From: Candidatus Gottesmanbacteria bacterium
Lineage (GTDB): Bacteria; Patescibacteriota; Microgenomatia; UBA10105; UBA927
Assembly: GCA_030679255.1 (NCBI GenBank)
Contig: JAUXTO010000017.1
Span: 1,925-65,924 of the forward strand
Reading direction: 5' to 3'
DNA: 64,000 bases
Part shown: one piece after another, positions 1-64,000 of the stretch
Numbering within the stretch: the stretch's first letter is position 1
How the letters are laid out: each line of letters opens with the position of its first letter
The notes under the pieces: model-generated
The model's database searches: none
Told to the model about the DNA's origin: nothing
What the model saw: the letters and a program-made list of their open reading frames with translations, nothing else
Made by a program: the position numbers and the translations under genes

Positions 1-1903
1 GGATTTGCTCGTGGCGTTCTCTCGTCGGAAACCGGGCATCGACGAGATTGACGAGAAACACAACCCCGAACTCAAGACCCTTGGCAGAATGAATCGTGAG
101 GATATTCACGGCATTATTTTCCGTCCAGTCCATATCTGTAGCCGTAGGAGACTCCCCAAGGTTCATGAGTAAATCTATCCAATCGACGACAGCAAAGACG
201 CTAGCGTCATCGTGTTCTCCTTCATACGTCTTGAGTTTCGCGAAAAACTTCGCGATATTTGCCGCGGCTCTCTCTTCTTTCACCGTTTTGTACGTCGTCA
301 TCTGAGTGAGGAGCCCGGTATCCTGCAAAAAATAGTAGAGAATCTGCCCCGCTGTTTCTTTTTTGATAAGCCCCAAATGCCGATGAATCATTGTCACTAT
401 TTTTTTTATATTTTCGTCCGTACTTCCTTCACATACTTCAAATACTGATGTTCCAAACTTTCTGGATTCAATCATGAGCGCGGCTACATCGCGGGGTGAT
501 ACCCCTGCCCATTCCATCGTCAGCACGCGATAGATTGCGACATTATCTTCAAAATTATAGAGAACTTTAAGATACGCAATGAGATCCTTCACTTCGGGCT
601 GCCGAAACAGTTGTCCCGGTCCTAAAAATTGAAACGGTATCCCTGCCCTGCCGAGCGCCCTGGCAAACGGCTCCGCGTGACTATTCGCCCGCACAAGTAT
701 CGCAAAATCCTTCCACTCGTATTCTGCTCCGTCACTTTTGACTTTCCCGTCTGCAACGCTTTGCGTAGCATTGCGGGCAGGTGACTTTTGACTTTTGACT
801 TCCCGCGCCACTTCCTCCGCCTCGTTTTCCACCCTGTCTGTATAAATGACTTCCACCTTCTCGCCCTTTATTCTCCGCATGCTCTCGAGTTTCTTATCGA
901 TGTTTTCCGCGACTTCCAAGCGATCCGGATTATTATGCTGAATAAGGTCATAAGACCGGTCAAGAATTTCTTTGGTCGACCGGTAATTTTTTGTGAGCAC
1001 AATGATCTTGGATTTCGGGAAGCGCTTACGAAACTGAATGATGTTGCTTATGGCCGCTCCCCGCCACCGGTATATGGCCTGATCATCATCCCCCACGACC
1101 GTGATGTTTTTCCGCGTTCCCGCGAGAAGGATAGCCATTTCATTCTGCGCGAAGTTCGTGTCCTGAAATTCATCTATGAGGATGTACTTGAACTGCTCTT
1201 GATACCGGGCCAGGATATTTTTGCGCGTCCGGAAGAGTTTGAGCGTGTTGGCGATGAGGTCAGAATAATCCGCGAGTCCCTCTTTCACCTTCAGCTCTTC
1301 GTAGGTTTTATATGCTTGGGCAAGTTCTTGAAATTTTTCCTTTTCTTCCGCATCTTCACTTTTGACTTTTGACTTTTGACTTTTGACTTTCTGAACATAC
1401 CGTAGGTATTGTTCAGGACTCACATCCTCATCTTTAAGTCTTGAAAAATGTTGCATCATACCGGCAATAAATTTATTCGGGTTGCCAAGCGGGCGAAAAT
1501 ACGTAAGAGTAAACTTGAATATGTTTTTCCGGAAAAAGAGGATGGTTTCTGCCTCTGTCATGAGCCGGAACCCGGGATCCAATCCTATATTGATGCCTTC
1601 ATTGCGGAGAATCCTGTCACAAAACGCGTGGAAGGTGCTGATCCACATCTGTGTAGTGCCAAAGGGAAGCGCCATATCCACGCGCTCTTCCATTTCCCGG
1701 CTGGCTTTCTCTGTGAATGTGAGGGCGAGAATTTCTTGAGGCTTGGCGAGGCCAGACGTGATAAGATGCTTGATCCGCTCGGTAACGACCGTGGTCTTCC
1801 CCGTCCCCGCACCGGCAATGATGAGAAGCGGCCCCTGCCCGAAAACCACGGCCTTTTTCTGCTCAGTATTCAATTGTCTCTCTTCTACAGGAGTCTTTGC
1901 CAT
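1..1903 (-). CDS. uvrD: ATP-dependent DNA helicase, UvrD/PcrA family (runs off the window start; 3' part missing)
   Basis: Not in the ORF track because it has no stop in the window. Manual minus-strand translation from ATG 1903: MAKTPVEERQLNTEQKKAV...LIIAGAGTGKTT (motif I), LALTFTEKA, ISTFHAFC, ILIDEFQDTN (II), VVGDDDQAIYRWRGA (III), LTKNYRS, LTIHSAKGLEF (V). Confidence 0.93.
   Translation of the reverse strand, partial: MAKTPVEERQLNTEQKKAVVFGQGPLLIIAGAGTGKTTVVTERIKHLITSGLAKPQEILALTFTEKASREMEERVDMALPFGTTQMWISTFHAFCDRILRNEGINIGLDPGFRLMTEAETILFFRKNIFKFTLTYFRPLGNPNKFIAGMMQHFSRLKDEDVSPEQYLRYVQKVKSQKSKVKSEDAEEKEKFQELAQAYKTYEELKVKEGLADYSDLIANTLKLFRTRKNILARYQEQFKYILIDEFQDTNFAQNEMAILLAGTRKNITVVGDDDQAIYRWRGAAISNIIQFRKRFPKSKIIVLTKNYRSTKEILDRSYDLIQHNNPDRLEVAENIDKKLESMRRIKGEKVEVIYTDRVENEAEEVAREVKSQKSPARNATQSVADGKVKSDGAEYEWKDFAILVRANSHAEPFARALGRAGIPFQFLGPGQLFRQPEVKDLIAYLKVLYNFEDNVAIYRVLTMEWAGVSPRDVAALMIESRKFGTSVFEVCEGSTDENIKKIVTMIHRHLGLIKKETAGQILYYFLQDTGLLTQMTTYKTVKEERAAANIAKFFAKLKTYEGEHDDASVFAVVDWIDLLMNLGESPTATDMDWTENNAVNILTIHSAKGLEFGVVFLVNLVDARFPTRERHEQI
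734..801. repeat. ACTTTTG heptamer run interrupted by a 36-nt GC-rich hairpin (746-781), in frame inside the helicase
   Basis: Minus strand reads GTCAAAAGTCAAAAGTCA-[CCTGCCCGCAATGCTACGCAAAGCGTTGCAGACGGG]-AAAGTCAAAAGT, encoding KSQKSPARNATQSVADGKVKS. Confidence 0.85.
1358..1390. repeat. (ACTTTTG)4+ heptamer tandem repeat, in frame inside the helicase
   Basis: Directly visible; encodes KVKSQKSKVKS. Confidence 0.9.
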
Positions 1904-1983
1904 TACAAAGGCATTATAGACGAGTTGCGGGTTTTCTCAAGGCCACACCTTCACCGGACTGGATAGTGATAAAATGAGAAAAA

Positions 1984-2445
1984 TTAGGGAATTTGGGGGA
2001 TTTAGGGTATTTAGTATGAATACACCAATGGGACAGTCGAGGCCGGGTTACGAGTATTTAATCGTCTACATGCTGGGAAAAGTTATTCAGGATCTGACAT
2101 TCCAGTTCTGCCAACGGTTCTTAAAATCCCCCAAAGACCCTACATACCCTAATTTTAAACTCGTTGAACAGGTCAACGGAGCCGCACGCAGTAATCCACA
2201 AAATGTCGCCGAAGGATATACCGGTGAGTCACTTAGTAGTTATATTATGCTCGTGGGAGTCGCCAATGGTTCCAACGAAGAATTGGCCAAAGACCTAGAA
2301 GATTATTTGCGTCAACGCAATCTCCCGATCTGGGGGAAAGACCATCCGAAAGTTAGGGAATTTAGGGCATTTAGGGTTTTTTGGCTCCCAAATTCCCCAA
2401 ACTCCCAAAGCTCTCCAAGTTCCCCAAATTCCCTAAATACCCCAA
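1984..2445. repeat. Degenerate 9-nt-period arrays: TTAGGGAAT-like at 1984-2014 and 2353-2380, complementary CCCAAATTC-like at 2388-2445
   Basis: Directly visible. The internal arrays are in frame (VREFRAFRVF...PNSPNSQSSPSSPNSLNTP). Confidence 0.8.
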
Positions 2446-2612
2446 TATTGTCTTCCGACCCCGCAGAAGCCGCCAATATGGTTTTGACTTTTTGCAGGAT
2501 GGAGGGATATTTATTGTCACAACACATCAAAAGTCTGGAGGTAAAACACGCCAAAGAGGGTGGCTTCCGGGAAAACCTCCTCAAAAAACGCTTGGACTAT
2601 CGGAGAAAATAA
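2016..2612 (+). CDS. Four-helix-bundle protein (TIGR02436 / 23S rRNA IVP-like family) with four-helix-bundle suffix domain
   Basis: GYEYLIVY, EQVNGAARSNPQNVAEG, VANGSNEELAKDLEDYLRQRNL.IW.KD, EAANMVL, C-terminal EGGFRENL..R. Start could alternatively be 1974. Confidence 0.8.
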   Translation: MNTPMGQSRPGYEYLIVYMLGKVIQDLTFQFCQRFLKSPKDPTYPNFKLVEQVNGAARSNPQNVAEGYTGESLSSYIMLVGVANGSNEELAKDLEDYLRQRNLPIWGKDHPKVREFRAFRVFWLPNSPNSQSSPSSPNSLNTPILSSDPAEAANMVLTFCRMEGYLLSQHIKSLEVKHAKEGGFRENLLKKRLDYRRK

Positions 2613-2661
2613 AAAAACGTGCGTCGCATCCCTTCTCCTGCACTTTTTTTATCGAGAGAAA

Positions 2662-3228
2662 TCAAGAATGAGTTTTGATAAGAATCTTTTCGAGAAGCTC
2701 CGGGAATTGTTTATATTTATTCCCAGGGCATGTGGTCATACTGAAGTGTCCTTGACCCTTCACAACAACAAGCTCTGCTCCCAGAAGTTGTTGGAGTTTT
2801 CTCCCGTGCCATAATGGAACATAGGGATCATTATCCGAATGAAACAATACAAATTTCTTTGCCCTTCTCCGTATCGTATTCCATACAAATGGTTTAACAA
2901 ACATTTCTTTTACTGGAGGAAAATCCAAATCGTCGGTAAATCCGGCGATCAAAAAAGCTCTATCGATAACGACATCGTCTGGCAATGCTTCCAAAAGCCC
3001 CAAGATTGCAACTGCTCCGGATGAATGACCAACAATAATTGACTCGTGATCAAGCTTCCATTGGGAAAAAATGAATTGATTATAGCGTTCGATGTTAGGT
3101 GTTTCAGCCCCTGGTAAATTTGGCGCCCATACGCGATAATTCCGATTTTCTAATTCTTTTTTCAACCACGGTATCCAGTTTCTCGTAGCATCATTGGCGG
3201 TTCCGTGGAGAATAAGTGCATTTTTCAT
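2662..3228 (-). CDS. Alpha/beta serine hydrolase, RBBP9/YdeN family
   Basis: ILHG, NWIPWLK, VGHSSG nucleophile elbow, HSDNDPYVP, GHF. Confidence 0.85.
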   Translation of the reverse strand: MKNALILHGTANDATRNWIPWLKKELENRNYRVWAPNLPGAETPNIERYNQFIFSQWKLDHESIIVGHSSGAVAILGLLEALPDDVVIDRAFLIAGFTDDLDFPPVKEMFVKPFVWNTIRRRAKKFVLFHSDNDPYVPLWHGRKLQQLLGAELVVVKGQGHFSMTTCPGNKYKQFPELLEKILIKTHS

Positions 3229-3401
3229 ATGCCTTTTTGTATCGACGCAATGTTTTGTCTTTGTTCCTGTCTCTTATACAAATATTGACGAATTGCCTCC
3301 CGAATAAATTCGCTCCTGGTTTTCGATTGCTCTTTAGCAAGGCGATCCATCTGACGTAAAAGGGTTGTAGGGATGGAGAAATTTATCATTTGTGTATCCA
3401 T
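3225..3401 (-). CDS. Ribbon-helix-helix (CopG-like) regulator, 58 aa
   Basis: Manual translation (below ORF-track cutoff): MDTQMINFSIPTTLLRQMDRLAKEQSKTRSEFIREAIRQYL...; the stop overlaps the hydrolase ATG (ATGA). Confidence 0.8.
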   Translation of the reverse strand: MDTQMINFSIPTTLLRQMDRLAKEQSKTRSEFIREAIRQYLYKRQEQRQNIASIQKGI

Positions 3402-3435
3402 ATAGTGATATTATATAAACTTTATATAACTTTTG

Positions 3436-4479
3436 TCAAGATGCTTTTGGGAGTATCTCGGGACGGTCTTCTTCCGAACGATCCCCAATCACGCGCGTTT
3501 GCACGAGCTTTTGACCAAGAAGGTTAAATGATGACGACACGCTGCTCATGCTGTTATGGGCGTTGGTGATGTGACGGCCGAGGACTCCAAGGTTTTCCTC
3601 GACTTTCCCATAATCTTTTTGGATTGCGCGAAGGAGTTGGAATACCTGCTTGGATTTCTGTTCGAGATCCTTTCCCTGAAAACTTAGCAGCAATACCTGC
3701 AGATGCGCGTACAGCGTATTCGGAGATACGGGATAGACGCGGAGTTTCCGGGCGTATCCCATGAGTTCCTCCATATTGGCTATCTCGTAGTAGACGGATT
3801 CGGAAGGGATGTACATGAGCGCAAAATCCATGGTACCCTCCTCCGGCAAAATATATTTTTTAGATATATCCCCCACATGTTTTTTAACGTCCGCCATAAA
3901 CTCGCGCTTCGCACGGGATCGGATATCTTCCGTTTCCCCTTTATGCATGAGGGAAAAATTTTCCATGGGAAACTTGGAATCAATGCAGAGGAGCCCGGCG
4001 TCAGTCTTAAGCACCGCATCCACTTTCATACCGGATTTGAATGAGTACTGGAGGTGAAATGAATTTTTGGGGAAGGTCTGTCCAATCATATCGGTGAGCA
4101 CCTGTTCGCCGATATTGCCGCGGAGTTTCGGCGACTGGAGGAATTCCTGAAGGCTCCGAATACCACGGCCGACCTCACTCATTTCCCCTAAATTCTTCTT
4201 GAGGTCTCCAATGACTCGAGCGGCAGTATCAAGCCGTTCATTGAGCTGTTTTCCGTTTTCCTGAAGCAATCGAGAGACATCCCCGGTTTGTCCCCGCATC
4301 GCCTCGTTAAGCGTTTTGTTCGTATGCTCAACGGAGGCCTGCATGCTCTTGAGCCATTCCGTCATCGTCGTATCTTCTTTTTTGCTTCCTAGCTTGTCTA
4401 ACCCGCCTCTTACTAACCATCCAAGGACAATAAATCCCATCACAATCACAATAATGAGGATAAGAAAATCCGGTTGCAT
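3436..4479 (-). CDS. rmuC: DNA recombination protein RmuC
   Basis: N-terminal TM helix, coiled coil, PKLRGNIGE, IDSKFP, KYILPEEGTMDFALMYIPSESVYYE, VSPNTL. Confidence 0.9.
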   Translation of the reverse strand: MQPDFLILIIVIVMGFIVLGWLVRGGLDKLGSKKEDTTMTEWLKSMQASVEHTNKTLNEAMRGQTGDVSRLLQENGKQLNERLDTAARVIGDLKKNLGEMSEVGRGIRSLQEFLQSPKLRGNIGEQVLTDMIGQTFPKNSFHLQYSFKSGMKVDAVLKTDAGLLCIDSKFPMENFSLMHKGETEDIRSRAKREFMADVKKHVGDISKKYILPEEGTMDFALMYIPSESVYYEIANMEELMGYARKLRVYPVSPNTLYAHLQVLLLSFQGKDLEQKSKQVFQLLRAIQKDYGKVEENLGVLGRHITNAHNSMSSVSSSFNLLGQKLVQTRVIGDRSEEDRPEILPKAS

Positions 4480-4529
4480 AGTTCACGAGCATTGTATCAC
4501 CTACATAAAACATCCTACAATGAAACGGT

Positions 4530-4838
4530 ATGCTTCGATCTCACCATTCCGTCCGGTGGCTCTTTGTGTGTATTTCCGGCATCAGTGCGCTTGCCTGGTT
4601 TACTAACTCTTATACCCCTGATTCGTGGCAGGCGGTAATCACAATATTTATTATAATCACTATCATCATAACAAGCTTTCTCCTCTATTTTCTCAATACT
4701 GTGCGACATATTCTTCTCATAACCGCAGGTATTCTTATTCTTCTCATTCTCAGATATTGGGGACTCCGGGAGATCATTTACCCCATGCTTCTCATCGCTT
4801 CTCTCCTCTCCCTTGAGCTCATGCTCCGGAAGCGGTAA
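4530..4838 (+). CDS. Small integral membrane protein
   Basis: Three to four hydrophobic segments; TACAAT just upstream; fills the gap before metG. Confidence 0.65.
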   Translation: MLRSHHSVRWLFVCISGISALAWFTNSYTPDSWQAVITIFIIITIIITSFLLYFLNTVRHILLITAGILILLILRYWGLREIIYPMLLIASLLSLELMLRKR

Positions 4839-4847
4839 AATCGCATC

Positions 4848-6308
4848 ATGACAAAAAAATTCTATCTCCACAGCGCGATACCGTATGTAAACGCGGCTCC
4901 GCACATCGGACACGCACAGGAGTTTGTCTACTCAGACGTTATCAGACGATATCACACGCTTCTTGGTGAAGACGTCCTATATCTTTGCGGAGCTGATGAA
5001 AATGGGCTAAAGATTATTCAAGCCGCTCAAAAGGCTGGCGTTGAACCACATAAATTCTGCGATATTCATCAGCAAGAATTTCTTGACGTAGCCAAAAAAC
5101 TCAGTGTTCACTTTGATATCTGGCAGCGCGGGACAAATAAAAATCATTTTTTATCTTCACAAAAACTGTGGGAGCTCTGCGTAAAAAACGGAGATATTTA
5201 TAAAAAATCTTATGAGGGACTCTACTGCGTGGGTTGTGAGGCTTTTTATACATCCGATGAACTCAGTAAAAACGGAGAATGCTTTGAACATCCCGGCAAA
5301 AAACTTGATCGGGTTGCAGAAGAAAATTATTTTTTTCGGTTGTCAAAATATCAAAAATTTTTCGAGGAGTTAATCTTTACTGACACTCTCACGATTATTC
5401 CTCAAAGCAGAAAAAATGAGATGGTAGCCTTAATAAAAAAAGGCTTAGAAGATTTTTCTATTTCGCGCACTAAAGAACGGGCCAAAGGATGGGGAGTGCC
5501 TGTCCCGGGAGATACTGATCAAATTATGTATGTTTGGTTTGACGCAAACAACATCTATTACAGTGGAATTGGTTTAGGCTGGAATGATGAACTTTTTGCC
5601 AAGTGGGCACCGGCCGACCTTATGGTCATAGGCAAAGGAATCTTACGCTTTCATGCAATTTACTGGCCTGCGGTCCTCAAATCCGCAGGACTCCCTTTAC
5701 CTAAACAGCTCTTTGCCCATGGGTATCTCACGGTCGATGGACAAAAAATGAGTAAAACGGTTGGCAACGTAGTAGATCCCATAAAAGTTATTGAACAATA
5801 TGGAACGGACGCAGTCCGGTATTATCTCGCCCGCGAAATACCAAGCTATAGCGATGGGGATTATTCCGACCGGCGATTTAAGGAACTCTACAATGCCGAC
5901 TTGGCAAATGGGTTAGGCAATTTAGTAGCACGGGTGGGAAAAATGGCGGAAGGAAAAAGCTTTCAGCTTTCAGCTACTCGCCTCGCTCAAGCTCCGGCGA
6001 AGCGGGTCAGCTTTCAGCAAGTAAACAGTGGAGACTATAAAAAGGCGCTTGAGCAATATCGGTTTAATGATGCGTTGGCGTATGTATGGGAAAAAGTGAA
6101 AGCCGCGGATAAACATATCGATGAACATGAGCCATGGAAATTGAAGGGCGACGCGCTCCATGACGTTCTTGAAACATCCATCAACCAAATTATAGAAATC
6201 GCGACCCTCCTCCAACCGTTTCTCCCGGATACCGCAGAAAAAGTCTTGAACCAGTTTTCTACACAACCAATACAGCCGCAGCCATCCCTGTTCCCCCGCA
6301 TTACATAA
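4848..6308 (+). CDS. metG: Methionyl-tRNA synthetase (short form)
   Basis: IPYVNAAPHIGH, YEGLYCVGCE, YVWFDA, GKGILRFHAIYWPA, KMSKT. Confidence 0.97.
   Translation: MTKKFYLHSAIPYVNAAPHIGHAQEFVYSDVIRRYHTLLGEDVLYLCGADENGLKIIQAAQKAGVEPHKFCDIHQQEFLDVAKKLSVHFDIWQRGTNKNHFLSSQKLWELCVKNGDIYKKSYEGLYCVGCEAFYTSDELSKNGECFEHPGKKLDRVAEENYFFRLSKYQKFFEELIFTDTLTIIPQSRKNEMVALIKKGLEDFSISRTKERAKGWGVPVPGDTDQIMYVWFDANNIYYSGIGLGWNDELFAKWAPADLMVIGKGILRFHAIYWPAVLKSAGLPLPKQLFAHGYLTVDGQKMSKTVGNVVDPIKVIEQYGTDAVRYYLAREIPSYSDGDYSDRRFKELYNADLANGLGNLVARVGKMAEGKSFQLSATRLAQAPAKRVSFQQVNSGDYKKALEQYRFNDALAYVWEKVKAADKHIDEHEPWKLKGDALHDVLETSINQIIEIATLLQPFLPDTAEKVLNQFSTQPIQPQPSLFPRIT
5958..6018. repeat. TCAGCTT heptamer run interrupted by a 32-nt hairpin (5976-6007), in frame in metG
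   Basis: Reverse complement of the hairpin is ACCCGCTTCGCCGGAGCTTGAGCGAGGCGAGT, the same family as 36551 and 45233; encodes SFQLSATRLAQAPAKRVSFQQ. Confidence 0.85.
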
Positions 6309-6334
6309 TCGCTATTTGATTATTGGTAGTATTT

Positions 6335-7132
6335 ATGTTCATCGACACTCATTGCCACCTCAATTTTCCCCAATACGATACGGATCAGGCGATGGTCATC
6401 GGTAATGCCAAAAAAGCCGGAGTCAAACAATTTATTAATCCGGGCGTTGATCTCTTTTCTTCGCTGCAAGCCGTCAACCTTGCAAAAAAACACGTGGGCG
6501 TCATATTCGCCGCAGTGGGAATCCACCCGTATGAAGCCCAGCACGACCCCGATGTCCGCGAGTTAGAAAAAATAATTATCGAAACCATGAAAAAACGAGG
6601 TAACGAACCTTCGCCACTCGTCGCTATTGGCGAATGCGGACTGGATTATCATCAATACTCCGGAGAACAAGCTCTTGGTAAAAAAGACAAACAGAAGCGG
6701 CTATTTGCCGAACAACTGGAGCTTGCGCTCAAGTATGATCTCCCGGTCATCTTCCATTGCCGCGATGGGTATGATGATTTTTTTGACGTACTGGACAGCC
6801 TTCCATCGCAACCACGCGGGGTCATCCATTGCTTTTCCGGAGGGCTCCAGGAGGTGCGGCAGGCACAAAAACGGGAATTTTTTGTAGGATTTGACGGCAA
6901 CGTCACCTACTCGAAACACCTCCAATCCATCATCCCTTCCATTCCCCTATCGATGATCCTTCTCGAAACGGATTCCCCGTACTTGACTCCTGCCCCCCAC
7001 CGCGGCTCGCGCAATGAACCCAAGTATATTCCGCTAATAGCCACAGAAATCGCACGACTTCATGGGGTATCCGTCAAAAAAGTCGAGGAGGCAACGACAG
7101 CAAACGCCCGCACCCTCTTCCAAATATCCTAA
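6335..7132 (+). CDS. tatD: TatD family metal-dependent DNase
   Basis: IDTHCHL, GIHP, AIGECGLDY, HCR, VIHCFSG, LLETDSPYL, RNEP. Confidence 0.95.
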   Translation: MFIDTHCHLNFPQYDTDQAMVIGNAKKAGVKQFINPGVDLFSSLQAVNLAKKHVGVIFAAVGIHPYEAQHDPDVRELEKIIIETMKKRGNEPSPLVAIGECGLDYHQYSGEQALGKKDKQKRLFAEQLELALKYDLPVIFHCRDGYDDFFDVLDSLPSQPRGVIHCFSGGLQEVRQAQKREFFVGFDGNVTYSKHLQSIIPSIPLSMILLETDSPYLTPAPHRGSRNEPKYIPLIATEIARLHGVSVKKVEEATTANARTLFQIS

Positions 7133-7157
7133 GCTCTTAGTAATATAATCAAGGACC

Positions 7158-7226
7158 TATCATCCTCGGGCTTGACTCGAGGATCCAGCTCAAAAAACTT
7201 GGATTCCCGCTTTCGCGGGAATGACA
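7158..7226. repeat. Double-hairpin REP/RPE-like element (intergenic)
   Basis: TCATCCTCGGGCTTGACTCGAGGATCCAG...TGGATTCCCGCTTTCGCGGGAATGACA; same architecture as 29400-29465. Confidence 0.85.
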
Positions 7227-7237
7227 ACAAGAAAAAT

Positions 7238-7936
7238 ATGACTATTTCCGTCATCATTCCGGCTTACAACGAAGAAAAATATCTTCCTCGCACCCTTGAC
7301 TCTATCCATCGTCTCGATAGAATACCTGATGACATCCTCGTCGTAGACGGCGGATCAACGGATAAAACAGCCGCCGTTGCCAAGGCACACGGAGCCCGCG
7401 TCATTACAATCCCTCATCGGGGCATAGGGTTTGCCCGTCAACAAGGATTAGAGGCGGCAAAAAGTGATATTGTTGCATTCACCGATGCTGATACGCTCGT
7501 TCCCACTAATTGGCTCACCATCATTGAGGCCACCCTTTCAAAACCGAATGTGGTAGGTGTATTTGGCAACTTTATCGTCCCCGACGGAAAACTTCCGTAC
7601 AGAATTTACGTCAATACAATACAACAAATTGGCAATTGGCTTTGGTGGCACGTAGTACGCATTCCCTGGGCACCAGGACAAAATACTGCTTTTATCCGTA
7701 CCGCCGGATTAAAGGTTGGCGGATATCCAATTGATTTCAAAATCGCCGAGGATATAGAGATGGCCAGACGTCTCATGAAAATAGGTAAACTCGTATATAG
7801 ACCTGACCTTATCGTCACGAGTTCCGGCCGCCGCGGCAATGAGGGAATTGGGCTGTTGACACGGGCATTAAAAGTATTTATTTATTATTTCCTATTCCGC
7901 CGAGCTGATATCATCGGATTTCCGGACATTCGATAA
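7238..7936 (+). CDS. Glycosyltransferase family 2
   Basis: ISVIIPAYNEE, VVDGGSTD, FTDAD, AED, SSGRR. Start moved downstream of the repeat element. Confidence 0.92.
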   Translation: MTISVIIPAYNEEKYLPRTLDSIHRLDRIPDDILVVDGGSTDKTAAVAKAHGARVITIPHRGIGFARQQGLEAAKSDIVAFTDADTLVPTNWLTIIEATLSKPNVVGVFGNFIVPDGKLPYRIYVNTIQQIGNWLWWHVVRIPWAPGQNTAFIRTAGLKVGGYPIDFKIAEDIEMARRLMKIGKLVYRPDLIVTSSGRRGNEGIGLLTRALKVFIYYFLFRRADIIGFPDIR

Positions 7937-7969
7937 TAATCTTAAGAGTGGTATAATAAGAGCGTATTT

Positions 7970-9451
7970 ATGCGCCAACTCTTTACACGGTATCCCAATA
8001 AAACACGCCGGTTCCTCGAGATTATCGTGCCGGGCACGAGCTGGCTTCTCATTACCATGCCCCTCTGGCTCTCGTTCTCCCATCCGGCGATGGTTGCCTA
8101 CCTCATCATCACATTCGACGTCTACTGGTTATATAAATCCTTTACGCTTGCCATCCACGCAATCAAGTCGTTTCTTACTCTCCAGGCCCATGTCAAAGTC
8201 GATTGGCGCGCGCAGGCCCAAATCACTCCGGGGTTCTCCGGCCTCCATCACGCCATCATCATACCGCAATACAGTGAGCCTATTCATATCCTCCGCCGGA
8301 CTCTTGAAAATTTATTGAAACAAGACTATCCACACGACCGGCTCGTTATTGTGCTTGCCACCGAAGATAAAGATCCTAACGCAAGGGAGACCGGCACCCT
8401 TCTGAAAGAAGAATTTGAGAATAAATTCGGCCATTTCCTCGTCACGCGTCATATCCTCCATCACGGTGAAGTCGCCGGAAAATCAAGTAATATGGCCTGG
8501 GCCGCCAAACGGTTAGTCCGCCAGCTGGCGGATTGGCATATACCCGTCGACCGGATCACCGTCACGTCCTGCGACGCGGACGCACTGCCGCACCCCAAAT
8601 ATTTCTCGGCTCTTACGTGCCAATTTCTTGACGATCCGGATCGGGAGTTCCATTTTTATCAAGGTGCAATTCTTTTTTATTCCAATATCTGGCGGATCCC
8701 GCTCCCTACCCGGGTCATTAACACGTTGGGAAGTATTTGGAATTTGGCGCTCCTGTCCCAACAAAGCAGATTTATCAATTTTTCTACCTACTCCCTATCT
8801 CTGGCGACGGCAGTCCGCGTCGGGTACTGGGATGTGGACGTCATCCCGGAAGATTATCATTTATTTTTTAAAGTGTACTTTGCCTTAGGAGAAAAAGTCG
8901 CCACCCGCGGGATATTTTTGCCTGTCCTGGTTGACGCAGCCGAGAGCCGGACATTTATCGGTACGCTCATCAATCAGTATGAACAATCCAAACGCTGGGC
9001 GTGGGGCGTCTCGGACATCCCCTATGTCATCCGGGGTGTATTTCTCAACAATCACATAGCCCTTCATGACCGGCTGCGACGGCTCCTCTTCCTCCTCGAG
9101 CATCACATTTTCTGGCCCTCCAATTGGTTTATCCTGACGTTGGGAAGCGCTATCCCTCCCATCCTCAATCCCGCGTTCGGCAGGACGGTGTTGGGCCACA
9201 ATCTCGCGCAGATTTCCTCCGGCATTCTCACGCTATCAGCGGTCTTTCTGCTGGTCGTTATTGTAATTGACCTGCGGGTAAAACCCCCGCGACCAAAGGA
9301 GTTTGCTGCCTGGAAACTACCGTTTCTCTATCTCCAATGGCTCACGCTTCCGATCGTTTCATTTTTTCTCGCAGCGCTCCCGGGCCTCGATGCGCACACA
9401 AGACTTATGCTTGGAAAACGTCTGGAATATCGGGTGACAGAAAAGGTATAA
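7970..9451 (+). CDS. Membrane-bound processive-type GT2 glycosyltransferase
   Basis: GKSSN, DAD, IPED, QSKRWAWG (QxxRW motif), N- and C-terminal TM helices. Confidence 0.88.
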   Translation: MRQLFTRYPNKTRRFLEIIVPGTSWLLITMPLWLSFSHPAMVAYLIITFDVYWLYKSFTLAIHAIKSFLTLQAHVKVDWRAQAQITPGFSGLHHAIIIPQYSEPIHILRRTLENLLKQDYPHDRLVIVLATEDKDPNARETGTLLKEEFENKFGHFLVTRHILHHGEVAGKSSNMAWAAKRLVRQLADWHIPVDRITVTSCDADALPHPKYFSALTCQFLDDPDREFHFYQGAILFYSNIWRIPLPTRVINTLGSIWNLALLSQQSRFINFSTYSLSLATAVRVGYWDVDVIPEDYHLFFKVYFALGEKVATRGIFLPVLVDAAESRTFIGTLINQYEQSKRWAWGVSDIPYVIRGVFLNNHIALHDRLRRLLFLLEHHIFWPSNWFILTLGSAIPPILNPAFGRTVLGHNLAQISSGILTLSAVFLLVVIVIDLRVKPPRPKEFAAWKLPFLYLQWLTLPIVSFFLAALPGLDAHTRLMLGKRLEYRVTEKV

Positions 9452-9458
9452 TAAACAC

Positions 9459-10808
9459 ATGTTCACTTGGCTCCTTGCCCACTCACCCCTCTTCTACTTT
9501 ACCCAAAGCATTTGGCGGGATGAAGCATTTTCTATCTTTGTCGGAGAAAAATCCCTATCATTTATTCTCCAAAATCTTACCTTTGAGCCTCCCGTGTATT
9601 ATATCCTCCTTCACTTCTGGATCCGCCTTTTTGGGACGGGTGAAATCGCCGTCAGAAGCCTTTCACTGTTAGGATTTAGCCTGGCGACCGTCGTCGTCAT
9701 ATTCTGGAGTGAAAAGCTATTCCGCAAACACTGGCTCTCCTGGGTCACACCCATCCTCTTTTTTACCAATCCCATGCTCGTCTATTACGCATTTGAAATC
9801 CGTACGTATGGCTGGTATATGTTCTTTGCCGTGCTCTCGCTTTATGCGTATGGTGAGTCGCGGTGGCGCTTGTGGGTCATCGCCACTCTATTAGGGTTTT
9901 ATACCCATACATATTTCCTCTTTCTTTTTGCCGCCCAAGGCATTCATTGGATGACATTCCATCGGAATAAACTTATGAAGCCATTTTCCCTTCTCCGCGA
10001 GCCCATGATCGTAAGCTCAATCCTCGCATTCTCCGCGATGATTCCATGGCTGATCCGGGTCATACGTGAAGCGGCAACACTCAAGGATTCCTGGTACTTT
10101 CCGGTTAATTGGAATTTAGTGCGATCAGTGTTGGGCAATATGTATCTGGGATATGAAGGTACACCATGGCACCTCTGGGGATTTACCGCCAATCTATCGC
10201 TACTCCTGCTCGTGATGTTTTTCTTCGCGTTACGGGGTAAAGCAACACGCAGCCGCAATACCATCTTCCTTTTTAGCGCCATTATTCCCCTCGCGATTGT
10301 CATCGGCGTGTCATTCATCAAACCTTTATTCGTCAACCGCTATCTCATCAGTGTCACGATAGCCGAAATATTCCTGATCGCTCTTGCCATAGAAGCCATT
10401 AAAAATTCCTTTATCCAAAAATTTGTTGCTTGGTGCTTTGTGCTTGGTGCGTTAGCATTTAATATGTGGTACCCCTCCCAACACGCCAAACTCGACATCC
10501 GTACGACGATACAGGAAGTCAACGCGCTGAAAGGAAAAAACGATATCATTCTCGCAACAAGTCCTCTCATTTTTTTTGAAACTCAATATTACTCCGACGA
10601 CCGACGCCGGGTATTCCTCTATAACCCCCACAGTGTCCCGTTTCCATGGTATGTGGGAGGCGTATTAGTCACGAACGATCAGATGATCACTGATCTTCCT
10701 GTGTATCCTCCATCCCGCGCATTCTTAGTCGCCGAAGACGGATCATTCACCATCAGCTACCGTGCCCCGCCATACGCACTTGCACAAAAAACAAAAAAAG
10801 GGTTATGA
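9459..10808 (+). CDS. GT-C fold (PMT/ArnT-like, GT39) membrane glycosyltransferase
   Basis: SIWRDEAFS, PPVYYILLH.W, RSLS, EIRTY, many TM helices. Confidence 0.85.
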   Translation: MFTWLLAHSPLFYFTQSIWRDEAFSIFVGEKSLSFILQNLTFEPPVYYILLHFWIRLFGTGEIAVRSLSLLGFSLATVVVIFWSEKLFRKHWLSWVTPILFFTNPMLVYYAFEIRTYGWYMFFAVLSLYAYGESRWRLWVIATLLGFYTHTYFLFLFAAQGIHWMTFHRNKLMKPFSLLREPMIVSSILAFSAMIPWLIRVIREAATLKDSWYFPVNWNLVRSVLGNMYLGYEGTPWHLWGFTANLSLLLLVMFFFALRGKATRSRNTIFLFSAIIPLAIVIGVSFIKPLFVNRYLISVTIAEIFLIALAIEAIKNSFIQKFVAWCFVLGALAFNMWYPSQHAKLDIRTTIQEVNALKGKNDIILATSPLIFFETQYYSDDRRRVFLYNPHSVPFPWYVGGVLVTNDQMITDLPVYPPSRAFLVAEDGSFTISYRAPPYALAQKTKKGL

Positions 10809-11143
10809 ATATCGAGCAAAATTGGGTTCTTTCATTGAGTCGTAAGCTTAGCTTCGCATGTATTGTCCTCTCTGTACTCCTCCTTTTTTGGCGTTATCCA
10901 CGGCTCCCTCCACTTCTTCCGCTTTGGTACTCAAAACCGTGGGGAGTTGAACGGCTTGCCCATCCATTGTGGCTTATCCTTCTCCCCGTGGGCTCATGGG
11001 TGATCATGATCATCAATGCGTTCGCCGCCCGATTTCTCACCCGGGATATGCTTATATTCACGCAACTATTTGCAGTCACGACACTGTTGGTCGCCATACT
11101 CTCCCTTGTGACGATGGCAAAAATAATATTTCTTGTACTATAA
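10805..11143 (+). CDS. Small membrane protein (DUF1648-like)
   Basis: LPPLLPLWYS.PWG motif between TM helices; ATGA overlap with the upstream gene. Confidence 0.7.
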   Translation: MNIEQNWVLSLSRKLSFACIVLSVLLLFWRYPRLPPLLPLWYSKPWGVERLAHPLWLILLPVGSWVIMIINAFAARFLTRDMLIFTQLFAVTTLLVAILSLVTMAKIIFLVL

Positions 11144-11149
11144 CCATTC

Positions 11150-12235
11150 ATGTCCCAAGCAATTCCGGCTTTTCTTGTTTCCACACTCATCACCCTTCTC
11201 GCCACTCCCATGGTGCGGAGGATTGCTATACGATTTGGCTTGATTGATGACTCTGTCACACGCCCTCATCCTGCGCATACCCACACCGGTATCATCCCCA
11301 GGGCAGGAGGTTTAGCTATCTATCTGGGAACAATCATTACGATCCTTCTATTTTTGCCCGTGACAAAACTCGTCATTGGTATCATGATTGCCATCTCCAT
11401 TCTCACGGTTGTCGGCCTGGCAGACGATAAGGGAGACGTGAATCCCTATCTCCGGTTGGCCACAAATATCACTGCAGCATTGGTCGTCGTCGGAGCCGGC
11501 GCAGGCATACCATACATAACCAATCCTGTAACCGGCGGCGTTATTGCCCTTGATACGTGGCGATTATCATTTGATTTTTGGGGTTACCACTCTATCCTCG
11601 TCTGGGCTGATCTTTTTGCATTTATCTGGATCATCTGGACGATGAATATCGTAGGGTGGTCGGCAGGGGTAGACGGCCAAATGCCCGGATTTGTCGCGAT
11701 AAGCGCGTTCGTACTCGGACTTCTGTCTCTCCGCTATAGCAGCGCTGACCCGACACAAATCTTCGTCACCATCCTGGCTTTCCTGGTCGCAGGCAGTTTC
11801 CTGGGGTTTCTCCCATGGAATGTATACCCGCAAAAAATTATGCCCGGCTATGGGGGGAAAACATTAGCCGGGTTTTTTCTGGCAGTCTTGGGCATCCTTT
11901 CGTTTGGCAAACTCGGAACGGCGATCCTCGTCCTGGGTATCCCCACGATCGACGCAGTGTATACACTCCTCCGGCGTCTCGGTAAAGGCAAATCTCCGGT
12001 CTGGGGAGACCGCGGACACCTCCATCATCGTCTCTTGGATTTAGGATGGGGTAAGCGTCGGATTGCCTTGTTTTACTGGGGGGTGTCCGCTATACTGGGG
12101 TGGATCGCCCTCACGGTCAACAGTCAACAAAAATTATTCACATTATTGTTGGTTGCCGTTATCATTGGAGGATTCCTCACATGGATCAACTTCTTTTCGC
12201 GCTTTTCAAATCCGCCCGACCGCGACAATGGTTGA
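11150..12235 (+). CDS. Polyprenyl-phosphate HexNAc-1-phosphate transferase (WecA/TagO, MraY-like)
   Basis: IPRAGGLAIY, GLADD, GVDGQ, FLPWNVYPQKIMPG, DRGHLHHRLL. Confidence 0.9.
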   Translation: MSQAIPAFLVSTLITLLATPMVRRIAIRFGLIDDSVTRPHPAHTHTGIIPRAGGLAIYLGTIITILLFLPVTKLVIGIMIAISILTVVGLADDKGDVNPYLRLATNITAALVVVGAGAGIPYITNPVTGGVIALDTWRLSFDFWGYHSILVWADLFAFIWIIWTMNIVGWSAGVDGQMPGFVAISAFVLGLLSLRYSSADPTQIFVTILAFLVAGSFLGFLPWNVYPQKIMPGYGGKTLAGFFLAVLGILSFGKLGTAILVLGIPTIDAVYTLLRRLGKGKSPVWGDRGHLHHRLLDLGWGKRRIALFYWGVSAILGWIALTVNSQQKLFTLLLVAVIIGGFLTWINFFSRFSNPPDRDNG

Positions 12236-13119
12236 AAAACTTCGCCATCTTCACGACGATCCTTTTTACCGGACAACTATTCAATGGCGATCTCTTGTGG
12301 CGCACTTCCCTCGCGTTTATTGTTTTCTGTTTATTGTCCTCATCCAACTACATACTCAACGATATCCTTGACGCACCAAAAGATAGAAAACATCCATTTA
12401 AACGATTCCGCCCGATAGCAAGCGGCAAGGTGACGGTGGGACAAGCGATGTTCATGTCTTTTGCCCTCGCAGGAGCCGGACTGTGGATGAGCTACCGGAT
12501 CGGAAATCTCTTTTTTATTTTTGCCGTCGTATTTTTGGCTCTGCAATATGGATACTCGCTGTTTCTTAAACGGTTTACCGTCATAGATATTCTCACGATC
12601 ACGATGGCCTATATCTTGCGTGTGTATGCCGGAGTGGCGGCTACAGGCTATCACATTTCCATATGGCTTGCGCTCGCGGCACTTTCTCTCGCGTTATTTC
12701 TGGCTATCGGAAAGCGCCGGGCAGAACTTACCCTTATACAAAGTTATGAAGGGGTCGTACCAAAAGATACCAGAGTCTCCCTTTCCCATTATTCGGAAAA
12801 ACTCCTGGATACGTATACGGCAATGTTTGCTAATTCAACGTTTCTCACCTACACCTTTTTCACATTTCTTGCCCAACCCTACAATGAAGGATTTTTTCTG
12901 CGCAACTACGGCGAATTTTTTGTTGATATATCAGGCCGGAAATGGATGATGGTCACGATCCCCTTTGTCTTATACGGCATCATGCGCTATATGCAGCTTA
13001 TTTATGAAGGAAAAGGCGAATCACCGGAGAAAATCCTGACCAGCGACCTGCCGCTTCTCACCACCGTCATCCTCTGGGTGGGCATGGTCCTCGTGGTGGT
13101 ATATGGGATAGGAGGATAA
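12181..13119 (+). CDS. UbiA-family prenyltransferase, decaprenyl-phosphate phosphoribosyltransferase-like
   Basis: RPRQWLKN, YILNDILD...DRKHPFKRFRPIASG, IGKRRAEL, GESPE. Confidence 0.87.
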   Translation: MDQLLFALFKSARPRQWLKNFAIFTTILFTGQLFNGDLLWRTSLAFIVFCLLSSSNYILNDILDAPKDRKHPFKRFRPIASGKVTVGQAMFMSFALAGAGLWMSYRIGNLFFIFAVVFLALQYGYSLFLKRFTVIDILTITMAYILRVYAGVAATGYHISIWLALAALSLALFLAIGKRRAELTLIQSYEGVVPKDTRVSLSHYSEKLLDTYTAMFANSTFLTYTFFTFLAQPYNEGFFLRNYGEFFVDISGRKWMMVTIPFVLYGIMRYMQLIYEGKGESPEKILTSDLPLLTTVILWVGMVLVVVYGIGG

Positions 13120-14040
13120 TTATTCCGTCTTCGTAGCGTACTGCCCCGAAATCCAGCCTTTATTCGTCCCGTCGTATTTGATTTGATACCACGTCGTTCC
13201 CTTTGCATCCGACTGACTGTCTAACAGAGAATACTTTTCTCCAGGCTTGATTTGAGCCGACTCTGTAGCAGACGTCTTCGGCTCCATCCGGACGCGTAAA
13301 AATCCTGTCGGGGTGTCTTTGATAGTCACAAAGGGCTTGACCGGATCGGCAGAAGTTACGGCCTTGGTCGGCGTCAATTTCCCGGTGGGCGTAGGCGTCG
13401 TCTTCCCAGTAGGCGTGGGCGAACCCGATGCCGGTGTTGGGGAAGGAGATGCCTCCTGAGGAGAGCCGGATAATGCCAGCTTGACGACCGCAGATAGTTT
13501 ATATCCGGCGGTCGTTTGTATTTTTATACTCTGACTGACAAATCCGGGGGACGCAAGCGCGAGAACGTGTGGTCCGGCAGCGACACTGGGAAGCGATAAC
13601 GGGGTGATACCCTTCGTCTGTCCGTCAAGGGAAATCGTCGCGCTATCCGGATTGGTGACCACGTCCAGTTCCGATACTTTACTCGAAATTTTTTCGAGCC
13701 ACATGGTCTCGACTGCTGTGGCAAACTCCGATTCTGCTGGGTTGATATTTACATGGGTTAATATATCCGAGGCTATTTTCACACTCCCCTGCCAGGACGC
13801 CAAAGACGCGACCGTGCTCTCCGGAACGATGCGGATCGTATAGTCGCCCGGTACCACCGCATATTTTTGTACCGGTGTCCGCCCAATGTGTTTATTGTCC
13901 AAAAATACGCTTGCCGGTTGGGTGCTTTGGATCGTCAGAGCGCCCTCTTTTGGCTTCATTCCCCCAAAATACTTTGCGACACCCAACAACAGAAGAATAA
14001 TAGCTAAAACCCCGGTGAAAAATCCTATTTTCCGCTTCAT
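13120..14040 (-). CDS. PEGA-domain protein with Pro/Thr linker and C-terminal SH3-like domain
   Basis: Two P.A.V.LDG...G.TP units, PTPT linker, TPTGFLRVR...WYQI...GWISGQY. Confidence 0.85.
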   Translation of the reverse strand: MKRKIGFFTGVLAIILLLLGVAKYFGGMKPKEGALTIQSTQPASVFLDNKHIGRTPVQKYAVVPGDYTIRIVPESTVASLASWQGSVKIASDILTHVNINPAESEFATAVETMWLEKISSKVSELDVVTNPDSATISLDGQTKGITPLSLPSVAAGPHVLALASPGFVSQSIKIQTTAGYKLSAVVKLALSGSPQEASPSPTPASGSPTPTGKTTPTPTGKLTPTKAVTSADPVKPFVTIKDTPTGFLRVRMEPKTSATESAQIKPGEKYSLLDSQSDAKGTTWYQIKYDGTNKGWISGQYATKTE

Positions 14041-14293
14041 AGTAACGACCATCATAGCACAGACAGTAACCCGCTGACAACTTTCTTACCATTGTTTAAA
14101 ATTTGCTTTTAGCGCGTATTTGTGCTATTATTGTCTTCTTGTGCCACTCCAAAAGGAGTGGCTTTTTGATGGTTGGTTAATGAACGAATTCATATTCGCG
14201 AGTTTACCAACCATCAATCCGCCAGGAGCGCTCTTCGAGCCGCGCTACGAATAGTAGGTAAGGCTCGAAGGAAGCGACGGTGGATATACTCAT

Positions 14294-14905
14294 ATGAAAA
14301 ACCTTTTTACTCGAATCACCCGGCATTACCACGGAAGCAATATCGTGAGCTTTATCTTGCGCAAAAAACTGGAGCGGTTTCATGTGCGACAAATACTGGG
14401 TCTAAATCTGGCGAGCCTCGCGTTTGTCGCGGCAATTGTTGTGCCTCAGGTCGACGCCATCACCTCCCAGCTTGAAGTTATGCGGGAGACGGTTGAGACG
14501 ATCGTCGAGGTCGTGCCGACGATGGCCCGCTTTCAGTGGCCACTTACGCGATTCGGACTCACGAGCCGCTTTTCCCCGGGACACCCTGGCCTGGATATGA
14601 CAGATCCCAAAGGGACGCCAGTCAAACCCATCGCTGACGGCACAGTCCTGTCGGTTGAAGCATATCCCTTCGGCTACGGCAAGCACATGCTTATCGAACA
14701 TGATAAAGGCGCGAAGTCTCTGTATGCCCATTTATCGAAAGTGGAGGTCAAAGAGGGACAGATAGTAGACAAAAATACCATACTCGGCGAGGTGGGTTCA
14801 ACCGGATGGTCTACCGGCAACCATTTGCATCTGGAGATCTACCAAGACGGCTTCGCCATCAACCCTCTCGACGCCCTGCCAACCATAACTTCGGTAATTC
14901 CTTAA
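14294..14905 (+). CDS. M23 family metallopeptidase
   Basis: HPGLD, GYGK, SLYAHL, GSTGWSTGNHLHLE. Confidence 0.92.
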   Translation: MKNLFTRITRHYHGSNIVSFILRKKLERFHVRQILGLNLASLAFVAAIVVPQVDAITSQLEVMRETVETIVEVVPTMARFQWPLTRFGLTSRFSPGHPGLDMTDPKGTPVKPIADGTVLSVEAYPFGYGKHMLIEHDKGAKSLYAHLSKVEVKEGQIVDKNTILGEVGSTGWSTGNHLHLEIYQDGFAINPLDALPTITSVIP

Positions 14906-14918
14906 AAAGGAATTTGTC

Positions 14919-15287
14919 TTAGATCTTACTATTCCACCACATACGGAACTCCTTGCACAAACCTTTTCCATCTAAGGTCACAAAGAATATTCCATCTAGT
15001 GCTACCCTGTTTCCATTGGAAATCTTTGTGTAAGACGCAGACCAATGAGCTATACCTGTCTGACCTGCCACGGCGATAACATCGGATGAAAAATGAATAT
15101 CTTTTTGAGTTTTCGGAACTTCCTCCCAAATTTTTCGTACAGCCGCACGTCCTTTAAGCGGATCTTGAAATGGATCTTCATAATACAAAACGTTCTCAGC
15201 ACATAGACCCGCGGCCTTTTCAGGATCCCGCATCACCCATGCTTTTCCTAAATGATCGAGCCACTTGGTAAACACAGAATTATTCAT
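14919..15287 (-). CDS. NTF2/SnoaL-like protein
   Basis: AW..RD....L.....Y.EDPF....GR..V...W pattern; C-terminal CKEFRMWW. Confidence 0.8.
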   Translation of the reverse strand: MNNSVFTKWLDHLGKAWVMRDPEKAAGLCAENVLYYEDPFQDPLKGRAAVRKIWEEVPKTQKDIHFSSDVIAVAGQTGIAHWSASYTKISNGNRVALDGIFFVTLDGKGLCKEFRMWWNSKI

Positions 15288-15290
15288 GAA

Positions 15291-16025
15291 TTATTTCAGA
15301 CTATATCCCCCATCCACGACCAATGTGTGGCCGGTGATGTAACTTGAATCATCAGAAGCGAGGAATAAAATTGCTTTTGCAAGTTCTTCCGGCTTGGCGA
15401 TCCGCTTGAGTGGCGTTTCCTTACGAAAAAATTCGATAAGGTCGGGTCCGGCACTTTTGGTCATATCCGTCATGACATTGCTTGGCGCGACCGCGTTGAC
15501 CCGTATCTTTGGGGCAAGCTCTTTGGCAAATGCTTTGGTCATCGAGACGAGCCCCCCTTTGGCGCACGAATAAGCGAGAATCGGGGCGACCCCCAGCATG
15601 CCGACGGTCGATGCAAGATTGACAATTGATCCACCATCCTGTTTCTCCATCACGGGAGCAACCTCCTTCGTCATGAGCCACGCCGATGTAAGATTTACAT
15701 CTAAAGTTATTCTCCACGCTTCTATCCCTGTTTTCCATCCTCTCTCGCCGATTGCTCCCGCGTTATTGACGAGAATATCAATTCTACCAAACCGTTTTAT
15801 TGTCTCCTCCACTAATTTTTTGACCCCCTCTTCCGTCGAAACATCCGCCTGAACAAGAAGACAATTATTCTTACCAATAATTTTTTCCACCTCTTCCGCC
15901 TGTTTCTTTTCCTTGATATAGTTAATGACGACCTTCGCCCCTTCTTGAGCAAACAACAGTGCCGTCGCCCGCCCGATCCCCCGCGAGGAACCGGTGATGA
16001 TCGTTACTTTATCTTTAAGTTTCAT
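15291..16025 (-). CDS. Short-chain dehydrogenase/reductase (FabG-like)
   Basis: TGSSRGIG, NNAG, YSCAK catalytic motif, VDGG. Confidence 0.92.
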   Translation of the reverse strand: MKLKDKVTIITGSSRGIGRATALLFAQEGAKVVINYIKEKKQAEEVEKIIGKNNCLLVQADVSTEEGVKKLVEETIKRFGRIDILVNNAGAIGERGWKTGIEAWRITLDVNLTSAWLMTKEVAPVMEKQDGGSIVNLASTVGMLGVAPILAYSCAKGGLVSMTKAFAKELAPKIRVNAVAPSNVMTDMTKSAGPDLIEFFRKETPLKRIAKPEELAKAILFLASDDSSYITGHTLVVDGGYSLK

Positions 16026-16032
16026 ATCCTTT

Positions 16033-17406
16033 CTATCCCAACGCAATAACTTTTATCTGGCAAAGCTCCTGGAATCCAGGTTTACCGTGCTCTCTTCCCT
16101 TCCCTGATCCCTTGAACCCGCCAAATGGTGTACACGGCTGCCAATGATTTCCTTCGTTGACATCAACGCATCCGGCGTTAATTTTATTGGCCACCCTAAG
16201 GGCCCGATCAACGTCTTTAGAAAACACTTGTGCACCAAGTCCATACGGCGTATCGTTTGCAAGTTCAATCGCTTCTTCTTCCGTTTGAAACGGAATCACA
16301 GGAAGCACCGGGCCGAATACCTCCTCTTTCCAGACTCTCATCGGTCGTTTCACATTGGTGAGTAGCGTTGGTAGATAATAAGCACCGCGTAAACCAACCG
16401 GTCGGCTACCGCCAGAAACAATTCTGGCGCCACGGGTAACCGCATCTGAAACTTGCCCTTCCAATAGTTCCAACTGTCGCTTGGCAACTAAACTACCCAA
16501 CTGTGTGCCTTCACTTTCCGGATCGCCAATCTTGACATCTGCCAATCGTTCCTCAAGCTTTTTCACTAAGGCGCCATATATTGATTTGTGGACGATAAGC
16601 CGTTTTGTCGCGTCGCATACTTGCCCGCAATTCATAAATCTACCCGTATACAGTGTCCCAATAATTGTATCGATATTGACGTCCTCAAAGACAACGGCTG
16701 GATTGGATCCTCCCAATTCCATGACTCCTTTGATAAATTTCTTTCCTGCAATTTCATACAATTTTTTTCCTGTCCCAGTACTTCCGGTAAACCAAATGAG
16801 ATCAATATCACCATTAACCAGTTGCTCCCCAACTTTCCCACCTCCATATATTTGAGAAAAAACTCCCTCTGGCAAATGAAGAGTGTCCATCATCTCGTCA
16901 ATCAACTTCCCCATCAAGGGACATTCCTCGGAGTGTTTAAAAACTACAGTATTACCTGCTATAAGATTGGGGACGACGCCCCATAAAAAATTACCGAATG
17001 GGTAATTCCAGGGGACTATGACTGCGGCGATGCCTAGTGGCTCATAGACCAATCTATGTACTTTCTTATCCTTCTGATAAGAAATCTCATCTTCCAAGTA
17101 TGTTGGACCCTGCTCAAGAAAATCTTGAAAATATCCGTCATCCCAATCTAAATCACTTTTTGATTCCGTAATGGGCTTCCCGATTTCTCTCGTCACGAGC
17201 AATGCTATCTCTTTTTTACGTTTCAAAAATTGTTGATAAAGAGGTTGTAAAAATTCTATGCGCTTGACGACTCCCAATGCCTTCCATGCTGCCGTCGCCG
17301 AACGCGCTTTAGTTATTTTGCTGTTAATTTCTTTTGACGTAGATACATCAACAGAACCTAATACTTCATAATTCTTCGCTGGATTGGTCGAAATTAACTT
17401 TTTCAT
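16033..17406 (-). CDS. NAD(P)-dependent aldehyde dehydrogenase
   Basis: PWNYP, FTGST, MELGG, GQVC, EEVFGP, PFGGFKGSG.GRE. Confidence 0.95.
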   Translation of the reverse strand: MKKLISTNPAKNYEVLGSVDVSTSKEINSKITKARSATAAWKALGVVKRIEFLQPLYQQFLKRKKEIALLVTREIGKPITESKSDLDWDDGYFQDFLEQGPTYLEDEISYQKDKKVHRLVYEPLGIAAVIVPWNYPFGNFLWGVVPNLIAGNTVVFKHSEECPLMGKLIDEMMDTLHLPEGVFSQIYGGGKVGEQLVNGDIDLIWFTGSTGTGKKLYEIAGKKFIKGVMELGGSNPAVVFEDVNIDTIIGTLYTGRFMNCGQVCDATKRLIVHKSIYGALVKKLEERLADVKIGDPESEGTQLGSLVAKRQLELLEGQVSDAVTRGARIVSGGSRPVGLRGAYYLPTLLTNVKRPMRVWKEEVFGPVLPVIPFQTEEEAIELANDTPYGLGAQVFSKDVDRALRVANKINAGCVDVNEGNHWQPCTPFGGFKGSGKGREHGKPGFQELCQIKVIALG

Positions 17407-17566
17407 TTAACCTCCTTTAAATAACACATATTTGATCTCTTCTACCACTGCCCCTTCAGACATTCGCGACTTCAATCGGTATCGCTGGAATATCCCGTCC
17501 GAGAAATTTTGTGTCTTTATGTTGTGTATCCATAAAATTTTTTATATATTACTACTCAATAGTTTA

Positions 17567-18001
17567 TCATAACGCCTTATCCATCCAGTGAAATGTAAAT
17601 CCCTGGACAAAGCCGAGTTTTTTGTAGAGGGAGAGGGCTTTGTTGTTTTCGACTTCCGGCTGGATGGAAAGGTTGCGAATTTTCCTTTTTTTTAGTGGCC
17701 CGACCATCTTATTCACGAGCATTGTCCCGATGCCCTGGCCGCGATAGTCCTTTATCACAAACAGCGACTCAAGATATGCCCATCCTTCAAATACCCGGGT
17801 AAGACACATGCCGACGGGCTTTTTGTCGTATCGCGCGATAAAAAAGAGGTCCTCTTTATTTATCCCGATAAGAGCTGCCAGCTCTTCTTTGTTGTACCAC
17901 TTCGATTCCTCTCCACCCCACAGCTCCCAATTCTCCTCCCCCCACCGAAAGAGCGTATCAACATCATTCAAGCTTGCTTCTGTTATCGTCACATCGTTCA
18001 T
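17567..18001 (-). CDS. GNAT family N-acetyltransferase
   Basis: LFVIKDYRGQGIG (motif A), NNKALSLYKKLGF (motif B). Confidence 0.9.
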   Translation of the reverse strand: MNDVTITEASLNDVDTLFRWGEENWELWGGEESKWYNKEELAALIGINKEDLFFIARYDKKPVGMCLTRVFEGWAYLESLFVIKDYRGQGIGTMLVNKMVGPLKKRKIRNLSIQPEVENNKALSLYKKLGFVQGFTFHWMDKAL

Positions 18002-18777
18002 AACGTAAACTTGAACCATTCTACCACTTCTTTTAATAGCTCCTCCCGCATGGAGCGGAGTACGTCAACAATTCCATGATCCCCACCCTTAAAAATTTTT
18101 ATCTTTTTCCGCTTACTTGGAATTGCATCAAATACGCGTTGCGCATCGCTTATTGGTATTTTTGAATCCTGATCTCCGTGGACCATAAAAACAGAAAAGC
18201 GAAGCCTTTTCGCGCGACCGATATCATCAAATGTCTTAATATCTTTCCAAAATTCTTTCCCTACGGTCGTATTTTCCCCACTGGACCTCGGAAGTGAAGT
18301 GTCGCCGTTGTAATTTATCTTTACTCCCTTTTCTGTATACACACGGGCGATACTTTTCAAAGGAAAATACGCACCGCCGACGAAAAGCAGAGTTTGTATT
18401 CGCCTCGTATCGATTCCCAGAACAGTCACTGCGCCATACGATTGGGCTAATACTCCAATTCGTTCTTTTTGCACATCGCTTCGCTTCCGAACCCAAGATA
18501 AAACATCCTCAACAATTTCACCACGTCTTTTTAGAGGTAGTTCTCGACATCTTCCCTCTGCATCAAAGATGGGAAATGTAAATTGCACCGTCATAATCCC
18601 TATATCTATCAACTTCTGTGCAATTTCGTCAAATGAATTTTTCCATTCATGCATCGTCATCCCCAACCCCGATACAAAAATGACCGCCGGAAACGGACCC
18701 TTTCCATCCGGCTTTCTTATTAAACCGTCAAGAGCAATCTTGTGCCTTACAGGAATCTGAACAGATTGTTTTTTCAT
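17998..18777 (-). CDS. Alpha/beta hydrolase
   Basis: PFPAVIF, AQSYG, VHGDQD, GGDH. Confidence 0.85.
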   Translation of the reverse strand: MKKQSVQIPVRHKIALDGLIRKPDGKGPFPAVIFVSGLGMTMHEWKNSFDEIAQKLIDIGIMTVQFTFPIFDAEGRCRELPLKRRGEIVEDVLSWVRKRSDVQKERIGVLAQSYGAVTVLGIDTRRIQTLLFVGGAYFPLKSIARVYTEKGVKINYNGDTSLPRSSGENTTVGKEFWKDIKTFDDIGRAKRLRFSVFMVHGDQDSKIPISDAQRVFDAIPSKRKKIKIFKGGDHGIVDVLRSMREELLKEVVEWFKFTL

Positions 18778-19571
18778 AAAGATTTGAGTTTCAGTAATAA
18801 ACGTTGGACCGTTTCATGGCTCGATGCAATAAAACTGACATGATAAAAGTTGCCTGTTACTTTCTTTTTCTCATCAATCCAAACTTCAACTGTGCCGCCC
18901 GCTTCCTCAACTATCGCCCATCCGGCAGCGAGATCCCAAAGCGCATTATTAATGCAAACATACAAATCGTAATGACCGGCGGCAGTATGAGCCAACTGAA
19001 ATATAGCACTCCCTATGCGAAGCATAATGACGTTGTCTTGAGTAAATATATCATGGAGCTTCCGCTCCTGATTACCACTTAATCCGGTATAGCTTAAAAC
19101 GCCTACTGACTTGGCGGGGTATTCGCGCTTTGCAACGTAAATCTTCTTTCGCCCTGAGCATGCTCCACTCCCCTTCTGTGCATGATACAAATCATCAAAC
19201 TTCGGAAGATAAATAAATCCGGCAATGGGTTTCCCTTGCCTCATGAGTCCCACGGAAACGCCAAAAAACGGCAAGTTACGAGAAAACTGAAGCGTCCCAT
19301 CAAGAGGATCTACTATCCAAACCAATTCATTCTCTAATTCCTTTTCCGACTCTTTGGCGGTTTCCTCGCTATAAAATCCCATTGTTGGGAAACGCTTCGT
19401 CAATCGCTCACGAAGAAACGCTTCACTGTCCAAATCGGCTTGAGTGACGAGATCAAGAGCATGGCGCTTGGTGTGAAGAACTGCATTGCTCGTTTGCAGT
19501 AATTTTTTACCGGCTGCAACGACTGCCTCCTGGACATACGCATAATCAGCTGGGGAAAGAATTTGGGGCAT
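18774..19571 (-). CDS. Inositol monophosphatase family protein (SuhB-like)
   Basis: LVTQAD, SEE, WIVDPLDGT, WDLAAG..IVEEAGG. Confidence 0.92.
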   Translation of the reverse strand: MPQILSPADYAYVQEAVVAAGKKLLQTSNAVLHTKRHALDLVTQADLDSEAFLRERLTKRFPTMGFYSEETAKESEKELENELVWIVDPLDGTLQFSRNLPFFGVSVGLMRQGKPIAGFIYLPKFDDLYHAQKGSGACSGRKKIYVAKREYPAKSVGVLSYTGLSGNQERKLHDIFTQDNVIMLRIGSAIFQLAHTAAGHYDLYVCINNALWDLAAGWAIVEEAGGTVEVWIDEKKKVTGNFYHVSFIASSHETVQRLLLKLKSL

Positions 19572-19586
19572 AGTGAGGCGATTGTA

Positions 19587-20507
19587 TCAGATTTCCCTCA
19601 CCCAACGGAAAATTGTATGGACGACTGCTTTTTCTTTTCCGCTATAACTATGCAGTGCGTCGCGAATGATGACGCTTTTATAGCGTAGCGACCGGGCGTG
19701 TCGAGCGAAAACATCAAGTACATTCTTTACCGGCCGGTCAAGATATTCATCGTTGGAACCAATAATGACAAGCAATGGCTGTTTGATCGCAGAAAAACAC
19801 GCAAGCTTCGGTGAGGCATCTCCATAATCAAAGACGTCCTCCGTTGAATGCGGCTCAAAGATACTGATAAACCGATTGGACGTCACCGGAAATACATGAA
19901 TGCTGCTCATCAACACATCCCCTTGCCCATCGATAACTTTTTTCTTCATCTCCTCTAATTGCTTTTCAATCACTTCCTTATCCAGAGAGGGCTCCAACCG
20001 GTCGCTCACCGGAGAAAGTAATAATACTCCCGCCACCCTCTTGTCCCTTTTCGTCCCGGCGTAGTAACACACTTTATTCGCGCCGGTGCTATGACCTACC
20101 AGAATAATCTCCGAATATCCTTGTTTAACGAGAAATGAAATACCGGCGTCGATATCATACACACAGTCCTCAAACCGCTCATATCCCGCGCCGCCATTCA
20201 CCCTCGTATATTCATTCGGTTCACGCGGATCAATTTTTTTGATGCCGGTCACAATGTCATGCCCGCGGTTATTAAACGCCGCAAACCCTATTCCTTCTTT
20301 CTCACACGCATCAGCAATCAATTCAAAAAGTTTTACATTGTTATAGAACGTACTCGTCAACCCATGGATCCAAAGGATGGCTTTGCCCGCCGTCTTGCCC
20401 GCCATAGCCTTGGCGAAGGCGGGAGCTTTACGAGAAGGAGAGTAATATATCCCCTGATGAACGAGTTTATCTTTCGTCACAATTTCCGCCAAATAAAACT
20501 GTTTCAT
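19587..20507 (-). CDS. Alpha/beta hydrolase (DUF1749-like)
   Basis: WIHGL, NNRGHD, VGHSTGAN, GSNDE, ALH. Confidence 0.8.
   Translation of the reverse strand: MKQFYLAEIVTKDKLVHQGIYYSPSRKAPAFAKAMAGKTAGKAILWIHGLTSTFYNNVKLFELIADACEKEGIGFAAFNNRGHDIVTGIKKIDPREPNEYTRVNGGAGYERFEDCVYDIDAGISFLVKQGYSEIILVGHSTGANKVCYYAGTKRDKRVAGVLLLSPVSDRLEPSLDKEVIEKQLEEMKKKVIDGQGDVLMSSIHVFPVTSNRFISIFEPHSTEDVFDYGDASPKLACFSAIKQPLLVIIGSNDEYLDRPVKNVLDVFARHARSLRYKSVIIRDALHSYSGKEKAVVHTIFRWVREI
20381..20438. repeat. Nested hairpin elements, in frame
   Basis: Minus strand: CCTTCTCGTAAAGCT-[CCCGCCTTCGCCAAGGCTATGGCGGGCAAG]-ACGGCGGGCAAAG, encoding PSRKAPAFAKAMAGKTAGK. Confidence 0.75.
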
Positions 20508-20567
20508 CCCCGTAGTATAGCAAAAACGTTTATTGCAAAGCTAAGCTGAAACGGTATACTAAGCACT

Positions 20568-20918
20568 ATGATTGTCACATCTTCACTACCATTAACGACC
20601 GAGCAGGTAGACCAAGCAAAAGAACGATTCGGGATATATATCAAAACGGTTATCGATATACGCAAAAAAATTTGCTGCGCTGGTATGGACCGGCATTTTG
20701 AGGGAGAAAAAATACTCCTCGAATCCGGATCGCATCAATCAGACATTTGGGGAGGAGGCATCGATCTGGAAACGAAAGAGGTAGACTTCAATTCCTTCAT
20801 CAATATCCGCCCGCAAGACCATAATCTGAAAAATGAAATCCAAAGCGAACAGGTGAAAAAAATATATAGCGAATTGACTAAATTTTTCTTCAAGCTCATC
20901 CTATGGCCGCATCCATAA
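20568..20918 (+). CDS. DUF5674-like protein
   Basis: IKTVIDI...H...E..LLESGS.QSDIWGG...FNSFINIRP..N pattern. Confidence 0.75.
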   Translation: MIVTSSLPLTTEQVDQAKERFGIYIKTVIDIRKKICCAGMDRHFEGEKILLESGSHQSDIWGGGIDLETKEVDFNSFINIRPQDHNLKNEIQSEQVKKIYSELTKFFFKLILWPHP

Positions 20919-21002
20919 TACTATGATCATTATCTTTATTGAAGGTGCGGCACAAGGGTTTGTAATCACAAATACCTATGAAGCTATTTGCGAACGAACC
21001 CT

Positions 21003-21278
21003 ATGACAGAAACGAAGATGCTCATCGGATCTCTTTCCAACGATCTCTCTCGCGTGGCGAATATGATGTATAGGAAATCATCTTCTGCCGAAATATTTTT
21101 CCACGAAATGTTCCGCTGGATCAACGCGCTCGATACTGCACCGATAAAACCGTATATTCAAACAATACTGAAAGATTTAAAATCGCATGAACACCATCCA
21201 CAGTTCACTGACGAACGCGCAGAAACCTATCTCATGTACAGCGTCATCCTCCAAAACTACACTCTTCGTATAAAATAA
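21003..21278 (+). CDS. Hypothetical helical protein
   Basis: 91-aa ORF (SLSNDLSRVA...AETYLMYSVILQN) downstream of the DUF5674-like gene. Confidence 0.6.
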   Translation: MTETKMLIGSLSNDLSRVANMMYRKSSSAEIFFHEMFRWINALDTAPIKPYIQTILKDLKSHEHHPQFTDERAETYLMYSVILQNYTLRIK

Positions 21279-21280
21279 AT

Positions 21281-21724
21281 TTATCGCTTTGGTTTGAGTT
21301 CGATGCGTCTAGATTGGTAATCAAATTCAATTTTGAATCGATCAAAGAATCCTGTTTGGCCGAGGATGCCATACGGTAGTGATTTCATATCAAAACTGAA
21401 ACCGCAGTAGAGCTTCATGGGCCATCCACTCACTTCTATGTGCACGTCGTGAAAATATGCGGTTTGCGGCGTACCACTGGTGCCATAAAACGTCATTTTC
21501 TTTCCCTGAGTAACAGGAATTCCTAAAATCCCTGCCATTTCCGTATGGAAGATGCAAAAATCAGCACCTGAATCAATCAACACCTGATATTCGATCGATT
21601 TATTGCCGAACACTAAAAGAATATCAATAACGGGTCGATGGACAAATTGCCTGTTGGGAAACGGCTCAAGCGGCGTAGCGGGAAACGATTTATACGCTAC
21701 TCGCAATGAGGATGTAGGTGCCAT
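21281..21724 (-). CDS. Retropepsin-like aspartic protease family protein
   Basis: RPVI, LIDSGAD catalytic motif, ILGQTGFF..F.I.FD. Confidence 0.82.
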   Translation of the reverse strand: MAPTSSLRVAYKSFPATPLEPFPNRQFVHRPVIDILLVFGNKSIEYQVLIDSGADFCIFHTEMAGILGIPVTQGKKMTFYGTSGTPQTAYFHDVHIEVSGWPMKLYCGFSFDMKSLPYGILGQTGFFDRFKIEFDYQSRRIELKPKR

Positions 21725-21896
21725 ACTCTTTGGGAACTTTCATCATCAAAGGTACTTTGATTCCTTTTATTTGCGACTGTTCGTATGCAAGTTTTGCTGA
21801 TTTCGAGGCTCCAACTACCTTACCGCTTCGAGATTCGACAGCAACCCACTGATCAGGATATTTTTTCGATAAAAAATTATAGTTTGTATCTTTCAT
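21690..21896 (-). CDS. DUF5678-like small protein
   Basis: KYPDQWVAV....KVVGA motif; overlaps the protease start; GAGGAG RBS upstream. Confidence 0.72.
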   Translation of the reverse strand: MKDTNYNFLSKKYPDQWVAVESRSGKVVGASKSAKLAYEQSQIKGIKVPLMMKVPKEYGTYILIASSV

Positions 21897-21924
21897 ATCT
21901 CCTCTAGTATACCACAACTACCAA

Positions 21925-21948
21925 AAGCCCCCGCCGTGGCGGGAGCTC
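21925..21948 (-). terminator. Probable intrinsic terminator after groEL
   Basis: CCCGCC-gt-GGCGGG hairpin followed by a T run on the minus strand. Confidence 0.6.
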
Positions 21949-21991
21949 ATTGGATTATTCGTTTATTTACTTATTCTATTATTCAATTATT

Positions 21992-24009
<2,018 letters not shown>

Positions 24010-24063
24010 ATATATCCTCCTTTGAAATAAACCAGTGAATAGTTCTGAAACGGTGCAAACTTC

Positions 24064-24090
24064 TTGGCAGTCTTATGAAGTGACTGCTAT
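24064..24090. promoter_or_regulatory. CIRCE-like operator (HrcA) upstream of groES
   Basis: TTGGCAGTC-N9-GACTGCTAT, a variant of TTAGCACTC-N9-GAGTGCTAA with compensating changes. Confidence 0.8.
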
Positions 24091-24117
24091 CTTACCGCGC
24101 ATAAAAAATCTTGTCAA
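24089..24117 (-). promoter_or_regulatory. Sigma70-type groESL promoter
   Basis: TTGACA-17 nt-TAAGAT on the minus strand, abutting the CIRCE. Confidence 0.75.
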
Positions 24118-25048
24118 GGGGTATATTAAAACGCGCCAACCGTTCTCCTAATTTTTTCTTTATCCATTCCCTGGCGTCCTGGGGATGGAAACGGATGACC
24201 GTATCCGTGACAACCTCCGAAGAGCGGCGTTTGCTCATATACCACAGCTGAAGTACACGAGCGGGTACTTCAGTAAATCTCAATAACCAAATCACAATGA
24301 CCAATGCAAACATTTTTTGCGTCTTACTTTTGACTTTTGACTTTTGTCCCGCGGAGCTGGATCCCGCTTCGCGGGAACTTTTGACTTTTTCCTCCCATGC
24401 ATTCGGCAAAAACTTCTTCACCCATCGATTAGCAAGTAAAAATTTTTGATGCATCTCTCCCTGTTGCCATAGTGGCGTCATCAAGAGCACTTCGTGCGCA
24501 GAAAACAGATCCCTCTCCCGAGCAGGTAACGCGAGACCTTCCTCACTCATAAACATATTAAGACAGATGAGATTGCTGACATTCTTATCGTTTGGACGAC
24601 GCCGGAGATGAAAAATATCAAGAAGAATAGTCGTTAATGCGCGGGTAATCCATACTGTTTTCGGACTACAGAGAATAAAAAAGTCTATATCATCTTGTTC
24701 GTTGGCGTTGGACCGCGCAAGTCCTCCGGTCACCCCGACGAGGGTTATCGATCGAATACACCGGAGTAATCCGGCAATCCATCGGGCACGCTTCCATTTT
24801 TTTGAGGATAACTTCAAACGTTTGCTTCGTAACGCAACGAACCGCTTGCCCGGACGTATTGAGTAGTACGTAATGTTATCGGCGATACTATGATAGCCTT
24901 GCAAGACATGCTCTTGCGAGGCTGCAAGAGAGTGTCTTGCAGGAATAAATGGCAACCACGTTTGGAGTTCATCAACCGTCAATGGATAATCAAAAATATC
25001 GGCATACGATAGACCCGTGATCAACGCATCACGTTTTGTTATGTTCAT
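24092..25048 (-). CDS. Conserved hypothetical protein with a nucleotidyltransferase-like motif
   Basis: YADIFDYPLT, GVTGGLA...DDIDFFI, ICLNMF, DLFSAHE, FHPQD. Start uncertain (25048 or 25093). Confidence 0.75.
   Translation of the reverse strand: MNITKRDALITGLSYADIFDYPLTVDELQTWLPFIPARHSLAASQEHVLQGYHSIADNITYYSIRPGKRFVALRSKRLKLSSKKWKRARWIAGLLRCIRSITLVGVTGGLARSNANEQDDIDFFILCSPKTVWITRALTTILLDIFHLRRRPNDKNVSNLICLNMFMSEEGLALPARERDLFSAHEVLLMTPLWQQGEMHQKFLLANRWVKKFLPNAWEEKVKSSREAGSSSAGQKSKVKSKTQKMFALVIVIWLLRFTEVPARVLQLWYMSKRRSSEVVTDTVIRFHPQDAREWIKKKLGERLARFNIPLDKIFYAR
24326..24390. repeat. ACTTTTG heptamer run interrupted by a 30-nt hairpin (24347-24376), in frame
   Basis: TCCCGCGGAGCTGGATCCCGCTTCGCGGGA; encodes KVKSSREAGSSSAGQKSKVKS. 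Confidence 0.85.
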
Positions 25049-25052
25049 GAAA

Positions 25053-26636
25053 TTATTGAGGAGTAGATGGGGCAGTACTACTCGTGAGTCCATACTGACT
25101 CAACACCTGCCGGAATCCTTGGGCAGCTGTAGCGAGCGCACCGTTTGGCGCCGATCCGGCAGCAACGCTGTTTACGGCATCTTCGAGATACTTTATCAGT
25201 TTATCATTCAAGCCATTATCAAATGTCCGTGACGCGAGAGGGAACGATTTCGCGCTCTTCCCTTGTTTGGCGTATGCTCCGGCAAAAGGATCTGCCTCAA
25301 TCGTACTGCCTAACGCAGTGCGCGCATACACTTCACCAAAAAGCCTCGTTTTGGCTGCCTCTGAGTAAAGTTTCGTTGCCGCTTCCGAACTCGTTATGTA
25401 TTGAAGAAACGTAAACGCCTGTCGTTGAAGTTTGCTTTTCCCGGATACGCCCTCTACCCAATACGAAGCCCAACTCACGGTGTTACCGGGAAGCTGCGGC
25501 ACCGGTACAATTTTAAACCGGAGATCCGGACTGATTTGCTTTATGTCAAACACTCGCCACGAAGGAGCAAGGATCATGGCCGTCTTACCGATGGCAAAGG
25601 CGTAGATACTGTTATCAAGCGTTTCATTCCAGGTATACATGGGGTCAACGGGATCAGCAAATTTTCGGTAAAAGAGTATAGTCTCTTCCGCTTCCTTTCC
25701 GGAAAGTCCCACGAGATTGGCCCCATTTTGAAGCATCATGAGGCCTAATATATCACTCCAATTTTCGACATTGCCGGTAGTACCCAAAGCAATTGCCGAT
25801 GTCGTGATATTTGTGCCGTTTTTGACGGTCAATCTGGGGACAATCGTCAAGACATCCTCCCATGTTACGGGTTCACTCACTCCAGCCTTCGCAAACAGCT
25901 CTTCATTTATATAAAGACCCAAGCCATCAATCATCAGGGGAATGCCGTAGATCGTAGTACCCGCGACTAAATCATTGGATGCTACCGGGTAAAATGAAGA
26001 GGCAAAATCCGCAGGGGTCATGATAGTTTTTGGGATAGGTGCCAAATCTTTTGCGATCATGGCAACCCACGTATTGTGGAAACGGAATACATCAGGACCC
26101 TCGCCACGGTCAATGGCGGCAGACAAGCGTTCGCGGTACTGACGGGGAGATTGCTTCGTATACGCCACTTTTATCTTAGGATTTTTTGCTTCAAATTCAG
26201 CAATTATCGATCGCACGGTGGCGTCATTTTCCCACAGCCCCCAATAGTTGATGGTGACTTCTTTGGATCCGGCTAACAACGTCATGACAAATCTTCCGCC
26301 GGCAATGAGGCCTCCGATAAGCAAAATAAATACGAGTACCATAAACATACGTTTTTTCATCGGACCTCCCCCAGCTGTCGCAATATGTTCCCCTGCTTGT
26401 GACACCACAACCTGTGGAACAAAGGGGTTATCGCTCGCCGCGTTTGGCGGCGGGGACGGAGGAACTGGTTCATCTTGCGGAGGATTATCACCTGACGGTA
26501 TTCCGGTATCCATTGCGATGGATACAGGATCAAACGTTATACCACCCTCCGGTATGACCGTTGGCACAACAAACGTTTCCTGAGGTGAAGCCTCTTCTGG
26601 ATTTTGCGATGTATTCGGTGTAGGTGGTTCGTCCAT
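25053..26636 (-). CDS. Extracellular solute-binding protein (sugar ABC type) with Pro-rich N-terminus and TM anchor
   Basis: YWGLWE, GPDVFRFHNTW, YGIPLMIDGLGLYIN, ASYWVEGVS. Confidence 0.87.
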   Translation of the reverse strand: MDEPPTPNTSQNPEEASPQETFVVPTVIPEGGITFDPVSIAMDTGIPSGDNPPQDEPVPPSPPPNAASDNPFVPQVVVSQAGEHIATAGGGPMKKRMFMVLVFILLIGGLIAGGRFVMTLLAGSKEVTINYWGLWENDATVRSIIAEFEAKNPKIKVAYTKQSPRQYRERLSAAIDRGEGPDVFRFHNTWVAMIAKDLAPIPKTIMTPADFASSFYPVASNDLVAGTTIYGIPLMIDGLGLYINEELFAKAGVSEPVTWEDVLTIVPRLTVKNGTNITTSAIALGTTGNVENWSDILGLMMLQNGANLVGLSGKEAEETILFYRKFADPVDPMYTWNETLDNSIYAFAIGKTAMILAPSWRVFDIKQISPDLRFKIVPVPQLPGNTVSWASYWVEGVSGKSKLQRQAFTFLQYITSSEAATKLYSEAAKTRLFGEVYARTALGSTIEADPFAGAYAKQGKSAKSFPLASRTFDNGLNDKLIKYLEDAVNSVAAGSAPNGALATAAQGFRQVLSQYGLTSSTAPSTPQ

Positions 26637-26659
26637 AAATCAAGTACAATTATCATACC

Positions 26660-28051
26660 ATGGGAGAGAGAAAGCACAAGGGAATTCGTGACAGCATCAT
26701 CGCACTCCTGCTGAGCGCAGTAATCTTAGGACTCGGAACCGTCGTCACAATCCGCGTATTTGATGCCGTGTATGCCGGACGGGTGTATCCGAATGTTACC
26801 ATCAATGGCACAAATTTCGGCGGTAAAACTCCTCATGAAGTAAAGAGCTTCTGGACGGCCAAAAATATCCCGTTTGAAAAAGCAACGTTCACGTTTGTCT
26901 TTGAAAATAATGTCGCGACGGTGTCCGGCACGGACCTGGGGCTTGGATATGATGCGACACTTTCAGCCACCCAAGCCTACCTCGTCGGCCGTTCCGGCAA
27001 TCTCCTCACCGATCTCATTACTAAATTTTCACCCAATCCCACAAACCTCACTCCGCTCTTCCGATTTCAGGAGGACGTGCTGTCCGACACGCTTAACAAT
27101 CTTTCCCTTGCCATCAATATACCGGTGACTGATGCATTATTTGAGTTTCGTAGCGGTAAAGTGACTGCATTCCGTTTATCGAAAGATGGCCGTGAGGTAG
27201 ATCTGGCGGAAACTAAAAAGCGGTTCAGCGATGCCGTTTCCGGTATCCCGACTGCTGATATCACTACGATCGTCATTTCCCTCCCGGTCAATCCCGTAAA
27301 ACCTTCAATGACGACGGACCGCGTCAACGCATTTGGTATCAAAGAACTCATCGGACGGGGATACTCGGAATTTGCCCACTCCATCCCGGGACGTGTCCAC
27401 AATGTGGCGCTGGCTAGTGCAAAACTCCATGGACTTCTTATCAAGCCCGGTGATACGTTTTCTTTTAATGATGCGCTCGGCGATGTATCTGCTGCGACAG
27501 GATTTCAGCCGGCCTACATCATAAAAGACGGACGGACGGTCCTGGGAGACGGAGGCGGCGTATGCCAGGTATCGACGACACTATTTCGTGCGGCACTCGC
27601 CGCTGGGCTTCCGATCATCGACCGGCGCGCGCACGCCTATCGCGTGGCCTACTACGAACAAGCAGGATACAAAGCGGGCCTCGATGCCACAGTTTTTGCG
27701 CCATCAGTCGACCTCAAGATCAAAAACGACACACCAGGATATATCCTCATACAAACAAAGACTGATACGAAAAATATGACCCTGACGTTTGAGCTCTACG
27801 GCACGAGCGACGGAAGAAAAGCGGAAATCTACAATCACGTCGTTAGCGGCATCACTCCTCCCCCGCCGGACCTCTATCAGGATGACCCGACCCTACCGGC
27901 TGGCGTCGTGAAGCAGGTAGACTTTGCCGCATGGGGAGCAAAGACAAATTTCCAATATAAAGTCACCCGGGGCAGCGAAGTGTTGCAGAACACGAGTTTT
28001 GCTTCAAACTTTCGCTCGTGGCAGGCTGTGTTCCTAAGAGGAACAAAATAA
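26660..28051 (+). CDS. VanW family protein with peptidoglycan-binding region
   Basis: RVHNVALA, FSFND.LG, GGGVCQVSTTLFRA, H.YRV.YY, GLDATV, DLKIKNDT. Confidence 0.92.
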   Translation: MGERKHKGIRDSIIALLLSAVILGLGTVVTIRVFDAVYAGRVYPNVTINGTNFGGKTPHEVKSFWTAKNIPFEKATFTFVFENNVATVSGTDLGLGYDATLSATQAYLVGRSGNLLTDLITKFSPNPTNLTPLFRFQEDVLSDTLNNLSLAINIPVTDALFEFRSGKVTAFRLSKDGREVDLAETKKRFSDAVSGIPTADITTIVISLPVNPVKPSMTTDRVNAFGIKELIGRGYSEFAHSIPGRVHNVALASAKLHGLLIKPGDTFSFNDALGDVSAATGFQPAYIIKDGRTVLGDGGGVCQVSTTLFRAALAAGLPIIDRRAHAYRVAYYEQAGYKAGLDATVFAPSVDLKIKNDTPGYILIQTKTDTKNMTLTFELYGTSDGRKAEIYNHVVSGITPPPPDLYQDDPTLPAGVVKQVDFAAWGAKTNFQYKVTRGSEVLQNTSFASNFRSWQAVFLRGTK

Positions 28052-28053
28052 GT

Positions 28054-28130
28054 ACCAATCCGACCAATAAATCATTGCTTCATTACGACATTCATTGGTA
28101 GTATTGGATAATTGGATTATTGGATAATTC
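28054..28130. repeat. Intergenic inverted array of degenerate CCAAT/ATTGG units
   Basis: ACCAATCCGACCAAT ... ATTGGTAGTATTGGATAATTGGATTATTGGATAATT; related to 42183-42292. Confidence 0.65.
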
Positions 28131-28151
28131 CAGCGAGGATGACTATTTTAC

Positions 28152-28610
28152 ATGAAACATCTTCAGGACGAATCAGTCAACAAGGATGATGAGAAGCGGA
28201 CCGTGCTGGTAGGCGGCTGTTTTGATCTCCTCCACTACGGACATATCCGGTTTCTTGAGGAAGCAAAAAAGTTGGGTGACCATCTTGTGGTGGCCCTGGA
28301 ATCGGACGAAAACGTCCGAAAGAAAAAAGGGGAGAGTCGTCCCATCCACACGCAGGAACAACGAAAAACAATGCTCGAGTCTCTCTCTTGTGTTGACGAA
28401 GTGATCGCGCTTCCTGTGATGAATACCCACCAACAATACTTTGACCTTGTAGAGCGCGTCCATCCGCAAATTATCGCAATCACCCAAGGGGACCCGGTCG
28501 AAACTAACAAGCGGGAACAGGCCACCAAGATCGATGCCGAGCTCGTCGTCGTCTCCAAAGTCCCCACTCCTTCCACCTCGCAACTAGCGAAGCTCCTTGG
28601 ACTCGAGTAA
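28152..28610 (+). CDS. Cytidylyl/adenylyltransferase family (RibL/TagD/RfaE-II-like)
   Basis: GGCFDLLHYGH, KGESRP, STS. Confidence 0.88.
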   Translation: MKHLQDESVNKDDEKRTVLVGGCFDLLHYGHIRFLEEAKKLGDHLVVALESDENVRKKKGESRPIHTQEQRKTMLESLSCVDEVIALPVMNTHQQYFDLVERVHPQIIAITQGDPVETNKREQATKIDAELVVVSKVPTPSTSQLAKLLGLE

Positions 28611-28619
28611 AATTCGGTC

Positions 28620-29807
28620 ATGAATATCCTCGCAATCGAAACATCGTTCGATGAAACGGCTTGTGCGATTATTGAGGATGGAACGAAAATCATCAGTAAT
28701 GTTCTGGCAACGAGTCACGAAATGCATGATAAATACGGCGGGGTCGTGCCCGAAATCGCCGCACGCAGGCAACTCGAGTGCATCATCCCCGTGATCTCAG
28801 AATCTCTCCAACCCCTCGCCACTAGCAATTCTACACTTCTCCATAGAAGTGGAGAATTATTTCCTGATTGGATAAGAAAAACGATTAAAGAATCAATTGA
28901 TGCTATTGCCGTCACAGTCGGACCGGGACTCATTGGATCGCTTTTGGTCGGCGTGGAAACCGCCAAGACCATCGCATTCGTCACTGACAAGCCGATCATC
29001 CCCGTCAACCATGTACTTGCCCATATGTATGCGAATTTTCTCGATTCCAATCGTGAAAATTCGTCCCGAGCGCAGTCGAGGAAAACACTTATTGAATTCC
29101 CCTCCATCTCCCTCGTCGTATCCGGCGGACACACAGAACTTTATTTGATGAAGTCAGCCAAAGACCTGACGTGGATAGGAGGGACGCTGGATGATGCAGC
29201 AGGAGAATGTTTTGACAAAACTGCCCGTCTGTTGGGTTTCGGCCACGGCGGTGGAGTGGCAATAGAAGCTGCTGCTTCAAAATATCAAATAGCAAATAGC
29301 AAAAATCAAATAAAATTGCCTAGACCAATGATGGATGATAAAACGCTCAATTTTTCCTTCAGCGGACTGAAAACCGCGGTCATGAGGGAATGGAAAAAGT
29401 GTCATCCCGGACTTGATCCGGGATCCAGTTCAAAAAAAGATTCCGGCTCGGAGGCCGGAATGACAAGCGCCTTCGCCCACGAAATACAGGAAGCCATTAC
29501 CGATGTTCTTGTCAAAAAAACAATTCGCGCGGCAAAACAATATGAGGCAAAATCCATTCTCCTCTCCGGCGGTGTGGCAGCCAACACACGTCTCCGAGAA
29601 AAGTTTCTCTCTACACTTTCCACTTTACACTCTCCACTTTTTTTCGCGCCTCCCCCGTCTCTCTGCACCGATAACGCCGTCATGATCGCCGCGTGCGCCT
29701 ACTTCAATGGTGAATCCACAAATTGGCGCAACATTACTGCTGCGCCTGATTTGTCCGTTGAGCTTTTCAATTCTTCGCTCACAGATCAACTCCCAGATTC
29801 CTCTTGA
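28620..29807 (+). CDS. tsaD: tRNA N6-threonylcarbamoyltransferase
   Basis: ILAIETSFDET, GGVVPEIAAR, GPGL, VNHVLAH, VSGGHT, DDAAGECFDK, FSFSGLKT, GGVAAN, TDNAVMI. Confidence 0.97.
   Translation: MNILAIETSFDETACAIIEDGTKIISNVLATSHEMHDKYGGVVPEIAARRQLECIIPVISESLQPLATSNSTLLHRSGELFPDWIRKTIKESIDAIAVTVGPGLIGSLLVGVETAKTIAFVTDKPIIPVNHVLAHMYANFLDSNRENSSRAQSRKTLIEFPSISLVVSGGHTELYLMKSAKDLTWIGGTLDDAAGECFDKTARLLGFGHGGGVAIEAAASKYQIANSKNQIKLPRPMMDDKTLNFSFSGLKTAVMREWKKCHPGLDPGSSSKKDSGSEAGMTSAFAHEIQEAITDVLVKKTIRAAKQYEAKSILLSGGVAANTRLREKFLSTLSTLHSPLFFAPPPSLCTDNAVMIAACAYFNGESTNWRNITAAPDLSVELFNSSLTDQLPDSS
29400..29465. repeat. 66-bp double-hairpin RPE-like element, in frame in tsaD
   Basis: TGTCATCCCGGACTTGATCCGGGATCC...GATTCCGGCTCGGAGGCCGGAATGACA; encodes CHPGLDPGSSSKKDSGSEAGMT. 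Confidence 0.88.
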
Positions 29808-30181
29808 TAAACAACAGACGCTCTCTTTGATCCGCTACTAGAATATATAAACAAAACCTCATCTTCACCAAAAAGATCAACAAAATCAAAAACTGCTTCA
29901 GCTTGCATGATACAGTCTAATGTTTTTGGTTCTGCGTCATAACGTCCATTTAATAGAGGCACCACCACAGAATCTCTACTACCGTCGTTCTCAACACCAC
30001 GCATAAAAATAGTAATCGATTCGGCCCCTACATTGACTGGAACGTTAACGCTATCGAATCCAACATCTTGTTTTCCCTTTTTTAGTACTGCTGAATCTTT
30101 AAATTTTAACCACTCTGGAACATCAGCCTTGTCATGAGCTTTTGGATTTCTCTGTTCATAGTCTACTCTAAAAACTGCCAT
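29786..30181 (-). CDS. Orphan hypothetical protein 1
   Basis: 131-aa AT-rich ORF with GGAGGAGGTG RBS and a TTGACT-17-TACCTT promoter. Confidence 0.7.
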   Translation of the reverse strand: MAVFRVDYEQRNPKAHDKADVPEWLKFKDSAVLKKGKQDVGFDSVNVPVNVGAESITIFMRGVENDGSRDSVVVPLLNGRYDAEPKTLDCIMQAEAVFDFVDLFGEDEVLFIYSSSGSKRASVVYQEESGS

Positions 30182-30216
30182 CTCAAACACCTCCTCCGGG
30201 CAGATAGATAATCTGG

Positions 30217-30245
30217 AAGGTACTCTCTCTCTGGGCAAAAGTCAA
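30217..30245 (-). promoter_or_regulatory. Promoter with (CT)5 spacer, copy 1
   Basis: Minus strand TTGACT-17 nt-TACCTT. Confidence 0.65.
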
Positions 30246-30258
30246 GAAAATGGGGTAT

Positions 30259-30330
30259 CCAGGTAGTAGAAACTCGACTGCATCCCAAAGTGATGCACGA
30301 TCTATCACTTGTCGAGTTTTCACTACCTGG
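30259..30330. mobile_element. 72-bp MITE-like element, copy 1
   Basis: Imperfect ~20-bp terminal inverted repeats CCAGGTAGTAGAAACTCGAC / GTCGAGTTTTCACTACCTGG, TA on both sides, absent at the homologous site near 31317. Confidence 0.7.
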
Positions 30331-30344
30331 TATACTTGGGATAT

Positions 30345-30668
30345 ATGGCTCACCCACCGAAGTCACTGCAAGGGACACTCTGGTCAAGCGATGTCAATCA
30401 ACTTGATCTCGACAAACACAGGGCCTACATCATCCACCAAATCCTCACGTTTGGCACCATGGATGAGCTCAAGTGGTTATTTGGGACCTACCCGAAACGG
30501 GAAATTGTCGATACATTTGTCCATCAACCAATGAAAATGTACCCAAATCATATCTATTGGTTCACAAAAAACCACCTCCTTTCTCTCCAACATACCCAGC
30601 TTGACGAACAAAACTATGTCACATCTCTTTTTGGACCAACTCGACCCCGAGCGGCAGCGGGTGTTTGA
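30345..30668 (+). CDS. Putative antitoxin, DUF6922-like, copy 1
   Basis: LQGTLWS.D...LD..K...YIIHQIL.FG....LKWLF..Y; overlaps the downstream AbiEii-like gene. Confidence 0.78.
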   Translation: MAHPPKSLQGTLWSSDVNQLDLDKHRAYIIHQILTFGTMDELKWLFGTYPKREIVDTFVHQPMKMYPNHIYWFTKNHLLSLQHTQLDEQNYVTSLFGPTRPRAAAGV

Positions 30669-31263
30669 TAAACTCGCCGCGTTTGCCGATACCTTCGTCC
30701 TGGCCGGAGGCACTGCCATCATGCTTCAGATTGGTCATCGGAAGTCATTTGACTTCGATTGTTTTTCTCTCGACTCGCCTCCCAAAACAATTCTTCCCAA
30801 AGTGAAGCGCGTATTCGGCACGAACGTCTATCCAACGATCCAAACCCGAGACTTTCTCACCGTCTATACGCCGGAGCATGTTGAACTAACTTTTGCAAAA
30901 CACCCTTTTAAACCACTACGGCCTATCATGCAAACATCGTCCATCCCGCTCTTTCATATGGATGATCTCGTTGCAAACAAAGCCTATACCATCGGCAGGC
31001 GTCCGGCGTGGAGGGACTACGTCGATCTATTTTTTGTTCTGAAATGGAATCTCTATACGCTGGAAAATGTGATACAACTCGCAGAAAGAAAATTTTCAGG
31101 AGAATTCAACGCAAAGCTTCTCCTCCCTCAACTTACCTATTTTGAAGATATAAAACCCGCAGAAACTACATTTTTGAAAGAATCCTACAACGATGAGGAG
31201 ATCAAGGCGTTTCTCAACGATCAGGTGGACACCTACCTGGCAACCATCTTGCCACAAAAATAA
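30616..31263 (+). CDS. AbiEii/AbiGii-family nucleotidyltransferase toxin, copy 1
   Basis: LAGGTAIMLQIGHRKSFDFD, ANKAYTIGRR..WRDYVDLF, QLTYF.D. Confidence 0.88.
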   Translation: MSHLFLDQLDPERQRVFDKLAAFADTFVLAGGTAIMLQIGHRKSFDFDCFSLDSPPKTILPKVKRVFGTNVYPTIQTRDFLTVYTPEHVELTFAKHPFKPLRPIMQTSSIPLFHMDDLVANKAYTIGRRPAWRDYVDLFFVLKWNLYTLENVIQLAERKFSGEFNAKLLLPQLTYFEDIKPAETTFLKESYNDEEIKAFLNDQVDTYLATILPQK

Positions 31264-31330
31264 CTTGTAGGATATTCAGGGACCGTCCCTAAATTACAAA
31301 AGTCAAGAAAATGGGGTATACTTCCTCTAT

Positions 31331-31630
31331 ATGGCTCATCCGCCGAAGTCGCTCCAAGCAGTACTGAAATCTGCAGCAATAGAAGACCTTGATTTGGAAA
31401 AAAATAAAGCCTATATCGTACACCAAATACTGGCATTCGGCTCGTGGGAACAAATGGTATGGTTACTCAATTATTACGGAGCCAATATGGTGCGGGAAGT
31501 CTTTCAAAAACAACCGATGAAACTCTATTCTCCGCAGGCCTTTCACTTTTCTCAACTTATTCTCAATACCCCTGATGCGCTAACACACAAAAATCATTAT
31601 GACCAAACTCTTTCTCGAGATCTTGGATGA
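31331..31630 (+). CDS. Putative antitoxin, DUF6922-like, copy 2
   Basis: MAHPPKSLQ...LDLEKNKAYIVHQILAFG. Confidence 0.78.
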   Translation: MAHPPKSLQAVLKSAAIEDLDLEKNKAYIVHQILAFGSWEQMVWLLNYYGANMVREVFQKQPMKLYSPQAFHFSQLILNTPDALTHKNHYDQTLSRDLG

Positions 31631-32243
31631 CGCGCGGATATCTGTTCTAAAAAAATTAAGCGCATGCGCAAAAGACGCAGTACTTGCCGGTGGCACTTCT
31701 CTTGCTCTCCAGATAGGACACAGAAGATCCTTTGATTTTGATCTTTTTATCCCACGACCCATTCCGCGTACGCTCTACAAATCCATCCAAGAACTGTTCC
31801 ATGAATCACCCATGAAACATGTCGACACAGGAGACCAACTCACCGTAGAACTATCCTCCGGGATAGAAATCACATTTCTCTATTACTGGTACGCACCGCT
31901 TTATCCACCAATTCCCATGGCTGCACTTCCGCTTTGCGACAAGAGCGATATAGCCACAGACAAAGCAATGACCATCGGGAGACGCAATGCATGGCGCGAT
32001 TATGTAGATTTCTTTTTTCTTTTGAAAGACCGGCATGTCACACTCGCACAAATCATCACTGATGCCGAAAAACGCTTCGGAAATGAATTTTCGAAAAAAC
32101 TCTTTTTACAACAACTCTCCTACACTGGAGACATAAAAGATTTTTCTATTACCTATATCGGTGGCATTCATACACCACAGGAAATTACAGAATTTTTGGA
32201 ACGGCAAGCAAAAAATTACGCAACATCATCATTGCCGCTGTAG
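31599..32243 (+). CDS. AbiEii/AbiGii-family nucleotidyltransferase toxin, copy 2
   Basis: LAGGTSLALQIGHRRSFDFD, DKAMTIGRRNAWRDYVD. Confidence 0.88.
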   Translation: MTKLFLEILDDARISVLKKLSACAKDAVLAGGTSLALQIGHRRSFDFDLFIPRPIPRTLYKSIQELFHESPMKHVDTGDQLTVELSSGIEITFLYYWYAPLYPPIPMAALPLCDKSDIATDKAMTIGRRNAWRDYVDFFFLLKDRHVTLAQIITDAEKRFGNEFSKKLFLQQLSYTGDIKDFSITYIGGIHTPQEITEFLERQAKNYATSSLPL

Positions 32244-32272
32244 CCGCCTCCTTCTTCATATCTGACTATCAC

Positions 32273-32647
32273 TTAAGAAGATTTTTTTATGACAAAGGCA
32301 TCGGTCAGAAGCCGCGACTGCCAATCGTACGCTTGGGCGACGTGTTCGGGGTTGCCTAATTTGACGAGCTCCTGGCTGATGAGTCGCGCCAAGTGATATC
32401 CTCCCAACGCTTCGCGATCAGCAGTTTGGACAAACAACGGGTGATCACGGTTGATAAAAATGATGCCTCCCTCCACAAAGCTCTAGCATGCCAAATTCAT
32501 GCCACCGATTTTGACGACACTCGCATCAGCGTCGTAGGCGTTGGCGACCAACTCCCGCACGAGATCCAGGCTCTCCGCACAGAGCCGGGTGCCGATAGTC
32601 GTCAGATGCGACTTATCAAGGGTAATGGGGATGGTAGACTGCTGCGC
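32273..32647 (-). pseudogene. Internally deleted GHKL (HATPase_c) ATPase remnant, copy 1
   Basis: LYAE-like...RELVANAYDADA N-box followed by an in-frame TAG (32483-32485) and a C-terminal fragment; the start codon position reads GCG. Confidence 0.7.
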
Positions 32648-32672
32648 GGGGCTATTATATACCAAATATTCT

Positions 32673-32771
32673 GACAACGCCGTCATGATCGGAGCTGCTG
32701 CCTTTTTTAAAGGTATATCCACAGATTGGCCCACAATTACTGCTACTCCTGATCTGGTTGTAGAAATATAG
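32673..32771 (+). repeat. Diverged duplicate of the tsaD 3' end
   Basis: Translates DNAVMIGAAAFFKGISTDWPTITATPDLVVEI*, versus tsaD DNAVMIAACAYFNGESTNWRNITAAPDLSVEL. Confidence 0.9.
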
Positions 32772-32782
32772 ATATAAAATTT

Positions 32783-33091
32783 TTATTCTTTGGGAACGGA
32801 AGCCACGCTAACGCGAGGAAGAATACCTTTTTTATGATCTGCTATCTGCTCTACCGATGGGTTAAATACAACATATGATACCGGTCTTCCAGTTGTCAAA
32901 TCGATGACAGATCCACTAATCACGGGACTCCCGTCCGATAAATTTTCAGCGAAATTTGTTAGTGCGGCACCAAGACTTCCTGTGTCGAACAGCGTATTCA
33001 TCCCATCATGTTTTGCCTTTTCAACTCGCGCCTCTAAAACAATTTTCTCGAACGCATCTTCAACTCGTTCTAAGTCTCCTAGATTTGACAT
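32783..33091 (-). CDS. Orphan hypothetical protein 2
   Basis: 102-aa ORF with GGAGGAG RBS. Confidence 0.7.
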   Translation of the reverse strand: MSNLGDLERVEDAFEKIVLEARVEKAKHDGMNTLFDTGSLGAALTNFAENLSDGSPVISGSVIDLTTGRPVSYVVFNPSVEQIADHKKGILPRVSVASVPKE

Positions 33092-33137
33092 ATAAAACTC
33101 CTCCCTTTTTCTACTTGGTAATCTTAATTAATTTAAA

Positions 33138-33168
33138 ATCCTACTCTCTCTCTCTGGAAAAATGTCAA
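33138..33168 (-). promoter_or_regulatory. Promoter with (CT)6 spacer, copy 2
   Basis: Minus strand TTGACA-19 nt-TAGGAT. Confidence 0.55.
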
Positions 33169-33181
33169 GGAAGTGGGGTAT

Positions 33182-33253
33182 CCAGGTAGTAGAAACTCGA
33201 CTGCATCCCAAAGTGATGCACGATCTATCACTTGTCGAGTTTTCACTACCTGG
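33182..33253. mobile_element. 72-bp MITE-like element, copy 2
   Basis: Identical by eye to 30259-30330, including flanks through ATGGCTCACCCACCGAAG-like sequence. Confidence 0.7.
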
Positions 33254-33267
33254 TATACTTGGGATAT

Positions 33268-33573
33268 ATGGCTCACCCACCGAAAGATCTCCAAGGGGCC
33301 CTCTGGTCAGCAGAGGTCAACACAATGGATTTGGAGAAAGATAAAAATTACATCATCCATCAGGTCTTTTCACACGGATCACTGGAGGATATGTTCTGGG
33401 TCTTGCGAACCTATCCCCGAGATAGCATCCGGCACGTCTTCGCCACAGTACCGTATAAAGACTACCGCGCACCACGGTTTTACTTCATAAAAAACTTCCT
33501 TCTTAATCTGCGAGATACTCCCATGAACGAACATCGTTATGTCAAAAATATTCCTCGAGATATTAGATCCTGA
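33268..33573 (+). CDS. Putative antitoxin, DUF6922-like, copy 3
   Basis: MAHPPKDLQGALWS...DLEKDKNYIIHQVF.HG. Confidence 0.78.
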   Translation: MAHPPKDLQGALWSAEVNTMDLEKDKNYIIHQVFSHGSLEDMFWVLRTYPRDSIRHVFATVPYKDYRAPRFYFIKNFLLNLRDTPMNEHRYVKNIPRDIRS

Positions 33574-34189
33574 ACGACAAAAAGTGTTTAGACAGCTCGC
33601 CGAGTTCCGTGGCGACGGGTATCTTGCCGGCGGCACCGCCCTTGCGCTACAACTTGGTCACCGCGTGTCGATTGATTTTGATGTATTCACCTATAAAGAG
33701 GTAAGTACGCGCCTCCGATCTGCCATTGCAAAACATTTTTCCATACAACAGGTTCATCTCAACACATCCGATCAATACACCTTCACGACCCATGGGAATA
33801 TCGAAGTGACCTTCGTATGGTTTGACTACCCGCTCATCCGTCCACTTATACCAACGCCATCTATCTCACTGGCTACAATAGTAGATATCGCAGCAAATAA
33901 AGCAAACACGCTCGGACTTCGCGCGGTGTGGCGGGACTATGTAGATCTTTTCTGGCTTTTGCGCGAAGAGGGCATGGTACTCCAAGATATTATTGCCTGG
34001 GCAAAACAAAAATACCCTACACAGTTCGTCGAAGCGCAATTTTTGGAACAGCTCTGCTACTTTGCTGATCTTACCGTAACGCCAATACAATTTTTCAAAA
34101 AACGCTATAGCACTAACGATATCCAATCATTCCTTCAAAAAGGAGTTGGTGCCTACCTGGACACAAGGAGAAAACAAGAGCTGCGATAA
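33539..34189 (+). CDS. AbiEii/AbiGii-family nucleotidyltransferase toxin, copy 3
   Basis: LAGGTALALQLGHRVSIDFD, ANKANTLGLRAVWRDYVDLF, QLCYFAD. Confidence 0.88.
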   Translation: MSKIFLEILDPERQKVFRQLAEFRGDGYLAGGTALALQLGHRVSIDFDVFTYKEVSTRLRSAIAKHFSIQQVHLNTSDQYTFTTHGNIEVTFVWFDYPLIRPLIPTPSISLATIVDIAANKANTLGLRAVWRDYVDLFWLLREEGMVLQDIIAWAKQKYPTQFVEAQFLEQLCYFADLTVTPIQFFKKRYSTNDIQSFLQKGVGAYLDTRRKQELR

Positions 34190-34279
34190 TCTCACCGGAC
34201 AACGCCGCCGCCTACTTCCTTGCATCTCGCATCTGGCCATCACAAAACTATGCACGTGCATAATATTGTGATCTTCTGA

Positions 34280-34657
34280 TTATGAAGAAGATTTCTTTAT
34301 GACAAAAGCATCGGTCAGAAGCCGCGACTGCCAATCGTACGCCTGAGCAATCTCTCCGGAACGGGCAAGTTTGACGAGCTCCTGGGTGATGAGTCGCGCC
34401 AAGTGATACCCTCCCAACCCTTCGCGGTCAGCAGTTTGGACAAACAACGGGTGATCACGGTTGATAAAAATGATGCCTCCCTCCACAAAGCTCTAGCATG
34501 CCAGATTCATGCCACCGGTTTTGACGACACTCGCATCAGCATCGTAGGCGTTGGCGACGAGCTCTCGCACGAGATCCAGGCTCTCCGCATAGAGCCGGGT
34601 GCCAATAGTAGTCAAGTGTGATTTATCAAACGTAATAGGGATCGTGGATTGCTGCAC
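34280..34657 (-). pseudogene. Internally deleted GHKL ATPase remnant, copy 2
   Basis: GTG start just after TATAAT; RELVANAYDADA; same in-frame TAG (34493-34495) and C-terminal fragment as copy 1. Confidence 0.7.
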
Positions 34658-34808
34658 GGGACTATTATATACCAAACGCTCCTACAATTCCCCCAGCGAA
34701 AAAATCATGCCAATTTCCCTCCGGTCGGGAGTAAAATAGCATGATTTATTTTATGCCACCAATTCCGTCATGATCAGCGCCGCCGGACCGTCCCGAAATT
34801 CACTCTCA

Positions 34809-35141
34809 TTATTCCACCGAAACTACTGATATTGATCCATGTCCGTTCACATTACTCAATGTCACAGAAGGAACGCCATTATCAGGAAAAACCGTCACGC
34901 TTTTCAAGGATTCTGTATGTAATATACTCTCAAGGGTTTCCTGGGATACACGGTTCAAATCCAAACGAACTTTATCATCAGGAACATATTGAAAGGTAAC
35001 AACTAATACTTCATCATTTTCATTCGCCTCAATTATGCACTTCGCTTCACCATATGCTAGGTATTGTCTTTCTCCTGGCACCAATATTCCATGAAGAATT
35101 TCTTTGCCATCTTCTCCAATTTCAATCTTTTGAATTGCCAT
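34809..35141 (-). CDS. Orphan hypothetical protein 3
   Basis: 110-aa ORF with GGAGGAGGTG RBS; upstream region homologous to 30189-30250. Confidence 0.7.
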   Translation of the reverse strand: MAIQKIEIGEDGKEILHGILVPGERQYLAYGEAKCIIEANENDEVLVVTFQYVPDDKVRLDLNRVSQETLESILHTESLKSVTVFPDNGVPSVTLSNVNGHGSISVVSVE

Positions 35142-35177
35142 ATCATTTCACCTCCTCCAGGCAGATAGATAACTGGG

Positions 35178-35210
35178 AAGGTACTCTCTCTCTCTCTCTG
35201 CAAAAGTCAA
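35178..35210 (-). promoter_or_regulatory. Promoter with (CT)8 spacer, copy 3
   Basis: Minus strand TTGACT-21 nt-TACCTT. Confidence 0.55.
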
Positions 35211-35233
35211 GAAAAACAGTTACAATATGGAAC

Positions 35234-37507
35234 ATGGACAAAGCGTATAATCCGCAAGCAGTTGAGGAAGCCATATATAAGATGTGGGAAACCGGGGGAT
35301 ATTTTACCCCGAAATTAATTCCTAAAGAAGCCCTGCCTGCCGGCAGGCAGCCATTTTCCATCCTTCTCCCTCCACCCAACGCTAACGCTGACCTGCACGT
35401 CGGGCATGCGATGTATGTGGTCGAGGACATTATGATCCGCTATCACCGCATGAAGGGCGACCCCACGCTCTGGATGCCCGGGGCCGACCACGCAGGATTT
35501 GAGACGCAGTATGTGTATGAAAAACATTTGGCTAAACAGGGAAAGAGCCGGTTTGATTTTGACCGGGAGACACTGTATAAAGATATCTGGAACTTTGTCC
35601 ACACAAACCGCGGCTCGATGGAAAACCAACTCCGAAGGTTAGGGTTTTCGCTCGATTGGAGTCGAAACGTTTTTACCCTGGATCCTAGCATAGTTGAAAC
35701 GGTATACAAATCTTTTAAGCAGCTTTTTGACGAAGGACTTGTGTACCGCGATAAACGTCTGGTCAATTACTGCACCAAAGACGGTACCGGATTTTCGGAC
35801 CTCGAAGTCCTTTACGTCGAGCGCAATGACCCTCTCTACTATATTAAGTACGGCCCCTTCACTATCGCCACCGCCCGGCCGGAAACGAAATTCCGCGACA
35901 CGGCTCTCGCTGTCAACCCCAAAGACAAGCGCTATAAAAAGTACATCGGACAAACATTAGAAATTATGGGGCTCCTGGGTCCCATCACGATGACGGTCAT
36001 CCCTGATCCGCACGTCGATCCCAAATTTGGTACCGGCATCATGAAAGTGACACCGGCCCATGACCCGCATGATTTTGAGCTTGGACGGCAATTTAATCTG
36101 CCCGTCACTCCCATCATCGATTTCCGCGGAAAGATGGACTTTTCGTGGTTTCTCTCCCAAAAAGACATTGATCCTAAATATAGGGCACGGGCAGAAAATT
36201 ACCATGGTAAAAAAGTGGCCATCGTCCGGCCGCTCATGGTTGAAGATCTCAAAGCTGATGGACTGATGATAAAAATCGATGAAGCCTACACCCATCGGAT
36301 CGGTACCTGCTGGAAATGCGGAACCGTCATCGAGCCGCTTCCCCTGGAACAGTGGTATGTGAAAGTTGCCCCGATGACAAAAAAGGCAATCGAGGCGATC
36401 AATAAAAAACAAGTGACGTTTGTTCCGAAGCGGTTTGAAAAAACAGCCAAACAGTGGCTCACGAACTTCCATGACTGGAACATCAGCCGTCAAAATGTAT
36501 GGGGAATCCGGATCCCGGCATGGCACTGCGCACTTTGTGCGCAGAATCCGACCCGCTTCGCCAAAGCGATAGCGAGGCGAGCAAATACTACCAATAAGTC
36601 AAACGCTCAATCAATAAGACTCTCCGGATGGGTTGTGACGGATGGGGAAAAGCCAGAAACGTGTCCGACGTGCGGGGGCCGCGATCTCACCCAGGACACG
36701 GATACATTTGATACATGGTTTAGCTCGGGACAATGGCCCTTCGCAACGCTTCGCGCAACAAGAGACTTTGACTATTTCTATCCGACGACGGTCATGGAAA
36801 CGGGATATGACATCCTCCCCTGGTGGGTATGCCGGATGCTTATGCTCGGCATTCATTTAACCGGCAGCGTGCCGTTCACCACCGTCTATCTTCATGGACT
36901 CGTCCGGGATGCACAAGGTCAAAAAATGAGTAAGAGCAAAGGCAATGTCATCAATCCTCTCAAAATGGTTGATCAATACGGTGCCGATGCGCTCCGGATG
37001 GCGCTCGTGTTTGGCACGGGAGCGGGAAACGATCAGGCGCTCTCGGAAGACAAAATCCGTGGGATGCGGAATTTTGCCAATAAATTGTGGAACATTGGAC
37101 GGTTCATTGAAATGAACCTTCAAATCTCAAATCCCTATGACCAAATCACAATATACGATGAAAACATGCATAAAATGCTCAAAAATCCCAATGATAAACG
37201 GATCATTTCCCAAACGAATATGCTTGTTGCCGGAGTCACGAAGGATCTTGATCGATACCGATTCTCCGATGCTGCTCAGAAAATCTATAACTTTACCTGG
37301 CATACGCTCGCCGATGTGCATTTGGAAAAAAATAAAGAACGGTTTAAAGAAGGTGATGGTCAGGCAATAGCGGTTCTTCGACACGTCTTCCTCACGATCA
37401 TGAAACTTCTCCACCCGTTCATGCCTTTTGTGACGGAAGAAATCTGGAGCAAACTACCGAGAAAAACGACTGATCCTCTCATCATCTCCCCTTGGCCCGG
37501 GAATTGA
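35234..37507 (+). CDS. valS: Valyl-tRNA synthetase (lacks the C-terminal coiled coil)
   Basis: PPPNA..LHVGH, DHAG, ARPET, GTGIMKVTPAHD, DWNISRQ..WG.RIP, DTWFSS, KMSKS. Confidence 0.97.
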   Translation: MDKAYNPQAVEEAIYKMWETGGYFTPKLIPKEALPAGRQPFSILLPPPNANADLHVGHAMYVVEDIMIRYHRMKGDPTLWMPGADHAGFETQYVYEKHLAKQGKSRFDFDRETLYKDIWNFVHTNRGSMENQLRRLGFSLDWSRNVFTLDPSIVETVYKSFKQLFDEGLVYRDKRLVNYCTKDGTGFSDLEVLYVERNDPLYYIKYGPFTIATARPETKFRDTALAVNPKDKRYKKYIGQTLEIMGLLGPITMTVIPDPHVDPKFGTGIMKVTPAHDPHDFELGRQFNLPVTPIIDFRGKMDFSWFLSQKDIDPKYRARAENYHGKKVAIVRPLMVEDLKADGLMIKIDEAYTHRIGTCWKCGTVIEPLPLEQWYVKVAPMTKKAIEAINKKQVTFVPKRFEKTAKQWLTNFHDWNISRQNVWGIRIPAWHCALCAQNPTRFAKAIARRANTTNKSNAQSIRLSGWVVTDGEKPETCPTCGGRDLTQDTDTFDTWFSSGQWPFATLRATRDFDYFYPTTVMETGYDILPWWVCRMLMLGIHLTGSVPFTTVYLHGLVRDAQGQKMSKSKGNVINPLKMVDQYGADALRMALVFGTGAGNDQALSEDKIRGMRNFANKLWNIGRFIEMNLQISNPYDQITIYDENMHKMLKNPNDKRIISQTNMLVAGVTKDLDRYRFSDAAQKIYNFTWHTLADVHLEKNKERFKEGDGQAIAVLRHVFLTIMKLLHPFMPFVTEEIWSKLPRKTTDPLIISPWPGN
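35333..35350. repeat. Perfect 18-bp palindrome CTGCCTGCCGGCAGGCAG, in frame in valS
   Basis: Encodes LPAGRQ. Confidence 0.8.
36551..36582. repeat. 32-nt hairpin of the CCCGCTTCGC-N10-GCGAGGCGAG family, in frame in valS
   Basis: ACCCGCTTCGCCAAAGCGATAGCGAGGCGAGC; encodes TRFAKAIARRA between the two CxxC pairs. Confidence 0.85.
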
Positions 37508-37516
37508 AAATTTCTC

Positions 37517-38443
37517 TCAAGGAGTAGGTTGTAGCGTCCCCGTCGGAGTGACTACCCGCGTCGGTGTTGGTGTAAGGGTCGTGAGAGACTGCAGATTTTT
37601 TTCGACCGTTGCGACGATTTTTGTAAATACCGCCTCATCGCCCACAAAGTCTACCGTTAATCCCGCTGGGGCGAAATTATTCATCTCAAGAGTCATTCCG
37701 TCATCAATTTCGATCATAAACCCATGCATACTGCTAAATGTATATCCACCGACGGTAGACCCTCCAAAATTTCCGGTATATTCGAGCGCTTTCTTTCCAT
37801 TCGTCAGCACCACCTGCTTTATGACAAATGATTTGCCGGATGCGTCGGTGAGCCCTACATTGCCCCGCGCATCAACGAGGAGCTGTCCCCGCCCACGGGG
37901 AGCGACGGTGAAACGCGATCCACCCGGAAGATATGTCCCCTGCGACGCGCAGTTTCCACCATCACAGATTGGCGGCAGGACGTCAGGAGGAAGTTGAAAG
38001 GTGACCCCTACAATCGGTTGTTTGGTTGTACCACTGACGACCGGATAGGATATCCACGCGTCCGATCGCGGTGCTATCGTGGCTGTGGGAGTCGCTGTGG
38101 GAGACAAGAGATTAATAACATAGGGCGTTGGGGACGAAGTCGGCGTGGGCTGAATCGTTTCCGCGACTGTTGAACGTTCAGACCGCGAACCCAAATATTG
38201 ACGTAAAAACACACTTATCCCCATCCCGACGGCAAAAAGTAACAAAAAAAGGATCATCATGCCGATCGTACTTCCAAACGAATGATGTATGGGTTTTGGC
38301 AGCTCGGACGGAAATGGTATTTCCTGTGGAGGTTCCTGGGGGACGGACTCAATGACCGGCGTTTCTTCGTAGGTTAAGGATGATGGTTGTGCTACGTTCG
38401 AGTTTTGCGGTTGAGACGAGACTCCGGCAGGTTGATCGTCCAT
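37517..38443 (-). CDS. Single-pass membrane protein with Pro/Thr-rich linkers
   Basis: TM helix at about aa 60-82, PTPT tracts, extracellular domain containing CDGGNC. Confidence 0.75.
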   Translation of the reverse strand: MDDQPAGVSSQPQNSNVAQPSSLTYEETPVIESVPQEPPQEIPFPSELPKPIHHSFGSTIGMMILFLLLFAVGMGISVFLRQYLGSRSERSTVAETIQPTPTSSPTPYVINLLSPTATPTATIAPRSDAWISYPVVSGTTKQPIVGVTFQLPPDVLPPICDGGNCASQGTYLPGGSRFTVAPRGRGQLLVDARGNVGLTDASGKSFVIKQVVLTNGKKALEYTGNFGGSTVGGYTFSSMHGFMIEIDDGMTLEMNNFAPAGLTVDFVGDEAVFTKIVATVEKNLQSLTTLTPTPTRVVTPTGTLQPTP

Positions 38444-38494
38444 ATTCTATGATTGTGACATCGGTACCCCTCCCATGTCAACGAAGTGAACTAT

Positions 38495-39223
38495 TTAGAT
38501 CCGCTTCATGAGGCACACCGTCATATTATCGGTGACGCCAGAGTCCTGCGCGCAGTGGAGTATAGTCGCCGCCACATTGGAAAGTTCTGTCGCGCTTATT
38601 TCGCTTTGCTTCAAGAGTTCCGAACATTTTATTGTATTCATAACCTGCCCAACTCCGTCCGTCACCATGATCAGGCTATCACCTGCAATAAAATCTCCGG
38701 TAACGACCGATGGGATAAGTCCATAACGGGTTGTCCCAATAGCCTTTGTCAAAGATCCTGATGCATCAACATCTTCTGTAGTCAATTTTGTCATCACGCC
38801 CCCCCGCACGAGATATGCACTACTGTCGCCTACGCTCCCGATATAAAAATGCCGGTCGATAATAATGCAGACAAGCATCGTAGTCCCCATGCCTCCTCCA
38901 AATCCTTCTTCCCGTTGTTTCTGCCAAACGCTCATGTTGGTTGTGCGGAATATTCTTTGCAGTAATAATTTCCGGTCTTTCCAGTACGTATGCTTTTGCC
39001 GGACAAGACGATAGGCCCACACGGCCGTATCTCCGGCAAGCTGGGACGCTACCTCCCCTTGAGGGAGTCCTCCAACCCCGTCACACACGACAAAACACTC
39101 ATCGTTAAAATTGATGAAATAATCTTCCTGTGTCTCTCGCCCGCCCTGGAGTTGACTGGCAGCAAAAATGATGGGAGCGGCGGGGGGACGCTCATGAAGA
39201 AATGATGAATCGGAGATGGCCAC
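38495..39223 (-). CDS. PP2C/PrpC-family Ser/Thr protein phosphatase
   Basis: RETQED, VCDGVGG, GMGTT, VGDS, LTKAIG, TDG, DNMT. Start uncertain. Confidence 0.88.
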   Translation of the reverse strand: MAISDSSFLHERPPAAPIIFAASQLQGGRETQEDYFINFNDECFVVCDGVGGLPQGEVASQLAGDTAVWAYRLVRQKHTYWKDRKLLLQRIFRTTNMSVWQKQREEGFGGGMGTTMLVCIIIDRHFYIGSVGDSSAYLVRGGVMTKLTTEDVDASGSLTKAIGTTRYGLIPSVVTGDFIAGDSLIMVTDGVGQVMNTIKCSELLKQSEISATELSNVAATILHCAQDSGVTDNMTVCLMKRI

Positions 39224-39227
39224 TGTA

Positions 39228-39848
39228 TCAGGATTGTACTGCTTCTTTATAGCGCCTTTCAACTTCTGCCCAATGAACGACATTCCACCACGCTTTCACA
39301 TAATCAGCACGGACATTTTGGTACTTGAGATAATACGCATGTTCCCACACGTCTAACCCTAAAATAGGGGTCTTTACTGCCATCAATGGGTTATCCTGGT
39401 TAGGCGTATCCATGATGACGAGTTTCCTCGCGTCCACCACAAGCCATACCCAACCGCTACCAAACCGCGCCATGGCAGCCGCACTAAATTGCTCTTGAAA
39501 TTTTTCCAGACTTCCAAACGCGGCGTCCATAACGGTGGCAAACCGTTCGCTCGGCACCCTGAGTTCTCCGCTGATGTTGGGAGCCATCACGGTCCAAAAA
39601 AGGGTGTGGTTGTAGTGTCCTCCCCCATTATTTCTCACTTTCATCCGCACATCTTCCGGCACTTGAGCTAGTTGGGTCATCAATTGTTGTATTGTGGTAT
39701 TGTTAAATTGTGACAAGCTCGCAAGTGCGTCATTCACGTTTTTCACGTATGCCGCGTGGTGTTTGTCATGATGAATCTGCATCGTCGCCGCATCAATATA
39801 CGGCTCCAGTGCATTATAGGCGTAGGGTAGTTCGGGAAGTGTATACAT
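39228..39848 (-). CDS. sodA: Mn/Fe superoxide dismutase
   Basis: [32 protein letters not shown]; GG and Q signatures favour Mn. Confidence 0.93.
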
Positions 39849-39971
39849 AATTATTTATCGCCTTCTGTTTGTAGTTTAACATACATTAGATAATTCTGCA
39901 GTTACTTTTTTTAAACTCTCGAGTGACGACACACAACGGGTATTTATCTGTTTCGTTATATAATAGGAAGC

Positions 39972-42179
39972 ATGAAACCCACACAAACAAATTCCAAGCT
40001 TCTTACGCCCAAAAAAAAACTGCCCCGGTGGACGAAATATTTTTTTTGGCTTTTGCCCATTGGACTTGTCCTTGTCTCGTACCTCCTTATCCTCAAAGAC
40101 CTCCCTTCTCCCACCAAGCTTGGGAATTATGACGTCCCGGTCGCAACAAAAGTTTATGACCGCAACGGACATTTGCTCTACGACATCTTCGCCGACCAAA
40201 ACAGATCTCCGATACCACTCGCCCACATCCCTAAATATCTCCAACAGGCAACCATTGCCATCGAAGATAAAGATTTTTACCGGCACGGAGGGATCAGTCC
40301 GGTGGGCGGCATGATCCGAGCAATAGTCGCCTCCGTCACGCGAAACAAACTCCAGGGCGGTTCAACGATCACCCAACAGCTTGTTAAATCAGCACTCTTA
40401 ACTTCTGAGCGCACCGTCACGCGTAAAATTAAAGAAATCATCCTCGCCTTTTGGGTCGAAATCCTCTACCCCAAAGATAAAATCCTTGAGATGTATCTCA
40501 ACCAAGTCCCCTATGGGGGTACGGCATGGGGCATAGAAACCGCATCAGAAAAATATTTCGGAAAATCCGCAAGTGAATTGACGCTTGCCGAAGCCTCACT
40601 TCTTGCCGGTCTTCCCCAGGCACCAACGCTCTATTCGCCCTACGGTGCCCATCCGGAATATGCCAAGACCCGCCAAAAAGAAGTGCTCCGCAGAATGGTC
40701 GAAGACCGCTATATCACGCAAGAAGAGTCCGACGCTGTCGACGCACAAACGCTCATCTATAAAAACGCACCGAACATCAAAGCTCCCCACTTTGTCATGT
40801 ATGTCAAACAAGAACTTGTTGACCGATTCGGAGAAGCACTCGTGGAACGCGGGGGGCTCAAAGTCACAACGACCTTAGATCTCCCGCTCCAGGAATATGC
40901 CCAGGCGACCGTAGCCGGAGAGGTCAAAGACTTAGCGAGGCTTGCGGTGACCAACGGCGCCGCTCTCGTCACGAAGCCCGCCACCGGCGAAATTCTTGCC
41001 ATGGTGGGGTCTACGGATTATTTTGCCTCCCCTTCCGGAACGTTTAATGTGACGACCGCCCTCCGGCAACCCGGATCTTCCATCAAACCCATTAATTATG
41101 CCATCGGCCTGGAAAAACGCATCGTCACCCCGGCGACGATGTTTTTGGATATTCCGACGTGTTTTAAAAACTTTGACCAGCCCAATTACTGCCCCAAAAA
41201 TTATGACGGGAAATTCCGCGGTCCTGTTCAGCTCCGGCTGGCGCTCGGAAACTCTTACAATATCCCGTCCGTCAAAATGCTGTACCTCAACTCAGTCCGC
41301 GATATGGTGGCTTCGGCGAGCGCCTTCGGCTTGGATACCCTCACTGATGCTGACCGCTATGGACTCTCATTGGCCCTTGGCGGTGGCGAGGTTCGCATGA
41401 CGGATATGGCCGAAGCATTTGGAGTGTTTGCAAATGGCGGAATACGCAAAAATTTAGTATCAATCCTGAAGGTCGTAGATAAACAAGGCTCCGTGCTCTT
41501 TGAATATAAAGATCCAAATCTCCAAAAAGAAATCCCTTCCCAACTCTTGCTCCAGGGACCACGGGCGGTAAGCGCGGAAACCGCATTTCTCATCTCGCAC
41601 ATACTTCTCGACAACAATGCGCGCCAGGATTCATTCGGTCCCCGTTCTAATCTCTATATTCCCAATCATGCCGTATCCGTCAAAACCGGCACCACGGATG
41701 ACCTCCGGGATAACTGGACCATCGGATTTACCCCTCAGGTGTTGGTAGCGGCTTGGGTCGGCAACAACGATAATTCAAAAATGAATCAAGCGCTTGTCTC
41801 CGGCGTGACCGGAGCCGCTCCCATCTGGAACAAGATTATGACACAAACACTAAACGGAAAGCCCGATGTGTGGCCCAAGCAGCCCGACGGCATCGTCGGA
41901 TCCCAAATCTGTGCGGTTTCCGGACTTCAGGCGCCCAACCCTGATGGCGAGGACAAAGGATGTCCAATGCGATTTGAATATTTTATCAATGGAACCGTAC
42001 CCAAGGAACGTGAAAATCTGAAGCGTTCGGTACTCATAGATAAAGAAACCGGCGATCTAGCACCCGCCGGTAAAACAGACAATGTGGAAATGCAGGAACA
42101 CACCGTGCTCTCCGATGGTATATCCACCTATTGCTTGGACTGCCCGCACGCGGAGGGCAGGGCTATATTAATCAAATGA
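39972..42179 (+). CDS. Class A penicillin-binding protein (PBP1A-like), paralog 1
   Basis: EDKDFY.H.G, QGGSTITQQ, RKIKE, RQPGSSIKP, S.N, KTGTT. Confidence 0.95.
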   Translation: MKPTQTNSKLLTPKKKLPRWTKYFFWLLPIGLVLVSYLLILKDLPSPTKLGNYDVPVATKVYDRNGHLLYDIFADQNRSPIPLAHIPKYLQQATIAIEDKDFYRHGGISPVGGMIRAIVASVTRNKLQGGSTITQQLVKSALLTSERTVTRKIKEIILAFWVEILYPKDKILEMYLNQVPYGGTAWGIETASEKYFGKSASELTLAEASLLAGLPQAPTLYSPYGAHPEYAKTRQKEVLRRMVEDRYITQEESDAVDAQTLIYKNAPNIKAPHFVMYVKQELVDRFGEALVERGGLKVTTTLDLPLQEYAQATVAGEVKDLARLAVTNGAALVTKPATGEILAMVGSTDYFASPSGTFNVTTALRQPGSSIKPINYAIGLEKRIVTPATMFLDIPTCFKNFDQPNYCPKNYDGKFRGPVQLRLALGNSYNIPSVKMLYLNSVRDMVASASAFGLDTLTDADRYGLSLALGGGEVRMTDMAEAFGVFANGGIRKNLVSILKVVDKQGSVLFEYKDPNLQKEIPSQLLLQGPRAVSAETAFLISHILLDNNARQDSFGPRSNLYIPNHAVSVKTGTTDDLRDNWTIGFTPQVLVAAWVGNNDNSKMNQALVSGVTGAAPIWNKIMTQTLNGKPDVWPKQPDGIVGSQICAVSGLQAPNPDGEDKGCPMRFEYFINGTVPKERENLKRSVLIDKETGDLAPAGKTDNVEMQEHTVLSDGISTYCLDCPHAEGRAILIK

Positions 42180-42182
42180 ATT

Positions 42183-42292
42183 AATCCGACCAATTTACCA
42201 ATCCGACAAATGAATAATCCAATGACGTAATGATTCAATCATTTTTCCTCATCGTTCCAATAATTGGGTTATTGGTCTGGATTGGTCGGATT
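42183..42292. repeat. Intergenic element with 12-bp terminal inverted repeats and internal degenerate units
   Basis: AATCCGACCAAT (42183-42194) and ATTGGTCGGATT (42281-42292). Confidence 0.75.
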
Positions 42293-42347
42293 CCAACTAT
42301 TTTTCTGCTTGTATCCGACCCATAGTCTGTGGTATAACGCGTCCATC

Positions 42348-44678
42348 ATGCTTCCTAAACCAAAAAACATAAAAAGGACTACATCTGCACCGTCCCGACC
42401 GGTCGTTTTTTTTCTTGCGCTTGCCTATATTCTTATGGCTCTCGGAGATGGAGTACGGATGGGTTTTTGGTGGGTCATACGATTGATAATCGTATCCTAT
42501 AAAAAAATTTCCTTACAATCCCGTCCGGTCAAAATATTGGTAACAACGATACGGATGCGTATGCGCGTGGCAATAAGCGTCCGGAAGTTATTCCTCCGTC
42601 AATGGATACAACGGGTAATACCATCAACCAAACCGAAGAAATACGCACGCAAGAACAGACGATGGAACGACATACTTCCCAAATTTTCCCTACCGCAATT
42701 TATTGGGCTCCATCCACTCATGGTTTTCATCTTAGGATCTCTCTCAACGATATTTTTTATCGCGATTCCGCTCATTGCCTATCTCTGGCTCCGCTCTCTC
42801 CCGAACCCTACTCTCCTTACAGTCCGCGATCTTGATGTGACGACAAAGGTCTTTGACCGAAATGGGGCGCTCTTGTATGAAATTTACGCCGATCAAAACC
42901 GCACGCCACTTGCTTTGAGCGACATTCCAAAATACGTCATCCAGGCAACGATAGCCATTGAAGATAAAAATTTTTATTCCCACCAGGGATTTTCCCTCTC
43001 CGGCATGGCCCGCGCCGCACGGGAAACCATGCTCAAGGGCCGCGTTCAAGGAGGATCGACTATTACACAACAGCTCATAAAGTCAGCGCTCCTCACCCCG
43101 GAAATAAACGTTTCCAGAAAGATTAAAGAGATCATTCTCGCTTTTTGGGCAGAACGTCTGTACACAAAAAATCAATTATTAGAAATGTACCTCAATCAAG
43201 TGCCGTATGGGGGCACTGCGTGGGGTATAGAATCCGCGGCACAAACGTATTTTAGTAAATCGGCAAAAAACCTAACCCTCGCTGAAGCTTCACTTTTAGC
43301 AGGACTTCCTGCTGCTCCGAGCGAATATTCACCATTTGGCACGCATGTCGACCGGGCGTTTTCCCGCCAGGGAGAAGTGCTCCGGAGAATGGTCGAAGAC
43401 CGGTATATTACTGAATCTCAAGCCCGGGAAGCCCTCGCGCAGGAAATCCGCTTTGCAAAACCCCGGATCGGTATCCGCGCTCCGCACTTTGTCATGTATA
43501 TTAAAGAAATTCTTGAACGCCGCTACGGCCCGAGGCTCGTCGAACGCGGGGGCCTGCGAATAAAAACGTCGCTTGATCTGGGCCTCCAGGAACGTGTCGA
43601 AGAAATAGTCAATACCAATATTACAAAGCTTGCCTCCCTTCGCGTCGGCAACGGAGCGGCGATCGTCACGAATCCAAAAACCGGAGAAATACTTGCGATG
43701 GTCGGAAGCCGGGACTATTTTGATACCACGCGTGAAGGCAACGTCAATGTCACGGTTGCACACCGGCAACCAGGATCATCCATCAAGGTGGTGACCTATG
43801 CCGCCGCTATGGAAAAAGGGTTTACTGCCGGCTCAATTCTTGATGATAGTCCGGTTTCCTATCCGCAAATCGGTGCACCTGCTTATACCCCGGTCAATTA
43901 TGACAGTAAATTCCATGGCTTTGTGCCTCTCCGGTACGCGCTGGGAAATTCTTATAATATCCCGGCAATACGCACGATAGCCGCAATCGGCGTCCCGGCT
44001 GTCATCCAAAAGGGTCGGGCTATGGGCATCACTTCTTGGATCGACGAAAGTAGGTATGGACTCGCGCTTACGTTAGGCGGCGGAGAAGTCACTATGCTTG
44101 ATATGGCTTCAGTCTTTGGTACATTAGCAAATTTGGGAACGAGAGTAGAATTATTACCCATCACAGAGGTGAGCGATTATACGGGCAGAATTCTCGAAAA
44201 AAATAAATCAAACGAACGCCCACAGGCAGTCAAACCGGAAGTTGCCTGGATCATTGGAAATATCTTAAGTGATAATAATGCGCGGACTGCTGCCTTCGGC
44301 CCCAACTCGATGCTCGTCATCCCCGGTAAAACGGTGTCAGTCAAAACCGGCACGACCGATAACCTGCGGGACAACTGGACCATCGGCTACACGCCAAGCG
44401 TTGTTGCTTCCGTCTGGGTGGGAAACAACAACAACAGCCCGATGAATCCCTACCTTGTCTCCGGAGTTACCGGCGCCGCGCCGATCTGGAATGCCATCAT
44501 GACGGATATCCTCAAAGACCGACCTGATGAAACACTCCCGCGTCCTGACGGCGTCATCAGTGTCCCCTGCTACTATGGCCGCCCTGAATATTTTCTCATC
44601 GGTACCCAACCCACGAGCGGCCAGTGCGCTCCACTCCCTACACCACGACCAACCGAAAGTCCTACGCCTACTCCGTAA
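42348..44678 (+). CDS. Class A penicillin-binding protein (PBP1A-like), paralog 2
   Basis: Same transglycosylase and transpeptidase motifs; longer basic N-terminus. Confidence 0.95.
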   Translation: MLPKPKNIKRTTSAPSRPVVFFLALAYILMALGDGVRMGFWWVIRLIIVSYKKISLQSRPVKILVTTIRMRMRVAISVRKLFLRQWIQRVIPSTKPKKYARKNRRWNDILPKFSLPQFIGLHPLMVFILGSLSTIFFIAIPLIAYLWLRSLPNPTLLTVRDLDVTTKVFDRNGALLYEIYADQNRTPLALSDIPKYVIQATIAIEDKNFYSHQGFSLSGMARAARETMLKGRVQGGSTITQQLIKSALLTPEINVSRKIKEIILAFWAERLYTKNQLLEMYLNQVPYGGTAWGIESAAQTYFSKSAKNLTLAEASLLAGLPAAPSEYSPFGTHVDRAFSRQGEVLRRMVEDRYITESQAREALAQEIRFAKPRIGIRAPHFVMYIKEILERRYGPRLVERGGLRIKTSLDLGLQERVEEIVNTNITKLASLRVGNGAAIVTNPKTGEILAMVGSRDYFDTTREGNVNVTVAHRQPGSSIKVVTYAAAMEKGFTAGSILDDSPVSYPQIGAPAYTPVNYDSKFHGFVPLRYALGNSYNIPAIRTIAAIGVPAVIQKGRAMGITSWIDESRYGLALTLGGGEVTMLDMASVFGTLANLGTRVELLPITEVSDYTGRILEKNKSNERPQAVKPEVAWIIGNILSDNNARTAAFGPNSMLVIPGKTVSVKTGTTDNLRDNWTIGYTPSVVASVWVGNNNNSPMNPYLVSGVTGAAPIWNAIMTDILKDRPDETLPRPDGVISVPCYYGRPEYFLIGTQPTSGQCAPLPTPRPTESPTPTP

Positions 44679-45165
44679 CCACGACTGTTCCGAAATCTGA
44701 TGCCAATACGTGATTGTGGTACTTCCATGTACCGACCTTCACAAACGTGTACTCATACGTACCGCCGTTTGTGACGCTTTTCAACTGATCAAAACCAGGA
44801 AGCAATTGATGCGTCGGATGCATGGCGGAGGCAACCCACATACCTTGCGTTCCTTTATTGGCCCATCGCACAGTGCTTCCCACTTTAACGGTGACACTTT
44901 TTGGGGTAAATCCCTGCGCATCATAGGTAACCGTGGCACTTGCTTTTGTCGCTCCACCTTTCTCCATCGCGCCACCAGAGGCTCCCGTCGCTGAATCATC
45001 TGATCCTAACGAAACGGTTGGTTCAACCGCCGGAGTTTCCTTTGTCACGACGCTTGTATCTTTTTTTGTCATGTCCGGATACGTAGAATTCCCTTTCAGG
45101 AAATACCACCCCGCGCCGACCCCGACAAGAAGAACGAGCAATCCTACTACTAATTTATTGTTCAT
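44668..45165 (-). CDS. Membrane-anchored cupredoxin-fold protein
   Basis: GFTPKSVTVKVG.TV.W.N, HPTH, YEYTF...GTWKYHNH. Confidence 0.8.
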   Translation of the reverse strand: MNNKLVVGLLVLLVGVGAGWYFLKGNSTYPDMTKKDTSVVTKETPAVEPTVSLGSDDSATGASGGAMEKGGATKASATVTYDAQGFTPKSVTVKVGSTVRWANKGTQGMWVASAMHPTHQLLPGFDQLKSVTNGGTYEYTFVKVGTWKYHNHVLASDFGTVVVTE

Positions 45166-45232
45166 TATGTATTCACCACCTTTTAGAAACACTTAACGAA
45201 TAAAATGAGTTTAGTGTTTCTTAAACCCGCCG

Positions 45233-45264
45233 CCCCGCTTCGCTATGGCTTCAGCGAGGCGAGT
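45233..45264. repeat. Third copy of the CCCGCTTCGC-N10-GCGAGGCGAG hairpin (intergenic)
   Basis: CCCCGCTTCGCTATGGCTTCAGCGAGGCGAGT. Confidence 0.82.
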
Positions 45265-45414
45265 CACGCGCCCTTTACGACGTGTACGAATAGTACTGAA
45301 AAGTCGTAAAGCAAGCGTAGGCGGGCTATGAAAAATCGTCAACTTTGTATTTTATCTCACCCATCATAGTACATCCAAACAGCAAAAAACAATCACTCAA
45401 AAACATGACAAGTT

Positions 45415-45442
45415 TTGACACTGGGAAAATATATGGTATACT
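45415..45442 (+). promoter_or_regulatory. Sigma70 promoter of the arg operon
   Basis: TTGACA-16 nt-TATACT with extended -10 TG. Confidence 0.8.
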
Positions 45443-45461
45443 ACCCTTTACAATTCAATAT

Positions 45462-45771
45462 GGCGATGAAGGAGAAAGCCCTGAGCTAGTCGAAGGGCCT
45501 CGAGCTCCCGAGCCAGTTTCCGAAAAAATCCGAAAGGAAATTAGGAAACATATAAGGTAATCTTTATCTCTGTCAAGGCAAAGTCCCGAGCGAAGTCGAG
45601 GGGCTGACACAGAGGTTTTTATGTAGCCATTTTGGTCTACTCGGATTACGAAGAAGCGTGGCACCGCGTATATTGCTAAGCTAGTCCGTCTTTGGCGGAC
45701 GAAGCTTTAGCGAAGTCCGCCGCTTCAGGGTTTCACACACGGTTGTGAGATTCTGAACCGGCGGATTTTTT
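45462..45771 (+). ncRNA. T-box riboswitch leader (transcription antitermination), putative Arg specifier
   Basis: Antiterminator GAAGCG-UGGCACC-GCG (45653-45668) pairs with CGC-CGCUUC (45718-45726); overlapping terminator; short Stem I 45462-45514 with a GA/K-turn-like base and CGA at 45501-45503. Confidence 0.8.
45716..45771 (+). terminator. Intrinsic terminator of the T-box leader
   Basis: TCCGCCG-c-TTCAGGGTTTCACA...TGTGAGATTCTGAA-c-CGGCGGA-TTTTTT. Confidence 0.85.
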
Positions 45772-45784
45772 GTTGGAGAAAAAT

Positions 45785-46990
45785 ATGAAAAAAATCGTTT
45801 TAGCATTTTCGGGTGGACTCGATACATCATTTTGCGTGCCATATCTTAAAGAAAAAGGGTACGAGGTTTATGCTGCTACGGTCGATACCGGTGGATTTAC
45901 ACAAAAAGATATTCTAAAAATTAAAGATAGGGCAAAAGAGTTGGATGTCAAAAAACACTACGTTATCGACGGAAAAATATCTCTGTATGACAAGATAGTC
46001 TCCTACGTCATCAAAGGAAATATTCTCAGAGGCGGCGTCTACCCGCTCTGTGCCGGTCCGGAAAGAATTATCCAGGCGATAGAAGTTATAAAAATTGCAA
46101 AAAAAATTGGCGCACAAGCAGTCGCCCACGGGTCAACAGGAGCCGGAAACGATCAGGTGAGATTTGATGTGGCCATCCAAACGCTCGCGCCGGAACTGGA
46201 AATCATTACACCGATCAGAGAGCTGGGAATTACTAGAGGAGGAGAAGTCGCGTTTTTAGAAAAACACGGGATAGCCGTTGAAAAATCCTCGAAAGATTAC
46301 TCAATCAACAAGGGAATGCTTGGTACGACAATCGGCGGCAAGGAGACAAAAAACTCCTGGGAATTACCGCCGGACGAAGTGTACCCGACAGTCGTAAGCA
46401 TTGATACTGCTCCCAAAAACGGTGAGGAAATTATTATTTCTTTTGAAAAAGGATTACCGATGGCTCTAAATGGCAAACCGATGAGTGGAATAGAAATAAT
46501 GAATTATTTAGACAACCTCGGCGCCAAACATGGTGTAGGAAAAGGAATGCATTTGGGAAATACGATTTTAGGAATCAAAGGAAGGGTTGTCTTTGAAGCT
46601 CCAGCAGCCCTGATCCTCATCAAGGCCCATAAGGAACTGGAAAAACTCGTGCTCACAAAGTGGCAGTCATATTGGAAAGATAGTGTATCGGAAGCATACG
46701 GAAATTTTATCCATGAAGGATTGTATTTCGATCCGGTCGTGAATGATATTGAGGCAATGATTGATAGTAGCCAAACGGTAGTCACTGGTGACGTAAAAAT
46801 GAAACTTCATAAAGGAAACATCGTCGTCGTTGGCGTCAAGAGCCCGTATTCGCTTATGGATAAAAGCATCGCGACGTACGGCGAACAAAATCTTCTTTGG
46901 ACCGCGGCTGATGCGGCAGGTTTCAGCAAAATTTATGGGTTGCAAGGAGTTCTGGCGGGAAAGGCAAAAACGTTAGGAGGATCGATATGA
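45785..46990 (+). CDS. argG: Argininosuccinate synthase
   Basis: VLAFSGGLDTS, HGSTGAGNDQVRF, GIKGRVVFEAPA. Confidence 0.95.
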   Translation: MKKIVLAFSGGLDTSFCVPYLKEKGYEVYAATVDTGGFTQKDILKIKDRAKELDVKKHYVIDGKISLYDKIVSYVIKGNILRGGVYPLCAGPERIIQAIEVIKIAKKIGAQAVAHGSTGAGNDQVRFDVAIQTLAPELEIITPIRELGITRGGEVAFLEKHGIAVEKSSKDYSINKGMLGTTIGGKETKNSWELPPDEVYPTVVSIDTAPKNGEEIIISFEKGLPMALNGKPMSGIEIMNYLDNLGAKHGVGKGMHLGNTILGIKGRVVFEAPAALILIKAHKELEKLVLTKWQSYWKDSVSEAYGNFIHEGLYFDPVVNDIEAMIDSSQTVVTGDVKMKLHKGNIVVVGVKSPYSLMDKSIATYGEQNLLWTAADAAGFSKIYGLQGVLAGKAKTLGGSI

Positions 46991-47229
46991 AAGAATTATA
47001 TTTCTTTCTCCAAACAGGAACTATTCTCAAAACTCTATCACCAGCAGGAATGTTTATATCAATCGAAGAAGATGAAGTTGATGCTACGCGTGATTATGAA
47101 GTTGATGGCCTTTGGTGGTATGGAACCAAACAAAATCGTGAACGGACAATTTTATTTAGGCATCAAGTACCATTTGTAACAATCGTTTCAGAAAAAGAAG
47201 CATGGGAAAAAGCATTTAAAGTCGGATAA
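46987..47229 (+). CDS. Small hypothetical protein in the arg operon
   Basis: 80 aa; ATGA overlap with argG; AGGAGG RBS. Confidence 0.65.
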   Translation: MKELYFFLQTGTILKTLSPAGMFISIEEDEVDATRDYEVDGLWWYGTKQNRERTILFRHQVPFVTIVSEKEAWEKAFKVG

Positions 47230-47233
47230 ATAT

Positions 47234-48259
47234 ATGAAACTTAAAAAAATACCATCAATAGTCAAAAATGTTCCGTTGTCCGACGAGGTACAGGTCGGAA
47301 GGTCTATCGTGCCAGAAGAAGGACTCATTATTCTTGTGGAAGCGCTTGACGATGAAGGGAAAAATAATGTGCTGGAATTTACCACTGGCAGATTGGGAAA
47401 ACTGATAAAGGGCGACGTGGTGCCGGCCGTACTCGGAAAAAGAAGGGCCCTCAAAGAATTTGCCGGTGACATACCGCAGGCACTCAAGCCCGGCGATGAG
47501 TTGTATTGGCTTTGTGAAAGCGGACTCGTGGGAGAAATAGTCGGCGTCAACGAGCGCTGGGGAACGCCCATGAAAGTAAAAGTATTGGGAGCCTTGCTTC
47601 ATCACGGAAAAACGCTCAATATTAAACATTCCGCTATTCCCTGGCAAAATGATGTTGTCAAAAGCGCTCCGATTGTGGCGGTTCTCGCCACCTGTATGGA
47701 TTCGGGCAAGACGACGCTCGTTTGTAAACTGGCAGAACACTTTAGAAATAATGGGTTAACCGTTATGGGTGCCAAGCTCACGGGAGTCGCGTTTATGCAG
47801 GATCCTTTTAAGATGAAAGATAACGGACTGGATACCGTTATGGATTTCGTCGATGCCGGGCTGCCTTCGACTTGCGGGAATGCTGAGGATGCGATCAAGG
47901 CCGCCTGTGGAATCATCACGGAATTGAACAACGGAGAGCCCGACCTCATCCTTGCAGAATTTGGAGACGGCATCATCGGAGAATATAACGTGGCGTCAAT
48001 TATCACCCATCCCTCTATCAAAAAACATGTTGTGATGACCGTGGTCGCCGCCAATGATTTGATGGCCGCCTGGGGAGCAAAAAAGAAAATGACGGAATTA
48101 GGATTCACGATCGACATGCTTACCGGACCGGTCGCCAACAGTCACGTCGGCGTTGAGTATATCGAACATAATTTCGGGATACCGGCCGAAAGCAATCAAC
48201 ACGCCATCCCCAAAACAATCGCCATTTTGGAAAAGAAAATGAAGGAGGCAAGTGTATGA
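47234..48259 (+). CDS. DUF1611-like P-loop protein
   Basis: LG.RRAL..FAG, TCMDSGKTT (Walker A-like), GAKLTG, DFVDAGLPST, EFGDG. Confidence 0.72.
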   Translation: MKLKKIPSIVKNVPLSDEVQVGRSIVPEEGLIILVEALDDEGKNNVLEFTTGRLGKLIKGDVVPAVLGKRRALKEFAGDIPQALKPGDELYWLCESGLVGEIVGVNERWGTPMKVKVLGALLHHGKTLNIKHSAIPWQNDVVKSAPIVAVLATCMDSGKTTLVCKLAEHFRNNGLTVMGAKLTGVAFMQDPFKMKDNGLDTVMDFVDAGLPSTCGNAEDAIKAACGIITELNNGEPDLILAEFGDGIIGEYNVASIITHPSIKKHVVMTVVAANDLMAAWGAKKKMTELGFTIDMLTGPVANSHVGVEYIEHNFGIPAESNQHAIPKTIAILEKKMKEASV

Positions 48260-49296
48260 ACAAGCATATAAAACATTTCTATTCGGCACTTGATTATTCG
48301 TCGTCCGAAATACAATATCTCGTCAATCTTGCGCTCAAAATGAAATCCGGATCGGTAAAGAAATCGCTCGCCGGAAAAACACTTGGCATGCTTTTCTTTA
48401 ACCCATCGCTCAGAACCAGGGTTTCTTTTGCCGTCGCGATGCTAAAACTTGGCGGATGTGCCATAGATTTGCCAATCAAGGAAAGTTATACGTTTGAATA
48501 CGGCAATGGAATAGTTATGGACAAGAGCACCATTGAACACGTCAAGGACGCGGCTGGGGTGCTCTCCCGCTATTGTGATGCATTGGCAATCAGATCAAGC
48601 GACCTTATCACGACATCATCGGACAGTGTTGAGGTATCCAGTTGGGAAATGTTGAAAAAAGATACCGTTATCAAAAAATTCATGGAGTATGCCACCGTAC
48701 CGGTCATCAATATGGAATCCAACGTCTACCACCCATGCCAGGGTCTGGGAGACGCTTTGACGATCAAAGAAAAATTGGGAAATCCTAAGGGGAAAAAATA
48801 TGTACTCACGTGGGCCTATCATCCCAAAGCGCTCCCCATGGCAACCCCCAATTCTCAAATACTCGCCGCCTGCGACCTGGGCATGGACGTTGTCATCGCC
48901 AATCCTCCGGGCTGGGAGCTGGAACCATCGATAATAAACGCCATGGCGCTCAGAGCCAAACAAAGTGGCGGCTCGCTTGCCTTCAGTGATTCTATGAATG
49001 AAGCAATTAAGGGAAGCGACGTGGTTTGCGCCAAAAGCTGGGGAGCATTAAAATGCTATGGTAATTGGTCAGAAGAAAAAAAATTAAGAGATCAGCTAAA
49101 ACATTGGATCGTGACCAAAGAAAAAATGTCACTCACTCATCACGCCCTCTTTATGCACTGCTTGCCCGTCAGAAGAAACGTGGAGGCAACCGAAGAAGTA
49201 CTCGATAGTAAAAATTCAGTCATCCTGGATGAAGCGGAAAATAGAATGTGGGCCCAAATGGCGATACTCGAAACAGTATTAGGAGAAACAGTATGA
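48256..49296 (+). CDS. argF: N-acyl(acetyl/succinyl)-ornithine carbamoyltransferase (ArgF')
   Basis: FFNPSLRTR, EHVKD, INMES..HPCQ, WAYHPKALP, KSWG, HCLPVRRNVE, EAENR. Confidence 0.88.
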   Translation: MNKHIKHFYSALDYSSSEIQYLVNLALKMKSGSVKKSLAGKTLGMLFFNPSLRTRVSFAVAMLKLGGCAIDLPIKESYTFEYGNGIVMDKSTIEHVKDAAGVLSRYCDALAIRSSDLITTSSDSVEVSSWEMLKKDTVIKKFMEYATVPVINMESNVYHPCQGLGDALTIKEKLGNPKGKKYVLTWAYHPKALPMATPNSQILAACDLGMDVVIANPPGWELEPSIINAMALRAKQSGGSLAFSDSMNEAIKGSDVVCAKSWGALKCYGNWSEEKKLRDQLKHWIVTKEKMSLTHHALFMHCLPVRRNVEATEEVLDSKNSVILDEAENRMWAQMAILETVLGETV

Positions 49297-50789
49297 AAAA
49301 ACCTAACCTTGTGACCGCGGGATTTATCGTTTCAGAAAAACAATTAGCGCTGGACCACCAGATGGTGTCGTATGATATCTGGGGGACACTGGCGCATGTC
49401 CTTATGCTCTATAAAGAAAACATTCTTAAGAAAGAGTTCGTCAAGCCCATCCTTCAAGCGCTCACTGATATACAAAAAGAAGTGGATGCGGATCAGTTCA
49501 CGATCGACCCAAAAAAAGGAGCGCAACTTTCTCTGGAAGCAAAAATTGTGGAAAAAGCGGGAGATGCCGGATATAGCGTGCACACCGGAAGGAGTAGAAA
49601 CGATCAAGTGATGGTGACCGAACAGCTTTATCTTCGCGACACAATGATCGGGCTCATTGAAAACACGCAGCCAGTTCTTGCGGCACTTCTATCACTCGCA
49701 AAAAAACATCAAGGAACGGTTATGCCGGGCTACACACATATGCAACCGGCCAAGGCAACAAGTTTTGGCCAGTGGGCACTTGCGTATCTTCATGGATTTA
49801 CGAGAGCAATAAAAACCATTACGGACCAATACGAAACGTATAATCTCTGTCCATTGGGTGCATGTGAATCCTATGGAACGAGCTGGCCGCTCGACCGCAC
49901 CTATACCGCGGACCTTCTTGGTTTTCCCAAGGTTTGGGAAATACCGCAGGATGTCGTATCGTCCAGAGGATTTGTGCAACTTGGATATCTGACGGGCATG
50001 CGGGACATCTGCCTGGTAGCGAGTAAACTTGCCCAGGATCTCCTGCTGTTTACGACATTTGAATACGGCATGATAAATCTTGGAGACGACGTCGCTCAGC
50101 GTATGCATCCAATTACCGGTTCGTCCGTCATGGCACAAAAGAAAAACCCTGACGCGTTGGAACTCGTGCGCGCAACAGCACCCCAACTCATAGGATTCAC
50201 GTCGATAGTTGGTAATATTCTGTCCGGGTTACCCATGGGATATAACCGGGATAGCCGCGAGGTGAAAGAATATATTGACCTGGGATTATCAAAAACATTA
50301 TCTATGGTGGGGACGCTTGCATCCGTACTCGCGAGCCTGACGGTCAACAAAAAAAGAATGATGGAATTGGTCACCGCAAACTATTCGATGACGACGGACG
50401 TAGCCGATGCTATCTCGCAGTCATCCGGCGTGGGATACAGGCTTGTCTATAAAGTAGTAGGCCAGGTCGTGGACGAATCCATGAAACGCGGAAAACTTCT
50501 GTCTCTTATATCTGCTCAGGATATTATGAAAAAAGCGTCTACGCTAGGCATTACGCTTCGTGTGACGAACACACAACTCAAAGACGCCATGGACCCACAG
50601 AGGGCGCTTGAAAAGCGGACACACATCGGAGGAAGTACCAAAAAAACCATGGCGATATCTCTTGCACACGGACAAACGTTTATCCACGACGCACGCAAAT
50701 GGGTATCGACCAAAAAACAGATGGTGAGCAATGCAAAATCAAAAACATGGGCTATTGCAAAAAAAATTATTGAGGAAGGAACTCTATGA
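49293..50789 (+). CDS. argH: Argininosuccinate lyase
   Basis: HTGRSRNDQ, MPGYTHMQPA, GSSVMAQKKNPDALELVR, GLPMGYNRD. Confidence 0.92.
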   Translation: MKKPNLVTAGFIVSEKQLALDHQMVSYDIWGTLAHVLMLYKENILKKEFVKPILQALTDIQKEVDADQFTIDPKKGAQLSLEAKIVEKAGDAGYSVHTGRSRNDQVMVTEQLYLRDTMIGLIENTQPVLAALLSLAKKHQGTVMPGYTHMQPAKATSFGQWALAYLHGFTRAIKTITDQYETYNLCPLGACESYGTSWPLDRTYTADLLGFPKVWEIPQDVVSSRGFVQLGYLTGMRDICLVASKLAQDLLLFTTFEYGMINLGDDVAQRMHPITGSSVMAQKKNPDALELVRATAPQLIGFTSIVGNILSGLPMGYNRDSREVKEYIDLGLSKTLSMVGTLASVLASLTVNKKRMMELVTANYSMTTDVADAISQSSGVGYRLVYKVVGQVVDESMKRGKLLSLISAQDIMKKASTLGITLRVTNTQLKDAMDPQRALEKRTHIGGSTKKTMAISLAHGQTFIHDARKWVSTKKQMVSNAKSKTWAIAKKIIEEGTL

Positions 50790-51889
50790 GCACACAAACA
50801 TTACTTACTCGTCTCGTAAAGATTCCGTCATATTCCGGCCAGGAACGCGCATTGGCCGCTTTTATCATGGACTGGGCCAGTGCCCACGGTATGCAAACTA
50901 TATTGCAACAGGGCAATGTCATAATTCCATTTGCGGCGCATGCAAACAAGGCGTTAATCTTTAACGCGCACATGGACACGGTGAAACCCGGACAGGAAAA
51001 CCTCTGGACCTATCCTCCATCAGGACAAAACGCCGGTGTCGTAAAGAACGGAAAATTATATGGATTAGGCGCAAGCGATGACAAAGCTGCGATCGCGTCA
51101 TTCCTACTGTTGGCGTTACAACTCCAAGCGTCTCCCCCGCCCATAGATGTGTTTATTGTTTTTGTGACAGGCGAAGAAACGGACGGATCGGGAAGTCAAT
51201 CGTTTGTACAGTATTTTCAAAAAAAATATGCTACGAAGTACCAAAAAGTGGCAGCCATTATCGGCGAACCCACAGACCTTCAAACGATAGAAATTGGTCA
51301 CAGGGGTAATATGTTCTTACAAATTACGACACAGGGCGATGCTGGCCATGGATCTCAACCAAAAAATATCAAGACCCATGCCGTTATAGAAAACATAAAA
51401 GCGATTGAAAAAATTGTTTCGTTGGAAAAATCGTTCATCAATAAATTTTCCGATCCAATACTCGGTAGTCCATCATGTTGTTTAACGGGCATACAAAGCG
51501 ACACTTCATCACCAAACTCAGTGTCTTCCACCTGCTCATCACTGTGGGATGTCAGAACGACCCCAAAAATACATTCCGAAGTTATTCCTCTCATGCAGAA
51601 AGCGCTGGGAAAAACCGTTGAAATAACCCTCGTTGGGAAACCCGCGTCCTTTGGGTTTACCAAGCCGGATTCTAAAATCGTAACAAAACTCAAGGAGCTT
51701 ATTCCGAGTGTGAAGGTTGCCATCTCCCCCGGCTCCAATGACATTTGTGCCTTTACTGCCGCAGGAATCAGCGCTGTTACATTTGGACCCGGCCAAAAAG
51801 ATACTATACATAAACCCGATGAGTACGTACAATTACAAAAAATTGACGATGCAGTTGATGTATATAAACAGCTCATCTACTCGTGGTAA
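50786..51889 (+). CDS. M20 metallo-deacylase (ArgE/DapE-like)
   Basis: FNAHMDTV, LYGLGASDDK, GEE, IIGEPT, FGPG....IHKPDE. Confidence 0.88.
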   Translation: MSTQTLLTRLVKIPSYSGQERALAAFIMDWASAHGMQTILQQGNVIIPFAAHANKALIFNAHMDTVKPGQENLWTYPPSGQNAGVVKNGKLYGLGASDDKAAIASFLLLALQLQASPPPIDVFIVFVTGEETDGSGSQSFVQYFQKKYATKYQKVAAIIGEPTDLQTIEIGHRGNMFLQITTQGDAGHGSQPKNIKTHAVIENIKAIEKIVSLEKSFINKFSDPILGSPSCCLTGIQSDTSSPNSVSSTCSSLWDVRTTPKIHSEVIPLMQKALGKTVEITLVGKPASFGFTKPDSKIVTKLKELIPSVKVAISPGSNDICAFTAAGISAVTFGPGQKDTIHKPDEYVQLQKIDDAVDVYKQLIYSW

Positions 51890-51893
51890 TGCT

Positions 51894-53066
51894 ATGAACA
51901 ATCTAAACAAGCTTCATCTATCCGGTTACGGTCGTGACTTTCTGCGGACGTGGGACAAATCCGCGGATCATCTTAAAGCCACGCTTGCTGTCGCCCAGAC
52001 CTTGCGCGACTGGCACCGCAAAGGAATATCACCAAAAGTTTTTTCCTCCAGCATGGCCGTCTCCATATTCCGCGATAAATCTACGCGCACAAAATACAGC
52101 TACTCTGCAGCGGCAAATTTACTGGGTCTGGAAATTGAAGACCTCGATGAAAAAAAGTCCCAAATCGCTCATGGGGAAACGATTATGGAAACAGTGAACA
52201 TGCTCTCGTTTCTTACGCGTACGATAGGCATCCGCGACGACATCTTTTTAGGGTTGGGCCACAGCTATATGACAGAAGTGGCCCTAGCTGCCGATTGGGG
52301 ATACGCCAATGGCGTACTCGACCAGCGCCCGAGTGTCATCAATCTCCAATGCGACGAGGACCACCCGACGCAATCATTGTCCGATCTTCTCCACCTCTCC
52401 AATTATTTTGGCGGGTTAGATAAGCTCCGTGGGAAAAACCTCACCATGAGTTGGGCCTACTCCCCTTCCTACGGAAAACCCCTGTCCGTGCCGCAGGGAA
52501 TTATTGCCCTCCTCCCCCGCTTTGGCATTAACGTAACCCTTTCCTATCCCAAGGGCTACAACCTCATTCCGGAGATTGAAAGCCTTGCTACGCGGGAAGC
52601 CAAAAAGGACGGCAGCACATTTCGGATCACCCATGACATGAGAGAGGCATTTATAGATGCAGACATCGTCTATCCCAAGTCATGGGCATCGTATGCCGTG
52701 ATGAGTCGCCGCACCGAGCTCTTGAAAAAAAACTATGTGAAGGGGCTTGAACATCTCGAGGGCGAAGCGCTCGCCCAAAATGCGAAACACAAAGACTGGA
52801 CGTGTACCGAAAAACTCATGAAACAAACGCGTAACGGTAATGCGCTCTATATGCACTGTCTCCCTGCCGATATCAGTGGCGTGAGCTGCAAAGAAGGAGA
52901 GGTTGATGCAAAAGTATTTGAAAAATATAAAAAACAAACGTATACCCAGGCCGGCTACAAACCGTATATTATTGCTGCCATGATCCTCCTCACCCAATTT
53001 GGAGAAAAGACACCGAAAATTCTCCGTTCAATCGGACAAAGAAACCAATCGGTCTTCAATTTTTGA
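51894..53066 (+). CDS. ygeW: Knotted carbamoyltransferase, YgeW family
   Basis: FRDKSTRT, SQIAHGET, IGIRDD, LQCDEDHPTQ, WAYSPSYGKPLSVPQG, YPKSW, HCLPADISGVSC, YKPYIIAAM. Confidence 0.88.
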   Translation: MNNLNKLHLSGYGRDFLRTWDKSADHLKATLAVAQTLRDWHRKGISPKVFSSSMAVSIFRDKSTRTKYSYSAAANLLGLEIEDLDEKKSQIAHGETIMETVNMLSFLTRTIGIRDDIFLGLGHSYMTEVALAADWGYANGVLDQRPSVINLQCDEDHPTQSLSDLLHLSNYFGGLDKLRGKNLTMSWAYSPSYGKPLSVPQGIIALLPRFGINVTLSYPKGYNLIPEIESLATREAKKDGSTFRITHDMREAFIDADIVYPKSWASYAVMSRRTELLKKNYVKGLEHLEGEALAQNAKHKDWTCTEKLMKQTRNGNALYMHCLPADISGVSCKEGEVDAKVFEKYKKQTYTQAGYKPYIIAAMILLTQFGEKTPKILRSIGQRNQSVFNF

Positions 53067-53097
53067 CTTTTAACTTTTGACTTTAGACTTTTGACTT
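53060..53097. repeat. Degenerate (TTTTGAC)5 heptamer run between convergent genes
   Basis: TTTTGACTTTTAACTTTTGACTTTAGACTTTTGACTT. Confidence 0.85.
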
Positions 53098-53566
53098 ATG
53101 TATACCTATCCGCCACCTTGCTCGCCGCATAACTTTCCGGCTTAATCTTCACCGCGTACCCTGACCCCCGAATCATACCGACGATCTCCGTGATCATCTC
53201 ACGGGTCTTGCCAAATTGTCCGATATCCACATGAATTTCCACGTCATATTTGGTCACCCCATCTTTATGAAGGAGGGCCACGACCGTCTCTGCCATCTCG
53301 AGAGACATCGTCGCTTCTTCATACATCCGTTGCCGCAGGACGTACTTTTTTTTGATGACGATCCGTTTCCAAAAATAAATACCACCACGTCCCACGCGAT
53401 GCACGACAATCGTCGTGACAAAATCCACACCCGCCGCATTGTGTGGCTGAGAATCGGTCCCAACCACCAACTGATACTTACTTTCGGGGTCCGCAGCAAG
53501 AAACGCGAGGATATGTTCGCGAATTTGAGGTAATTCTAAATTTCCGTAGGTAGGACTTTGGAACAT
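53096..53566 (-). CDS. RNase H-like YkuK (DUF458) family protein
   Basis: VGTDSQ, HRVGRGG, EIHVDIG..GKT, IKPESYAASKVADR. Confidence 0.88.
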   Translation of the reverse strand: MFQSPTYGNLELPQIREHILAFLAADPESKYQLVVGTDSQPHNAAGVDFVTTIVVHRVGRGGIYFWKRIVIKKKYVLRQRMYEEATMSLEMAETVVALLHKDGVTKYDVEIHVDIGQFGKTREMITEIVGMIRGSGYAVKIKPESYAASKVADRYT

Positions 53567-53604
53567 GATGAGCCGTATCGTACCAAAAAAAGCCACCCCC
53601 ACGC

Positions 53605-53638
53605 AAACAACCCCGCCTCATCGGCGGGGTTGTTTTTT
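53605..53638. terminator. Intrinsic terminator hairpin after the RRM gene
   Basis: AAACAACCCCGCC-tcatc-GGCGGGGTTGTTTTTT. Confidence 0.75.
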
Positions 53639-53655
53639 ACGAATTTCTTTTTATC

Positions 53656-53922
53656 TTATCTTCGTGGTCGCTCTTCCCGTGGTCGTGCTTCATTGACAAC
53701 GAGTGCACGTCCTTCGACATCCTTGCCATTGAGCATTTCAATAGCTTTTTTTGTCTCTTCATCGGTTGCCATTTCGACAAATCCGAAGCCTCGTGATTTA
53801 CCGGAATACTTATCCGAGATCACTTTGGCAGACGTGACAGTTCCTGCTTGAGCAAACAACTGCCCCAAGCCGTCGCTGTCCATGGTGTAGGGAAGATTCC
53901 CAACAAATAAATTGGTAGCCAT
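53656..53922 (-). CDS. RRM (RNP-1) RNA-binding protein
   Basis: LFVGNL (RNP2), RGFGFVEM (RNP1), VNEARPREER. Confidence 0.95.
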   Translation of the reverse strand: MATNLFVGNLPYTMDSDGLGQLFAQAGTVTSAKVISDKYSGKSRGFGFVEMATDEETKKAIEMLNGKDVEGRALVVNEARPREERPRR

Positions 53923-54068
53923 ATTTGGATTTCCTTTCTCCTTAGGTCTTGAAGTGGACACGTAAACGCCTAAGGAGCGTTATCGAGAAGTTTCCCGTTA
54001 ATTCTCCCACAGGGATTGGTCACTTGCCTTTGTTCCCAGGACCGCCTGAGTATAGCAGATTACTCAGG

Positions 54069-54171
54069 AATCTACAAATTTCAAATGGCAAATCTACAAG
54101 ATTGAACCATTAAATTATTTGATATTTCGACATTCATTTGTTTATTTGCAGATTTGTAGATTGGTAGATTT
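54069..54171. repeat. Intergenic inverted array AATCTACAA / TTGTAGATT
   Basis: AATCTACAAAT...AAATCTACAAG on the left, ATTTGTAGATTGGTAGATTT on the right. Confidence 0.65.
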
Positions 54172-54172
54172 A

Positions 54173-54823
54173 TCATTCTATAACCACTTCCTCATCTACC
54201 GCCACATCTTCTGACGTAGACGCTGGTTCCGCAGAGGATTCTGATACCGACGTTTTTGGCGCGGCGAATACAAATGTATTGACCATGGTGCCCTGCGTAC
54301 TCGTCCAAAATTCCGCATCTTCAAGCTTCGCTTCGACCGTCCAGACGATCGAATCAAAAACCGTCCCCGTCACCAACATGCGGGTCACTCCTTCAAGTAT
54401 CGCTTTCTTCCCTGGTTTCCCTCCCAACACCGTATCGAGTATGGCCGCCCCGATAAAACGCTTTTCATTTTTTATCCAACTTGCTGCATCGGAGACGCCC
54501 TTTGCAGCATCTTTACCCCATACGACGACATTCCCGGGGTGAGCCGGGTGAGTAAACTCGAGATGTGCATAGTTTTCGCGGTCTTCGTCATGTTTATTAA
54601 CCACCAATCCTTCAGGATACTGAAATGAAAAACCATTGGGATCATTCCAAGTCAGAAGCTTGACGGGAGCTGATGTTGGAGATACTAGCGATACTGGAGA
54701 TACTGCCTGCTGCGTCGAAATCGGAGCATTCACCACGCGGCTTTTTACCCAAACAAGATATCCGGCGCTCAATATTCCTCCGATAAGCAAACCAACGAAT
54801 ATCGGAAGTCCAAATTTCTTCAT
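54173..54823 (-). CDS. Membrane-anchored PsbP-like hypothetical protein
   Basis: N-terminal TM, W.D..GFSFQYP motif. Confidence 0.65.
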   Translation of the reverse strand: MKKFGLPIFVGLLIGGILSAGYLVWVKSRVVNAPISTQQAVSPVSLVSPTSAPVKLLTWNDPNGFSFQYPEGLVVNKHDEDRENYAHLEFTHPAHPGNVVVWGKDAAKGVSDAASWIKNEKRFIGAAILDTVLGGKPGKKAILEGVTRMLVTGTVFDSIVWTVEAKLEDAEFWTSTQGTMVNTFVFAAPKTSVSESSAEPASTSEDVAVDEEVVIE

Positions 54824-54861
54824 TACCTCCTATTATCGGTGTGCTATACTCATAATGCAAT

Positions 54862-55299
54862 ATGAAAACAATCCGTCTCATGTTTATGGTGATCATCGTC
54901 CTCACGTTTTTTCTTCTCTCCGTGCCGGTTCATGCCGCTAAATCCCGGGTGATCAAAAGTGTTCCTGTCGCCCGGGCAAAAGTTGTCGCCGGTGTTTCCT
55001 ATTCCAGTGCCAAGCTATCATCTTCTTCGAGGAGTGTGATCATAACATTCGCCAATCTCGATAAAATCGCCAAGATTTCCTATATGTTAAGTTACTCCGG
55101 GTCCGGCCAGACACAGGGAGTAGGAGGAGCGATCACTCCAAGTGGGACAACCGATAGCCGGGATCTCTACTTTGGTACCTGCAGCAAAGGAGTCTGCACG
55201 CCGCATTCCTCCATAAAAAATGCCGCGCTCACCGTCACCGCAACACTTAAATCCGGCGGCACGAGAACAAAACGCTACACCCTCCGCCCAAAATGGTAA
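54862..55299 (+). CDS. Secreted basic hypothetical protein
   Basis: Signal peptide ending VHA; FGTCSKGVC motif. Confidence 0.72.
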   Translation: MKTIRLMFMVIIVLTFFLLSVPVHAAKSRVIKSVPVARAKVVAGVSYSSAKLSSSSRSVIITFANLDKIAKISYMLSYSGSGQTQGVGGAITPSGTTDSRDLYFGTCSKGVCTPHSSIKNAALTVTATLKSGGTRTKRYTLRPKW

Positions 55300-55356
55300 A
55301 TTTGATGCCGGGGCTTGACTTTATTCTGCGTTTGAGGCCACACTACTAGTAGGTAT

Positions 55357-55656
55357 ATGAAACTTGCTATTGCCATTCTTTCGTTTGCCGTCATCGGAGT
55401 ATTGGGGTATTTTGGTTATAATTATTACCTCTCAGTCCGCCAACCTTCGAGCGAAACATCAGCGAGTACCCCGATCCCCGCGTTTCAAAATCCCTTTGAC
55501 GAATCAAAACCCGCGACATCATTTGGTAAAACGACAACTCCTTCCCCCACCCCCATTAATCCGTTTGCCGAACCAACGACCAGCTATCAAAATCCTTTTT
55601 CCTCCAGTCCATCAGGATCAACCAAATATACAAACCCGTTTGATGCACTGAGATAA
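55357..55656 (+). CDS. Small single-pass protein with four NPF motifs
   Basis: TM followed by a disordered tail with QNPF, INPF, QNPF, TNPF. Confidence 0.72.
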   Translation: MKLAIAILSFAVIGVLGYFGYNYYLSVRQPSSETSASTPIPAFQNPFDESKPATSFGKTTTPSPTPINPFAEPTTSYQNPFSSSPSGSTKYTNPFDALR

Positions 55657-55658
55657 CT

Positions 55659-56954
55659 ATGAAAAAAAACCTGCTCATTTTTCTTTTGCCTTTTGCCGTT
55701 TTCCTTTTTCCGTCTCTGGTCTCCGCTCAGTCCCGCCTTACGTACCCTATCCCCGAACTCGGATATTGCCGTGACGCGAAGGAATGCTCCCTTTATTGCG
55801 AAATTCCCCAAAACAAAGCCACGTGCTGGAGTTATGGGAAGTACAAACTGGAAAGTAATGTTTTGGGAGTCACCACCATAAGTGTGGAAGAGAAGCAGAT
55901 GATGGAAACGAAAGCAAAAGAATACAATATCACTTTCCCCATCGTTGATTTAGGCAATTGTGCCGGACCGCAGGAATGCCGAGACTTCTGCGAAGAGTCG
56001 AGTAATCAAACAACCTGCATGGACTTTGCTAAAAAGAAAGGGTTCCAAAAAGAAGTCGGGCGTCCCGACGGAATGGATCCTAAAAAACGTACCGAACTCA
56101 TGGAAAAGGCTAAAACGGAATTGGGCTGCACGTCCATGGATTCATGTAAAAACATATGTGAAACCGATCAAACCCGTTGTGAAGCGTTTGCCAAAAAAAA
56201 CGGCATATACCAGGGGCCTCCTTCTCAAGAGAAAGAACGGTATAATCCTCAGGAAAAAATGAAACTTATTGACAACGCAAAAGTCGAACTTGGATGCACA
56301 TCCATGGAATCGTGTAAATCTGTCTGTGAGCAAAACCCCGAGCGCTGCATGAACTTTGCCAAAAAACATGGATTTGACCGTCCGGAGCTGCCTGAACGGC
56401 GAGAAAAACAAGAGGAAAATGATGAAATGAATGGCCCGGAAGAAATGGAGATAGAGAGCCGTAAAAAGGAATTCATGGCAGGAAAATGCGACAGTGATGA
56501 CTCATGTAAAAAGTACTGCCAAGAAAATCCCGATGAGTGTCCCGGATTCCGGGGTAACGATCGCAACAGCATCCAACAGCCGTCATCCGGCGTTCAATCA
56601 ATCGGCGGCATGAAAAATTATGTTGGTCCTTCCGGCTGCCGGACTGAAGCTGAATGCAAAAACTGGTGCACCGATCACCCGGAAAAATGTCCGGGGTTTA
56701 CCGAAGGCAAAATACGTGAAGAATCTTCCAAACGCGAGTATGAACTCAAGAAAAAACAAATAGAACAGAATCAAGAAACTCAAAAGCGGCAGTTTGAAAC
56801 GAATCGCGAGATGATGCAACAAAACTACGAGTATCGGCCCCCGAGCGGCGGATCACCAAGCTACCCCTCTACTTCGACACAGCCTGCATATACCGGCACC
56901 TCGCCATCCCAGGGAACTTACACACCGCCTTCCACACAGCCTGCTGCTCCATAA
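55659..56954 (+). CDS. Secreted Cys-rich repeat protein
   Basis: Signal peptide; six C-x5-C-x3-C-x6/7-C units (e.g. LGCTSMESCKSVCEQNPERC); P/S/T-rich tail. Confidence 0.82.
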   Translation: MKKNLLIFLLPFAVFLFPSLVSAQSRLTYPIPELGYCRDAKECSLYCEIPQNKATCWSYGKYKLESNVLGVTTISVEEKQMMETKAKEYNITFPIVDLGNCAGPQECRDFCEESSNQTTCMDFAKKKGFQKEVGRPDGMDPKKRTELMEKAKTELGCTSMDSCKNICETDQTRCEAFAKKNGIYQGPPSQEKERYNPQEKMKLIDNAKVELGCTSMESCKSVCEQNPERCMNFAKKHGFDRPELPERREKQEENDEMNGPEEMEIESRKKEFMAGKCDSDDSCKKYCQENPDECPGFRGNDRNSIQQPSSGVQSIGGMKNYVGPSGCRTEAECKNWCTDHPEKCPGFTEGKIREESSKREYELKKKQIEQNQETQKRQFETNREMMQQNYEYRPPSGGSPSYPSTSTQPAYTGTSPSQGTYTPPSTQPAAP

Positions 56955-56988
56955 AGAAACACAGTTGTGGATCGAAACGTGCAAAAAC

Positions 56989-57019
56989 TAGCTTCGCAAG
57001 GCCAGGCCTTGCGAAGCTA
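56989..57019. terminator. Perfect 15-bp-stem hairpin between convergent genes
   Basis: TAGCTTCGCAAGGCC-A-GGCCTTGCGAAGCTA; could be a repeat element or a bidirectional terminator. Confidence 0.55.
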
Positions 57020-57637
57020 ATATTTCGAATATATCAGCGATACTACTTCAAGCATTGCAACTGCGCTAATCATCACGCTCCATACGCTTACCCGCTGGAG
57101 AATAGTGTGAAAAAGAATAAGCCAGACGATGACATAGACAAACCGGTGGAGCCGTTTCCACCAGAGGCCAAGACGTCCGACACTCCAGTCGTTTGAGGTG
57201 ATAAACAGAAAAAATAACAAGGATAACGCGAGAGATCCGAACAATTCAAATAACGGCGCGCGACTGATAGGATACCATCCAAGCGCAATGCGGGCCACGA
57301 TTCGCACGAGCATCCCGTGGGTAAATGACAGGAGAAACGTGGTGATTCCCAATTGCCTCCGGTAAAACGTGAACACCCGAGTCACTTTTATCTGTATCCC
57401 GAAGCGACCCAATATGCCGGGAATAAGAACAACCGCAAGCATGGTGACCGCCGCTCTCCCCGACCAGACCCCCAGATTATACGCAAATGATGCATTGGGC
57501 GTCTGACGGATAATCTCTAAGCTCCCCCACACAAAAACCCAGAAAATGATGATATATGCCAAATAAAATAACCGATAGATAATGCGTTTTTCTTTTGCTG
57601 CTATCTGAAAAAATTTTTCCTGAAGATCTCTAACCAT
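57017..57637 (-). CDS. Ferric-reductase-like transmembrane protein (MsrQ-like)
   Basis: RRQLG.......H, ITSN, WKRLHRFVY......H. Confidence 0.85.
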   Translation of the reverse strand: MVRDLQEKFFQIAAKEKRIIYRLFYLAYIIIFWVFVWGSLEIIRQTPNASFAYNLGVWSGRAAVTMLAVVLIPGILGRFGIQIKVTRVFTFYRRQLGITTFLLSFTHGMLVRIVARIALGWYPISRAPLFELFGSLALSLLFFLFITSNDWSVGRLGLWWKRLHRFVYVIVWLILFHTILQRVSVWSVMISAVAMLEVVSLIYSKY

Positions 57638-57638
57638 A

Positions 57639-58907
57639 TCACCCTTCATGATACACCTTCCGGCGGAGTGGATTATGAAACACAAAAATAAACAACAACC
57701 ATGAGAGAAACACTATGGTAGCTCCGACCACGATTGGCATCTCCGGATTAAATTGGGCGGCAACCATCCCTGAAAGTATGGGTGGTATGGACTGCCCCAA
57801 CGCTTGGAGACTTGAATTAATTCCCATAATCTCTCCCTGTATGGATGCGTCAGCAGAACGGCTGATGAGACTTAACAGATTTGCGTACGTCAACCCGTTG
57901 TTGATAGCCAATACCGGCGCGACGAGTAGGAGTTGCCAGGATACGCGGGGCACAAAAAATAACATAAATGCAATCGCCGTCCCCAGCATGGTAAAACGGA
58001 GAATGTTCGACTCGCTCACCCGTGCACTTAATTTTCGTGTGATCACCGCTTGGGTGAACGCAATCCAAATCCCGAGATATGCAAAAAAATCCCCGATATT
58101 GCCCTGACTAAATCCGAACCGGCGGATAAGATACACGCTAAAAAATGCCGTCATAAATGAAAACCCGCTGGTATAGAGAAATGACACAGTAAAAAGTCCC
58201 CGCATACCCCGGGCGGTGAATGCCTGGAAAATATTATGAAATGATTGTGCCCACCGAATATGCAAGATCTTCTCAATAGACTCCCGTGTTTCTGGAAAAA
58301 AGAAGACAACGGAGAGAACATTCAAACCGCTTAGCATTGCTGCAAACCAAAACGGGGTCGCAGCACTAAACCAGGAAACCAGGGTGTGATCGGATAACTT
58401 GCCGCCCAGATACGGACCGATGATAAATCCCAGCCCAAACATGCTTCCGATGAGACCAAATGTTTTTGCGCGGTTTTGAGGGGTGGTCACGTCAGCGGCA
58501 GCAGCTTGTGCCACAGCAATATTTCCTCCCGTAATCCCATCGACCATCCGGGAGAAAAAAAGGAGGGGGATATTGCGCATAATGATACCTATGGCAAAAA
58601 TGCCATACGAAAGAAATGTCCCAAACAGCGAAAAGGCGAGAATTCTGCGTCTTCCGAAGACATCGGATAATTGACCCAATATGGGAGCTGCCAAAAACAT
58701 CATGAACGGATAGGAAGCCGTAAGAAATCCGAGAAGTACAAATCCCTGCTGCATGCTATAGCCGCCAGGAAGTAAATAATACGGCGACCGGGGATCCGCC
58801 AAAAGGAGTGGTATAACCGGAATAAGGATGCCAATCCCCAACATATCAACAAATATCGTGAAGAGAATAGCAAGAAGCGCGCGATTGGCACGTATTTTTT
58901 GAAACAT
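57639..58907 (-). CDS. MFS transporter, TetA/DHA1-like
   Basis: D.LGIGILIPV.P, GQLSDVFGRR, DGITGG, GLGFIIGP..GG. Confidence 0.92.
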   Translation of the reverse strand: MFQKIRANRALLAILFTIFVDMLGIGILIPVIPLLLADPRSPYYLLPGGYSMQQGFVLLGFLTASYPFMMFLAAPILGQLSDVFGRRRILAFSLFGTFLSYGIFAIGIIMRNIPLLFFSRMVDGITGGNIAVAQAAAADVTTPQNRAKTFGLIGSMFGLGFIIGPYLGGKLSDHTLVSWFSAATPFWFAAMLSGLNVLSVVFFFPETRESIEKILHIRWAQSFHNIFQAFTARGMRGLFTVSFLYTSGFSFMTAFFSVYLIRRFGFSQGNIGDFFAYLGIWIAFTQAVITRKLSARVSESNILRFTMLGTAIAFMLFFVPRVSWQLLLVAPVLAINNGLTYANLLSLISRSADASIQGEIMGINSSLQALGQSIPPILSGMVAAQFNPEMPIVVGATIVFLSWLLFIFVFHNPLRRKVYHEG

Positions 58908-58963
58908 AAAGAATATGGATGTTTATTATATCTCCCTCTTCTCTATTGTGATACAACGAACGT

Positions 58964-59752
58964 TTAATAAGGCTTGGTCAGAAGTCCATTAGATTTGGCA
59001 TACCGGAAGGTCCGGTAAAAAAAGATAACAGAGAGTATAAGATACACAGCATTGAGTGCCATCGATATCATGATATCGCCCGACCGGACCGGGGTACCTG
59101 ATATAATCGCACGCATCTGTTCAAAGAGATACATCGACGGAAAAGCCCGCGCCACCCACTGCGCCCAAACCGGCAGGGCGCTGAGCGGATAAAAGACACA
59201 GGAAAACGGCTGGAGGAGTACGGTCACTGCCCAGATAAAAACTTCCACCGTATGCCCATACCGGAGCACAAACGATTGAATAAAAAAGCTCACACTCCAT
59301 CCAAATATCATAAGTCCGGCCATGATACCGATGACCGGCCACCCTAGGAGGCTGATCTCAAATCCATAAAATATTTTTGACAAGACCAGCAGAAATATAC
59401 TTCCGATCACGAGTTTCACAAATGCAACCGTTAATACACCTGCAAGGTACTCGGTCAAGGTCAGCGGAGTAGAAAATAAATTTGGCAAATTCCGGCTCCA
59501 GAGTTCCTCGACCATAGACCGGGAAATGTCACGGCTTGCGCGGTCAAAAAAAGACCAAAAGATCGTACCGGCAAGAAACAAGAGGACAAAATTGACGGAT
59601 CCTTTGGACAATTGTGTGAGATAGGTGCTCAATAGTCCCCAGACAAATAAATTAAATGCGGGCCACCAAAACACGTCAAAGAGACGGAACATGTCCCGCT
59701 TGGTATCAAACCAAAACTTCACAATGATAGCCCACACACGCATGATGTTCAT
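58964..59752 (-). CDS. ABC-2 type transporter permease
   Basis: Six TM helices, EELWSRNL.NLF.TP, VFYP...LP.W. Confidence 0.88.
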   Translation of the reverse strand: MNIMRVWAIIVKFWFDTKRDMFRLFDVFWWPAFNLFVWGLLSTYLTQLSKGSVNFVLLFLAGTIFWSFFDRASRDISRSMVEELWSRNLPNLFSTPLTLTEYLAGVLTVAFVKLVIGSIFLLVLSKIFYGFEISLLGWPVIGIMAGLMIFGWSVSFFIQSFVLRYGHTVEVFIWAVTVLLQPFSCVFYPLSALPVWAQWVARAFPSMYLFEQMRAIISGTPVRSGDIMISMALNAVYLILSVIFFYRTFRYAKSNGLLTKPY

Positions 59753-60663
59753 ATGTTCCTCCGGGACTCGGCAATGAAATAATCTTCAAGCGTGGGTTTA
59801 TCAATCGTTATCTGACCGTACTGCACTCCTTTGTCTGCAAGCCCCGCAAGCAAATACGCAATGTCATCCTCGTCTACATCAATCGTCACGAACCTGCCAT
59901 TTGCCGTAACGGGAAATCCGGCGCGCTTGGCGTAGGCAATGGTGCGCTTTTGGCCGTCCGTCATCATGAGCTGAACCCGGGCCTTCCTGACTTTCTGCGC
60001 CAGACCCTCCGGCGTATCTTCCGCGACAATTTTTCCGTGGTTAATAAATAACACCCGGTCACATATTTCTTCAACTTCGGCCATGTTATGCGACGTGATG
60101 ATGACGCTTACCCCACGGTTTTTTGCGTCGAGAATATGCTTTCGCACCGTCACGGATATATCCGGATCCAAACTTGCCGTGGGCTCATCAAGGAGCAAAA
60201 TCTCGGGAGAGCTCAAAAATGCTTTACACATTTGTGCACGGGTTTTTTGGCCTGCAGAGAGCTTTTGGTATTCCTGCCCAAGTATCGATTCTATTCCCAT
60301 GGATTGAGCCCAAACGATGATGACCTGCCGGGGATTTTTTACCTGATAGAGCATCGCCATGATGAGCAAATTTTCCATGATGGTCATCCGGGGAACCATA
60401 TCCATATACGCGGAGGCAAAATTTACCCGTTGTAAAATCTTCTCCCGGTCTTGGGCATACCGCATGCCAAACATCGTCAAATCACCTGACGTCGGGGTTA
60501 TCAGATCAAGAAGCATAAAAAGTGTGGTCGTTTTTCCGGCACCGTTTGGGCCTAAAATACCCAATACTTCGCCTTCCTTCAGGGAAAAGGAAATGTGGTC
60601 AACAGCAGTAAATCCGCCGAAGGTCTTCGTTAACCCCCGCGTGGAGAGCACGATTTTGTCCAT
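59749..60663 (-). CDS. ABC transporter ATP-binding protein
   Basis: GPNGAGKTT, LSAGQ, LLLDEPT, SH. Confidence 0.95.
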   Translation of the reverse strand: MDKIVLSTRGLTKTFGGFTAVDHISFSLKEGEVLGILGPNGAGKTTTLFMLLDLITPTSGDLTMFGMRYAQDREKILQRVNFASAYMDMVPRMTIMENLLIMAMLYQVKNPRQVIIVWAQSMGIESILGQEYQKLSAGQKTRAQMCKAFLSSPEILLLDEPTASLDPDISVTVRKHILDAKNRGVSVIITSHNMAEVEEICDRVLFINHGKIVAEDTPEGLAQKVRKARVQLMMTDGQKRTIAYAKRAGFPVTANGRFVTIDVDEDDIAYLLAGLADKGVQYGQITIDKPTLEDYFIAESRRNI

Positions 60664-60760
60664 AATAAAAACTCCTTACAAGTGTACCTTAACGGAAAAT
60701 CTCGAGTCGCAGCAGACGCAGAAGATGTTTCTGAGGTAATAATGATTATAGCATAAACCC

Positions 60761-61660
60761 TTACCAACTGCCACTGGCGCCACCTCCGCCGGAGCTTCCA
60801 CCCCCAAAGCCGCCGAACCCGCTACTCTTGCCACTCGTGCCTCCTCCCCAGAATCCACCTCCAGTCGACCACCAATCTGTGGGCTTTCCGGTCTCTTTAA
60901 GTGTTGTGTATCGTTTTGATAAAAAACTATCTAAAATGAATCCGAGGCCGCCCAATGCCCCTCCCGCAATTATTCCTGTTGTGAACGAAGGAAGAATGAG
61001 CCCGATCACCATGCCCAATCCCCCTCCCACCAGACCTCCCAACCAGATGCTTTTGCTGCGCGCCAGATATGAACAAAAATAGACAAATATCCCATGCAGG
61101 CAAAACAATGCGATAAGCACGATGACGACCATCAGATTGCTATAGGTATCATCCTGTTTGGTCGAAGCTGAACCCCCTCCCGTTACCGATCCCGAAAGTT
61201 GCCCTTCAATTGCACTGATGCCCGCTGAGATTCCGCCGGCATAATGAGTTTTTTTAAACTCCGGAGCGATCGTATTTCGTATGATCTCCCCTGCCTCTCC
61301 GTCGGTGAGAAGTGGCTCCAAGCCGTACCCCACTTCGATACGCATTTTGCGGTCGTCTATGGCAGCTAACAATAACACACCATTATCTTTTCCTTTTTTT
61401 CCTATCTTCCATGCCTCAAAAAGACGTACTGCTTTTTCTTCAATCGTGTCTCCATCAAGCGAACGGATAAGAGCAACGGCAATTTCGTTTCCGGATGATT
61501 CCTGGTAGGATAGAAGTGTATCTTCAATCGATTGTTTTTCGGTAGGGCTCAACACTCCGGTAACATCAGTAACATGACCCGTGGGGGCGGAAATCGTGGT
61601 GGCGGCAACTATGCGTACGGCAAAAATCGCAGAGGCGAACACCACAAAAAGTCGTGACAT
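60761..61660 (-). CDS. TPM-domain (YgcG-like) membrane protein
   Basis: WKIGKKGKDNGVLL, RIEVGYGLE, Gly-rich C-terminus GGGASGSW. Confidence 0.92.
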   Translation of the reverse strand: MSRLFVVFASAIFAVRIVAATTISAPTGHVTDVTGVLSPTEKQSIEDTLLSYQESSGNEIAVALIRSLDGDTIEEKAVRLFEAWKIGKKGKDNGVLLLAAIDDRKMRIEVGYGLEPLLTDGEAGEIIRNTIAPEFKKTHYAGGISAGISAIEGQLSGSVTGGGSASTKQDDTYSNLMVVIVLIALFCLHGIFVYFCSYLARSKSIWLGGLVGGGLGMVIGLILPSFTTGIIAGGALGGLGFILDSFLSKRYTTLKETGKPTDWWSTGGGFWGGGTSGKSSGFGGFGGGSSGGGGASGSW

Positions 61661-61669
61661 AGTGTGGGA

Positions 61670-62224
61670 TTAAAATTGGACTTTCGGAGATTCTTGACTT
61701 CCTTCGGTTGATTCAAAATATGCCCGACGGGAAAATCCGAAGATGCCAGCCAAGATATTGCCGGGGACCACCGAGAGCGACGTGTTGTAGCTTTGAACGA
61801 TTTCATTATATCTCCTGCGCTCGACAGCCACCCTATTTTCCGTACCGGCAAGTTCGTCCATGAGTCGGGCAACCGCTGTATCGCTTTTGAGCTCCGGATA
61901 ATTTTCCATGATGACGAGCAACCGTCCCAATGCGGACTCAAGTTGAGTAGCAGCTCCGGCTTTTTCATTGACTGTTGAGGCCCCGCTATAGCGCGTGCGC
62001 GCCTCGGCAATATCGCCGAAAACTTTCTGTTCCTGCTTCTGGAGACCCTTCACCGACTCGACGAGATTGGGGACGAGATCAAACCTGCGTTGGTACTGGA
62101 CCTCGACCTGTTTCCATTGGCCGTCTATCGCATTGCCCTGCGTCACAAATCCGTTATAACTGCCCACCAGCCATACACCGAGAAGGAGGACAACGCCGAC
62201 AATTGCAAGTGCTATTTTATTCAT
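61670..62224 (-). CDS. lemA: LemA family protein
   Basis: YQRRFDLVPNLVE, ENYPELKS, ELAGTENRVAVERRRYN. Confidence 0.95.
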   Translation of the reverse strand: MNKIALAIVGVVLLLGVWLVGSYNGFVTQGNAIDGQWKQVEVQYQRRFDLVPNLVESVKGLQKQEQKVFGDIAEARTRYSGASTVNEKAGAATQLESALGRLLVIMENYPELKSDTAVARLMDELAGTENRVAVERRRYNEIVQSYNTSLSVVPGNILAGIFGFSRRAYFESTEGSQESPKVQF

Positions 62225-62278
62225 ATCCAGTAGTCTACTATACCACATATTGTTTCGTCTGTACGCTCCAACACAATG

Positions 62279-63373
62279 TTAGACGTCAAAATATGTGAAC
62301 ACTTCTTGCAGGGCCTCAAGCCCTCGGGTAAGATTACCCCGAAGAAACTCGGAATCTTCGACACGTGAACGCTTTTTTCGAAGGTGAAGCTTGGATACGA
62401 GATATCGAAGCTTATATAATTCAAGTTTTTCTTTCCAGTCACCGAGTTTCTTCACTTCTTCGTACCCACGGACGAACCAACGCATCCGACGTTCACCATA
62501 AAAAAGATTATATGCAGCAAGTTCCATGATCGGATCGCCTCCCACACATTCGTCCCAATCCATCATCCCGGTGATTTGCTTCCCATCGGTCAATTGGTTC
62601 CAATCAGCAATGTCATTATGTATAAGAACCGGTGTTGCTCCAGTAAAAAGTGACGCATGACGATGAAATAATAATTCGATCGTTTTGCTTTGTGCAAACA
62701 AAATCGTTTGTGTATCGACAAGGAAAGCAAGATCTTCGGCAAGTGCCGCATGAATATGCTCCTCAAGTGCATCGTACTGCCCTACCAATTTTCCTTCCTT
62801 TTTTGCGATATCGTTACGGAAAAATCCAAAACCCTCCGGCTTGACCGAATGAATGAGAGCTGCGTACCGGCCGGTTTGTATCACTAACGTTTCTTCAAGA
62901 TTCATGGGCATCGGCAGCAATTCTTGTATGGATTTTCCCTTCTCCCTCGTCATTATCATATAGTCAAAAGGAACGTCCCCGCGCGTATCATCAACGACTA
63001 TGGTGGCATACGTCGGGACGCCTGAAGCTTTAGCGAGTTTGGTGGCAAGTGCTTCTACCCAAAAGTAACCATTTTTGACTTCAGGCGGATGCATACGAAT
63101 GACGATAGTACGACCGCTCTTGAGCCTAATCGGTACGGCGGTATTGACGGATCCCAAAGCGAGGATGGGGTCGCTCGCGGCAACGATTGTATCGTCTCCG
63201 GAAAATCCTGCCTTCTTCATGCCCGCTGAAACCGCCAGCAGGAGCAACGCGTCATTCAGTCGCGCGTGTCGTGTGAGAAAAATATCCTTTTGCTGCTCGG
63301 CCGTAATCCTCCGGTTCGTCTGCCAATAGAACATGTTCGTGCGATCAGTTAGATCAAGAATAGGTACAGTCAT
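62279..63373 (-). CDS. Aminoglycoside-phosphotransferase/kinase-like protein
   Basis: LIHNDIADWN (Brenner-type motif), DWDE..GGDP..EL. Confidence 0.8.
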   Translation of the reverse strand: MTVPILDLTDRTNMFYWQTNRRITAEQQKDIFLTRHARLNDALLLLAVSAGMKKAGFSGDDTIVAASDPILALGSVNTAVPIRLKSGRTIVIRMHPPEVKNGYFWVEALATKLAKASGVPTYATIVVDDTRGDVPFDYMIMTREKGKSIQELLPMPMNLEETLVIQTGRYAALIHSVKPEGFGFFRNDIAKKEGKLVGQYDALEEHIHAALAEDLAFLVDTQTILFAQSKTIELLFHRHASLFTGATPVLIHNDIADWNQLTDGKQITGMMDWDECVGGDPIMELAAYNLFYGERRMRWFVRGYEEVKKLGDWKEKLELYKLRYLVSKLHLRKKRSRVEDSEFLRGNLTRGLEALQEVFTYFDV

Positions 63374-63377
63374 GGGG

Positions 63378-64000
63378 TTATGTTGGGAATAGACGTCTCC
63401 AAGCGTGCCAAATATTCATACGAAGCCGCATCACCGGAGAGATGCGACCTCCTTCAAGAGGAATGCGAATCTCGAGATAAAGCTTCTGGAGATGACGCAA
63501 AAGACACAAAAAAAGTTCATCTTTTCCTTCTGTTTTACTCCGGCAAATGTGATGATGCGCCCCGATGGCAACCGTCTGAATCGGCACCGTAAGTGTAATG
63601 CCTGCCATATCGTTTCGATCCAGAGTGCCGTCTTCGTTATGCGCCGCTTCCACCTGCATGGCCGCATACCGGGCTTCTAGTTTATCCTCACTATATTGCC
63701 GATAACGCATAGCAATTAGCTTGTCCCAAAGATCCAAATACTGTTTTTCGATCCCGTATCCGGCAAGGGTCTCCCTATGCAGCTTCGGAATTTCATCGCG
63801 GACTAATGAAAAAAATTTTCCCATCTCCTCGACGGTTCGAAGGTCTTTTGCATCAAGCGTGAGCATAATAAGCGTAATGGTCGCCACCACGAGCTCATTG
63901 AATACCCGATCTTGTTCGATTTTCTCCAAATTTTCAAACCCCACAAGCTTTCGAAATGTTTTATCTTCATATATCCGAAATGCAAAATTGCTTGCAGCCT
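63378..64000 (-). CDS. Hypothetical helical protein (5' end outside the window)
   Basis: The frame of ORF 63378-63944 stays open to the window end (AASNFAFRIYEDKTFRKLVG...). Confidence 0.7.
   Translation of the reverse strand, partial: AASNFAFRIYEDKTFRKLVGFENLEKIEQDRVFNELVVATITLIMLTLDAKDLRTVEEMGKFFSLVRDEIPKLHRETLAGYGIEKQYLDLWDKLIAMRYRQYSEDKLEARYAAMQVEAAHNEDGTLDRNDMAGITLTVPIQTVAIGAHHHICRSKTEGKDELFLCLLRHLQKLYLEIRIPLEGGRISPVMRLRMNIWHAWRRLFPT

Follow-up and report, generated by a model that had tools for sequence, protein, structure and literature searches.

A predicted arginine T-box leader without an elbow-docking platform upstream of the argG operon in a Candidatus Gottesmanbacteria genome

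The leader at positions 45462-45771 of the window, i.e., the whole 64,000 nt stretch of DNA analysed here, is very probably a T-box leader, in which the codon CGA is predicted from the sequence to pair with tRNA-Arg(UCG), and uncharged tRNA would open the argG operon lying downstream. When tRNA is absent or charged, the terminator would form and transcription would stop at 45771; uncharged tRNA-Arg would instead pair through its UCG anticodon with CGA and through its free 3' end with the UGGC of the antiterminator bulge, and the antiterminator stabilised in this way would allow RNA polymerase to enter the argG operon, with production of the genes for the last arginine steps. The host is an ultra-small groundwater (CPR) bacterium, a CPR host having been suspected by the initial annotation, made from the letters alone: its one named relative is Candidatus Gottesmanbacteria, and the genomes of its relatives measure 0.5-1.9 Mb (the source genome is labelled G000, the relatives G001 and so on). 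That annotation had described a transcription-type arginine T-box lacking the distal double T-loop, and each of the elements it named was found in the sequence where it had placed them, nonetheless its classification of Stem I required correction.

The promoter, the leader elements and the operon genes described below lie on the + strand. The leader is preceded by a sigma-70-type promoter (45415-45442; TTGACA, 16 nt spacer, TG-n-TATACT) that matched the consensus at 11 of 12 positions in the promoter scan and carries in addition the extended -10 TG; a similar promoter was read at a comparable distance 5' of Stem I in the homologous leaders, and was weaker in G025. About 20 nt separate the promoter from the structured leader, which ends with the U6 tract at 45766-45771, and after a gap of 13 nt follows argG, the first gene of the arginine operon. 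The ribosome-binding site GGAG (45775-45778) and argG (ATG at 45785) together occupy 45775-46990, and the profile search identified the argG product as argininosuccinate synthase (NF001770, 376.7 bits, cut-off 334). Six further frames (46987-53066) follow: two genes without assigned function, of 80 and 341 aa, located between argG and the carbamoyltransferase (46987-48259), an N-acetylornithine carbamoyltransferase (48256-49296, 399.9 bits), argH (49248-50789), an M20 deacylase (50786-51889) and a second carbamoyltransferase-like gene (51717-53066). Since these six frames are on the same strand and abut or overlap, the leader appears to head a likely operon for the last arginine steps, whose genes are presumably co-transcribed. 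The 80- and 341-residue genes gave no match to a Pfam family, the larger one having a weak MobB-like P-loop match alone. With this leader, the operon would stand out as an arginine pathway under regulation, in a genome that has little other biosynthesis.

Other elements were observed around this and related leaders. A GC-rich palindromic element lies just 5' of the promoter (45228-45330), and its motif CGUGUACGAAUAGUACUGAAAAG is shared with a stretch located 3' of the terminator of the G254 leader, while another element, placed between terminator and start codon, is common to the G382 leader and to the serS leader of the source genome. A second ArgG-like gene of the source genome (G000:C29:34004-35173, 37% identity) follows genes for ATP synthase beta and a CBS-domain protein and has no T-box core upstream; in relatives, the paralogue of this type sits in T-box-led argH-argG operons.

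In the search suggested by the initial annotation, the Rfam T-box model recognised the leader weakly. The model RF00230 aligned along its entire length (positions 1-219) with the segment 45457-45696, E being 7e-4 when 651 nt were searched and 3.8e-4 for the genome as a whole, yet the score of 26.4 bits is far under the cut-off of 93, and once the gathering threshold was applied, Rfam gave no match anywhere in the window. The alignment covers the K-turn, the adjoining helix, Stem II and GUGGCACCGCG, and the Rfam alignments of the leader and of its homologues, together with the conservation of the K-turn, of Stem II and of the bulge UGGNACC, bear out the T-box identity. The fold of the whole leader had a z-score of -5.4, none of 100 shuffled sequences folding equally well. 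T-box matches at E ≤ 0.001 were present in 75 of the 81 family genomes and exceeded the Rfam cut-off in 10 of the 81, which means that standard annotation misses nearly all the T-boxes of the family.

Stem I (45462-45514) was defined by sequence reading, by the Rfam alignment and by comparison of homologues, and folds within 53 nt as had been proposed. It consists of a base helix GGC/GCC, a K-turn formed by GAUGA (45465-45469) with GA (45510-45511), a helix GGAG (45471-45474)/CUCC (45505-45508), a side loop AAA / CU-CGA-G and a cap hairpin. The K-turn aligns to the K-turn columns of the Rfam model and its flanking helices covary. The specifier and its 3' purine (45501-45504) comprise CGA at 45501-45503 and G at 45504 and stand immediately 5' of the CUCC strand, the register of codon, purine and helix being that of canonical T-boxes. 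The initial annotation had called this Stem I ultrashort; in the terms of the part of the review PMC7583486 that we consulted, an ultrashort Stem I carries the codon in the apical loop and an intermediate one carries it in a side bulge below a short cap, and the leader of the source genome, with its codon in a side loop and its short cap, is therefore of the intermediate type, ultrashort forms being present in sister leaders. In two of the homologous leaders (L039 of G025 and L205 of G382) we also observed two extra hairpins (about 45 nt) that separate the GA of the K-turn from the 3' base-helix strand and turn Stem I into a multi-way junction.

The cap hairpin above the specifier loop (45478-45498, GCCC-UGAGCUAGUCGAA-GGGC) is a copy of a hairpin repeat of 20 nt, YCCYGAGCGNAGUCGARGGR, of which the source genome holds 14 copies. 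Two of them are inside the argG leader, the first capping Stem I and the second capping the inner hairpin of Stem III (45583-45604); other copies in the same genome fall inside long open frames, and in relatives the repeat caps Stem II. Two of the copies, on contig C22 (about 50854-55759), fall within a single open frame of 21,156 codons. In every homologous leader the cap is a perfect hairpin, unrelated in sequence and in length, with 4 to about 10 bp and a loop whose size ranges from 3 to about 13 nt. The Rfam alignment replaces 74 Stem I model positions with 28 nt in the source genome, and neither this alignment nor the homologue comparison revealed a double T-loop platform, an AG bulge or a distal loop in its Stem I, in agreement with the predicted loss of the distal double T-loop. 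As the cap varies freely among homologues in both sequence and length, it holds no conserved platform for docking of the tRNA elbow; capture of the tRNA would then rest on Stem I and Stem II at the anticodon and on the contact with the 3' end, and this joint use of the two stems would resemble that of the actinobacterial ileS T-boxes, which are translational.

Stem II (45516-45549) is formed by GUUUCC/GGAAAC around an S-turn-type loop, GAAAAAAU / AAAUUA, and closed by a CC-GAAA-GG tip, and its counterparts in the homologues are matched by the Stem II columns of the Rfam model. The region that follows, where the Stem IIA/B pseudoknot would have its place, is made up of a linker and of a branched, covarying domain that replaces Stem III (45557-45649) and was delimited with the helix tables and by reading of the homologues. 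Its outer helix pairs GUAAUC (45557-45562) with GAUUAC (45644-45649) and by eye differs in sequence between leaders yet remains complementary. The inner hairpin pairs UCUCUGU (45567-45573) with ACAGAGG (45609-45615) and contains the loop CAAGGC and the second repeat copy; a U5 run (45616-45620) and a small hairpin (45623-45641) complete the domain. This branched element is a marker of the leaders that we call here the Arg clade. The idea that its hairpin followed by U could be a general trait of short-stem T-boxes was rejected, as in the source genome it is confined to the argG leader.

Comparison of the leaders supports these helices. In the helix tables, built from strands read off at set distances from fixed anchors, the base helix of Stem I was paired in 35 of 36 cells with 4 distinct versions, the K-turn-proximal helix of Stem I in 48 of 48 with 5 versions, Stem II in 60 of 60 with 9 versions and the inner hairpin of Stem III in 66 of 66 with 6 versions, and Stem II strands swapped across leaders paired at 2.68 of 5 positions. 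Covariation of the argG leaders, proposed by the initial annotation as a check, was indeed recovered in a MAFFT alignment of nine leaders (A2), whose covariation score of 0.620 compares with 0.257 for shuffles and was reached by none of 500. In the nine-leader alignment both-sided changes occurred in 8 of the 13 pairs, a value reached by 1 of 500 shuffles, and the covariation score fell to 0.30-0.37 when the partner was shifted one column aside. Paired cells amounted to 86.3% against 67.2% in shuffles, and the pair counts of this alignment understate the pairing of Stem I because MAFFT placed three leaders one column off.

The S-turn strand of Stem II reads AAUUA in the source genome alone and AAGUA in the other 11 leaders, a variant that may weaken its Stem II. 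This change could be taken as a sign that only a relic of the switch is left in this genome, decaying or constitutive, with a terminator that no longer responds to tRNA, and the presence within it of two genomic repeat copies and of a further insert would point in the same direction. Moreover, PMC7583486, in the part available to us, treats the double T-loop as essential for transcriptional T-boxes: its section 6.2 states that these generally require a long Stem I with a double T-loop, in keeping with the rule, derived from structural and kinetic work, that co-transcriptional switches need this element for fast tRNA capture and that only translational ones can dispense with it. Since the review holds it essential for terminator-type T-boxes, a switch without the platform may be slow or leaky. 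Nonetheless, every helix has remained intact, and so have the K-turn, codon, UGGC bulge, promoter and terminator; the inserts are confined to hairpin tips, the source genome's aspS T-box shows the identical S-turn variant, and the operon would be silent if its terminator could never open. We therefore consider a relic improbable, and a leader responsive to tRNA-Arg the preferred reading.

The T-box sequence and the antiterminator (45653-45726) were identified by fold calculation, Rfam alignment and homologues. Helix A1 pairs GAAGCG (45653-45658) with CGCUUC (45721-45726), helix A2 pairs GCG (45666-45668) with CGC (45718-45720), and the bulge UGGCACC is found at 45659-45665. The Rfam model places the 3' half of the antiterminator poorly, the pairing with CGC-CGCUUC (45718-45726) being the correct one, which is also that recognised by the initial annotation. 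When the 3' half of the terminator was left out, the fold constrained to the antiterminator reached -33.4 kcal/mol against -33.6 for the unconstrained minimum. The same A1 and A2 helices occur in G003 and G025, where they are closed by a loop of 7-9 nt without a hairpin insert, and in other leaders A1 and A2 differ in sequence but still pair. On top of A2 the source genome carries a 37-nt insert that folds as a hairpin (45675-45711); it is shared with G009 and absent from G003 and G025, different inserts occupying this place in other leaders, and being limited to some close relatives it is likely dispensable.

The intrinsic terminator (45712-45771) is composed of a long hairpin (45712-45769) and of the U6 tract (45766-45771), and it was not listed by a simple terminator scan, its long stem having one mismatch. 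Its hairpin, with a free energy of -36.2 kcal/mol, is the stronger of the two structures and also forms in the minimum-energy fold calculated for the entire leader; the 3' strands of A2 and A1 fall within its 5' arm, so the two folds are mutually exclusive, as had been anticipated. A switch acting on translation, alone or additionally, like the short-Stem-I T-boxes of Actinobacteria, would agree with the short Stem I and with the inserts on A2 and Stem III, traits that PMC7583486, in the part consulted, ties to translational T-boxes. Against it, what competes with the antiterminator is a long hairpin with a U6 tract at its end, GGAG lies 3' of the U run and outside both folds, and a hairpin with at least five U ends each of the 13 leaders of argG orthologues, with the ribosome-binding site outside the hairpin. 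Regulation of translation thus appears very improbable, and these observations argue for the transcription type that the initial annotation had assigned.

ArgG orthologues were collected at E ≤ 1e-110 and occurred in 6 of 81 family genomes, 10 of 401 sampled class genomes and 6 of 21 second-family genomes, the order-level and second-family searches yielding no additional ones. This gave 14 genomes with an orthologue in all, of which G077 was left out, its gene being cut by the contig end. In the 13 others (49-85% identity) a promoter-fed T-box leader was present upstream of the gene. The one named record among them comes from a Candidatus Gottesmanbacteria genome, which is the same as G382. 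The next ArgG relatives belong to Gemmatimonadota and Bacteroidota at about 50% identity; the scan of metagenomes returned 80 ArgG loci, all at ≤53% identity and none with a similar leader, and among 160 ArgG loci examined, these 80 included, a T-box core was found upstream in one, the Gottesmanbacteria record. The homologous leaders scored very differently against RF00230. With its full-length Stem I, G218 exceeded the cut-off (104.3 bits), and G201 (44.9), G290 (39.7), G001 (38.9), G186 (35.2), G003 (34.2), G025 (31.6) and G382 (25.1) gave lower values, while G009, G371, G254 and G387 showed no match at E ≤ 0.1. A classic terminator without an elbow platform was found in 12 of the 13.

The specifier was an arginine codon in all 13 leaders: CGA in 11, where it is invariant among the nine aligned in A2, AGA in G218 and CGC in G387, where a 5-bp hairpin with the loop CU-CGC-AA makes up Stem I. 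In G201 and G218 the specifier loop is canonical (AGUA strand, GAA-codon-purine) and the arginine codon occupies the canonical slot, which anchors the codon register to known T-boxes. As a guide to the register, other T-boxes of the source genome gave no answer, the serS loop ACUUUCCC and the aspS loop CUAACAA fitting no single register. The base 3' of the codon is G or, in G001, A, so that the arginine codon followed by a purine seen by the initial annotation recurs in the same register. Reading UCG (Ser) or another overlapping triplet as the specifier has next to no probability, even if UCGAG contains UCG, CGA and GAG and tRNA-Ser commonly carries G73 too, since the U 5' of the codon is replaced by G (G290, G215) or A (G201, G229) while CGA is retained, AGA and CGC take its place in sister leaders, and the genes downstream are arginine genes, argS included.

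The arginine reading also finds a partner in the tRNA complement of the source genome, whose tRNA-Arg genes have the anticodons GCG, CCG, UCU, UCG and CCU. With CGA, tRNA-Arg(UCG) would form three Watson-Crick pairs; its acceptor stem is GCGCCUA/UAGGCGC followed by G73, the ARAGORN drawing being shifted by one base according to comparison with G001. The discriminator G73, which had been predicted from the UGGC bulge, is present in all five tRNA-Arg genes of the source genome, and the bulge hence fits. G73 also occurs in the tRNA-Arg(UCG) of G001, G009 and G290, yet in G009 and G290 the bulge reads UGGU despite it, which would give a G.U pair. The same pair would result in G218, where UGGU meets the G73 of tRNA-Arg(UCU), and in G387, again with UGGU, the one tRNA-Arg found has A73 but is the UCG isoacceptor and not the reader of CGC. 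The fit between bulge base and discriminator is thus not a strict covariation.

A search blind to the codon extended the Arg clade beyond the argG orthologues. The pattern consisted of the Stem III hairpin, the loop CAAGG and a following U run, and it matched 72 of 401 class genomes, the reversed control pattern matching few. Automatic retrieval returned 30 loci, eight with a downstream T-box core (six known leaders and two new ones); the other 22, with no T-box core downstream, were treated as chance matches. Another 13 places, compact argG-like hairpins from families f1 and f2, were chosen by eye, and at several of these a T-box match had been recorded; other listed matches of the pattern, e.g., many in family f26, were left out. 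All 15 further leaders showed CGA and a classic terminator without an elbow platform, leader counts that, together with those of the orthologues, overstate the independent support because the leaders are related by descent and are not 28 independent trials. Stem I was a 4-bp hairpin with the pentaloop UCGAG in ten, had a side loop as in the source genome in four, and carried a canonical S-turn loop in one. The first recognisable genes downstream were argH-argG in eight leaders and argF-argG in one; argS was downstream in three (as the first gene in G087, but as the third one in both G037 and G082), a gene without assignment and then argH in one, and no recognised genes in one (G024). With the genes downstream of G098 left out of the scan, at least 12 of the 15 precede argH, argG, argF or argS. 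The apparent link of CGA with arginine genes, argS included, is consistent throughout.

The source genome holds other T-boxes, which precede tyrS, serS, glyA-glyS, aspS, trpS and proS. In two cases the first gene downstream is a tRNA gene of the T-box's own specificity, with second copies of these tRNAs elsewhere in the genome: one T-box is followed by tRNA-Tyr, a methyltransferase, a MetE-like gene and tyrS (G000:C25:23682-27334), the other by tRNA-Trp, a racemase and a trpS fusion (G000:C23:81541-84805). On the minus strand of contig C38 (4182 and 4345), two UGGA T-box cores stand 160 nt apart 5' of glyA-glyS, likely a tandem glycine T-box.

The Stem I of the Arg clade ranges from full length, in a single leader of 104 bits, to a 4-bp UCGAG hairpin, always on a terminator platform. 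We may speculate that the Arg T-boxes of this CPR class form a natural truncation series, from full-length to S-turn-bearing, to hairpin-capped and to a bare 4-bp UCGAG hairpin on one conserved terminator platform, that elbow docking is unneeded and that the Stem III hairpin with its U run is a programmed pause, a proposal that is tentative and, in our judgement, rather doubtful. If it were correct, elbow docking by the double T-loop would be unnecessary for co-transcriptional sensing of tRNA, and the Stem III hairpin with its run of five to seven U would buy the time once saved by the platform now lost. Independently of the series, the clade retains one full-length form and so offers matched natural constructs for measuring the contribution of the platform. 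The present analysis contributes a single Arg clade spanning every length of Stem I on one terminator platform, the intermediate form of Stem I and the link to an acetyl-pathway operon that begins with argG.

According to the part of the comparative study PMC3766115 that we consulted, T-boxes occur only in Firmicutes, Actinobacteria, Chloroflexi, Thermus/Deinococcus and Geobacter; the present leaders extend them to CPR bacteria. Among the papers listed by our literature search, none dealt with T-boxes in CPR bacteria or with a T-box in an argG leader, and the accessible portions of Wels 2008, Soutourina 2013 and Sun 2013 make no mention of arginine T-boxes before argG. Arginine is among the T-box specificities recorded in TBDB, as stated in the part of PMC7778990 available; that database is described there as built from hits of the Rfam model and from a class II model run on Actinobacteria, and given this construction 12 of the 13 leaders analysed here would fall below its detection score.

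With the Class I T-boxes (RF00230, e.g., Bacillus subtilis tyrS and glyQS) the leader shares the K-turn at the base of Stem I, the codon and purine before the lower helix, the UGGN bulge, an antiterminator competing with an intrinsic terminator and a promoter of its own, and its sister in G218 passes the Rfam cut-off for this class. Unlike them, it lacks the AG bulge, the distal loop and the S-turn strand of the specifier loop, it has a branched Stem III and a hairpin insert on A2, and its bit score stays well short of the cut-off. The extra hairpin on top of the antiterminator recalls Stem Sa of the staphylococcal glyS T-boxes, as portrayed in section 6.2 of PMC7583486, although the two are unrelated in sequence. 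The same section considers loss of the double T-loop typical of translational T-boxes, in which Stem III and helix A2 often bear inserts. The leader of the source genome combines these "translational" traits with a terminator, and together with its relatives it breaks, in sequence terms, the rule that such switches need a double T-loop. The leader also resembles the translational ileS T-boxes of Actinobacteria (Sherwood et al. 2015, via reviews; Mycobacterium tuberculosis ileS, PMC11297988), whose available descriptions report a Stem I without an elbow platform, an S-turn Stem II adjoining Stem I and inserts in the discriminator domain, all as found here; with respect to those descriptions, the present leader has a terminator in place of a sequestered ribosome-binding site, a specifier for Arg instead of Ile, biosynthetic genes rather than a synthetase downstream, and a CPR host.

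Follow-up and report, generated by a model that had tools for sequence, protein, structure and literature searches.

Organization of the operon

We analyzed a 64,000-nucleotide window (contig JAUXTO010000017.1) from a Gottesmanbacteria-like genome, a MAG of 1.45 Mb in 44 contigs that is 94.98% complete and contains no N. We found seven open reading frames on one strand at positions 45785-53066, in the order argG–orf80–P-loop protein–argF'–argH–M20–ygeW, overlapping by ATGA at four junctions and separated by 4 nt at the other two, which agrees with the tightly coupled operon described in an earlier note on this DNA. The operon and its leader comprise the following features.

45415..45442, + strand: predicted sigma-70-like promoter, TTGACA-16-TATACT with extended -10 (11/12 matches; among the region's two best sites)
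45457..45769, + strand: predicted T-box riboswitch leader for arginine, with a short stem I (26.4 bits against Rfam RF00230, E 0.0012, cut-off 93)
45501..45503, + strand: specifier codon CGA (Arg), invariant across 9 aligned leaders
45653..45727, + strand: antiterminator with UGGCACC bulge (unconstrained MFE fold of 45650-45731)
45712..45769, + strand: intrinsic terminator hairpin and U tract, mutually exclusive with the antiterminator
45785..46990, + strand: argG, argininosuccinate synthase (NF001770 and TIGR00032 above cut-off)
46987..47229, + strand: orf80, small ORF of 80 aa matching no family
47234..48259, + strand: clade A P-loop protein, predicted ornithine N-succinylating enzyme (all-beta N domain and DUF1611/BioD-like SIMIBI P-loop domain)
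48256..49296, + strand: argF', knotted N-acylornithine carbamoyltransferase (NF003384, 399.9 vs 288; succinyl-type I93/P194/E310)
49293..50789, + strand: argH, argininosuccinate lyase (TIGR00838, 340.6 vs 279.5)
50786..51889, + strand: M20 deacylase, predicted N-succinylcitrulline hydrolase (ArgE/DapE-like, 163.8, below the 217.6 cut-off; conserved within the operon)
51894..53066, + strand: ygeW, knotted carbamoyltransferase, predicted carbamoyl-phosphate supplier (TIGR03316, 571.8 vs 500; NF005538, 585.5 vs 453)

All 25 listed NCBIfam models for named activities score the M20 protein below cut-off. The six long genes of the operon have dN/dS values of 0.06-0.22, and those of ygeW and the P-loop gene (0.09-0.15) are comparable to argG and argH. 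A second argG, fused to a CarB-like MGS tail, lies elsewhere in the host genome; the earlier note contained neither this gene nor the T-box leader at 45457-45769.

A predicted arginine T-box leader precedes argG

We found that the leader combines a UGGN bulge, competition between antiterminator and terminator, an arginine specifier and an N that matches the tRNA discriminator. The UGGC of the antiterminator bulge pairs with G73-CCA of tRNA-Arg, G73 is present in all five tRNA-Arg genes, and the host genome encodes tRNA-Arg(UCG), which matches the CGA specifier. Read by eye, the leaders of other lineages have CGT, AGA or CGC where CGA stands. The motif precedes the arg operons of relatives, and 2 of 11 related loci reach the RF00230 cut-off while the window leader falls below it (26.4 vs 93). 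The leader shares the bulge, the antiterminator/terminator switch and the specifier codon with the T-box riboswitches of RF00230, but its stem I is very short with inserted palindromic repeats and its score is far below the Rfam cut-off. Since an arginine T-box leader marks the operon as biosynthetic, this is almost certainly a biosynthetic arginine operon. We found no report of T-boxes in Patescibacteria in a literature search that lay mostly outside subscription journals. Very short arginine T-boxes, overlooked by Rfam, would provide native regulatory parts for Patescibacteria.

Genes for ornithine and carbamoyl phosphate synthesis

The earlier note saw no argA, argB, argC, argD, argJ, carAB or carbamate kinase gene in the window, and this absence extends to the whole host genome: no CPSase domain was detected, arcC, ArgJ, a class-III aminotransferase and a two-domain ArgA were not found, and tblastn found no argB, argC or argD. 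LysW, purine-catabolic, pyrB and pyrC genes were likewise not found by tblastn of the host genome. The two amino-acid kinases encoded there are both archaeal-type PyrH-like proteins and were rejected as ArcC or ArgB on that ground. No genes making ornithine or a YgeW donor were found in the host genome, no linked transporter was seen, and succinyl-CoA synthetase was not found; one 2-oxoacid:ferredoxin oxidoreductase is encoded.

ArgF' carries a succinyl-type signature

ArgF' has I93, P194 and E310 where AOTCase has E92, N185 and K302, and does not match the acetyl signature; none of 44 linked ArgF' proteins has E92 or N185. It matches the SOTCase signature (A/S/P/V/Q92, P185, V/I/E302), with P and E exact and Ile at 92 a near match that the GapMind preprint accepts. 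H189, K191 and R306 correspond, through motif spacing only, to H176, R178 and R278 of the Bacteroides fragilis enzyme. These residues suggest that the acyl group is very probably succinyl and not acetyl; the acylation of ornithine put forward in the earlier note is narrowed to a predicted succinylation. Like the B. fragilis SOTCase and Xanthomonas campestris AOTCase pathways (PMC4581275), the operon encodes a knotted ArgF', a deacylase and ArgG/ArgH, whereas its genome lacks argB, argC, argD and CPS.

Two clades of the P-loop protein family

The earlier note called the protein encoded directly after orf80 DUF1611-like. Its P-loop domain does have that fold, with Z 16.8 to 2g0t (rmsd 2.9, 178 aligned) and Z 15.0 to 7xrj (rmsd 3.1, 180 aligned), but the protein has no match to Pfam DUF1611 (PF07755), which two relatives match below cut-off. 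The domain is equally near dethiobiotin synthetase BioD (Z 16.0-16.4) and DUF1611 proteins (Z 15.0-16.8). Set against DgcN and other DUF1611 proteins (PDB 7XRJ, 2G0T, 2OBN), with which it shares this fold, it has 9-12% identity and an N domain that did not align; this predicted all-beta domain gives a best structural Z of 3.3, with DUF1611 entries absent among the matches listed. Foldseek returned generic SIMIBI GTPases only, among the matches listed, and a PDB sequence search found no solved relative. Residues G158-K159-T160, K181 and E242 are invariant in all 49 rows of the family alignment.

The GapMind preprint describes a family predicted to be an alternative N-succinylglutamate synthase, which means that an arginine role for such proteins, as glutamate succinylases, has been proposed before. 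The window protein appears to belong to this family (A0A127FCT3), as judged from context, structure and the ArgF' signature, and Figure S2 of the preprint may contain clade A members. The predicted synthase shares with the window protein a location in arginine operons, remote structural likeness to DgcN 7XRJ, a linked ArgF' with a residue other than Glu at 92, and a genome without ArgA; the window protein differs in being a clade A member uncoupled from argC, argB and argD in a genome unable to make ornithine.

Quick trees were built for the P-loop family (without the partial proteins L049 and L050) and the YgeW family. Clade A forms a separate, well-supported branch (SH-aLRT 100), in which conserved K41/Y44 are replaced by variable residues and E75/E95 are gained. 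We found that clade A genes lie immediately upstream of argF' in 24 of 27 loci and near argC in none, while argC occurs at 16 of 19 clade B loci and at 70 of 80 metagenome loci of clade B. An operon with argB, argC and argD accompanies clade B and is absent genome-wide for the window protein. No Patescibacteria genome with clade A has a classical argC; matches are LysW-type lysine clusters or there are none, and the 'argC' matches of Roizmanbacteria-like genomes were rejected as such clusters. Because clade A is separate, has no argC nearby, is followed directly by argF' and is under purifying selection without argBCD, its P-loop protein likely succinylates ornithine; for the window protein we lean towards ornithine as the acyl acceptor. 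In favor of this, three of five Ktedonobacteria examined have ArgJ and ArgF' without OTC; Ktedonobacteria retain argB and argC, so glutamate may be succinylated there. These data divide a predicted ArgA-replacement family into two clades whose substrates are predicted to differ, and clade A occurs in culturable Dictyobacter, which is open to genetic work.

YgeW in arginine operons

We compared YgeW with 3Q98, judging active-site residues against Table 1 of PMC4581275, and found S71-T74, Q98, R122, D124, Q160, H165, Q168, S200, K203, K270, C330, L331 and K363 conserved. E. coli YgeW produces carbamoyl phosphate from 2,3-diureidopropionate (10.1101/2025.04.24.650524; PMC12507026). The window protein resembles the E. 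coli enzyme of the 2,8-dioxopurine/reductive urate pathway (PDB 3Q98) in both NCBIfam cut-offs and in carbamoyl-phosphate-site and second-substrate residues, but it is encoded in an arginine T-box operon, and the ssnA/hyuA/ygfK/xdh purine-degradation cluster and carbamate kinase of catabolic YgeW systems were not found in the host genome.

The linkage of the P-loop gene and ygeW with arg genes, whose absence, like a carAB or argABCD set elsewhere, the earlier note named as refuting, is conserved in the arg operons of relatives. Of the order's 87 genomes, 13 without carB have YgeW or a short sister enzyme next to arg/pyr genes, against 2 of the 29 that carry carB; most carB-less cases are close kin, with two genera dominating, so these counts are not independent. 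The carB and YgeW-family genes occur together in G092, G093 and G003, and arcC is found in 1 of the 87 genomes. On the single contig of G129, OTC and a short YgeW sister precede pyrB-pyrC-pyrD, where carB-bearing relatives place carAB. The order argG-argH-OTC-ygeW, with plain OTC standing for P-loop protein, ArgF' and M20, is found in G104 and also in G470, which belongs to a different family. Two different YgeW-family enzymes have been recruited to the arg-operon slot in several families.

There is precedent for such a supply, as a catabolic transcarbamylase supplied OTC in vitro and Thermococcus kodakarensis obtains anabolic carbamoyl phosphate from OTC (PMC13260591). That organism also lacks CPS and feeds biosynthesis through transcarbamylase phosphorolysis, but its donor is arginine or citrulline and its sink pyrimidines or hydrogenase; since arginine is the product of the window operon, the YgeW donor must be another ureide. 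YgeW is probably the carbamoyl-phosphate source of the operon, with substrate and direction deduced from context. The comparative data favor both predicted parts of the earlier note's route, acylation by the P-loop protein and supply by YgeW. This is qualified by the many Microgenomatia that share the P-loop–argF' core yet encode carAB without YgeW, and by some carB-less arg operons from which a second transcarbamylase is missing. Our literature search, mostly outside subscription journals, found no report of YgeW in arginine operons. YgeW-family enzymes gain a testable anabolic role, and a second, unnamed sister family is indicated.

A tentative route and its alternatives

Taking together the observed gene content, absences, signatures, linkage and purifying selection of the operon, we tentatively propose that arginine is made from two compounds scavenged from outside. 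One would be ornithine, which the P-loop protein would N-succinylate after import; the other would be a ureido compound, likewise imported, from which YgeW would release carbamoyl phosphate by phosphorolysis. ArgF' would then carbamoylate succinylornithine, the M20 deacylase would release citrulline and ArgG/ArgH would complete the route, with ATP use by ArgG pulling an unfavorable carbamoyl relay. Against this route stand the failure to find genes for ornithine, for a YgeW donor or for succinyl-CoA synthetase, the carB-less operons of G114, G121 and G123 with no second transcarbamylase, the genomes with both carB and a YgeW-family gene, and the YgeW beside arcC in G056. The route points to a specific cross-feeding dependency, on ornithine plus a ureide, in uncultured bacteria that have been regarded as devoid of amino-acid synthesis.

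We consider it rather doubtful that the P-loop protein is still an N-succinylglutamate synthase, with scavenged N-succinylornithine or citrulline as input, the gene kept for another reason or lagging behind the loss of argBCD, and YgeW perhaps supplying carbamoyl phosphate. The GapMind prediction assigns that activity to the family; clade B stands in the position of ArgA where a genome has neither ArgJ nor ArgA, G092 of the same family carries a complete clade B operon together with ygeW, and one clade A gene (L017) adjoins argB. The separate branch of clade A, the lack of classical argC in its Patescibacteria and purifying selection on the P-loop gene count against this reading. Citrulline salvage, in which ArgG/ArgH alone matter and the transcarbamylases are idle, or YgeW is detoxifying or catabolic and merely operon-linked, seems unlikely. 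It would suit the intact argH-argG-OTC-argS operons without carB and without a second transcarbamylase in G114, G121 and G123, a further such carB-less operon with a split argG in G071, the solitary YgeW of G498, the close YgeW adjoining arcC in G056 and the second argG of the host, but all six long genes are under purifying selection, two distinct YgeW-family enzymes were brought into the slot, and a catabolic YgeW without arcC gives no ATP.

Two further explanations are highly improbable. The likeness to dethiobiotin synthetase and the invariant P-loop residues would allow the P-loop protein, instead of YgeW, to phosphorylate carbamate with ATP in the manner of BioD and so make carbamoyl phosphate; this was rejected on the ground that 38 of the 46 genomes carrying the family also have carB, and in Ktedonobacteria carAB follow the P-loop gene within the same operon. 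Loss of carAB and argBCD from the assembly only is conceivable for a MAG of this fragmentation and completeness, but the syntenic place where members of the family normally have carAB, behind the atp operon, lies within an N-free 158-kb contig and retains no more than a CarB-like MGS tail, and three congeners also lack carB.

It is an improbable, broader extension of the tentative two-input route that Patescibacteria swapped carbamoyl-phosphate synthetase for a carbamoyl relay, in which YgeW-family enzymes would take carbamoyl from the purine-degradation ureides of neighboring anaerobes for ArgF', OTC or PyrB, and that the clade A P-loop protein would be a new enzyme class, a CoA-independent, ATP-driven succinate:ornithine ligase that, like dethiobiotin synthetase, would act via an acyl phosphate.

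A homolog search with orf80 returned nothing except its own fragment; at its position two same-genus relatives also have an ORF, whose likeness is confined to a short C-terminal stretch.

An arginine operon without carbamoyl phosphate synthetase

We found the operon as the earlier note had described it, with all seven genes present; four neighbouring pairs overlap at ATGA, and the other two are separated by 4 nt.

45457-45769, predicted T-box leader with specifier CGA, ahead of argG
45785-53066, + strand, operon of argG, orf80, P-loop protein, argF', argH, M20 deacylase and ygeW
47234-48259, + strand, 341-aa P-loop protein within this operon

ArgG, ArgF', ArgH and YgeW passed curated family cut-offs, the M20 protein was ArgE/DapE-like with a score under the cut-off, and a family profile search gave no family over cut-off for orf80 or the P-loop protein. 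Close homologs bearing names belong to Candidatus Gottesmanbacteria. The arrangement is real, conserved and under selection; dN/dS of the P-loop gene is 0.13-0.15 against two congeners, and the linkage of the P-loop gene, argF' and ygeW to arg genes is conserved across genomes. Upstream (39972-44678) lie two tandem class A penicillin-binding-protein-like genes.

The earlier note had reported carAB, arcC and argA-D/J missing from the window, and our search found none in the rest of the genome, an assembly of 1.45 Mb in 44 contigs that is 94.98% complete. Genome-wide, we found no CPSase, arcC, ArgJ, two-domain ArgA, arginase, class-III aminotransferase, argB, argC, argD, CtlX, ADI-like, LysW, purine-catabolic, pyrB or pyrC gene. 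In the five carB-bearing relatives whose locus was read, carAB lies 3' of the atp operon, 5' of pyrB, or both. Here that site is occupied by an additional argG that ends in a fused tail of 128 aa with 28-31% identity to the CarB C-terminal MGS domain. Since the syntenic site is assembled on a contig without N and holds only argG and this CarB-like tail, the loss of CPSase looks real. The fusion (L051:7948-9570, contig G000:C29) is the first gene of a cluster that continues with amidohydrolase, DHOD-like and aspartase-like genes, pyrF, pyrE, upp and pyrG and contains no pyrB or pyrC. Archaeal-type UMP kinase homologs form an adjacent divergent pair (L001:1426-2223 and 2535-3242, G000:C23).

A predicted T-box leader precedes the operon

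The leader is absent from the earlier note; a promoter-like site lies 5' of the T-box match. The match is weak (26.4 bits), and the Rfam cut-off was passed at 2 of 11 loci scanned. For 45650-45731 the structure of lowest energy is an antiterminator with a UGGCACC bulge; when a longer transcript is folded, a competing terminator forms instead. The motif also lies ahead of arg operons in Microgenomatia and Ktedonobacteria; the CGA specifier is invariant across nine aligned stem-I regions, and CGT, AGA or CGC was seen by eye at this position in other lineages. The genome encodes tRNA-Arg(UCG), and G73, found in all five tRNA-Arg, matches UGGC. T-box operons are induced by starvation for the cognate amino acid; by this logic, arginine starvation would induce the operon, ygeW included.

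Stem I is extremely short at L105:5430-5470 and L121:3320-3360 (a 4-bp hairpin with CGA in a 5-nt loop). Short palindromic repeats are inserted in the window's leader (45477-45497, 45584-45604, 45675-45717), a short tandem T-rich repeat lies 3' of ygeW (53066-53096), and two more T-box-like UGGN motifs occur in the genome (G000:C23:814, C38:4194).

YgeW and the source of carbamoyl phosphate

The window YgeW keeps all listed active-site residues of the E. coli enzyme, which, according to two papers that differ over which ureido group is cut, phosphorolyses 2,3-diureidopropionate to carbamoyl phosphate (CP). Among the order's 87 genomes, 55 contain a transcarbamylase, 29 carB and one arcC. Neighbourhoods were read fully in 31 of the 54 other transcarbamylase-positive genomes, and the rest were classed by score, length and position. 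YgeW occurs in nine genomes and a short sister clade in seven (SH-aLRT 96-97); of these 16, counts inflated by kinship, 13 lack carB and carry the gene beside arg or pyr genes, two contain carB, and one has the gene beside arcC. One genome (G104) has argG-argH-OTC-ygeW, which makes plain ornithine transcarbamylase (OTC) and the trio of P-loop protein, ArgF' and M20 interchangeable. In another, carB-less genome (G129), OTC and the short sister precede pyrB-pyrC-pyrD.

YgeW was found in 4 of 401 sampled Patescibacteria, and the other three all lack carB; their genes lie in a T-box-led argG-argH-OTC-ygeW operon, alone, and in a purine cluster. Eleven further genomes carry the window protein's branch of the P-loop family (clade A): nine contain carB, only one of them with a YgeW-family gene, and one of the two without carB has such a gene. 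The genomes G114, G121 and G123 count against YgeW as the CP source: their arg operons are intact, yet carB and a second transcarbamylase are both lacking.

The sister clade, which bears no family name, comprises ~330-aa knotted transcarbamylases in arg and pyr operons (L007:7362-8345, L104:9270-10250, L105:8547-9536), under all NCBIfam cut-offs. The canonical ssnA-ygfK-xdh-ygeW purine cluster at L237 (G368:C8) sits on a contig of 14 kb assigned to a Patescibacteria genome and may be a contaminant.

The P-loop protein and its substrate

The model of the P-loop protein is confident (pLDDT 93.6). The earlier note had called it DUF1611-like, and in the predicted model its SIMIBI domain does resemble DUF1611 proteins (2g0t, Z 16.8; DgcN 7xrj, Z 15.0), but dethiobiotin synthetases tie (Z 16.0-16.4) and no family exceeds its cut-off. 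The N-terminal domain is all-beta, and structure comparison gave no clear match for it. G158-K159-T160, K181, E242 and G244 are invariant in 49/49 aligned rows and resemble BioD's three motifs.

A GTDB scan yielded 46 loci of this family, 40 with argF', and a quick tree split them into two clades (SH-aLRT 100). Clade B shares its locus with argC in 16/19 cases, and in metagenomes in 70 of the best 80 of 262 matches. ArgJ was found in 0/19 clade B genomes, and two profile searches gave ArgA models over cut-off in 0/47 and 0/27. This context matches that of an alternative N-succinylglutamate synthase predicted in the GapMind preprint, which makes no mention of ygeW, carAB or Patescibacteria.

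At clade A loci argC is absent (0/27) and argF' lies immediately downstream in 24/27, the exceptions being a locus next to argB and two from cyanobacteria. Among 13 clade-A Patescibacteria genomes scanned, argC-like genes were absent from eight and only LysW-type in five. Clade A lost K41/Y44 and gained E75/E95, and the resulting change in charge may favour ornithine. Three of the five Ktedonobacteria tested have ArgJ and no OTC, so any free ornithine made there would have to be acylated again; as they retain argB and argC too, the P-loop protein may instead act on glutamate.

Clade A homologs also occur outside arg operons, in cyanobacteria and fungi (L027, L029; proteins P0117-P0120); neighbours at L029, a cyanobacterial locus, are an EctA-like acetyltransferase and a PLP lyase. 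LysW-type lysine clusters (lysX, lysY, lysZ, lysJ) were found at L052-L056 in Roizmanbacteria-like genomes, two with homocitrate-pathway genes.

A proposed route to arginine

The most likely route leads from scavenged ornithine and an external ureide to arginine. Ornithine would be succinylated, ArgF' would carbamoylate the product with CP from phosphorolysis of the ureide by YgeW, M20 would remove the acyl group, and ArgG and ArgH would finish the conversion by established chemistry. ArgF' I93, P194 and E310 align with positions 92, 185 and 302 of X. campestris AOTCase, and match the succinyl-type pattern described in PMC4581275; E92 or N185 occurred in 0/44 linked ArgF' proteins. The genome search found a 2-oxoacid:ferredoxin oxidoreductase and neither succinyl-CoA synthetase nor 2-oxoacid dehydrogenase E2, so acylation may depend on an acyl-CoA transferase or, equally, on an ATP-dependent ligase.

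In the literature, phosphorolysis is described as unfavourable (PMC6022934), an allantoate-to-citrulline relay was demonstrated in vitro (PMC4016543), T. kodakarensis puts OTC-derived CP to anabolic use (PMC13260591), and a review describes amino-acid synthesis as absent from Patescibacteria (PMC11665869). Every part of the system has precedent, and the link of the P-loop family to arginine is already predicted in print; our literature search found no paper on a YgeW-for-CarAB swap, the P-loop clade split or these T-boxes.

OTC is paired with a NodU/CmcH carbamoyltransferase in five carB-less genomes, a parallel in which a transcarbamylase adjoins a CP consumer. These O-carbamoyltransferase pairs lie within surface-polysaccharide clusters (L111, L113, L115, L116, L125), where OTC likely supplies CP from citrulline. 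In Daviesbacteria-like genomes (L020-L022, L030), arg operons stand opposite a convergent cluster of an arginine-deiminase-like gene, argS, M20 and CtlX.
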